Shown in pieces: positions 1 to 40,470 of a DNA stretch of 40,470 nucleotides. The first letter of the stretch is position 1. Every line of letters begins with the position of its first letter. Both the position numbers and the translations under genes were made by a program. The notes beneath the pieces are model-generated. The model was not told where the DNA came from, made no database searches, and worked only from the letters and a program-made list of their open reading frames with translations. Source of the DNA: Elainellaceae cyanobacterium (GTDB lineage: Bacteria > Cyanobacteriota > Cyanobacteriia > CAZCXK01); assembly GCA_051117555.1 (NCBI GenBank), contig JBNPEG010000022.1, positions 1 to 40,470 on the forward strand, in the 5' to 3' direction.

Positions 1-121
1 CATCCTGTCCAACAGTTGGTAAATTAGCTCTTGGGCGTGGGCAAGGATCTTCATGAGACTTGCAATTTATTGGTTCCACGCCCTTTTTTCTCATTCCTGC
101 TGCCTAGGTGCAAGATATGAG
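1..121 (-). mobile_element. End of an insertion sequence with the N-terminus of its transposase (ATG at 54, MKILAHAQELIYQLLDRM..., runs off the window edge); probably IS701/IS4-like DDE type
   Basis: Minus strand reads CTCATATCTTGCACC (121-107), resembling a cyanobacterial IS terminus. It is followed by an ORF whose first 18 aa resemble cyanobacterial DDE transposase N-termini, recognised from memory. Confidence 0.6.
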
Positions 122-252
122 TATATAAAAAGCGTTTGAGAACTATCTGGGAATTTTGATGAATTTTTCGGGTTGGATGGTTATGATGGGGCGATCGAAG
201 TAATTTGACTCAGCAAATAGCAACCTCAATCCTTTAATTCTTTATCAATTTT

Positions 253-2025
253 TCAAACGGTAATCTTATCTAATAGATACTTTACAAAGTCCTCCCGCTT
301 GACAACGGTATTCAATGACAAAGTGGAATCTGTTGTTAAATACTCACTCGTGAACTCAATGATATTGATAACAGCTTGGCCGATAAGTGGAAAATCAGGT
401 TCTTCACCTATTACTCGATCAAAGTCTTCCATCATGTACGTCTTTTTCCCTAAAGTCTTAATCGTCATAAACATAGCAAGATGAAATATTAAACTTCGCA
501 AAGTAACCGAACTTAGTAACTCGTTACTGTGCTGTTCTCTCAATTGAGAAAATTCATCAGAGCGGATAAATTTCTCTATAGTTTTAAGCGTCTTTGAGCA
601 ATATAAATACAATCGAATATCTACAGAGTCATTGAAGACGCGAGAATAGTTAAATTCTCCTTTGGTAAGAGAAGTTGGCTTACCTTTTGAGTTATGAGGT
701 TCTCGAAAAACCATTGCAGTAAAAGCTTGAGCTAGGTATGGGATGCTTACTATCCGTTCTGATGGTTTACCAATATTTTTATAATAGTTTTTTCGTCGAT
801 CATAAAACCATCCATTTTTAAGAAAATAGTCTTCTATATCGCGTTGAATTGGTTCAGTAGCCCTCAGCGAAGCTGCGGGAACTGGAGTTTGGAAGTTTGT
901 TGCTTTTATAATTCTATCCCTTGTTTCAGAATCGCTTTCTACAACAATAATCTTTATTAAGACTGCTCTGTTCTCTTGAACACTTTTAAAGCTATCTGAA
1001 GGGGTACTATTCGATTGAATAGGCGTGGAATCAACGTACTCATAAATTGTATTGGTAGTTTGTAAACCATTGACAATTTGAACATCATCTAATGTGATAA
1101 CTTTTCCAGCAATACTAGCCTTGGATGCAATAATTGTAATACCATTATTAAGCCACCAGAAGTCAATGTTCGATCTATCATGATGTTCGAGAGTTTTTCT
1201 GATATCCTTATTTACGGCAACATCTCCTTGATAATCTCTCACGTTGGACTCAAAAATATATTTTCTTAGATTCCCCATTTCATCAGAAATAAAATCGTAA
1301 TAGTCTTTCAAGCTAGACAAAACTACGTAATTGTTTTCACCTCTGGAAATATAATTTTCTAGAAATTTTAGTTGTAAAGAATAGCTTTTTTCTTGTCGTG
1401 AAACCGCAAGCAATTCTCTTGCTCCGATAAAATCGAATGAGAATTCAGCTCCTACAAGATATTCTTCAATAATCTGGCGCAAAGTATTAACCTTCGAATG
1501 TATTTTTTGATTTAATTCCTTAGCATTTCCTTTGCTAGCATAAACATATTTGATACGAAGTCGTGGATGCCTATTAGCCAATTCAACATATGCCTTTCGG
1601 AATGTATTGACCTTTTCAACGAGTAAGGCATTATAAATTTCTTGAACTTTTTCTATATTCTTACTCAGATTGAATATGTCATGTGCAGTTGATATTAGGG
1701 TTTCAATAGGCTTCTCTTTGAATGAAGAACTAACTTTCGATTGAATCATGAAAATTTCAAATACTGGATTCTTCTTGATTCCCTCCAAGTCAAAATCTTC
1801 GTCTATCAAGTCTTTGTTTATGAACATAAAAAATCCATCTATTCCTCCATCATCACCCCCGTCAACCTTTCCAGAAAGCAATTCATCGTATGATAAATCA
1901 TTATCCTTTAGGACTTGTTCAAAAGAAAATAGCTCAAAGTATTCGCTTGAATTTATCGACTCAGCAGAGTCTTTTCTTTTCTGCTCAAGAATGCTATCCA
2001 AGACGATTACATCATTATTACTCAT
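253..2025 (-). CDS. AIPR family (abortive infection phage resistance) protein
   Basis: 590 aa with motifs DGGDDGGIDG, IFESNVRDYQG, FWWLNNGITII, QIVNGLQT and TNFQTPV typical of AIPR. AT-rich with no HIP1 octamer seen. Confidence 0.9.
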   Translation of the reverse strand: MSNNDVIVLDSILEQKRKDSAESINSSEYFELFSFEQVLKDNDLSYDELLSGKVDGGDDGGIDGFFMFINKDLIDEDFDLEGIKKNPVFEIFMIQSKVSSSFKEKPIETLISTAHDIFNLSKNIEKVQEIYNALLVEKVNTFRKAYVELANRHPRLRIKYVYASKGNAKELNQKIHSKVNTLRQIIEEYLVGAEFSFDFIGARELLAVSRQEKSYSLQLKFLENYISRGENNYVVLSSLKDYYDFISDEMGNLRKYIFESNVRDYQGDVAVNKDIRKTLEHHDRSNIDFWWLNNGITIIASKASIAGKVITLDDVQIVNGLQTTNTIYEYVDSTPIQSNSTPSDSFKSVQENRAVLIKIIVVESDSETRDRIIKATNFQTPVPAASLRATEPIQRDIEDYFLKNGWFYDRRKNYYKNIGKPSERIVSIPYLAQAFTAMVFREPHNSKGKPTSLTKGEFNYSRVFNDSVDIRLYLYCSKTLKTIEKFIRSDEFSQLREQHSNELLSSVTLRSLIFHLAMFMTIKTLGKKTYMMEDFDRVIGEEPDFPLIGQAVINIIEFTSEYLTTDSTLSLNTVVKREDFVKYLLDKITV

Positions 2026-2235
2026 ACTTGTTCCTCATCCCTTATTACAACCAATTGCTTAGCTTTAACGCGCTTACTATATTAAACAAACCCTAATCAA
2101 ATTGCCATTTGCCTCAATAAATTGTCCTGTCTGAGTGCGATCGCCATCTCCCATCAACGTATGATGTTAAGTAAACCAATAAGGCAAAGCTTATTTTCAC
2201 TAATCATCTCTAAACTATTGCAGCAGAAGATAAAG

Positions 2236-2331
2236 GGCGATCGCGTCTTGAGAGTCATTTACAATCAAACTACCGAACCTTGGCGAATTGTAACCGTCTA
2301 TTTTGACCGCACTCAAAGGAATCGACTATGA
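2236..2331 (+). pseudogene. C-terminal remnant of a DUF4258-type (putative toxin/RNase) gene
   Basis: GDRVLRVIYNQTTEPWRIVTVYFDR matches the DUF4258-type C-terminus and overlaps the DUF2283 gene by ATGA. In-frame sequence upstream of 2236 looks unrelated. Confidence 0.65.
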
Positions 2332-2528
2332 AGCTTCAATTTGACGAACAAGCCGATGCCCTCTATCTCCGTCTAGACGATTCTAAAATCATTGAGTCTG
2401 AAGAAGTTCAGCCCGGAATCATTCTCGACTTTGACGAAAACAGCCAAGTTGTTGGTATCGAAATTTTAGATATTAAGCGTCGCGTTCCACAAGCCAATCT
2501 AAAACAGCTTCAATTTGAGTTTTCATAG
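2328..2528 (+). CDS. DUF2283 domain protein (putative antitoxin)
   Basis: MKLQFDEQADALYLRL...EEVQPGIILDFDENSQVVGIEIL is the DUF2283 pattern. Confidence 0.9.
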   Translation: MKLQFDEQADALYLRLDDSKIIESEEVQPGIILDFDENSQVVGIEILDIKRRVPQANLKQLQFEFS

Positions 2529-2724
2529 CTGATTGACTGACAAAACTAATCATATTAGCGGCTGTTCGCACGTTGAGCGATCGCAGTGTTGCTGTCAAGC
2601 GTGCAGAGACATGTTGGGCGATCGCCATGCTTCTGTGGGGTAAATCAAACCAATGTGAGTCATCGCAATTCAATGATCATCGATAACATTCACATGTCGA
2701 GCCCTGATCATTCGATGTCGCTCT

Positions 2725-2816
2725 ATGACAATGGCATGTTGAGTGATGACAATGGCATGTTGAGCGATGACAATGGCATGTTGAGCGATGACAATGGCAT
2801 GTTGAACGATGACAAT
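2725..2816 (+). repeat. 21-bp tandem repeat (ATGACAATGGCATGTTGAGCG, ~4.4 copies) with degenerate units extending upstream to ~2660
   Basis: Units start at 2725, 2746, 2767 and 2788, with a partial unit at 2809. Confidence 0.95.
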
Positions 2817-3092
2817 CCTTCTGTAACGGCTGCAATAACTCGCTAAATAAGAACTCAAGGACGCTGAATTTTTGATGCTCGGAGTGATTATTAAAGCACT
2901 CAAAGTGATTAATTTTGGGCGAGTCCATTCGGCTCTAACCCAATCATATTACGGATTTTCCCTCGATCAGACCAACAGATCTCCGGCTTCTGTAGCCCCT
3001 AATCATGATCTGGAACACCCGAAAGAGAAGCCAGGGATCTTCTCGATCAATCACTGATTGTCAAGTCTCGACAAAGACCCGCCATACCACTG

Positions 3093-3121
3093 TTGTTTTT
3101 ACAGGTGACGTGCTGTATTCT
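3093..3121 (+). promoter_or_regulatory. Putative sigma70-type promoter (TTGTTT-17 bp-TATTCT)
   Basis: Spacing would place the start site near 3128-3131, just before the structured leader. Confidence 0.35.
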
Positions 3122-3130
3122 CAGCTATCA

Positions 3131-3321
3131 AGCGCTCAAACATGAGCAGCGTCCCCCAGCAGTGTTAGCCCACGTGCCGGGAGACTGACCCTCCAATCTG
3201 ATGTCGCCAGACGGAAGGCTACAGGCATTATGACACTCCTGTTAGCCATCCCGCTTTTGCTATGCAGACCGGAGAATGGCGTCTCGTTTGAGCGCTCCTT
3301 CAACTATCCAAAAGGAGTGTT
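3131..3321 (+). ncRNA. Putative structured cis-regulatory 5' leader RNA
   Basis: Perfect 11-bp long-range stem AGCGCTCAAAC (3131-3141) / GTTTGAGCGCT (3286-3296) enclosing four hairpins, plus two anti-SD segments. Confidence 0.5.
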
Positions 3322-3326
3322 TCATC

Positions 3327-3563
3327 ATGGTAAATCCCAACGAACCGCCGGAGCGGTTTGACCCATCGTCATGCAATAACGACGACCGAGAAGTACTGCG
3401 CGTGATTGCTGTCGGTTCGCTCAAAGTCGTCAACCAGTACATCATGCAGATGTATCAGCTCAACTATGCACAGCCCTACGAATGGTCGAAACCCATTCCT
3501 ACGGTCAATCCCAATGAGGTGATGTGTATTCTTACACGCTACTTCAAAGGATTGAGTGAGTAA
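3327..3563 (+). CDS. Small cyanobacterial hypothetical protein (78 aa)
   Basis: SD AAGGAG at 3312-3317 and ATG at 3327. The motif REVLRVIAVGS..VVNQYI..MY.LNYA...EWSKPIPT.NPNEVMCILTR resembles a widespread uncharacterised cyanobacterial family. Confidence 0.8.
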   Translation: MVNPNEPPERFDPSSCNNDDREVLRVIAVGSLKVVNQYIMQMYQLNYAQPYEWSKPIPTVNPNEVMCILTRYFKGLSE

Positions 3564-3568
3564 TCTGA

Positions 3569-3660
3569 TATAGCCTGACGCTCTCGCGTTAGGACGCTGA
3601 ACGTGTGGTGACCCCGCGGCGCGAGGGCTCACCACACAAACCCAAGCCCGTAGGACTATA
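3569..3660 (+). repeat. ~92-bp dispersed miniature repeat (MITE/SDR-like), copy 1
   Basis: TATAGCC...GGACTATA termini and an internal GTGTGGTGA...TCACCACAC hairpin. Reverse-complement copies at 12654 and 24027. Confidence 0.85.
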
Positions 3661-3687
3661 ACGACGATTAAAGGACAATAGCCTGAT

Positions 3688-3719
3688 GGGTATGGCGTTG
3701 CTGAGGCATTGCCATGCCC
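3688..3719. repeat. REP-like imperfect palindrome
   Basis: GGGTATGGCGTTGC-TGAG-GCATTGCCATGCCC. Confidence 0.5.
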
Positions 3720-3835
3720 GATTTCTGCCATTTAGTGCAGCATCATCCGTTTACTCGGTCAACAATGCCCATCCGAGATTAGGATAAAAATATCATCTTA
3801 ATTTTTTAGAGATAATTTCTAGGATTGGAGAACAT

Positions 3836-4267
3836 ATGATTCGGCAACTTAGACCCGCTTGGATAGTCAAAACCGCCTTAATTGCAGGACTCTTTGCATT
3901 TGGAGGGCAAATGGCGATCGCCCAGACCGAGGTTCGCAGCGGCGTACTTCAGTTTATCCAGCTTCAAAGTTTGGCAGATCGCAGGTCTACCCTCTCTGAG
4001 GGGACGTTGGCAGATTTGCAAACAGACCCAAACTTTGATGGCGATTTTCAAATGATTTTCAACGACGCAGCCGCGATTTTAGATGATTACACCATCGTGC
4101 AGCGCGGCGGCTATTTCCCTGAAAACGCGGGTATTCCTCGTGATCAGCAACTGACCGTCGATCAAGCTGTTTATCGAGTCTATGCCCTCGACGATGGCAA
4201 TCAACTGGTGCTTTACCGCACTCCATCTGAGAATACAGCCCGCTATTTCATTCGTGAGAGTGCTTAG
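3836..4267 (+). CDS. Hypothetical exported protein
   Basis: SD GGAG upstream and a signal peptide ending AIA-QT. No recognisable domain. Confidence 0.75.
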   Translation: MIRQLRPAWIVKTALIAGLFAFGGQMAIAQTEVRSGVLQFIQLQSLADRRSTLSEGTLADLQTDPNFDGDFQMIFNDAAAILDDYTIVQRGGYFPENAGIPRDQQLTVDQAVYRVYALDDGNQLVLYRTPSENTARYFIRESA

Positions 4268-4327
4268 ACCTGTCGCAGCGGCGCTGAAATTGCGTCTTTT
4301 GACGAATGCTGTTTGATCGTTGCGAGC

Positions 4328-5065
4328 ATGGTTGAACTTTCAATACGGTTCTATGGCGATCTCAATTATTTCTTGCCGATCGCCCGCCAGCAGGTGCGAT
4401 TTGTTCATACGCTCCGCGAACCTGCTTCAGTTAAAGATGTGATTGAATCACTGGGTGTCCCTCATCCGGAGGTGGCACTCATTCTTCTCGATGGCAAATC
4501 GATTGGATTCTCGCATTTAGTGCAGCAGGGCGATCGCCTCTCGGTGTATCCGCAATTTCGAGCTGTTGATATTTCTGCGGTGTCTCAGGTGCAGCCCGCT
4601 CCGCTGCCTGATATACGATTTGTTGCGGATGTTCATCTGGGCAAGTTAGCGATGCATTTGCGGTTGCTGGGGTTTGATGTGCTCTACGAAAATAACTATG
4701 ACGACGACACCCTCGCAACATTGGCAGGCGATCGCCGCATCTTGTTGACCCAGGATCGGGCATTGCTGAAACGAAGCGTGATTACGCACGGTTACTGTGT
4801 TCGCAGCAGCGACCCGGTGCAGCAGCTTGATGAAATCTTGCGGCGATTTGATTTGTATGGGGCGATCGCCCCGTTTAAGCGCTGCTTACGCTGCAACGGG
4901 ATACTCAAGCCCGTCAACAAACAAGACATCCGCGATCGGCTAGAACCGCTTACTCGCAAATATTATGACGAATTTCGCATGTGTCAACAGTGCGAGCAAA
5001 TTTATTGGAAAGGGTCCCATTACGAACGCATGCAGCAATTTATCAGCGATGTCCTTCCGGCATAA
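4328..5065 (+). CDS. Mut7-C ubiquitin/RNase domain protein
   Basis: N-terminal ubiquitin-like SVKDVIESLGVPHPEV, FVADVHLGKLA..LRLLGFD, and Zn-ribbon CLRCNG...CQQCEQIYWKGSH. Confidence 0.92.
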   Translation: MVELSIRFYGDLNYFLPIARQQVRFVHTLREPASVKDVIESLGVPHPEVALILLDGKSIGFSHLVQQGDRLSVYPQFRAVDISAVSQVQPAPLPDIRFVADVHLGKLAMHLRLLGFDVLYENNYDDDTLATLAGDRRILLTQDRALLKRSVITHGYCVRSSDPVQQLDEILRRFDLYGAIAPFKRCLRCNGILKPVNKQDIRDRLEPLTRKYYDEFRMCQQCEQIYWKGSHYERMQQFISDVLPA

Positions 5066-5074
5066 TGGCTGAAA

Positions 5075-6847
5075 TCAGAGCGTCGTAAAATCAGCCTCAG
5101 TAATCTCGACAGGGCGCACTCCCTCGACGATTGCAATGCGTTCATTGCCGACTCGAATGATAGTGCGGTTGCCGCTTCGCCTAAATCTTAGTTCGTCAAA
5201 CGCTACGCCTCCAGCCAGCGCAAAGAAGTCTTGCCCGTCATGGAAGTCTTGAATGGTGTCTTCGCCACTGCCAACCTCCAACAAAAAGATGTCAGACCCT
5301 AATCCGCCGCGCAGGTCATCATCGCCGCCGCGTCCAATCAGGATGTCATTGCCCCCATTGCCGACCAGCAGATCGTCTCTGCCTCCTCCGATCAATCGAT
5401 CGTTGCCAATTCCGCCGCGCAGGTCGTCTTCGCCCCCGCCCCCGCGCAGCGTGTCGTTTCCACCCCCGCCTCGGAGGCGATCGCTGCGTCCCCCGCCTCT
5501 GAGAACATCATCTCCACTGCCGCCGCGCAGCACGTCTTCTCCACCGCCGCCTCGGAGAAGGTCGTTTCCTCCCAATCCGCGCAATGTGTCATCGCCTGCT
5601 AGCCCTGAGATGGTGTCGTCACCGGCGCTTCCTCGGAGGATATTATCGTCGCGATCGCCGACTAAATCGTCGCCTGGAATAGCAAAGCTGCTGACAAAGC
5701 GTTGTCCAAAGATGCCATCGCTGCTGCCGTCTTGCCCAGCGCTTTGCCAGACGGCAACGGTTTGCCCCGCTGGATTAATGGCGATCGCGGGCAGAGTTTG
5801 TTGATTGGTAAAAAACGTGTTGACTTGAAATTCTTCCCCAATGGGCGTGCCGTTGCGATCGAACGCACGACCGAAGATGCCATCGCCGCTCCCGTCTTGG
5901 CTTTCGCTGACCCACGCGACGACAAAATTTCCATCGGCGTCTGTCGCAACGGCAGGAAATTCTTGATTGCTGAGCGTCGTTGTATTGACCTGAAACTCGT
6001 TACCGAGGCGGCTGCCATTAGCTGCGAAGCGTTGGGCAAAGATTCCTTCGAAGCTCCCATCTTGCCCTTGACTTTGCCAACTAATTACAAAGCTGCCATC
6101 GTCGCTAATGGCGATCGCCGGATTGATTTGATTGAGGCTGGTTTCGGTATTGACCTGAAACTCGCCACCCACCGGAACGCCGCTGCTATTGTAACGCTGA
6201 GCAAAGATGCCATCGAGACTGCCGTCTTGTAGCCGACTTTCCCAGGTAATCACAAAATCACCCCGTCGACTCACCGCGATCGCCGAGTTTTCTTGCGTGT
6301 TTGCAGTTTCAGTATTGACCTGAAACTCAACTCCTACGGGTTGACCATTGCTGCTATACCGTTGAGCAAAGATGCCGCTACCATTGCCATCCTGAACTTC
6401 GCTAGTCCAGGTGACTACGAAATTACCATTGGCATCCATGTCAATGGTGGCATTGTCCTGATTTTGAGCAAATTCGGTGTTGACCCGAAATTCTGGACCA
6501 ACCAAACTGCCGTCAGCATTAAATCGCTGGGCAAAGATCCCGGTGCCATCAGAATCTTGCCCGTCGCTTTCCCAAACAACCACAAATTGCCCGTTTGGGG
6601 CGATCGCCACCTCTGGATTAGCCTGATCGTCCAGGATAAAGCTATTGACGCGAAATTCAAATCCTAACGGAACCCCATTAGAATCAAAGCGTTGAGCATA
6701 AATACCTTCTAAACTGCCGTCCTGACCGTCACTTTCCCAGACGACGACAAACGTGCCGTTATCACTCACGGCTACGGATGGCGTATCTTGGGAATCAAAG
6801 GTGGTCGTATTCGCGCGAAATTCGAAACCCGTTGGATTAACAGTCAT
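5075..6847 (-). CDS. Calcium-binding RTX-repeat protein with N-terminal tandem EFQVNT.../GIFAQRF repeats
   Basis: About 7 repeats of EF(R/Q)VNT...FVV.W.S..QDG...GIFAQR(F/Y), then GGxGxDxLx nonapeptides. Confidence 0.88.
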   Translation of the reverse strand: MTVNPTGFEFRANTTTFDSQDTPSVAVSDNGTFVVVWESDGQDGSLEGIYAQRFDSNGVPLGFEFRVNSFILDDQANPEVAIAPNGQFVVVWESDGQDSDGTGIFAQRFNADGSLVGPEFRVNTEFAQNQDNATIDMDANGNFVVTWTSEVQDGNGSGIFAQRYSSNGQPVGVEFQVNTETANTQENSAIAVSRRGDFVITWESRLQDGSLDGIFAQRYNSSGVPVGGEFQVNTETSLNQINPAIAISDDGSFVISWQSQGQDGSFEGIFAQRFAANGSRLGNEFQVNTTTLSNQEFPAVATDADGNFVVAWVSESQDGSGDGIFGRAFDRNGTPIGEEFQVNTFFTNQQTLPAIAINPAGQTVAVWQSAGQDGSSDGIFGQRFVSSFAIPGDDLVGDRDDNILRGSAGDDTISGLAGDDTLRGLGGNDLLRGGGGEDVLRGGSGDDVLRGGGRSDRLRGGGGNDTLRGGGGEDDLRGGIGNDRLIGGGRDDLLVGNGGNDILIGRGGDDDLRGGLGSDIFLLEVGSGEDTIQDFHDGQDFFALAGGVAFDELRFRRSGNRTIIRVGNERIAIVEGVRPVEITEADFTTL

Positions 6848-6934
6848 ATCGCTGAGAAAACGATGATGATTGACTCGACTGTGACTCCATTACTTTAAAG
6901 CCGGAGAAATAGCAGCGGCTATAGTTATTTGTGC

Positions 6935-8881
6935 TCATCGAGTCTGACTCAAATTTTTAATGTCAATTGGTTCAATGGGGTCAGCTAATTCAAACCCAAA
7001 GACCTGCGCATAAAAATAAAGTTCGCTATCTAGGGCACGCTTAATATTCTCGGCTTTACGAAATCCGTGCTGTTCACCTTCGAAAAGCACATAGGAAACG
7101 GGTAACCCTTTCGCAGAAAGCGCGTTGACCATCAGCTCAGCCTGATTGGGAGGCACAATCTTGTCTTCATCGCCTTGAAAAAACACGACCGGGCATGATA
7201 GCTGATCGGTAAAATGGATGGGCGATCGCTCCCGATACAGGTCTTTTTGGTCGGGATAGGGTCCAATCAGCCCATCTAGATAGCGAGATTCAAACTTGTG
7301 GGTATCTTGAGCCAGCGCTTCGGCATCGCTGACGCCGTAGTAGCTTGCTCCCGCTTTGAAGGTATCTCGAAAGGCTAGCGCCGCTAAGGTGGTATAGCCT
7401 CCAGCACTGCCGCCGTCAATCATGAGGCGATCGCCATCTGCTTTACCGTGCTGAACTAGGAAGTTAGCGCCGTTGACACAATCGTCGACATCAACAACGC
7501 CCCAGTTTCCCTTTAGCCGTTCTCGATACTCTCGCCCATATCCCGTGCTGCCGCCATAGTTAACATCTAAAATTGCGATGCCGCGACTCGTCCAATACTG
7601 CTGTCTCAGGTCAAGCGTGGCCGATGTTGCGGCAGTCGGCCCGCCGTGAATTTTGACAAGCAGAGGCGGCTTTTCGTCATCAGGAGCCACAACGTCTTTA
7701 TTTTGAGGGGGATAATAAAATCCATAGGCGGTGAGGCCATGTTCTGTCGGAAACTCAACCACCTCTGGAACTGACAGATAGCCCTCATCGATTTCCACCC
7801 GGCTTGAGCGGCGTAATTCGGTGATGCCTTCCGTTTTCAAATCAATCTGGGCGATCGCGCTCGGTGAGGTGGGCGACCCGGCTCCGAATGCCGCGCAGTC
7901 AGATCCCACGCGTAACCCGCCGATGCTGGTGTAGGGCGTTTCAATTTCGCTCAGGTCGAGCGTGCGAGTATTCAGTCGGGCTAGATACTGAACGCCATTT
8001 TCCACATACGTGCAAATCAAACGGTCGCTTGATTCAAATCCATAGGTTGACATGGCAAACACCCAGTGGGGTAAGCCAAACTCTGCATCCCTGGGACAAA
8101 GCGGCTCAATGCCTCCCTTATCTGGATTCCATCGATAGAGATTCCACCAGTTAGTGCGATCGCTCACAAAATAGAGTACCCCATCGGGCGACCATTCTGG
8201 CTGAAAGATCGATTCTTCTCGTCCACCTGCAATCTTTTGGGCAGTGCCGAGTGAACCATCGGCTTGAATATCCGCAACCCATAGCTCGGTTCCGTCCCAA
8301 GGCATATCGGGATGGTTCCAGCTTAGCCATGCGAGCTGAGTGTGGTCTGGGTTTAGGCGAGGGGACGAATAAAAGTCGCTGCCCGACACCAAAATGTCTC
8401 CGTCATGCACACTCGATAGGCTGACTGCAACGATGGTGTTAACGGCTTCTCCCTGCCCCGTATGGTCTTCTCGGATGCAGATGAGGCGATCGCGCGGAGT
8501 ATCCATCACGGCGTCGGCGTATCGCATCTCACCGTCTGGTGTAAGGACTTCGGGCGTTGCGCCCGGAAATTGTCGGTAGAGTCGCTGATCGCTGAAATTC
8601 GAAAAATAGACCGTTCCATCCACAACGATATAGGCACCTCCTCCATATTCATGCACCCGCGTGCGTACATTGAAATCTGGAGGTGTGATGTCAGTCGTGC
8701 TGCCATCGGGCGATCGCCGCACAATCACATACCGCCCTCCTTCGGTTGGCCGACCCTCGAGCCAATAGACATAATCACCCTCCAGCCGAATCTCACCGAG
8801 TCGAATCGTTCCAGCGACGATCAAATCAGAGGTAATCGGAGACTTCCAAGAACCGTAGGGAGCAACGTGCGGTGCAGTCAT
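6935..8881 (-). CDS. S9 family peptidase (dipeptidyl aminopeptidase/acylaminoacyl-peptidase)
   Basis: [12 protein letters not shown]-terminus, IHGGPT, GGSAGG nucleophile, D(KIVPP) and EQHGF triad motifs. An alternative start lies at 8902. Confidence 0.93.
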
Positions 8882-9048
8882 GCGATCTTGATCCAATAAC
8901 ATGGGGCTTCAGCTTCGAGCATAAAAGCTTTTGAACCAACAATCCAGTTTTTTGCCCCAAATCCGCTCTTCGCTCAATCCCAATTCCGCGACCCGCTATG
9001 ATCGAAGTCTAGATTGATTCACTGATTAATCCACGGGAGGACACTCCA

Positions 9049-9645
9049 ACGTACACTCGTCCCTTAGCTCGATTGATTGAGCAATTTCAGCGACTGCCTG
9101 GCGTAGGGCCAAAGACGGCTCAACGACTAGCACTGTATATCCTCAGGCGCCCCGAAGAAGATGTAAAAGCCCTAGCTCAAGCCCTGCTCGATGCTCGACA
9201 GCAAGTTGGGCTATGTTCGATTTGTTTTCATTTGTCCGCTGAGCCTGTTTGCGAAATTTGCCAAGCATCCAATCGAGATAAAAGCACCATTTGCGTCGTA
9301 GCTGATTCTAGAGATGTGATTGCGCTAGAAAAAACCCGCGAATATCGTGGGCTTTATCACGTTCTAGGAGGGCTCATTTCGCCAATGGATGGGGTTGGGC
9401 CTGAGCAGCTTCATATTTCTCCCCTTATTCGCCGAGTCAGCCAACACGATATCCAAGAAATCATCTTGGCGATTAGTCCGAGCATTGAAGGAGATACCAC
9501 AACGCTTTACATTGGTCAGCTTCTCAAGCCATTTACTCGGGTTACCCGCATTGCCTTTGGTTTGCCGATGGGAGGAGATTTAGAATATGCCGATGAAATT
9601 ACGCTGGCCCGTGCTCTCGAAGGACGACGAGAACTAGACACCTGA
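9049..9645 (+). CDS. recR: Recombination mediator RecR (probable ACG start)
   Basis: [15 protein letters not shown]4 zinc finger, [10 protein letters not shown], Toprim EGDTT, and LEYADEITL. The conserved YTRPLARL lies upstream of TTG 9073. Confidence 0.95.
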
Positions 9646-9756
9646 GTACACAAAAACCCTGCGGATTTCAAACCTTGGATTTTGAGCAGTAATAAATCGA
9701 GGACTCTACCAAGCCCAGCCTTAGGGTAAAGAAACAACTTTCGGTTTGGTTGAGTT

Positions 9757-9814
9757 GTAAGGTGGTGTATAGCTTTTCAGGCATGGCTACGCTAAAGCGT
9801 CAGCGTGACGCACC
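9757..9814. repeat. REP-like element carrying a nested 27-bp small repeat (9768-9794)
   Basis: GTAAGGTGGTG[TATAGCTTTTCAGGCATGGCTACGCTA]AAGCGTCAGCGTGACGCACC; the bracketed part resembles 15335-15361 in reverse complement. Confidence 0.55.
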
Positions 9815-9830
9815 ACCATTTGGATAAGAT

Positions 9831-10388
9831 TTATTTCAGCTTCTGTTTGATAAAGGCAAGCAGTTGGCCCATTTGCTTCTTGAGCGTATCGATGTCTGAC
9901 TGCATTTTTGCGACTTTTTGCTTTAACGCCTCGACTTCAGCAGAATCAGCACTGGCTGCTGGAACTGCTGCGGAAACAGCCGCCATAGCAGTAGGCTTGG
10001 CAGGGCGAGGCAATCTGGCCTTCGCCATCGCTGACTTGATGGCCTCAATCAGCTCTTTTTGCTCGAAGGGCTTCTCGATGAATTCAAAATACTCAAAGGG
10101 TTCCGGAATCTTCTCTGTAACCTCTTCCCGACGACCTGACATCAGCACTAAGGGAATTGACTGTAGCTCAGTTTGTCCTTGAATTTGCTGGAATACTTCC
10201 CATCCGCTCATGCGAGGTAATAGGAAATCTAACATGATCAAGTTAGGGCGTTCTTGGCGAATTGAATTGAGTCCTTCAATACCGTCTTTCGCTTCCAAAA
10301 CTTGAAAGTTGCCTTTGGGCAGCATGTCCCGCACCATATTACGGATGACTCTGCTGTCATCAATGACCAGGATTTTATGACTTGCCAC
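9831..10388 (-). CDS. CheY-like response regulator with C-terminal coiled coil
   Basis: ILVIDD, MLDFLLPRMSG and IEKPF receiver motifs, an Ala-rich linker, and a coiled-coil tail. Confidence 0.9.
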   Translation of the reverse strand: MASHKILVIDDSRVIRNMVRDMLPKGNFQVLEAKDGIEGLNSIRQERPNLIMLDFLLPRMSGWEVFQQIQGQTELQSIPLVLMSGRREEVTEKIPEPFEYFEFIEKPFEQKELIEAIKSAMAKARLPRPAKPTAMAAVSAAVPAASADSAEVEALKQKVAKMQSDIDTLKKQMGQLLAFIKQKLK

Positions 10389-10971
10389 GACGGACTCCTC
10401 TGGTAGTGACTGGAGATACGATAATCGTCAACATTCCAATAAGGGGGTTGCAAAGAATTGTAGACCTTAGCCCTCTCAATTGAGACATTTTCTTATCAGA
10501 AAACAAATAGCGGTAGAGCTAAAAATATTTACTACTCAACAGGTGCAGTTACAAAAGACCCTCCAAATTACTTAGAATCTACGGCTCCTAGCATGAACTA
10601 GTGTAGCTTTTGATAACTAAGATGGCTCTATAAATGCGTAAGAAAACCATGTATGAGGATTCAATTCATTATTTTGCTTAAACTTTTTTGAGTCAAATCT
10701 TCATCGGAGAGTCTGAGATACTGACGAATTTGTATAACCCCTGTTGCATAACCCCTGTAGAAATCTACCCTAGATATTAACTAGATATCCCAAATTTCGT
10801 GACTTTCTACCCAGAGGATGAGTGAATAACCACTAATGGGTGAGCGGCGATCGCTCCTCGACATTAATCACCCAGACCTAAATCTGATGAATTTTGTCAA
10901 ACGCACTAAAATTAGTGCCGTAGCAGTATGTACGATTTTTACCTCATTAAACGCTAGTTCTGATCTTGCCA

Positions 10972-11964
10972 ATGCGTCAATCCCTGAATGCGAATTTTTC
11001 CCCTAGCCAACATCATCCGCCTCAATCATCGTCTACCGAGCGTCGCCCTATTAGTAGCCATACTGACCCTGGAGTGAATTCCGATGCGACTCGCTCTCGT
11101 CTGGAGGGGTTGCCACCGTGGCTGAAGCGCCCAATCGGGAAAGCCAGCGAAATGTCAACCGTTCAGCGCATCATCAAGCAGCGCCAGATTCATACCATCT
11201 GCGAGGAAGGGCGCTGTCCCAATCGGGGCGAGTGCTATGCCAACAAGACCGCGACGTTTCTGCTAATGGGGCCGACGTGTACGCGCTCATGCGCATTTTG
11301 CCAGGTCGATAAGGGGCACGCTCCCACGCCGCTTGATCCGGATGAGCCTGAAAAGGTTGCAGAATCGGTTTGTTTACTCGGACTGAAGTATGTGGTGCTA
11401 ACCTCTGTAACGCGAGACGATTTGCCTGATCAGGGGGCAAGTTGGTTTGTAAAGACGATGCATGCAATCCGTCAAGACATGCCGGAGACGCAAATTGAGG
11501 TGCTAACCCCCGATTTTTGGAGCGGGCTATCGGGAGACATCGGGCAGCATCAGCGAGTTATGACCGTCGCTGAGGCAAAGCCCGCTTGTTTTAATCACAA
11601 CGTTGAAACCGTTCGACGGCTTCAAGGGCGGGTGCGACGGGGTGCAAAATATGAGCGATCGCTCCGGGTGTTGAGCCTTGTGAAAGAGCACGATCCGTCA
11701 ATTCCAACTAAGTCAGGGCTGATGCTGGGGCATGGGGAAACAGAAGACGAGATCATAGAGACGATGAGAGATTTGCGCGCTGTAGCGTGCGATCGCCTTA
11801 CGCTAGGGCAATATATGCGCCCATCGTTGGATCATCTCCCTGTTCAGAAATATTGGACACCCGATGAATTTGAGCAGTTAGGGGCGATCGCCCGAGAGCT
11901 AGGATTTTCCCAGGTGCGATCGGGTCCCTTGGTGCGGAGCTCGTACCATGCGGGAGAGGCATAG
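10972..11964 (+). CDS. lipA: Lipoyl synthase
   Basis: [20 protein letters not shown] radical SAM motif, and C-terminal VRSSYHA. Confidence 0.96.
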
Positions 11965-12018
11965 GGGCTTATCACTCAAAAGCAAATCACTCAAGAGGCA
12001 AAGGGCGGGAGCAGCCGT

Positions 12019-12588
12019 TCAGGTCTCCAAATCTCCAGACGGAAATCGACCCCGTCGTTTTCGGGCTTCCATAGCGCGTTCCAATACAGTGAGCAAGCCC
12101 GGAGCCTCTTCTTGGAGTGTGAGCAATAATCTTTCTCCGATATCCAAATCGCCCGGATCTTCGCCTGTCTCCATCACTGTTTTGAGGCGAGGCATGGCCA
12201 TCTCATCGACAATTTGCACGAGCCCATATAAACACCGATTAAACTGCCGTTCAGTTAGGATGGCATCTTCCAACGGAAACTCAATGATGGCGCGAATTTC
12301 ACCATCTGATGGGTCATATTCCCATTGGAGCATCTTCGTCTCCCATGAGATACATAGCATCGTCTGTAAAATCGATTCTTTGTATCGATGATGGTTGACC
12401 CCGGAAAGAACTCTAGGTGCAAACAGCTTAAAAAATTCACCCTCTTCTTCAAGCTGGACCACGATCAGAAAGTCTTCAAGATGCTGGGCATATACCCCGG
12501 TTAAAATCCGAGATTCTTTCTCATCGATGCGATAGGGCCAGCCTGCATTGCCAAGATACTCTGCAATTTGTTGAAGCGTCGCGCCCAT
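12019..12588 (-). CDS. Conserved hypothetical protein (YbjN/CesT-like fold suspected)
   Basis: 189 aa with KMLQWEYDPSDGEIRAIIEFPLED, a conserved cyanobacterial motif. Confidence 0.7.
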   Translation of the reverse strand: MGATLQQIAEYLGNAGWPYRIDEKESRILTGVYAQHLEDFLIVVQLEEEGEFFKLFAPRVLSGVNHHRYKESILQTMLCISWETKMLQWEYDPSDGEIRAIIEFPLEDAILTERQFNRCLYGLVQIVDEMAMPRLKTVMETGEDPGDLDIGERLLLTLQEEAPGLLTVLERAMEARKRRGRFPSGDLET

Positions 12589-12653
12589 TGTAGTGTTCTC
12601 TCCCGTAAGTCTCCCTGATGTCTACAATCTCTCTTGTGAATTTTGCTAAGAAA

Positions 12654-12747
12654 TATAGCCCTACGGGCTTAGGTTTGTGTGGTGAGCCCTCGCGCCGCGG
12701 GGGGGCACCACACGTTCAACGTCCTAACGCGAGAGCGTACGGCTATA
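12654..12747 (-). repeat. ~94-bp dispersed miniature repeat, copy 2
   Basis: Perfect TATAGCC...GGCTATA termini; reverse complement of 3569-3660. Confidence 0.85.
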
Positions 12748-12866
12748 AAAATTCAAACGAACCATTGGACGAAATACTCATTCATCAGAGTGGCACAGAG
12801 TGGGAGTTTTGTTAAACATTTAACAATTAAATGATAGATAGTCGATAGATAATGGTTGGCTGACTA

Positions 12867-13535
12867 TCAAGAAGGAGTGAGTTCGCGGAGCTGAGATTGC
12901 CCCAGTGCTCGATCAACCTGAGTGAGCAGTGCTTCAACGGTTGAAGAGTTATCTAGAACAACATCTGCCTGATCAAGCTTTTTCCCGATCGCCATTTGGC
13001 TATCAATCCGAGATTGAATCTCTTCAACCGTCAGCCGATAGCGATCGCCCCCTTGGACATCTCGTTCCATTAGCCGATCAACTTGATGACTATGGGGGCA
13101 ATAGACGACCCAAATTTCATTAACCAAATCGGTCATCCGAGCTTCGAACAGCAGGGGAATTGACACGATGACGATCGGCTCAGAACGCAGCTTAGCTTTG
13201 TTGAGATCTGCTTTGATGCGATCGCGCACAAATGGATGAATTTGCCGCTCCAGCCAAAATCGTTCAGGTCGGCTCTTAAAGACAATGTTACCCAACCTAA
13301 CCCGGTCGAGTGTTTGATCGGGCAGCAAAATGCTAGCCCCATATCGTTCGACAACCTTCTTTAGGATGGGAGAACCTGGCTCTACGGCTTCACGGGCATA
13401 AACATCAGCGTCTAGCACCGGCAGATGGTGGGCGTTGGCGAGATAATCAGACACGGTCGTCTTCCCCATCCCAATGCCCCCTGTTAGTCCAATGATTCGT
13501 CGCTGATCCGCAGAACCGTTTTGAAGTGTACTCAT
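12867..13535 (-). CDS. coaE: Dephospho-CoA kinase
   Basis: IIGLTGGIGMGKTT, DAD..AREAVEPG, IHPFV and IPLLFE. Confidence 0.96.
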   Translation of the reverse strand: MSTLQNGSADQRRIIGLTGGIGMGKTTVSDYLANAHHLPVLDADVYAREAVEPGSPILKKVVERYGASILLPDQTLDRVRLGNIVFKSRPERFWLERQIHPFVRDRIKADLNKAKLRSEPIVIVSIPLLFEARMTDLVNEIWVVYCPHSHQVDRLMERDVQGGDRYRLTVEEIQSRIDSQMAIGKKLDQADVVLDNSSTVEALLTQVDRALGQSQLRELTPS

Positions 13536-13541
13536 ACCTGT

Positions 13542-15173
13542 TTAGTGTGTCGAAACATCTGACCATTGCACAATCGCGTGAATTAAACCGTCTAGAGTAT
13601 ACTCTTTAGCTTCGACATCGACTCTCCCCAGCCATTTCTGGCAGGCTGTTGATGTCTGAGGCCCGATTGAGGCAATGCACACAGGCTCGAATTGCTCCTT
13701 TGAGGTGAGGAGTGCAGAGCATTGAATGGAATGAGACTCGCAAAGTTGGTGGAAATATTTGACCGTTTTAGAACTTGCAAAGGTAATGATGTCGATCGCC
13801 CCAGTTTGCAGCGCCTTGAATGCATCAGGCGGAATTGTATCCGGGCATCGCGACTCATAGGCAGCGACCTCAGTCACAATTGCGCCCCCCGCTGTGAAAT
13901 CGTTTACCAGAGCATCGCGTCCCCCACTCTCGACCCTAGGAAATAGAATTTTCAAGGTCTGTAGCGAGTCTTGATCGGGGAAGTGATCAATCAGCGAATC
14001 GGCAACAAAATCAGGAGGAATAAAATCAGGGTGAATGCCTCGCTGACGCAGGCTAGCAGCCGTCTTTTTCCCAACCACTGCCACCTTGAGGCAATTCAGA
14101 TCTCGGGCATCTTTACCCTGATGCAGTAGCCGTTCAAAGAAAGCATTGACGCCATTGCCGGAGGTGAGAATGAGCCAGTCAAATGTTTCTAAATGGGCGA
14201 TCGCCTGATCGAGATCAGCCCAGTTCGACGGCGGACCAATTTCCAAAGCTGGCATTTCAATTACCGTTGCCCCATGGTCACGGAGGCGATCGCCAAAGGT
14301 GCTCGATTGGGATGCTGACCGAGTCACCAGCACCGCCTTACCCCTCAGAGGAGAGGGCTGTTGGAGCTGATTTTCATCCTCTCCAAAAGTTAGAAGGGGG
14401 TAGGCTTCGCTTTCTCGACTGAGACGATCAGAATCGGCTGGCGCAGGCTGAAGATACCGGCGTAAGCCGACTACCTCACCCACGACAATCACAGCCGGTG
14501 ATAAAACCTGACGCGCTGTTTTCTGAAGAATAGTTTCGAGTGTGCCTGTCCAGACGTGCTGTTTAGACTGTCCTGCCCAGCGAATGACCGCAATTGGAGT
14601 TTTTGACGACTGCCCGTGCTGTTGAAGCTGGTCTACGATGTCGGGGAGATGCCGAGTGCCCATAAGCATCACCAGCGTTTCAAGCTGGGTGAGCGCATCC
14701 CAATTGATTCCTTCCAAATCATGAGCACTTAAGATAGCAACACATTGACTGAGTACCGGATCAGTCAGTGGAATACCTGCTAAGAGAGGAGCTGCAAATG
14801 CCGATGACAGTCCGGGTATAACTTCAAACTGACAGCCGGATTGTTGGAGGGCATCAATCTCTGTAGCACATCGGCCAAAAATAAATGGATCGCCACTTTT
14901 CAGTCGAATGACACGGTTTCCTTGCTGGCAAAATTGAACAAGAAGTTGATTAATGTCATCCTGGGGTGTGCTTTTTTGGCCGCCGCGCTTGCCGACATCC
15001 ACGCGCTGGCAGCTCGCTGGAACCACCTCTAATACCCGATGATCTACGAGCGCATCGTAAACCAAGACCTCAGCCTGCGAGAGGAGGCTATAGGCTTGAA
15101 GTGTCAGGTAGGTGCGATCGCCCGGCCCAGCCCCGACCAGATACACGATGCCTGATTGCGCAGTCATAGACAT
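13542..15173 (-). CDS. cobA: Uroporphyrinogen-III C-methyltransferase / uroporphyrinogen-III synthase fusion (CobA-HemD)
   Basis: VYLVGAGPGD and RLKSGDPFIFGR; C-terminal HemD part with VLVTRS, LTSGNGV, FASSKTV and SIGPQT. Confidence 0.93.
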   Translation of the reverse strand: MSMTAQSGIVYLVGAGPGDRTYLTLQAYSLLSQAEVLVYDALVDHRVLEVVPASCQRVDVGKRGGQKSTPQDDINQLLVQFCQQGNRVIRLKSGDPFIFGRCATEIDALQQSGCQFEVIPGLSSAFAAPLLAGIPLTDPVLSQCVAILSAHDLEGINWDALTQLETLVMLMGTRHLPDIVDQLQQHGQSSKTPIAVIRWAGQSKQHVWTGTLETILQKTARQVLSPAVIVVGEVVGLRRYLQPAPADSDRLSRESEAYPLLTFGEDENQLQQPSPLRGKAVLVTRSASQSSTFGDRLRDHGATVIEMPALEIGPPSNWADLDQAIAHLETFDWLILTSGNGVNAFFERLLHQGKDARDLNCLKVAVVGKKTAASLRQRGIHPDFIPPDFVADSLIDHFPDQDSLQTLKILFPRVESGGRDALVNDFTAGGAIVTEVAAYESRCPDTIPPDAFKALQTGAIDIITFASSKTVKYFHQLCESHSIQCSALLTSKEQFEPVCIASIGPQTSTACQKWLGRVDVEAKEYTLDGLIHAIVQWSDVSTH

Positions 15174-15269
15174 TTTGGAGGTAATTGAATCCCTCGTCTC
15201 ACTTAAAATGTACAGCTTAGCGATGAGTTCTGTGGATTCGTAAGTAGATGGACATAAATAAACGGTGCT

Positions 15270-15371
15270 GTAGGGTGCTGTTGACGTAGCCTAACGCACC
15301 ACCCCACAAGGCTTTGATGCGTTCGCGATCGCTCTAGCGAAGCCATGCCCAAAGGGCTATACACATCCTAC
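15270..15371. repeat. GTAG-type REP doublet with nested 27-bp small repeat (15335-15361)
   Basis: GTAGGGTG...AACGCACC and GATGCGTT...CATCCTAC arms; the right arm is interrupted by TAGCGAAGCCATGCCCAAAGGGCTATA. Confidence 0.6.
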
Positions 15372-15419
15372 AAATAAATAGGGCTTCCCACTTATCACAA
15401 TCCATTGAGTGTTAACGGT

Positions 15420-15460
15420 GTCTCAGAAATACTGTCTCAGAAATACTGTCTCAGGAATAC
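15420..15460 (+). repeat. 14-bp tandem repeat (GTCTCAGAAATACT, ~3 copies)
   Basis: Directly visible. Confidence 0.85.
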
Positions 15461-15550
15461 AGTTCAAAGTGTTGCACAATTTAGAGCCTAAAATCACCCT
15501 ATATGGCTCCATCGTCAACGGCCAATGGCCAACACAAACACCCTAAATTT

Positions 15551-16027
15551 TTAGGAAATTTCGGCATCTACTAACGGCTGAACCGAGTCGTTGGGATAAA
15601 TCGTGCCTTCCACTAACACACGAGCATACAGACGACTTTGTCCCGGATATTTTTCTTGGTTAATTCGGTGGTAGCGACGATCTGAAAAGCAGTGAGTGAT
15701 GGTGCGGCAAGGGGGTGCATAGTCGGTAATCTCAAGGGTAAGGCTACGACCAATTTGCAAGCGAGTTCCTGGAATCAGTTGATCCCAGTTGACTCCAGTG
15801 AGGGTGATGTTTTCTCCAGCGCTGCCCGCTTCAAGAGGATGTCCTTCTTGCTGGAGTTGCTCAATCACCTCGTATGACCAGAGGCAAACGGCTCGGTTAG
15901 GACCGCCATGATATCGAAGGTCGGCTTGGCGATCGCCCACTATTCCATTCATCGTTACAACAGCCTCAGAGATGGGCGTTTTGGGTACGCCGCCTTGCGA
16001 AATATTGATTTGAGTCACACGTCCCAT
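15551..16027 (-). CDS. MOSC domain protein
   Basis: GGVPKTPI, GDRQADLRYHGGPNRAVCLW, GENIT, PCRTI and YARVLVEG. Confidence 0.9.
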   Translation of the reverse strand: MGRVTQINISQGGVPKTPISEAVVTMNGIVGDRQADLRYHGGPNRAVCLWSYEVIEQLQQEGHPLEAGSAGENITLTGVNWDQLIPGTRLQIGRSLTLEITDYAPPCRTITHCFSDRRYHRINQEKYPGQSRLYARVLVEGTIYPNDSVQPLVDAEIS

Positions 16028-16063
16028 AGGTAGTTCGACTGGCAAATATCAAGATTGTAGCGG

Positions 16064-17059
16064 TTACTCAACGACTAAAATTGCCGATCCGCTGATGTTT
16101 CCTTCTCGCACTGCATTGAGCGCTTCATTGGCTTTTTCTAACGGAAATGTCTCAACGTGGGTGCGAATCGGAACCCGCGGGGCGATCGCCAAAAAATCGT
16201 TGCCGTCTTGCCGAGTTAGATTAGCAACCGATCGCAGCACTCGCTCTCCCCAGAGAATTTTGTAAGGGAAGGATGGAATATCGCTCATATGAATGCCTGC
16301 ACATACTACAATGCCTCCTTTATCAACCGCACGCAGCGCCGCAGGAACAAGCGTGCCAACCGGGGCAAAAATAATCGCCGCGTCGAGTCTTTCGGGGGGC
16401 ATTTCATCAGACCCCCCAGACCAAACTGCGCCCAGATTCTGTGCAAATTCTTGCCCCTCTGTATCTCCTGGCCGAGTAAATGCATAGACGTTTCGCTGAT
16501 GATGGCGAGCAACCTGAGTCAAAATATGGGCGGCTGACCCAAACCCATAAAACCCCAACCGTTGGGCATCGTTAGTCATGCGGTATGAGCGGTAACCAAT
16601 CAGCCCTGCGCACAGGAGAGGAGCCGCTTGTAGATCTGGAAAGTCATCGGAGAGAGGGAAGCAAAAGTGGGCATCAGCAGTGGCATACTCGGCATAGCCC
16701 CCGTCGAGGTTGTAGCCCGTAAACTCAGCGCGATCGCACAAATTCTCGCGCCCAGACTGACAATATCGACATGCGTTACAGGTATGCCCTAACCAAGGCA
16801 CCCCAACTCGCTGCCCGATCTCAAAGCCCGTCACCGATGCTCCAATTTTCTCGACAGTGCCAACAATTTGATGCCCCAAAACTAGCGGCAATTTGGGGTC
16901 TTTTAATTCGCCATCAACAATATGCAAGTCAGTTCGACAGATGCCGCATGCATGCACCCGCAGCAGTACCTGATCCGAATGAGGACTTGGAACAGGCAAA
17001 TCTCTGAGTCGAAGCGGCTGACCCGGTTTCTCTAGAACCATTGCGCGCATGGCTCTCAC
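16064..17059 (-). CDS. Zinc-dependent alcohol dehydrogenase family protein
   Basis: CGICRTDLH, LGHQIVG, C..C..C...RENLC and APLLCAG. Confidence 0.93.
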   Translation of the reverse strand: MRAMRAMVLEKPGQPLRLRDLPVPSPHSDQVLLRVHACGICRTDLHIVDGELKDPKLPLVLGHQIVGTVEKIGASVTGFEIGQRVGVPWLGHTCNACRYCQSGRENLCDRAEFTGYNLDGGYAEYATADAHFCFPLSDDFPDLQAAPLLCAGLIGYRSYRMTNDAQRLGFYGFGSAAHILTQVARHHQRNVYAFTRPGDTEGQEFAQNLGAVWSGGSDEMPPERLDAAIIFAPVGTLVPAALRAVDKGGIVVCAGIHMSDIPSFPYKILWGERVLRSVANLTRQDGNDFLAIAPRVPIRTHVETFPLEKANEALNAVREGNISGSAILVVE

Positions 17060-17167
17060 CTCTTAAAATCTCGTCTAGTTCGAGCTTACAGAGAGTCAGC
17101 GTAGAGTGATTCGCCTAAAGGTTAGAAGATGCAGGGATTAGTCTTGAATTGGGTCGGGTGCTGGTGG

Positions 17168-17202
17168 GATTTTCAACTGAGATTTTCAACTGAGATTTTC
17201 AA
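17168..17202 (+). repeat. 13-bp tandem repeat (GATTTTCAACTGA, ~2.7 copies) at a gene 3' end
   Basis: Directly visible. Confidence 0.8.
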
Positions 17203-17402
17203 TTAGGATTTTCGACCACACGCTTAAAAAATGCGACCAAGTCTCCTCCATCATTGACAACTGAAATCATTTCCCATCCTTGTTCTCCTAGTTCGTCGAG
17301 GGGTCGCCAGCTTCCGTGCTCGGTTTGATAGACCCCTAGAGCTTTGACATACACCGCAAGGTACTCAAATTGAGGTCTTATAAAATCTTGAAAGCCGACC
17401 AT
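17199..17402 (-). CDS. DUF4177-like small protein
   Basis: FEY...LDELGEQGWEMISV...AFFKR pattern. Confidence 0.75.
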   Translation of the reverse strand: MVGFQDFIRPQFEYLAVYVKALGVYQTEHGSWRPLDELGEQGWEMISVVNDGGDLVAFFKRVVENPN

Positions 17403-17442
17403 ATGAAAAGATTGAAAGGTTTAATCTGCATCCGTTCAAGCA

Positions 17443-17478
17443 AAATAATCTCATCATCACAAGTGATGAGATTTTATT
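17443..17478 (-). terminator. Putative intrinsic terminator
   Basis: AATCTCATCA...TGATGAGATT hairpin downstream of the RTX gene, with an A-run (U-run on the minus strand). Confidence 0.5.
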
Positions 17479-17580
17479 AATCTATACCGATTTGAGCATG
17501 GCTAAACGTTGGCTGGTGATAGGCGCCACGGTAGTTACCTCAGACGTGCAAAGCATTTAGACATGATCAAAGCATCCTGG

Positions 17581-18870
17581 CTAAACAAAATTAAAATAGC
17601 CCTGATCAAGGCTCAGCCCTGATATATCTTCAACGACTGCAATGAGTTCATCCCTTTGTCCGGCGTTGGTCAAGAAAATTGCCGTATCGTTTTTGCCACC
17701 CGCAAAGGGCGATCGCTTCAGCCCATAATCGGATGCTGAGCCCCGAAGCTGAATGCGATCTTGATTACTGTTGAAATCGGTGATGCGGGCATAGTCCTTT
17801 CGTCCACCCTGGTTGGGTCTTCCGTCATCATAGAAAACTCGTGCCGCATTGCCGAGAATGAAGCGATCGCCCCCTCCTCCACCCGTTAGCGTATCAATGT
17901 CTCGACGTCCTGGTTGGTTAGAAAAATCATCGACCCCAATGAGCGTATCGCGTCCGCTGCGTCCGGTCAGGGTATCTCGTCCTGCACCGCCCATCAATAG
18001 ATCGCGTCCGTTTCCGCCGTCTAGGGTATCATTTCCCTCCCCGCCATTGAGGGTGTCAACGCCGCCACCCCCCTTTAATTCATCATTTCCAGCATCGCCG
18101 TCTAGCTCGTCGCGGCCACCGCTGCCGTCTAGCTCGTCGCGGCCATTGCCTCCACTGAGGCGATCGCGCCCAGCCTCCCCAAACAGCTCATCGTCACCAT
18201 CATCCCCACTGAGCGTATCTGCTCCGCCGCCTCCCTGTAGCGTGTCTTGCCCATCTCCACCGAAGAGTTCATCTCGACCGCGATCGCCGCTGATCCGATC
18301 GTCGCCATCGCTCCCGTCGAGCAGGTCTGAGCCTGATCCGCCACTTAAGATATCGTCGTCTTCCCCCCCGTCGAGGCGATCGTCGCCCCCTCCTCCATCT
18401 AACTGATCTTGATCGTCACCTCCTTCCAAGCGATCGTCGCCCCCATCGCCTTCGAGACTGTCGTCGCCATCGTCGCCAAATAGCTCGTCATCTCCTGATC
18501 CCCCTTCCAAGCGATCGTCACCCCCACCCCCTTCGAGACTGTCGTCGCCATTATCACCCTCGAGGTGATCGTTGCCGTCATTGCCGTCTAAAAAATCGTC
18601 ATCATCATCACCGTCTAACTCATCATCACCACTTCCACCAAATAGAAAATCGTCATCATCGCCGCCCTCTAGCTCATCGTCACCGCTTCCGCCGAAGAGT
18701 TCGTCATCCCCATCTCCACCCCTCAGAAAATCATCCCCAGAGCCACCTGACAGGCGATCGTCTCCGCCGCGTCCGATCAATATATCGTCTCCACCAAATC
18801 CCGAAAAGAAATCATCGGATGATGCGCCTGCGATGAAATCGTCAAAAAAAGTGCCGTCTATAATTGCCAT
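17581..18870 (-). CDS. Hemolysin-type calcium-binding RTX protein
   Basis: More than 30 GGxGDDxLx nonapeptides and a C-terminal DYARITDFN...ELIAVV cap domain. Confidence 0.9.
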   Translation of the reverse strand: MAIIDGTFFDDFIAGASSDDFFSGFGGDDILIGRGGDDRLSGGSGDDFLRGGDGDDELFGGSGDDELEGGDDDDFLFGGSGDDELDGDDDDDFLDGNDGNDHLEGDNGDDSLEGGGGDDRLEGGSGDDELFGDDGDDSLEGDGGDDRLEGGDDQDQLDGGGGDDRLDGGEDDDILSGGSGSDLLDGSDGDDRISGDRGRDELFGGDGQDTLQGGGGADTLSGDDGDDELFGEAGRDRLSGGNGRDELDGSGGRDELDGDAGNDELKGGGGVDTLNGGEGNDTLDGGNGRDLLMGGAGRDTLTGRSGRDTLIGVDDFSNQPGRRDIDTLTGGGGGDRFILGNAARVFYDDGRPNQGGRKDYARITDFNSNQDRIQLRGSASDYGLKRSPFAGGKNDTAIFLTNAGQRDELIAVVEDISGLSLDQGYFNFV

Positions 18871-19513
18871 TCTTAATCGCTCACTCTCGGGACGTACCCA
18901 AAACGTTATGTCGTAGACCGAAATTCTAGAATCAAACGGGGCGATCGGACTTCATCCAGGTGGTTGACTAGAGGCAAGGCTCCTGGATGAGTCTGCATTC
19001 TTCTGGCAAGAAATGACGATATTACCCGGCGCGGAGTTTCAATATTGGACTGACTCAATCAGTTCCAGTTTTTTAAGATTGTCTGGATGTGCATGAATTT
19101 TTTCTGAGAGATGGCCAGATCTGTTTCTGTCTTTCAGCAATCAGGGTAAATTGATAATATACGGACTCTATCGCACAGAAATATTAGATGCTTAGGGGCT
19201 TGGTTTATACGCGTCGCGATCGCATCATGATGCTTTTTTATAATGCTGAGTCTGCTGATACAGCACTACAAAATTAGCGATGGAGAAGCCTTAAACGATG
19301 AGATATTAAGAATTTAAAATTTGCCTATTAATTTGTCTATTTAGCAGTTCAAATCTTAAGGATGTGTGTTTATTCGTCAGATTTGATCAAGCGTTGTCCG
19401 CTTTCAGTTTTATATGATTTGAGAATTAAATCAGGGCTATTCTTAACTAAAAAAGTAACGATAAATGTGTGTATATCTACCGCTTAATACAATCGATTTA
19501 AGAGGATGATGAG

Positions 19514-19993
19514 ATGTCTGCCCACTCTCGACTCAGACTTAGATGGGTCAATGCGATCGCCATTACAGCTGCACTAGGGGTTCTCCCCGCTGTTGCACAA
19601 ACCGCAAACTTCGGGTCTGTTACGATATCCAGCAATACACTGGCATCGGTGCAACCTCTACAGGGATATACTCAAGGGTCTTTTTCCCTATCTGCGATTG
19701 CAAATCGCGATCGCAACGGAGATTTATGCTTGGGGTATGCCGAATCTACGCCCGATCACATTATGGTTTTAGAACAAGATTTTTCCCAATTGTCAGTACG
19801 GGTAAACAGCGGGGGCGATACAACCCTGCTGATTCAAGGCCCCGACGACGGTACGATTCGCTGCGGTGACGATACGGGTAATAATCCTGATGCCAGTATC
19901 CGAGATTCAAATTGGCAAGCTGGACGCTATAAGGTATGGGTTGGCTCATTTGATTCGGGTGTACGCCACGATTATCAATTGACAATTCGCTAA
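19514..19993 (+). CDS. Secreted hypothetical protein (pre-peptidase/PPC-like beta domain suspected)
   Basis: Signal peptide ending AVA-QT; CLGY...PDH...DTTLLIQGP...CGDD...GRYKVWVGS. Confidence 0.75.
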   Translation: MSAHSRLRLRWVNAIAITAALGVLPAVAQTANFGSVTISSNTLASVQPLQGYTQGSFSLSAIANRDRNGDLCLGYAESTPDHIMVLEQDFSQLSVRVNSGGDTTLLIQGPDDGTIRCGDDTGNNPDASIRDSNWQAGRYKVWVGSFDSGVRHDYQLTIR

Positions 19994-20211
19994 CAACTCA
20001 ATTATCAATTGAACCCGATCTGCAAATGTTTGGATCGCAATTGGGTCGGGTGAATCGCAATTGAGTCAGGCAGGTATAAACCCATTATCGCCCCGGCGTA
20101 TCTCATATGCTTCTGGTATGAAGATTACCCTAACAGTAGGATGTCGAACCGTCATCGATGAACGTTAAGATATAAATTGGTTTTCTTCTGCCAAACGGGG
20201 CTTAATTCACT

Positions 20212-21009
20212 GTGTTATCGAATTTGATTGCCGACTTTCGAATCATCTTTGAACGAGATCCGGCAGCACGCAACTGGCTCGAAGTTTTATTTTGTTATCC
20301 AGGCTTGCAGGCTCTTATCCTGCATCGGTTTTCGCATCAGCTTTACCAACTGAGACTTCCCCTGATCCCGCGCTTGATGTCTCACATTGCTCGGTTTTTG
20401 ACGGGCGTCGAGATTCATCCAGGTGCTCACGTCGGAAAAGGAGTGTGTATCGATCACGGTATGGGAGTCGTCATCGGGGAAACCGCCATCATTGGAGATT
20501 ATTGCTTGATTTATCAAGGGGTCACCTTGGGCGGCACTGGCAAAGAAAGCGGCAAGCGCCACCCAACGTTGGGCGCCAATGTGGTCGTGGGTGCTGGGGC
20601 TAAGGTGTTGGGCAACCTTCAAATTGGGGATAATGTTCGCATCGGGGCGGGATCGGTTGTCTTGCGGGATGTTCCATCAGATTGCACCGTTGTCGGAGTG
20701 CCAGGTCGGATTGTCTATCGATCGGGCGAACGGGTTGATCCACTAGAGCATGGTCGCTTGCCTGACTCTGAAGCTCAGGTGATCCGTACCTTAGTCGACC
20801 GGATTGAATCATTGGAACGGGAATTAGAGAATTTGAAGCAAAATCAACATGACCGCGATCGCCAGTTGATTACTGCAAATTCACGCCCGGCGTCCCTGGA
20901 GCGATTCGATGCATCCGATTCGGCGGCTCATCAACAGAACACTAAACTGACAAGCTGTCGGTTAAAAGATCGAGCGATCAACGAATTTCTCGATGGTGCG
21001 GGCATCTGA
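20212..21009 (+). CDS. cysE: Serine O-acetyltransferase
   Basis: ERDPAARN, TGVEIHPGA, IDHGMGVVIGETA and GGTGKESGKRHP. Confidence 0.97.
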   Translation: MLSNLIADFRIIFERDPAARNWLEVLFCYPGLQALILHRFSHQLYQLRLPLIPRLMSHIARFLTGVEIHPGAHVGKGVCIDHGMGVVIGETAIIGDYCLIYQGVTLGGTGKESGKRHPTLGANVVVGAGAKVLGNLQIGDNVRIGAGSVVLRDVPSDCTVVGVPGRIVYRSGERVDPLEHGRLPDSEAQVIRTLVDRIESLERELENLKQNQHDRDRQLITANSRPASLERFDASDSAAHQQNTKLTSCRLKDRAINEFLDGAGI

Positions 21010-21023
21010 AACGCCCCATAGTC

Positions 21024-21605
21024 TTAGGGGTTTACTTCCTTGGTTGACCAGTTGAGCTGGTCATCGCGGATGTAGATCCATCGATTTTGGGGATCGCCTC
21101 GCAACTCTAACTGATCGACGTTGATGGGTTCGAGCAGCAGCAGGCAAAAGTTTGGCGGCGGGGCATTCGATTCCGGAGGATCGATGTCAAAGGATTCGTC
21201 ATGCTTCCGAGGCTGGCCCGGATGCGGCCAGACAAATTGCAGACGAGACGCATCTGAAAGCTCTTGCCACTGTTCTTTTCTGGCATCACGGAACCGATCG
21301 CGAGGATGATTGTCGCCAATCAGCGTCAATAGACCACTTAGCCTAAATTGTTCGCGGGTCTTCTCGAAATACCAGCAGGCTTCTCCCCACGGGCAAGACT
21401 CAATCTGATGAATTTTTTCGCTGCGATCATCAGTCACGAACTTGAGCTGATTGGTGTCGTCAAGAAACCCTCGAAAAACAAGGGTTCGATTGGCGGGTTT
21501 TCCGTCAGGCCGAACAGTGGCAAGCTGTAAATAGCGAGCATATGCCAAGGAGCGGTTTCGGTGCAGTGCCCGTGCTATGGGCGATCGCCACGGGGCGAGA
21601 GACAT
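21024..21605 (-). CDS. FMN-dependent pyridoxamine 5'-phosphate oxidase-like flavoprotein
   Basis: QLATV...PANRTLVFRGF, TDDRSEK, CWYF..TREQFR and VDQLELRGDPQNR. Confidence 0.88.
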   Translation of the reverse strand: MSLAPWRSPIARALHRNRSLAYARYLQLATVRPDGKPANRTLVFRGFLDDTNQLKFVTDDRSEKIHQIESCPWGEACWYFEKTREQFRLSGLLTLIGDNHPRDRFRDARKEQWQELSDASRLQFVWPHPGQPRKHDESFDIDPPESNAPPPNFCLLLLEPINVDQLELRGDPQNRWIYIRDDQLNWSTKEVNP

Positions 21606-21717
21606 AAACTGATGGCAATGTAACAACTTGTAAAGCCTAACAGATTGCTAGAGTTAAGGCGCGTCTCTCTAAAGGCATGATCGGCACTCATTCTGTAGGC
21701 AGAATCTAGTGATATCC

Positions 21718-21763
21718 GATTTTGGATTTTGGATTTTGGATTTTCAATTTTGGATTTTGGATT
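21718..21763 (+). repeat. Heptameric STRR-type tandem repeat (GATTTTG, ~6.5 copies)
   Basis: Directly visible; typical of filamentous cyanobacteria. Confidence 0.9.
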
Positions 21764-21950
21764 GGTAAGTGCCGCTAAGGGGGGCTCAGAATTTATATAG
21801 CTCTAATTCGCAGGATTGGATAGGCCTTCACGTTGTAAGCGGGGGCAACGCCATCTTGCCAGGATTTTTGTTCTTGCTCCCGTTGTGCGTCGAAATGCGT
21901 TGCCCGTGAGATTTGGGGCTATTAACCGGCACGTCCCTCAATGGTATTGG

Positions 21951-23258
<1,308 letters not shown>

Positions 23259-23584
23259 CTATTCCTCGTCAATTGCGTTACAAACAGTTTTTTTCAATCT
23301 TCAACCCAGCATGACAAATGTTGGATGGTTTGTAATCCTAATAGCAGTTCAGACTCAGCCTAAGAAGAAATCGCTCCAAAAATTCTAAATTTCCATCGTC
23401 ACCTCATGTCTACAAACCCTAATCATATCTGGCTTATATTCCTCGTGATGAAAGATTTGAGTGATTCTCTCAACGGAATTTTAGAGGTTTTGATTGCCGG
23501 GTCGAGACGGGTGTGACTCACAACCTGCTGTGATTCACAATAAGATTAAAGTCTGGTTTGGAGAATCTCAACGAGGAATTAACC

Positions 23585-24022
23585 ATGCGAATGCTACACA
23601 CAATGCTGCGGGTTGGCAACCTCAACGAATCGCTAACATTTTATTGCGATGTCTTAGGCATGAAGTTGCTGCGCCAGAAAGATTATCCAGGGGGAGAATT
23701 TACGCTGGCGTTTGTCGGATACGGTGACGAATCTGATCATACTGTTCTCGAATTGACCTATAACTGGGGAACTGACAGTTATGACTTAGGCGATGCTTAT
23801 GGACATATTGCAATCGGAGTTGATGATATTTACAGAACCTGTGATGCGATCAAACAGCGGGGTGGCAAAGTCGTTCGCGAACCTGGCCCTATGAAGCATG
23901 GGTCAACGGTGATTGCATTTGTTGAAGACCCAAACGGATATAAAATCGAGTTAATTCAGCTTGGCACTCAAGGGTCGGCTCAGTCTAAGCAAGAGTCTGC
24001 ACCCCAAATGGCAACTTCATAA
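23585..24022 (+). CDS. gloA: Lactoylglutathione lyase (glyoxalase I)
   Basis: [25 protein letters not shown] and [16 protein letters not shown] upstream. Confidence 0.96.
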
Positions 24023-24026
24023 TGTC

Positions 24027-24102
24027 GGATTTGTGTGGTGAGCCTCCGCGCCGCGGGGTCTCACACACGTTCAACATCCTAACGCGAGAGCGTACGGCTA
24101 CA
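24027..24102 (-). repeat. Dispersed miniature repeat, copy 3 (one end truncated)
   Basis: TTTGTGTGGTGAGCC...CACGTTCAACATCCTAACGCGAGAGCGTACGGCTA matches copy 2. Confidence 0.8.
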
Positions 24103-24206
24103 GAAAAACTTACAAAAAAGGGGCTAAGTCACGCTTAACCCCCTTCACGTTTCGATTAGAAAATAGCGTCAATCAAACGATAACGCAACTAGTAGAGCAA
24201 ACCTCA

Positions 24207-25541
24207 TCACTCAAGAATGACTTTATCAACAACTTCGATTTTGCCTTCCTGAGTAACTGTCCAGACATCATAGCTGCCGATTACATCACCATTTTCATCG
24301 ATGTCGACCTGGCCGCTTGCACCTTGATAATTAATGTCTTCGCCAGCTTTGATTAATTCTAGAGCTTCGCAGACATCAGTGACTTCCGTACCTGGTCCAC
24401 CGGAAACAGTGCGAATTTGATCTTTAATCGCTTCTCCGCTATTTTCTCCAGCCGCCTGGGCCGCCAGGACGAGAACGGCTGCTGCATCCCAAGTATGAGG
24501 AACAAACGCTCCTGGGGCCTCCCCAAATTGTTCTTCCCACAAAGCAGTAAAGTCTTCTAATGCTGGGCCTGCTGCACCCGGAACGGTGCCAACTGCGTCG
24601 GATAGGATGTAGTTTCCTTCTGAAGTTTGGCCAACATCCTCTGGGAATGATTCAGTTTGTACTCCATCAGTCAAGATAACCTGAACACCTTCTTTTAAAC
24701 CTTGCTCATAGGCAGATTTGAGCAACAGTGCGCCTGTTTCGACATAGAGAACGCCAAGCACAGCATCCGGATCGCCACCAAAGGCCGCTGTTGCTTCAGA
24801 ATCAAAGGTTGTTGCCTTAGGGTCATAACGGACTGGATTATCCTTATTCACAACCGTTCCGCCGAGCGATTCAAATGCTTCAACAAAAGCTTGCTCGTAG
24901 CCGACTCCATAGTCATTGTTGATAACAGCGGTTGCAACATTAGTTAAGCCGCGATCCATCGCGAGCTGGGCAGATGCCTGAGCTTGATAAACGTCGGGCG
25001 GTGCAGTCCGTGCCCAGTAGCCCTCAAAGTCTCCTGCCTCAGCTCGCTCAGTAAAGACCGGACTCGTACTACCCGGAGACACCATAGGTACTTGGTTTCG
25101 AACCGCTACATCGACTGCAGCGCTCGATACACTACTAGCAAACGCCCCTACTACACCATGCACTTGGTCAGCTTCGGCAAGTTTAGTCATTGCTTCAGCG
25201 CCAGCAGTAGGATCTGTTTGAGTGTCTTCGATAATTAGCGTAACCGGAGCATCGTTTACGCCACCGCATGCATTCACGGTTTCAACAAGTAGGGGAAGTG
25301 CGTCGAGCATAGGCTGCCCAATCGAAGATAGGTCTCCCGTTGCAGGAAGAAGAGCACCCAGTTTTAAGCCATCTCCTGATGCTTCCGCAGGTGTCTCTTC
25401 GCTGCCTTCAGTAGATGCGGTATCAGTGCCCGCTTGCTGACACGCAGCTGCGAATACTCCTGCAGCCAACGCCGCAACTGTTAACGGAATTAGAGAATGC
25501 ACTTTTAAGTTACTGCCAAATTGAAAATTCATCTTTCTCAT
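24207..25541 (-). CDS. Amino-acid ABC transporter substrate-binding lipoprotein (NatB/LivJ-like)
   Basis: Lipobox AAAC, LGALLPATGDL, ARTAPPD and INYQGASG. Confidence 0.9.
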   Translation of the reverse strand: MRKMNFQFGSNLKVHSLIPLTVAALAAGVFAAACQQAGTDTASTEGSEETPAEASGDGLKLGALLPATGDLSSIGQPMLDALPLLVETVNACGGVNDAPVTLIIEDTQTDPTAGAEAMTKLAEADQVHGVVGAFASSVSSAAVDVAVRNQVPMVSPGSTSPVFTERAEAGDFEGYWARTAPPDVYQAQASAQLAMDRGLTNVATAVINNDYGVGYEQAFVEAFESLGGTVVNKDNPVRYDPKATTFDSEATAAFGGDPDAVLGVLYVETGALLLKSAYEQGLKEGVQVILTDGVQTESFPEDVGQTSEGNYILSDAVGTVPGAAGPALEDFTALWEEQFGEAPGAFVPHTWDAAAVLVLAAQAAGENSGEAIKDQIRTVSGGPGTEVTDVCEALELIKAGEDINYQGASGQVDIDENGDVIGSYDVWTVTQEGKIEVVDKVILE

Positions 25542-25815
25542 CCTGATATACTCCTAGGCGCCTCAAAGGATGAACATATGGTAAGCCAATCGTTACATGG
25601 ATACTCAGTCGGGTAACAAACATGTTACTCCTAGTGAGCATTAAGACCATGTATTGTGTCACCAGGTACAACCTGATCCATGATGATCAAAGATCAGCTT
25701 GTAGGTCTTGTCTGTATCCAAATGACCCTAATCATAAAACAATTTGACAGAAAATGTAATACAGCACACATGAGCACTGATAGAGTAACCTGGTTTGAAG
25801 ACGTCAGATCACCCC

Positions 25816-26829
25816 TTAAAGACGAATCTGTTTTAGATCACTGCGCGGATTGTAGCTGCGCGATGCTCGAATCTGCTCATATAGGTTACGTTCGGTAGGG
25901 CTGGGATCTTTGGGTGGCGAGATTAAGATTCGCACGAGTTGATCGCCCCGTCCTCCCTTAGGGTTTGGCCAACCTTTACCCCGCAGGCGTAAACTTTGTC
26001 CCGAACGAATCCCAGCCGGGATATTCATGCTAACTGTGCCATCAGGAGTGGGTACCTCGATTGAACCCCCTAGTACAGCTTCATCGGGCGTGATTGGAAT
26101 TTCGCATACGAGATTATCTCCCTCAAATTGGAAGAAAGGGTGAGGCTGGAGTTCAACAGTGAGGTACAGATCGCCTCGTGCTTGAGTATAGGGGCTCAGT
26201 TGTCCTTTGCCTCGGATACGAATTCGACTGCCAGACTTTGCTCCCGGTGGGATCCGGACATCGATAATCTCACTACCGATGCTGAGTCGTTGTTGAACGC
26301 CGTGGAATGCTTCTGAAAAGCTGAGTGAGATCGAGGATTCAAGGTCTTGACCAGCAGAAACAGGTTCCTCGAAACCTCCAAAGTCATTAAACCCGCTAAA
26401 TCCACCAAATCCGGGCGATCGCCCGCTTTGGGTCCGATACGTATAAGTTTGCCGTCGTCCACCTGGTGCCGGCCCACCGAATCGTCCTAATAGCTCATTG
26501 ATAAACTCGTCAAAACTACCATATCGACCAAATTCAAATCCTTCAAAGTCGACATCGGCACCCCTGGTTCCAGGCCATCCTCCTGCACTACCCGCTTGTT
26601 TCCAATATTGACCAAACTGGTCATACTTCTGACGTTTTTCAGGATCAGACAAGACCTCATACGCCTCATTCACTTCCTTGAATCGGGCTTCAGCACTTTT
26701 ATCACCCGGATTCATATCAGGGTGATATTGACGAGCTAATTTGCGAAATGCCTTCTTAATCTCGCTAGCATCCGCACTTTTACTCACTCCCAAAATGGCA
26801 TAGTAGTCTTTGAAATCGGTCGCAGCCAT
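25816..26829 (-). CDS. DnaJ class II / CbpA-like co-chaperone
   Basis: J-domain with HPD, G/F-rich linker and C-terminal domain; no Zn finger. Confidence 0.93.
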
Positions 26830-27184
26830 CGAGCCTGTCTCCTAGTACAAAGTTCGTCAGACATTTTCTAACAAGAGGATACGAACTATGTTCAACCCAC
26901 TTCATCCGATTAGTACAGATTCGGTTAAAAGAAGAATTATCGAACGCAGTTGCTTAGATTAACGTTACATAGTTCAATGTGCATGACAATTGTTCTAGTT
27001 CTAAGCTACCAAGGCTTCATAAGCAATTATGTTCGGATTTTGCGTGTAGGGCGATCGGGATTTCCGTACTCTGAAGATTAGGGCTATTAACTGGAATACA
27101 ACCATCTTCTAGCGCCTCGCCTCTCGGCGGTTCTAACATCCTCTAAGACGTCGTTTCAGAGATTAGGGAGAACGGAATATTAAA

Positions 27185-27679
27185 TCATTTGATATCCAAA
27201 GATGGATAGTGAATTAAGCAATCTATCTTTTCGTTTAGACTCGGCGGAACTGCTTGCAAACGTCGATGCATTCGCCAGATAACCTCATCAGGCACGCGGC
27301 GCGATCGCCCCCGATTTCGTTCTAAACAGCGCTCGACTGGGACGTCTAACCATAGAGCAACGATTCGGCTAAATCCAACAGTGCGAGCCAGGTCTATAAC
27401 AGTTCGTCGATTGCGCCTAACGGCATTGGTCGCATCATAAATTGCGGTACGATCTTGCCTATGATTTTGACTAAGCTGCTCAATAGTGTCTCGAAACTGA
27501 CGCTGAATTTCGCCCCAAACGAGGCTCCAAGATCCTTGGACTGCCTCGTCTCCAAATAGCTGATTTCGAATCGCATCTGTTGAAATCAGATAGTGTCCAA
27601 CTCCATCCCGAATCAGACATTTTGCCAACGTTGACTTGCCGCTTCCAGGTAAACCGATAAGCAGAATGAGCCTAGGCAT
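27185..27679 (-). CDS. P-loop kinase / AAA_33 family ATPase
   Basis: GLPGSGKST, ISTDAIR, YDATN and CLERN..R..RVP. Confidence 0.88.
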   Translation of the reverse strand: MPRLILLIGLPGSGKSTLAKCLIRDGVGHYLISTDAIRNQLFGDEAVQGSWSLVWGEIQRQFRDTIEQLSQNHRQDRTAIYDATNAVRRNRRTVIDLARTVGFSRIVALWLDVPVERCLERNRGRSRRVPDEVIWRMHRRLQAVPPSLNEKIDCLIHYPSLDIK

Positions 27680-27730
27680 TGCAGTTTAAATAATGCTGAT
27701 ATGACGCGATCGCTCGTCCTAATCTTGCTA

Positions 27731-29020
27731 TTAAATCACTGTCCCGTCAGGGATCACTGCATTTTTCAAAATCACAACGATTCCATTGCGAATAAGAAAT
27801 CCTTGGTCTTCACGATCTGCTTCTTCAACTCGGTCTTTATTTAAGATTTGCACATCACGACCAATTCGCGCATTCTTATCGATGATGGCTCTTTGAACAA
27901 CTGTATTGGTTCCAATTCCTAATGGAACTGAGCTACTAGATTCCCCACCATGTCGTTCTGCAAAGGGCTGATAATAATCGGCACCCATAATTAACGCATC
28001 TCGAACAATGCAGCCTGATTCAACCCGGCTTCGAATACCCAATACAGAATGGTGGATTTGACAGTTCTTGACGATACAACCGTCTCCAATGATCGATTCG
28101 GTGACCTGACAGTCTTGAAGCTTTGTCGGGGGTAGATAACGAGCTCTTGTATAAATCGGAGCATCTTCGTCATAAAAGCTAAAGGCAGGACGAGGCTGTT
28201 CGGTCAGAGCCAAATTGGATTCATAGAAGGCTTCTATGGTTCCGATGTCTTCCCAATAGTCATCAAATAGGTAAGCCTGCACATTATAATCTTTAGCTGA
28301 AGCCGGGATAATCTCCTTCCCAAAGTCCGTTTGCTCAAGATTATTTTTGAGCAGATTGATTAACACGTCTTTCTTGAAGACGTAGATTCCCATCGACGCA
28401 ATGTATGGCTTTACCTGAGCCTGATCAGCGGTCAATCCCAGTGTCGTTGTATCGACCTGCATTGTCTTCAACGCATCTCCCTTAGGCTTTTCTAGAAAGC
28501 TAACCACCCGTCCGGTGTCGTCAATCTTCATCAGGCCAAAGCTCGACGCACGCTTTTCATCAATGGGCACAACCGATAGCGTAATGTCGGCATTGGTTTC
28601 TCGATGGCGCTGCACAAATAGTCGATAATCCATCCGATAAAGGTGATCGCCCGAAAGAATCAAATATTCATCGACATCCCATTCTTGGAGCAACCATAAA
28701 TATTTGCGGACAGCATCGGCTGTACCTTGAAACCAGCTTGGATTCTCAGGGGTTTGCTGGGCAGCAAGAACTTCGACAAAACCGTCTGAGAACACTGAAA
28801 AACTGTAAGCGCGTGCGATATGGCGATTCAGAGACGCTGAATTGAATTGCGTCAAGACATAAATCTTGAGAATCTCAGAATTGATACAGTTGCTAACCGG
28901 AATATCGATTAGCCGATACTTTCCTGCTAATGGAACGGCAGGCTTAGCACGTTGCTTGGTCAATGGATAGAGTCGGGTGCCAGCACCTCCGCCTAAGATG
29001 ATTCCAAGTACTCTTTTCAC
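27731..29020 (-). CDS. glgC: Glucose-1-phosphate adenylyltransferase
   Basis: [32 protein letters not shown] and [10 protein letters not shown]. Confidence 0.98.
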
Positions 29021-29153
29021 AATGACCTCTTAAATGCTTCTTAAACTCTTACCAATTCCCCCTTTCAGTGTCTGATTGTAAGCGGCAGTTGGCAAGTCCT
29101 ATTTTAGAAAATCTGACTGGGGGTATAAATTTATGAGCAAAGCTGACGGCTCT

Positions 29154-30305
29154 TCACTCAGCTCCTTCTGGTTTCAGCCATTCTGCAAATTCGATTGCGA
29201 ATCGATCCGCTAAAATTGCCTCGCGAATACGCCGGGTAAATCCAACAAGTTCGGTGATGTTGTGGATGGAGAGCAGAGTGTATGCCAATAGCTCGTGAGA
29301 ACGCAACAGATGGCTAATATAGGCGCGGGTAAACGTTTGACAGGTATAGCACAAGCAATCAGAATCTATAGCTGCAAAATCATCTCGGAACCGAGCATTT
29401 TTCATATTCCATCGCTTGCCTTTGATCAAGACGTTTCCGTGACGGGCAAAGCGAGTCGGAATTACGCAATCAAATAGATCAATGCCAGCGGCGATCGCCT
29501 GTGCCATTTCTCGAGGAGTGCCGACGCCCATCAAGTATCGAGGCTTATTTTCTGGCAATAGGGGGGCGGTCGCTTTAACAATTGATTCAATCAGCTCTGC
29601 GGGTTCACCAACGCTAACTCCGCCTATTGCAAACCCTGGAAGATCGAGATCTGCCAGCAATCTAGCCGATTGTTGGCGCAAATCGCAATAGACTCCTCCC
29701 TGAACGATGCCAAATAGGGCTTGGTCGTGGCGATCGTGGGCCATAATGCAGCGCTTTAGCCATCGGTACGTTCGCTCAGTTGCTTCAGTTACGGCATCTC
29801 GACTTGCGGGATACGGAGGGCATTCATCAAACGCCATAATCACGTCAGCGCCCAGCATGTTTTGGATTTGAATCGATCGCTCTGGCGTCAGGTGAATCAT
29901 CTGGCCATCCCGGGGCGATCGAAATGTGACCCCCTCTTCCGAAATTGATCGCAGCTCACTCAAGCTAAAAACTTGAAACCCGCCTGAATCTGTCAAAATA
30001 GGCCCCGTCCATCCCATAAATTGATGAAGACCACCCGCCTTTGCGACAACGTCTTCCCCAGGTTGGAGATGGAGATGATAGGTATTCGCCAAAACCATTT
30101 GTGCGCCTGTATCTTGGAGTTGTTTTGGCGTAACAGTTTTGACGTTTGCCAAGGTGCCTACTGGCATAAAACGAGGCGTTTCAACAGGTCCATGAGGAGT
30201 CAAGAATATTCCTGCTCGTGCCTGTGTGGTGCTACAACGAGCCTGACATTGGTAACTAAATCCCACGCTAAATTCTGACTCTGTAAATGAACAAAACCCA
30301 AACAA
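29154..30305 (-). CDS. tgt: Queuine tRNA-ribosyltransferase
   Basis: [25 protein letters not shown] and FDCVIPTR. True start may be the GTG at 30266. Confidence 0.96.
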
Positions 30306-30308
30306 AAC

Positions 30309-30758
30309 TCACAGTGAAGAATTTTCCTCATCGTCCAATCGTACATCCCAGCTTGCTGAGAGTACTTCAGCGACCATGGCTTCCAACGCTAGGATACGTG
30401 AATTTTGCTCTTGAAGGGGATTAGAGAGCGGAATCAGCCTCAAACGACGATTATCTTGGATGAGATCCAAACATGCTTCCGATTCTGGAGAGATTCTTAG
30501 CTCCAAATAATCAAAACTGTGAACATTCAAATAAAGAGCATGATTACTGACAAGCGTAGCGTGACGTGGGTCAGCAAATACTTCAATAACAATACCTTCA
30601 TTGTCTGAGAGGGATTGGTCTGCCTGGGTATAAATATAATGAACCCGGTCTAATCCACAAAGCAGTCGCTGCATGTCTTGTTTGTTTACCACTATGCCCT
30701 GATCCACAATGCAGGGAGCGGGAAGAGGTGTATTTCCGTGAAGTTGGTCGTGACTCAT
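30309..30758 (-). CDS. Conserved cyanobacterial hypothetical protein
   Basis: 149 aa ATG ORF co-oriented with tgt; motifs PLPAPCIVDQG and LYLNVHSFDYL. Confidence 0.75.
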   Translation of the reverse strand: MSHDQLHGNTPLPAPCIVDQGIVVNKQDMQRLLCGLDRVHYIYTQADQSLSDNEGIVIEVFADPRHATLVSNHALYLNVHSFDYLELRISPESEACLDLIQDNRRLRLIPLSNPLQEQNSRILALEAMVAEVLSASWDVRLDDEENSSL

Positions 30759-31157
30759 TACCAGGAAACCCTTTGGTTTTGCTGAACCTACATGGGGTCA
30801 AAAAGATATGGCTGTGAGTTGAGGCCATATCCTTTATCGACCCGACCGCGATATCTCCAACCTATCAAATCGAGGTCACGTCAAGATGGAATATTAGGCT
30901 GTAGATGCTAGCCAGTAAGAGTAAAGTGAGCAGAATGAGAGTTTATTAATTTGACGATGAATACGGTTGTATCCTTGATGCAAGGACTTCCGTAGAATAT
31001 CTACATGTGATCTCAAAATTTGGGTGATCTCGAAATTCGGCATGTGGGCGATATGAGTGTGTCCATTAACTTTTAGTAATTAGCTTTCAGCGATAAATAG
31101 AATTTCTTAATGCTGAGCTATAGCGTTATCTTATCTCAATGAATCGAATGACTCTTA

Positions 31158-31955
31158 GTGAAATTTACGGAAGTTGATTTTAGTTATGAAGCTATTGTGA
31201 TTGCAGAATTTATCGCCGCGATCGCCTTCTACACATGCTTGCCCATTCCATCTCATTGGCATCAAGATTATCGTCGGATCGCCTATTTTGCTCCGTTTGT
31301 CGGTCTATTTATTGGAAGCTTACTATGCCTTGCTGACATAGGTCTACAGCAACTTGGGATGCCCATCTTGACCCGTAGCACTGTCATTGTTCTCAGTTGG
31401 TTGGGAATCACGGGCGGACTTCATCTCGACGGCGCAATGGATATGGCGGATGGGTTAGCCGTGACGGATCCAAACCGGCGATTAGACGTTATGGCTGACA
31501 GCGCAACTGGGGCATTTGGCGCAATGGCGGCGATCGCCATCGTGGTGCTCAAGATTTCTGCCATTGCCGATTATGCAACCCACCGATGGATGCCACTCCT
31601 TATTGCGCCCGTGTTAGGGCGCTGGGCTCAACAAGTGGCAATTGCCCAATATCCTTATCTCAAGCCGAATGGAAAAGGCGCATTCCACAAGGCTGCCGTG
31701 CGCTCACTATGGGATGTAGTGCCAGGAGTGCTGTTGCTAGTCGGATTAACTATAATCTGGGGAGTTGTGCAGCCGTCTAAACATCTAAACGTGATGGGTG
31801 CCATGATTCTAGGAGGAGCGATCGCCCTTTCTACCGGAGCGTGGATTCACCACAAATTAGGAGGTCAAACGGGTGATACCTATGGGGCGATTGTGGAATG
31901 GACAGAAGCGTTATTTTGGGTGGGTACAACGTTACTAGTCCGCCATCAGAACTGA
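31158..31955 (+). CDS. cobS: Adenosylcobinamide-GDP ribazoletransferase
   Basis: FYTCLP, TGGLHLDGAMD.ADGL, M.DS..GAFG and GGQTGDTYGA..E. Start may be GTG 31197. Confidence 0.94.
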   Translation: MKFTEVDFSYEAIVIAEFIAAIAFYTCLPIPSHWHQDYRRIAYFAPFVGLFIGSLLCLADIGLQQLGMPILTRSTVIVLSWLGITGGLHLDGAMDMADGLAVTDPNRRLDVMADSATGAFGAMAAIAIVVLKISAIADYATHRWMPLLIAPVLGRWAQQVAIAQYPYLKPNGKGAFHKAAVRSLWDVVPGVLLLVGLTIIWGVVQPSKHLNVMGAMILGGAIALSTGAWIHHKLGGQTGDTYGAIVEWTEALFWVGTTLLVRHQN

Positions 31956-32228
31956 GCCCTAAGCAAATAGTCGCTACACATCAATAAGCCGCTGCTTAAA
32001 ATTTGTAAAAATTTAAGCAGGGGATATGTCTCGCCTGCGCTGTTGAAACGTTCGCGCTAAGGCTTCAAACTCCATTCAACTTAACTTTTATGACAAAACG
32101 CTCTAGCAATCAATATTCTCTTTGATGAAACGATCTGTCTCTTACATAATCGTTCTGAACACAACCGACATACGCTAACGTAAGAATGACTCGTACATCC
32201 TCATGCCACGCTCTGATTCATACCTGTT

Positions 32229-32651
32229 ATGACATCTGACTGCGATGCCTTAGCTCCGAATTGTCTCGATTCTTGCGTTCAAACACTCGGTTTATCTCAG
32301 ATAGAGCGCCATGTGTTTCTTTGTGCTGACCAAACTTTGCCCAAATGTTGTGACAAGACCGCCAGCTTAGAATCTTGGAATCATCTCAAAACACGTCTCA
32401 AACAGCTTCGGTTAGATAAGCCAACATCTGAGCGTCCTGCCTGTGTTTTTCGCACGAAGGCTAATTGCCTTCGTGTATGCCAGCAGGGGCCAATCTTAGT
32501 GATCTATCCAGATGGCGTTTGGTATCACAGCGCCACGCCGGAGGTCATTGACCGAATTATTACTGAACATTTAATCGGGAACCAAATTGTCGAAGAGTAT
32601 GCATTTTTAATTCGCCCACTACCCAAATCTGCCAGTCCCCCGCCCAAATAA
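32229..32651 (+). CDS. Thioredoxin-like [2Fe-2S] ferredoxin
   Basis: HVFLC...KCC and ANCLRVCQQGPILVIYPDGVWY. Confidence 0.9.
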   Translation: MTSDCDALAPNCLDSCVQTLGLSQIERHVFLCADQTLPKCCDKTASLESWNHLKTRLKQLRLDKPTSERPACVFRTKANCLRVCQQGPILVIYPDGVWYHSATPEVIDRIITEHLIGNQIVEEYAFLIRPLPKSASPPPK

Positions 32652-33100
32652 GGCGTATCGTTACGATTCGCTGAATAATTGTGAGTATCAGTAAAATGCT
32701 GGGCATTATGTGTAGAGAAATCTCTGAGAAAACACGATTCAGGAGTGACGAGAGCGATGAAAAGTCGTCTTCAAAAAGTATCTTGTAGTTCTACTAATCT
32801 TTGTAAGATGCGGTTGCTTGGTCTTAATCCATCCAATGTGCGATCGCGGAGGTAATCTCATGTAGACACGATCCATTTTGAGCCATTCCACTTTGAGCCA
32901 TTTCTGTGATTATCTGCCAAAGTAGAGGCATACAGAGGGCTGGGTGTTATGACCCTACGAGATCACATCAGTGCTTAATCAGAGACGTGTTTTATTAAAG
33001 GCTAAGATAAAGTGCGATTACGAATTTTTTTAATTCTAAATATTGAACTTTTTAGTTTTTTGAGACGTTTACTGTTCCCTATGCGTGGCGAGTGATAGGC

Positions 33101-33748
33101 ATGAAGGAAAACAGTGTCGGAGAACATAAAAGGCTGCTGCTGATCGATGATGATCCAAATCTAATTTTATTAGTTAAGGATTATCTTGAATTTCGCGGAT
33201 ATGAAGTTGTCACAGCAGAAAATGGTCGGGAAGCCCTTGACATCTTGGAGGGTGAGATTCCAGATATGATCATTTGTGACGTGATGATGCCCGAAATGGA
33301 TGGCTACTCTCTAGTCGAACATGTCAGGAAGGATTCTCGCATGAACTGGATTCCAGTTCTATTCCTCTCCGCAAAGGGTCAGAGTCAAGATCGCGTCAAA
33401 GGTCTCAGCACCGGAGCGGACGTATACATGGTCAAACCATTCGAGCCTGAAGAGCTTGTTGCCCAAGTTGAGTCGTCACTGAAGCAAGCATCTCGATTAA
33501 TGGTTCGTCAACCTAGAGGGGTTGAGACAGGTCCCAAAATTCAAGTCCCATTTGATGTTGAGTTAACGCCGACTGAGCTTCGAGTAGTTCAGTTTGTAGC
33601 GCGAGGCATGGCAAATCGGGAAATTGCCGACGAACTGAATGTTAGCCAACGAACCATTGAAAGTCATGTCAGCAATATGCTTGGTAAAACTGGCTTGCAT
33701 AACCGCACTGAGCTTGCTCGCTGGGCAATTGAAAATAGCATGGCTTGA
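33101..33748 (+). CDS. NarL/LuxR-family response regulator
   Basis: Receiver motifs LLIDDD, CDVMMPEMDG and KPF; LuxR HTH LTPTE...NREIA..L.VSQRTIESHVSN. Confidence 0.93.
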   Translation: MKENSVGEHKRLLLIDDDPNLILLVKDYLEFRGYEVVTAENGREALDILEGEIPDMIICDVMMPEMDGYSLVEHVRKDSRMNWIPVLFLSAKGQSQDRVKGLSTGADVYMVKPFEPEELVAQVESSLKQASRLMVRQPRGVETGPKIQVPFDVELTPTELRVVQFVARGMANREIADELNVSQRTIESHVSNMLGKTGLHNRTELARWAIENSMA

Positions 33749-33831
33749 GAGATGAAATTTAGTGGTTTCAGTTAACTTGACTCAGAAATATCTCGAAGGG
33801 ACGTAAAAATTTGATAGATTAGGCATTAGTC

Positions 33832-33904
33832 GCTGGTGTAGCTCAGTTGGTAGAGCAGCTGATTTGTAATCAGCCGGTCGCAGGTTCGAGTCCTGTCACC
33901 AGCT
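33832..33904 (+). tRNA. tRNA-Thr (TGT)
   Basis: Acceptor stem GCTGGTG/CACCAGC, D-loop AGCTCAGTTGGTAGAGC, anticodon stem GCTGA-TTTGTAA-TCAGC and T-loop GGTTCGAGTCC; no encoded CCA. Confidence 0.97.
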
Positions 33905-33912
33905 TTCCTCTA

Positions 33913-33943
33913 AAACCCCTGAAGTGCAATGCTTCTGGGGTTT
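33913..33943 (+). terminator. Hairpin downstream of the tRNA (putative terminator)
   Basis: AAACCCCTGAAG...CTTCTGGGGTTT. Confidence 0.6.
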
Positions 33944-34063
33944 CTAAATATTCACCTCGAAGCGTTTTGTGTATCACCGCTGTACTAAAACCTAAGCATT
34001 TACACCCAAAATCGAGGGTAAATGCGAGAAAATAGGCATAGATTTAGTACAGGATTTAGCACA

Positions 34064-35158
34064 ATGGCTCGACCGGCTGATTCAATTGCCGATGTAAATG
34101 GGCGGCTAAAGGGAGCAAGGATTCGTCTTAAAATTGCTGTGAGAGGACGAAAACTCTCACTTCGAGGAACGTTCCCTCCAAAACCTGGAGAAGCGAAAGC
34201 AAAGCAGACGTATCTCGCCCTTGGCCTCGACGATACGCCCTATGGGCTAAAAACTGCTGAACTAAAAGCACATGAACTTTGGTCCCAATTAGGGCAGGGG
34301 AGATTTCAGTGGGAAGACTGGGTAGAGACTGAACTCGATACTTGCGAAGCCTGGATTGAGCACTATAAACGACACTGGTTTGCGGTGAATGGTGACACGC
34401 CAAGAACGCAGACAAAGTGGCAACGCCAAGAATGGCAAATGGGGCTTCGCTGGTTACCCAGTCAAGAGAAGGTCTCAGCAACAACGCTTATCAATACTGT
34501 CCTTGAGCGACCAGCGAATAGTCGAGCCCGTCAACTCTGTGTCCAGGTGCTAAATCGCTTCGCAAAATTCGTGTCTGTAGACGTTGACCTCAGCGAGTAT
34601 CGAGGTAAATACAAAAGCCGAGCAAAAACGCTCGAAATTCCTACTGATGAAGAAATCGTACAGTTCCTCGGCACCATAAAAAATGCACAATGGCGCTTGG
34701 TCTACATTCGCATGGCTGTCTATGGGCTGAGGGACCATGAGTGCTGGCTCTGTGAGATAAACCCAGAGCCACTCTACGATTGTCGTGTGCTCGACGGCAA
34801 AACGGGACCTCGTGATGGCGTAATGCCCTTCTATCCAGAATGGGCTGAGCAGTGGAAGCCATGGGAAGGAACTCTCCCCAAAGTGACTGACCTTGTTGGC
34901 GATCGCGCGGTCTATGGTGAGCGAACTGCGAAAGCCTTTCAGCGCTACAACATTCCTTTTACCCCCTACACCCTCCGTCACGCGTGGTGCATTCGAGCAT
35001 CTGTGGTCTTCAAGCAACCGATCCCGGTGAGTGCTGCAATGGCAGGGCACTCACCGGATCTACATCTACGAACCTACAATCGGTGGCTTAAGGCTGTGCA
35101 AAGCTTTGAAGCCTATAAGGATGCTATTGAGAAGGGACCTCAGGCCCCGCTTGTTTGA
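34064..35158 (+). CDS. Tyrosine recombinase/integrase (cyanobacterial XisA/XisC-like)
   Basis: Catalytic motifs YGLRDHE, KTGPR, LRHAWCIR, AGHS and TYNRW; N-terminal LSLRGTFPPKPG arm-binding-like region; adjacent to the tRNA. Confidence 0.92.
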   Translation: MARPADSIADVNGRLKGARIRLKIAVRGRKLSLRGTFPPKPGEAKAKQTYLALGLDDTPYGLKTAELKAHELWSQLGQGRFQWEDWVETELDTCEAWIEHYKRHWFAVNGDTPRTQTKWQRQEWQMGLRWLPSQEKVSATTLINTVLERPANSRARQLCVQVLNRFAKFVSVDVDLSEYRGKYKSRAKTLEIPTDEEIVQFLGTIKNAQWRLVYIRMAVYGLRDHECWLCEINPEPLYDCRVLDGKTGPRDGVMPFYPEWAEQWKPWEGTLPKVTDLVGDRAVYGERTAKAFQRYNIPFTPYTLRHAWCIRASVVFKQPIPVSAAMAGHSPDLHLRTYNRWLKAVQSFEAYKDAIEKGPQAPLV

Positions 35159-35308
35159 AAATGAGCAGTGAAAATTTTCCTCAGTAGCGCAATTTGATCT
35201 TAAGGAAATATCATTCCAAAAATTTTTGGGATCGAGCAGATTAGGTCAACCTTACCCGACACAGAAATCGTATAAGCAGAAATCCCTAAAAAAGCTAGTT
35301 CGTTTCAA

Positions 35309-35467
35309 TTATGGGTTCTGTTGATGCTGATAGTCCTGGTATGCCTTGGTAAGCAAATAGGCCGCCAAGCTAGAAAGAGATCGCCGTTCCTTTTTTGCCC
35401 AAGCCGCTAAGCCTTCCTTGACCTCAGGCTCTATATATACCGTCACCGGCTCCAGTTGCGTCGTCAT
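35309..35467 (-). CDS. CopG-like ribbon-helix-helix protein (52 aa, absent from the ORF track)
   Basis: Manual translation: MTTQLEPVTVYIEPEVKEGLAAWAKKERRSLSSLAAYLLTKAYQDYQHQQNP; beta-strand VTVYI, helix, then RSLSSL helix. Confidence 0.8.
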   Translation of the reverse strand: MTTQLEPVTVYIEPEVKEGLAAWAKKERRSLSSLAAYLLTKAYQDYQHQQNP

Positions 35468-35971
35468 GTTTGATGTGCTGCCCTTCTAACTGCCAGCACA
35501 TCTTACGGCACCGCTATTCCCTGCTGGGTAATGCTTTTCGCTGCCTTACACAGTACTTCACAGCGAAATGCTGTACTTATGCTATGCTAGTGAGGTCAAA
35601 GCAACGGAACATACAATAAGGGATCTCTCAGCATGTTCCTTAGAATAACGAGGTGTTCAAGCAACTCAGCTTAAATAGCGAATGAAACTGAAGGCACGTA
35701 AGGAAGACGCGGCGATCGCACCAACTTACCTCAGGATGCCCAATTAGCTTATATCGTCGGTGAAACTGCTGCGACCCAACGACTGAAAGCAGCAGATTGT
35801 GGATACAGTAGAGGCTTCCTCAAAACAGATGAAAGGGATATTTCTAATTTCTATGGAATTGGTAATTTGATCGCTCTAAAATCCTTCAACGAATCAATCG
35901 AGTTTCTGCTGAAACAGAATCATAGTGCATCGACCTGATTGCTCATGTCTTTACCCAATAAGGAGGTTTAT

Positions 35972-36178
35972 ATGACAACGACCCCACACGGTCTAAAGGT
36001 GCTGATCCGTCCCTGCGACAGCGGCATGTGCCCGGCACTCTATACGGATGACTCTGGCCGAGTGTTTGTACAGGGCAATAAGCTCAGTCCGACTGACCAC
36101 CATGGCCTAAGCGTCGCCAGTCATGAAGCGATTGTTGAGATTTCCCCTGAACTGATTGCGTTTCTAAAGTCACAGTAA
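35972..36178 (+). CDS. Small hypothetical protein with a CxxxxCP motif (68 aa)
   Basis: Strong SD AAGGAGG before ATG 35972; CDSGMCPALY...VFVQG...EAIVEISPEL. Confidence 0.75.
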   Translation: MTTTPHGLKVLIRPCDSGMCPALYTDDSGRVFVQGNKLSPTDHHGLSVASHEAIVEISPELIAFLKSQ

Positions 36179-36205
36179 CCTGATATTTGCAACCAAATTC
36201 CAAGC

Positions 36206-36232
36206 TCCCCACTTCTCCTCAGAAGGCGGGAG
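36206..36232. terminator. Hairpin between convergent genes
   Basis: CTCCCACTTCT-CCTC-AGAAGGCGGGAG. Confidence 0.5.
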
Positions 36233-36237
36233 TTAAT

Positions 36238-36765
36238 TTATGTAATTCTTTCATCTCGATAGAGCAATTCTGTTTCTACAAACTTTCGAAACTCCTCTGA
36301 GTGAGCTGACCTGACTTTTTGCCAGTGAAATCGCACAGTCTTATAGGCAAAGACATCCTGGGCATCGCGCTTGAAGCCCTCAAAATGGCTGAGGCTGATA
36401 ATACCGCTCCGAAAATGTAGAAAGCTAAGCATCACCTGATTGATGAGAAATGAGCTGATCTTCTGAAGCTCCCATTCTGTCGGGTTAAGCCCGTTAGCGT
36501 TCGTAAATTTCTCTAGCAATGGTGGATTATTAAGAATTCCGAAGAATATCTCCCGATGAGCATCAACGATCGTGTATTGTGCCTCGCTGTATCCGCTCGC
36601 TACCTGGTGCTTAACCTGCCCTAAAAGGAGCTTTACCGTCTGCCGGGTGGAAATCCAGAGCAGAACATTGGCCACAGTGGTTATAAACGTAAGGCCCATC
36701 ATCAGTAACGCTGTTAGCTCAGCAATACTCAGGCCCCAAATGGTGACAGCACTCCCGTTCTCCAT
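36238..36765 (-). CDS. Hypothetical single-pass membrane protein
   Basis: N-terminal hydrophobic helix (residues ~8-39), then a helical domain ending HWQKVR...EFRKFVE. Confidence 0.75.
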   Translation of the reverse strand: MENGSAVTIWGLSIAELTALLMMGLTFITTVANVLLWISTRQTVKLLLGQVKHQVASGYSEAQYTIVDAHREIFFGILNNPPLLEKFTNANGLNPTEWELQKISSFLINQVMLSFLHFRSGIISLSHFEGFKRDAQDVFAYKTVRFHWQKVRSAHSEEFRKFVETELLYRDERIT

Positions 36766-37939
36766 GCACCCTTACAGAATGGTAGAAACTTTCGATTCTT
36801 GCTGAATGCTAGGGATTCTACAACACGGGGTCAAATTATTCTCCCAAGAGCAGGGTGCTTTTTGTATTTGAAGTCTTTTGTATCCTTTGATATCTCACTT
36901 CGGAAGTCAAAGGTTGGCCCAGGAGGTCAGGTTTATATTTCACGTTTATTTTGGTGCGTTTGATTTCGTGGTGTACGCGATCGCTCTCATTATTGCGATC
37001 TTTCTGGCAGATGTGATCTGCAACGAAATGGAAGAGCGAGGATGGTTGGAAACCTTAGAATTCAAGGAGGTTCATCCAAAATAGTTTTTAGAGAAGGTAG
37101 AGGACACGCCTCTGATTCTAGACAGTCAAATTTTCGAGCTACGCGGAGCGCTAGTCATCAAACAAGATGACATTCCAATTTCGCTGCCAGAAGGCATTTT
37201 GGCTGTGAGGTGGTCCGGTCATTCGGCTTTCAGATCTGCAAGCTCTTTATGGAGCGATTGCCATTGATGCTGGGTAGGTCATCCATAAATAAATGGGAGC
37301 ATTCAAGAATCGGAACTGGAGGGACTCGGTCGCACGCTCCAGCAGCAGCTTTTCATGCGCTTGCAGATCAGAACATTGGTAGACAATTACCTAACCAAGA
37401 TTTCGCTAGGGCAGTGTTGGCAATGCGCAGTTTGGCTATCGACGCCATACAAAAACCTGCACAGCTCTCCGAAGATTTCTAGACAACTTCAATTTCATGA
37501 ATGGCGATCGCCTCAGCCATTCCTCCATGACTAACCCCCTGTCATTTTTACTCTCAGAATGGGGTAATCTTGCTTACTTCAGGAAAGATAACTGAGTTTC
37601 CGTCATTGCAGGCTATTCTAGAAGGTTTTTGGCACTTCCCTGGATGATTTGCTGGCTATTTCACCCTCTGGGAATTGGGAGTAAAGATTAGAACAGGAAA
37701 GCTATTAACTTAACAAAAATTTTACTTAACGAGAGCAATTTTTCTCCCGATTGACTTCTTTTTCTAGGGATAAGAGAGAGATGGTGAAAACACGTAGATA
37801 GCAAAGGTTACCGCTTGCTAAGAATTATCCGAATGAAATAGGGCGATAGTTAATTGTCTCAATTGGTTCTATCTACGGCTCGCATTGCGCGTTGAACGTC
37901 TCTTCGAAACTACCTTTCTCTATCTCGCAGCAGTCAACC

Positions 37940-40357
37940 ATGGACAATAATGAATCCATTTTTCAACCCGAAGCCCGCTTTTTGAATGTTGAGACCGAGT
38001 TAGATGGCAATAGTTCCCTAAGTGGGATAACCCCTGCCCACAGCACGGGTATCAATCAGGAATATGGCGATCGTGAGATCGAGGCATTTATTCAGCAACG
38101 AGCTGGAGAATATCTGCTCAAAGAATCATTATCTTTTCCTCCTGAGAAGGGAAACGAAAAGCAAATAGAGTCATCAACCGATCAGGTTACGGGTCAGACT
38201 CAACCAGGGTCATCGGTTAATACAAAAGATAGAGCACTTGCAAGTGACGGGTTGCTTGTCAGTCAATCTCGAAAATCCAAAAAAAACAAAGGCAAGACAT
38301 CACTTGACAATAGCTTTCAGGAAATCTCAGGGGATATAGGAAGGGATATTTTACAGGCTCCTAAGGGTAAGAGTAGCTATCGTCTTTATGGAAGAGCAGG
38401 CCACGATGAGTTGACCGCAAGCAAAGGTGATCGCCTCTACGGTGGACCGGGACGCGACGTGCTTGATGCAAGTCAAGCAAAGGGGAAGAACATACTTCGC
38501 GGTGGAGCGGATAAAGACGAGCTTTATGGTAATAAGCACGATCGCCTGTTTGGAGGTGCTCAAAACGATTTGCTTAGCACTGTTGAGGGACGTGGGAAAA
38601 ATGTTCTGAGGGGTGGCGCAGGCAATGATAGGCTCTATGCCGGACGAAAAGATAAGCTGCACGGAAACCAAGGTCACGATTTTCTAGATGCTTCTCAAGG
38701 AGACGGTAAGAATCGCTTAAAAGGTGGTCGAGGCAACGATACTCTTTATGGAGGAAGGAAAGATCGGGTTTTCGGAAACAAGGGCAACGATATTCTCTGG
38801 GCAGGGCAGGGTCGCAATCGCCTAAAAGGAGGGCACGGATGGGACCAGTTCTGGATTGTTGATAATGAACTGCCTACCTCAGCCAATACGATCGTTGATT
38901 TCAAAGTTGGGATCGACCAGCTCGGAATTTCAGGCTTTGGTCAGATTACTCGCTTTGAGGACTTAGATCTCATTCAAGATGGTAATGACACAGTCATTCA
39001 ATTCCAGGGACACGCAATTGCAGTTCTGAAAAGAGTTAATCCTGCTAGTCTGACTGAAGACACATTTCTCTTTGCTCCAACACGTGTGCCGGGACAGCCG
39101 TGGACAAGTGTCCCCCTAGAAATTACAAAAGTCAGTACCGCTGCTCAATATAAGAATGAGATGGGGGTATTCATTGTTGATGATGCCCATGGGAGAATCG
39201 GCGATCTGTTGCCAGGTGACGCAGGTTATGCAAGAGCAGCGCTCTCCTCAAATCGCCACCAGGTTGTCGTCATGGGAAATCAGACGAATGGCACAAAAAC
39301 CGTCGTTAACGTTCCCTCAGGCAGCTATTTAGGGTGGTATCTCATTCAAAACAGCACCACTGAGACATTCCTACAGAAGAATCCCCGAAATAAGGTTGGC
39401 AATAATCCACAAGTCTTCTTCTCATTTCTGGAAGCAAATCCAGACGGCATTGACCACTTGCACTACCACTCTGGTAACCAACTGGTTTGGGAAGATTTGA
39501 CCTACGGAGGCGATCGCGACTTTAGAGATCTCGTCGCTCATTTCGAGTTCAAACCAGTTGCTGTTTCACCGGGTCGAACAATCTCTGTAGATGATCTGAC
39601 CGTTGTCGAAGGAAGTGGTAGTTCTGCGTCGGCCTTTGCGACAGTCGCACTGTCTGGGCCAAGTGATGTTACCGTAATGGTTGAATTCTCAACGGCAGAT
39701 GTATCAGCACGTGCAGGTCAAGATTACCAAGCCGTTAATGGCACGTTGGAGTTTAAGCCGGGTGAAACTCAGAAGAGGATCGAGATTCCAATCGTCGCGG
39801 ATACCGAGGATGAACCCGATGAAGAGTTCCAGATCATTCTCAGGAATGCCCATAATGCTGAAATCGCTGATGGAGAAGCAATCGGTACCATCCTGGACGA
39901 TGATGATGCACCAGTGCCAGCCCTTCCAACCTTAAGCATTGACGATGTATCCGTTATCGAGGGAGATGATGAAACGACGCGAGCTGTCTTTACAGTAATG
40001 CTTTCGACGCCGTCTGATAAACCTGTAACGCTCAACTTTGAAACAGTAGAAGGAGCAGCCCTGGCAGGTCAAGATTACCAGGCGGTTCAAGGGCAACTCA
40101 CCTTTCTTCCGGGTGAGTCCATAACGCAGACTATTGAAGTGCCTATCATTGGCGATCTCTTAGATGAGGTAGACGAAGCATTCACACTGAAATTGACAAA
40201 TCCTGTCAACGCGACTCTGCTAACGCCTGAGGTAGTCGCCACAATACTCAATGATGATCAGCCCGGTGAGATTATCTTACTTGAGGGGACTCGCTTCCAG
40301 ACGGTGCAGGAACATCGTTTTGATGTTCCTCAAACCCCTGCGGTGAGACTGTTCTGA
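37940..40357 (+). pseudogene. Large secreted RTX/DUF4114/Calx-beta protein, 3'-truncated by IS insertion
   Basis: RTX repeats, DUF4114-like ANPDGIDH...WEDL.YGGDRDFRDL and two Calx-beta domains (ISVDD..VVEG...AGQDY...GTL.F.PGET). The stop codon lies inside the IS end. Confidence 0.75.
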
Positions 40358-40470
40358 ATTTTGTGTAAGCGGTCTAAAATCCCAGTAATTCAGGAGACCG
40401 CAACATGGCAAGAAGTAAAAAAGAGACGAACCGGGTTGATGAGATGCTCGATGAGCTGTTGGCAGATTGC
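40345..40470 (+). mobile_element. Left end of an IS256-family element with transposase N-terminus (ATG 40405, MARSKKETNRVDEMLDELLADC...)
   Basis: GAGACTGTTCTGAATTTTGTGTA resembles IS256-family terminal IRs; SD AGGAG; LDELL pattern as in IS256 transposase N-termini. Confidence 0.75.

Follow-up and report, generated by a model that had tools for sequence, protein, structure and literature searches.

In type I toxin–antitoxin loci such as hok, tisB, zorO and aapA1, an upstream anti-Shine–Dalgarno (anti-SD) sequence in the mRNA leader keeps the primary transcript untranslatable; such loci occur in several copies, have a narrow range and lie in islands. Type III toxin–antitoxin (TA) systems of the ToxIN type have an RNA gene directly upstream of the protein gene, with one promoter and in defence-rich contexts. 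In cyanobacteria, the glutamine riboswitch in the 5′ UTR of gifB is described as an aptamer in the leader of a small-protein gene, needed for expression of that gene (PMC6212724). Orphan riboswitch candidates, for example the yjdF motif, are reported as complex aptamer-like leaders found almost exclusively before one uncharacterised protein family, with a ligand that could not be deduced from gene context (PMC4793209). A 2026 screen of 202 cyanobacterial genomes, confined to the surroundings of 931 KEGG-annotated gene groups, lists 409 novel structures (PMC12873609).

The locus described here lies in a 40,470-nt stretch of forward-strand DNA from an Elainellaceae cyanobacterium (contig JBNPEG010000022.1), hereafter the window. 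It carries a structured RNA upstream of a 78-amino-acid (78-aa) open reading frame (ORF). Like the yjdF motif, the RNA is a complex aptamer-like leader tied in most lineages to one uncharacterised family, and its ligand is not deducible from gene context; it differs from the orphan candidates in matching no Rfam family, in its many diverged copies, in having two segments complementary to the ribosome-binding site (RBS) and in preceding other ORF families in one lineage. Upstream anti-SD sequences and multicopy island loci are common to this system and the type I toxins, but the protein here is predicted to be hydrophilic and folded, no antisense RNA is known, and a covarying five-helix junction stands where type I leaders have a simple long-range clamp. 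The order of RNA then protein, the single promoter and the defence-rich setting recall type III TA. However, the RNA lacks a tandem array of short repeats (Tandem Repeats Finder, run on 2500–3800, reported only a 21-nt array at 2725–2816, outside the RNA element), and the 78-aa protein has no ToxN/AbiQ-like match. With the gifB leader it shares the setting, a cyanobacterial aptamer-like RNA before a small-protein gene, but no Rfam family matched the element at E 10, the glutamine families included if they are in Rfam, and the glutamine aptamer is much smaller than the five-helix element.

Scanning positions 2000–5000 against Rfam 15 with cmscan gave four matches at E ≤ 10; the highest score was 17.8 bits (threshold 39), and all four lay outside 3129–3301. 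Twelve diverse homologous loci gave seven matches at E ≤ 1, all far under the gathering threshold. A match to SymR on the opposite strand of one homologous locus (L189; 25.5 bits, threshold 61, E 0.37) was considered and attributed to chance. The leader had been called undescribed in a first-pass annotation of the window made from the letters alone, and no Rfam 15 family reaches its gathering threshold in the window or in the 12 homologues. A literature search found no description of the RNA or of the protein, and the 409 structures in the supplementary material of PMC12873609 could include the element. A structured leader that sequesters an RBS is a known kind of regulator; no description is known of this RNA family, of its occurrence as a multicopy cassette or of the protein that goes with it. 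Conserved, intricately folded, present in many copies in this genome and its relatives, and seemingly built to conceal and free an RBS, the element is a strong candidate for an RNA switch of a new class.

Layout and copies of the cassette

The window region is one copy of a self-contained cassette, in which a promoter-like region is followed by a leader RNA of ~173 nt and the 78-aa ORF, all on the forward strand. The structured RNA element (3129–3301) was delimited by its match to a covariance model (R1; 153 bits, E 9e-44) and by covariation, and consists of five helices, P1 to P5, around one junction. The closing helix P1 is formed by a 5′ strand (3131–3141) and a 3′ strand (3286–3296) that pair at 11 of 11 positions; the same two strands were recovered in an inverted-repeat search as an 11-bp, 100% complementary repeat. 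The 3′ strand, which has alternative partners in other lineages, is the putative switching strand. P1 encloses the P2 hairpin (3151–3185; model helices 2 and 3), the P3 hairpin (about 3190–3218; model helices 4 and 5), the weak P4 hairpin (3221–3242), which carries a conserved AUUUUA loop (AUUAUG in the window) and the anti-RBS motif CACUCC, and the P5 hairpin (3245–3280; model helix 6) with a conserved loop motif. The perfect basal stem described in the first-pass annotation is therefore present, and its four enclosed hairpins correspond to the consensus helices P2–P5 of the family.

The Shine–Dalgarno (SD) region, AAGGAGTGTT (3312–3321), has a GGAG core (3314–3317) and a GUGUU extension, and can pair with either of two segments of the RNA. 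Anti-RBS segment 1, ACACTCCTGTT (3233–3243), forms an inverted repeat with 3310–3320 (91% complementary in the inverted-repeat search) and covaries with the RBS; it contains the second anti-SD that the annotation had located mostly in its third hairpin. Anti-RBS segment 2, AGCGCTCCTT (3291–3300), comprises the six 3′-terminal nucleotides of the P1 3′ strand and a CCTT flank, and its pairing with 3312–3321 extends over 10 bp with two G–U pairs, exactly as annotated. The ORF, which encodes a member of an uncharacterised small-protein family and is recognised by its homologues and by purifying selection, occupies 3327–3563. A further inverted repeat, between the P1 3′ strand and 3404–3425 within the coding sequence, is confined to the protein subfamily with a Lys codon at that place and was rejected as a chance match.

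Upstream of the RNA, the promoter-like region (3093–3121) consists of a −35-like TTGTTT (3093–3098), a 17-nt spacer and a −10-like TATTCT (3116–3121), which together match 7 of 12 consensus positions; the 5′ end of the transcript would then lie at ~3128–3130. This position and a GGTTGT-containing motif are kept in paralogues and in distant genomes, and a consensus scan of 2950–3850 called no promoter or terminator sites. As a sequence match, the promoter-like region is weaker than the first reading had it; the support for a promoter that places the 5′ end at the basal stem lies in its conserved position in other copies.

The window's genome is 6.06 Mb in size and divided into 256 contigs. A search for sequencing runs returned four, all of soil-metagenome DNA and none of RNA. 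The stretch 3089–3563 has eight full-length DNA matches in it, with 76–100% identity, and the homology between copies has a sharp 5′ boundary near 3089 (3057 in two copies) and extends as far as the stop codon. A protein search of the same genome returned 18 matches at E < 1e-15 as well as one copy cut by a contig end, and model R1 finds 18 RNA copies. Seventeen of these RNAs precede ORFs from the protein search; the eighteenth (C168:17624–17785) precedes a divergent family member.

Covariation and competing pairings of the RNA

Folding of 3120–3335 gives −71.3 kcal/mol (z −3.2), a value matched by none of 200 shuffles. The case for structure beyond chance comes mainly from conservation and covariation among homologues. 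For 31 closer copies, RNAalifold predicts P1, P2, P3 and P5, with compensatory changes at 12 of 33 pairs. In a wider alignment of 42 homologues, which was fitted to model R1 and so favours the structure, pairing holds in 93.2% of pair cells, where shuffles reach 78.8%; compensatory changes are seen at 26 of the 34 pairs; and the covariation score is 0.434 as against 0.188 in shuffles, with none of 500 attaining the observed value. When the partners were slid by 1–3 columns as a control, 35–45% of cells paired and scores fell to 0.07–0.10. Compensatory changes in these 42 sequences occur at 9 of the 11 pairs of P1, 8 of the 10 of P2, all 5 of P3 and 4 of the 8 of P5, where 96% of cells are paired. 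Between lineages, the sequence of P1 is completely different and its pairing is retained. The multi-branched leader claimed by the first-pass annotation is supported by this covariation.

Conservation of sequence is found in the CUAAC of the P2/P3 junction, the AUUUUA loop and CACUCC of P4, and the stem and loop motif of P5. G–U pairs are common in P5 and P1, and the model is strand-specific: the five listed reverse-strand matches score 18.6–23.5 bits, as against 145–178 bits for the forward strand of the same loci. When every pair of columns was scored across 50 sequences, the modelled helices ranked at the top and no clear extra pairings or pseudoknots emerged; the first pairs outside the helices come at rank 14 with scores of at most 0.25, below thirteen pairs at 0.27–0.50. 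These comparisons argue firmly for a real RNA family rather than a chance structure.

On average, both anti-RBS segments pair best with the RBS of their own copy. Duplex energies were computed for 45 non-redundant units, with the GGAG RBSs that precede long ORFs in the same genome as background; the copies are related, so these tests cannot count as independent. The 3′ strand and loop of P4 form a duplex of mean −14.4 kcal/mol with their own RBS, −10.6 with the RBSs of other copies and −9.6 with the background, and prefer their own RBS in 36 of 45 units. The corresponding means for the P1 3′ strand and its flank are −11.2, −9.0 and −8.8 kcal/mol, with their own RBS preferred in 34 of 45 (−15.2 kcal/mol for the window copy). 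As a hairpin, P4 by itself has a mean energy of −3.6 kcal/mol and reaches −2 or below in 41 of 50 sequences.

The same correspondence is visible in individual motifs. Among family RBSs that hold GGAG, 22 of 42 read GGAGUG, compared with 11 of 217 in the background, and this SD extension is the complement of the P4 CACUCC. Where the segment varies, the RBS varies with it: UUCUCC in one copy is matched by GGAGAA, and GCUCC in others by GGAGC. At one locus (L082), almost the entire P4 is complementary to the RBS as far as the start codon. For the second segment, several lineages have a copy of the P1 5′ strand immediately upstream of the SD, so that the P1 3′ strand can pair either way, and the copy at C168:17624–17785 has an 11-bp pairing between its SD region and the flank of its P1 3′ strand. 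As judged from the aligned sequences, both anti-RBS segments covary with each copy's own RBS, and the competing anti-SD pairings first noted in the window recur in distant homologues.

For the window copy, the MFE structure (−71.9 kcal/mol) has P1 closed, and enforcing the pairing of 3291–3300 with 3312–3321 gives −68.5 kcal/mol; in this second fold, which lies 3.4 kcal/mol away and occludes the RBS, the freed P1 5′ strand makes a hairpin of its own. A pairing that excludes an aptamer helix and covers the RBS, as the expression platform of a riboswitch does, is thus available by computation. In nested-fold ensembles of 81 units, an unpaired SD has a mean probability of 0.17 when the RNA is included and of 0.33 when it is left out, and values below 0.2 occur in 55 of 81 units with the RNA and 22 of 81 without; by this calculation the 5′ UTR structure sequesters the SD as in type I toxin mRNAs. 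The first-pass annotation had proposed mutually exclusive ON and OFF folds, with riboswitches, type I toxin mRNAs and autoregulatory leaders as models. Two nearly isoenergetic folds do exist, and both alternative pairings cover the RBS; the ON state is one that we infer rather than see.

The small protein and its linkage to the RNA

Ten validly aligned paralogue pairs of the 78-aa ORF have dN/dS values of 0.07–0.18 (an eleventh, misaligned, was dropped), which marks the ORF, on codon evidence, as real and under purifying selection. Its conserved start is the ATG at 3327, and the in-frame upstream extension present in the window is shut by stops in other copies. The protein profile matched 286 cluster representatives at E ≤ 1e-3 among 1.84 billion. 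Pfam has no family for the window protein or 28 relatives, sequence searches of PADLOC, NCBIfam and the PDB with the 78-aa protein gave no matches, and a protein atlas returned only unnamed cyanobacterial clusters, at 0.89; the description of the protein as uncharacterised holds against all four databases. Rare fusions join the family to TIR_2–WD40 (P0160) and to a nucleotidyltransferase (P0124).

An AlphaFold2 model built from 66 sequences (pLDDT 84.6) predicts a β–α–β core, with strands at residues 21–30 and 65–74 and a helix at 32–44; the first 20 residues have low confidence (mean pLDDT 55–56). The protein is hydrophilic, with a predicted soluble core and a disordered acidic N terminus, and is thus not of the small hydrophobic, membrane-active kind seen among type I toxins. 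In the model, the β–α–β unit resembles half of a ferredoxin-like fold, and the protein probably dimerises. Foldseek found nothing at E ≤ 1e-3 with this model, and the best Z score in a wide fold search with VIA was an uninformative 3.8.

A family ORF lies downstream of the RNA at all 18 copies in the window's genome, at 22 of 28 distant loci (and at a further one, L100, at E 5e-4) and at 47 of 60 further loci. All 13 exceptions in this last set come from one genome (G050), in which each of the 13 copies examined lacks the family ORF and is followed by repeat insertions and then by one of two other unannotated ORF families, both absent from the window's genome. These insertions place some hundreds of bases between the RNA and the next ORF. 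At two other loci (L086 and L087), the RNA likewise precedes unrelated ORFs. These other ORF families, the many copies of the unit and its wide spread among cyanobacteria all go beyond what the first-pass annotation noted. No downstream ORF family has a Pfam, NCBIfam or PADLOC annotation, so the controlled genes do not point to metabolism or transport of a ligand.

The orientation of the RNA relative to the downstream ORF is always the same, and in most copies the RNA ends 21–34 nt before the start codon. In nine copies from the window's genome and the related genome G002, an insert of ~110 nt, made up of heptamer repeats and a second GGTTGT-containing upstream region, separates RNA and ORF, which loosens their coupling in cis. 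The protein family also extends beyond the RNA: a Nodosilinea-type subfamily has no R1 match but has a conserved leader hairpin of its own, and distant members on plasmids and chromosomes have no R1-type RNA.

Genomic setting and candidate mechanisms

Among the neighbours of 36 copies (from the window's genome and G002), no recurrent partner gene was found. We counted domains of defence, TA or mobile-element type in 28 of the 127 ORFs nearby (PIN, Uma2, DUF5615, DarT, Macro, TIR, nSTAND, NACHT, CHAT, caspase, AAA_15, tyrosine integrase, IS200 transposase, a methylase and others), and the others are ordinary genes. Three copies have a tyrosine integrase immediately upstream. None of the 127 has a reverse-transcriptase domain, and one has a group II intron maturase domain only, which does not correspond to a retron. 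In the window's genome, a contig end is no more than 5 kb away from 15 of the 18 RNA copies, as it is for 35% of genome bases overall. G002 aligns to the window only from 3764 onwards (91%), which identifies 1–3763 as a variable island; it contains AIPR, a DUF4258/DUF2283 pair, a repeat ORF and the cassette. Comparison of 18 G002 loci with the window's genome defined no empty site. At several such loci, a contig of the window's genome ends near the expected position of the cassette.

We favour, with a probability of about 0.45, the reading that the RNA is a candidate riboswitch-like translational switch that is off by default and opened by an effector. The RNA forms an aptamer-like five-helix junction closed by P1 and bears the two RBS-complementary segments. 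Without effector, one of these segments would capture the RBS and keep translation off by default; binding of the effector to the conserved junction and loops would lock P1 and P4 and thereby release the RBS. A conserved multi-helix fold with covariation, as in a riboswitch aptamer, is what the alignments contain; switching itself, its direction (with the effector as the ON signal) and the nature of the effector we infer. Since in one lineage the RNA precedes unrelated ORF families, we lean towards an effector other than the encoded protein, such as a small molecule or a signalling nucleotide. For a metabolite riboswitch, 15–28 diverged copies per genome before one small-protein family would be unusual. 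An elaboration of this reading, which we consider quite unlikely in its full form, would make the RNA the sensor of a multicopy, RNA-gated small-protein cassette in defence or addiction in filamentous cyanobacteria, with an infection or stress signal (for example, a nucleotide second messenger) unlocking growth-modulating proteins and each diverged copy keeping a matched anti-RBS.

The tie of the RNA to one protein family in most lineages also fits autoregulation, which we regard as doubtful but as a serious contender. The 78-aa protein, probably as a dimer, would bind the junction and loops of its own leader and fix the fold that hides or frees the RBS, in the manner of ribosomal-protein leaders, and RNA and protein would duplicate and diverge together. 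The family ORFs found after the RNA throughout the window's genome and at most other loci, the best fit of each anti-RBS to its own RBS, and the conservation of P5 and several loops in sequence, beyond their pairing, as expected of a protein-binding site, are all in line with this; the separate leader hairpin of the Nodosilinea-type subfamily suggests that leaders are a general trait of the protein family. Against it stand the RNAs before unrelated ORFs (the 13 copies of G050, L086 and L087), the distant plasmid and chromosomal members that lack such an RNA, and fold searches that returned no nucleic-acid-binding relative. Another serious contender, though we consider it unlikely, is a lock of the toxin-mRNA type on a selfish or defence cassette: a harmful small protein would be encoded by an inert primary transcript that is translated only after processing or in response to infection or stress, perhaps with further control by an antisense or trans RNA. 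In its favour, the predicted default state of the SD is paired, the anti-RBS pairing of P4 is far stronger than the P4 hairpin (−14.4 versus −3.6 kcal/mol), and the cassette is multicopy and diverged, often close to contig ends, with defence, TA or mobile-element domains among its neighbours and with the rare TIR_2–WD40 and nucleotidyltransferase fusions; the window copy itself sits in an island absent from G002, beside AIPR and the DUF4258/DUF2283 pair. Yet the hydrophilic protein with its confidently predicted soluble core is unlike membrane-active type I toxins, PADLOC has no match to the family, no antisense RNA is known, housekeeping genes are frequent among the neighbours, and a five-helix junction with conserved loops goes far beyond the needs of a simple lock.

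A lower probability still attaches to a stand-alone RNA gene, with the ORF as a passenger or a target in trans; such an RNA could be a trans-acting, RBS-blocking sRNA for the paralogues, a ribozyme or the RNA of a mobile element. The RNA does have its own promoter-like region, nine copies have a second GGTTGT-containing upstream region in the insert before the ORF, repeat insertions part RNA and ORF in G050, and the anti-RBS could reach the RBSs of other copies (the cross-copy mean given above). The cis arrangement speaks against this, given the usually short distance from RNA to start codon and the part that the P1 3′ strand takes in RBS pairing; furthermore, the window has no terminator-like site between RNA and ORF, and the neighbours include no recurrent partner gene, be it a transposase, a reverse transcriptase or another. 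That the element is a DNA-level repeat, a MITE or an integron attC-like site whose inverted ends mimic an RNA stem, we consider highly improbable. The 11-bp perfect terminal inverted repeat, the many copies, their frequent position near contig ends and the integrase upstream of three of them would suit such a repeat, but the internal helices covary, G–U pairs make the structure specific to one strand (~20 bits on the reverse strand, at least 145 bits on the forward strand), the orientation to the downstream ORF is fixed, and no target-site duplications or empty sites could be defined; neither strand-independent structure nor footprints of mobility were found.

If the switch reading holds, the RNA represents a large uncatalogued class of structured RNA: R1 matches occur in 31 of 151 sampled genomes of the class (28 of 132 high-quality genomes; 25 of 81 genera), and carrier genomes often contain a dozen or more copies, counts of 18 meaning at least 18 as 18 candidates were scored per genome. 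Its architecture would be on a par with established riboswitches in complexity, and it would control a small-protein family described in no database. The natural compensatory variants of the P1, P4 and flank pairings offer a system in which to study how two anti-RBS segments and a junction gate translation, and identification of the effector could add a ligand class or an RNA–protein regulatory pair to those known. Through the RNA one could also learn what this widespread family of orphan proteins does in the variable islands, rich in defence genes, of filamentous cyanobacteria.

The protein profile has matches in 19 of 41 related genomes, the window's genome included, with 28 matches in G002, 22 in G037, 18 in the window's genome and 15 in G001. 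Named carriers are thin filamentous cyanobacteria (Elainellaceae, Leptolyngbyaceae, Oculatellaceae, Crinalium, Nodosilinea, Halomicronema and others). Phage records contain no homologues of the protein, and distant homologues with 39–53% identity occur on eight cyanobacterial plasmids, one of them between parG and a replication gene.

Flanking genes and repeats in the window

The cassette (a promoter-like region, the five-helix leader RNA at 3129-3301 and the 78-aa ORF at 3327-3563) is preceded in the window by an ORF at 2586-2846. This ORF contains a 21-nt unit in 4.4 tandem copies (2725-2816), which are translated into a repeated heptapeptide, and stretches related to it occur at about 10 sites in the source genome. 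Further upstream, within 253-2528, the minus strand carries an AIPR (abortive-infection-like) gene; the same stretch holds a small gene pair of the toxin-antitoxin type, DUF4258 (weak match) and DUF2283. At the syntenic position in G002, another cyanobacterial genome, the entire stretch corresponding to window 1-3763 is absent.

The 78-aa ORF is immediately followed by a roughly 95-nt palindromic repeat (3566-3660), which includes a hairpin at 3603-3637. This repeat is MITE- or REP-like, with 115 sites distributed over 76 contigs of the source genome (at a coverage of at least 60%). Beyond it, at 3673-3720, is a 48-nt repeat, of which the source genome has 12 copies over 11 contigs.

Variable surroundings of the RNA at other loci

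In nine copies, two in the source genome (G000:C219 and G000:C95) and seven in G002, the RNA is separated from the ORF by an insert of about 110 nt (loci L014, L060, L044, L046 (two copies), L048, L049, L053 and L055). The insert comprises tandem repeats of a purine-rich heptamer, a second GGTTGT-containing upstream region and an SD of its own. Three copies of the cassette, L044 and L050 (G002) and L056 (G000:C211), have a tyrosine recombinase gene (Phage_int_SAM_4 and Phage_integrase domains) upstream on the same strand, the end of which is about 300-400 nt from the start codon of the cassette.

R1-type RNAs, that is, those found by covariance model R1, are also located upstream of two different unannotated ORF families in three other cyanobacterial genomes: L217-L229 and L092 (G050), L086 (G028) and L087 (G029). 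Palindromic-repeat insertions usually intervene between the RNA and these ORFs. One family is composed of proteins of about 130-200 aa (33% identity between L087 and L092, E 4e-12), and the other has a weak resemblance to HTH_36.

A second subfamily and unusual family members

A second subfamily of the small protein has another conserved leader than the R1-type RNA (L156, L160, L161, L163, L167, L176 and L178, from Nodosilinea, Halomicronema and Leptolyngbya records). This leader is a single long hairpin with a conserved loop, immediately 5' of the SD, and gave no match to model R1.

In the source genome, the ORF copy at G000:C28:2586-2819 is disrupted in its N-terminal part: the family match begins at model position 15, in a frame that differs from that of the ATG, and this copy may be a pseudogene. 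Fused forms of the family are rare. P0160 is a 580-aa TIR_2-WD40 protein with a C-terminal family domain, and in P0124 a nucleotidyltransferase domain precedes the family domain. Distant homologues are carried by small plasmids, namely Trichormus variabilis plasmid D (L187) and a Scytonema plasmid (L188); one is flanked by parG and a replication-related gene, and one is arranged divergently to a gene for an HTH regulator.
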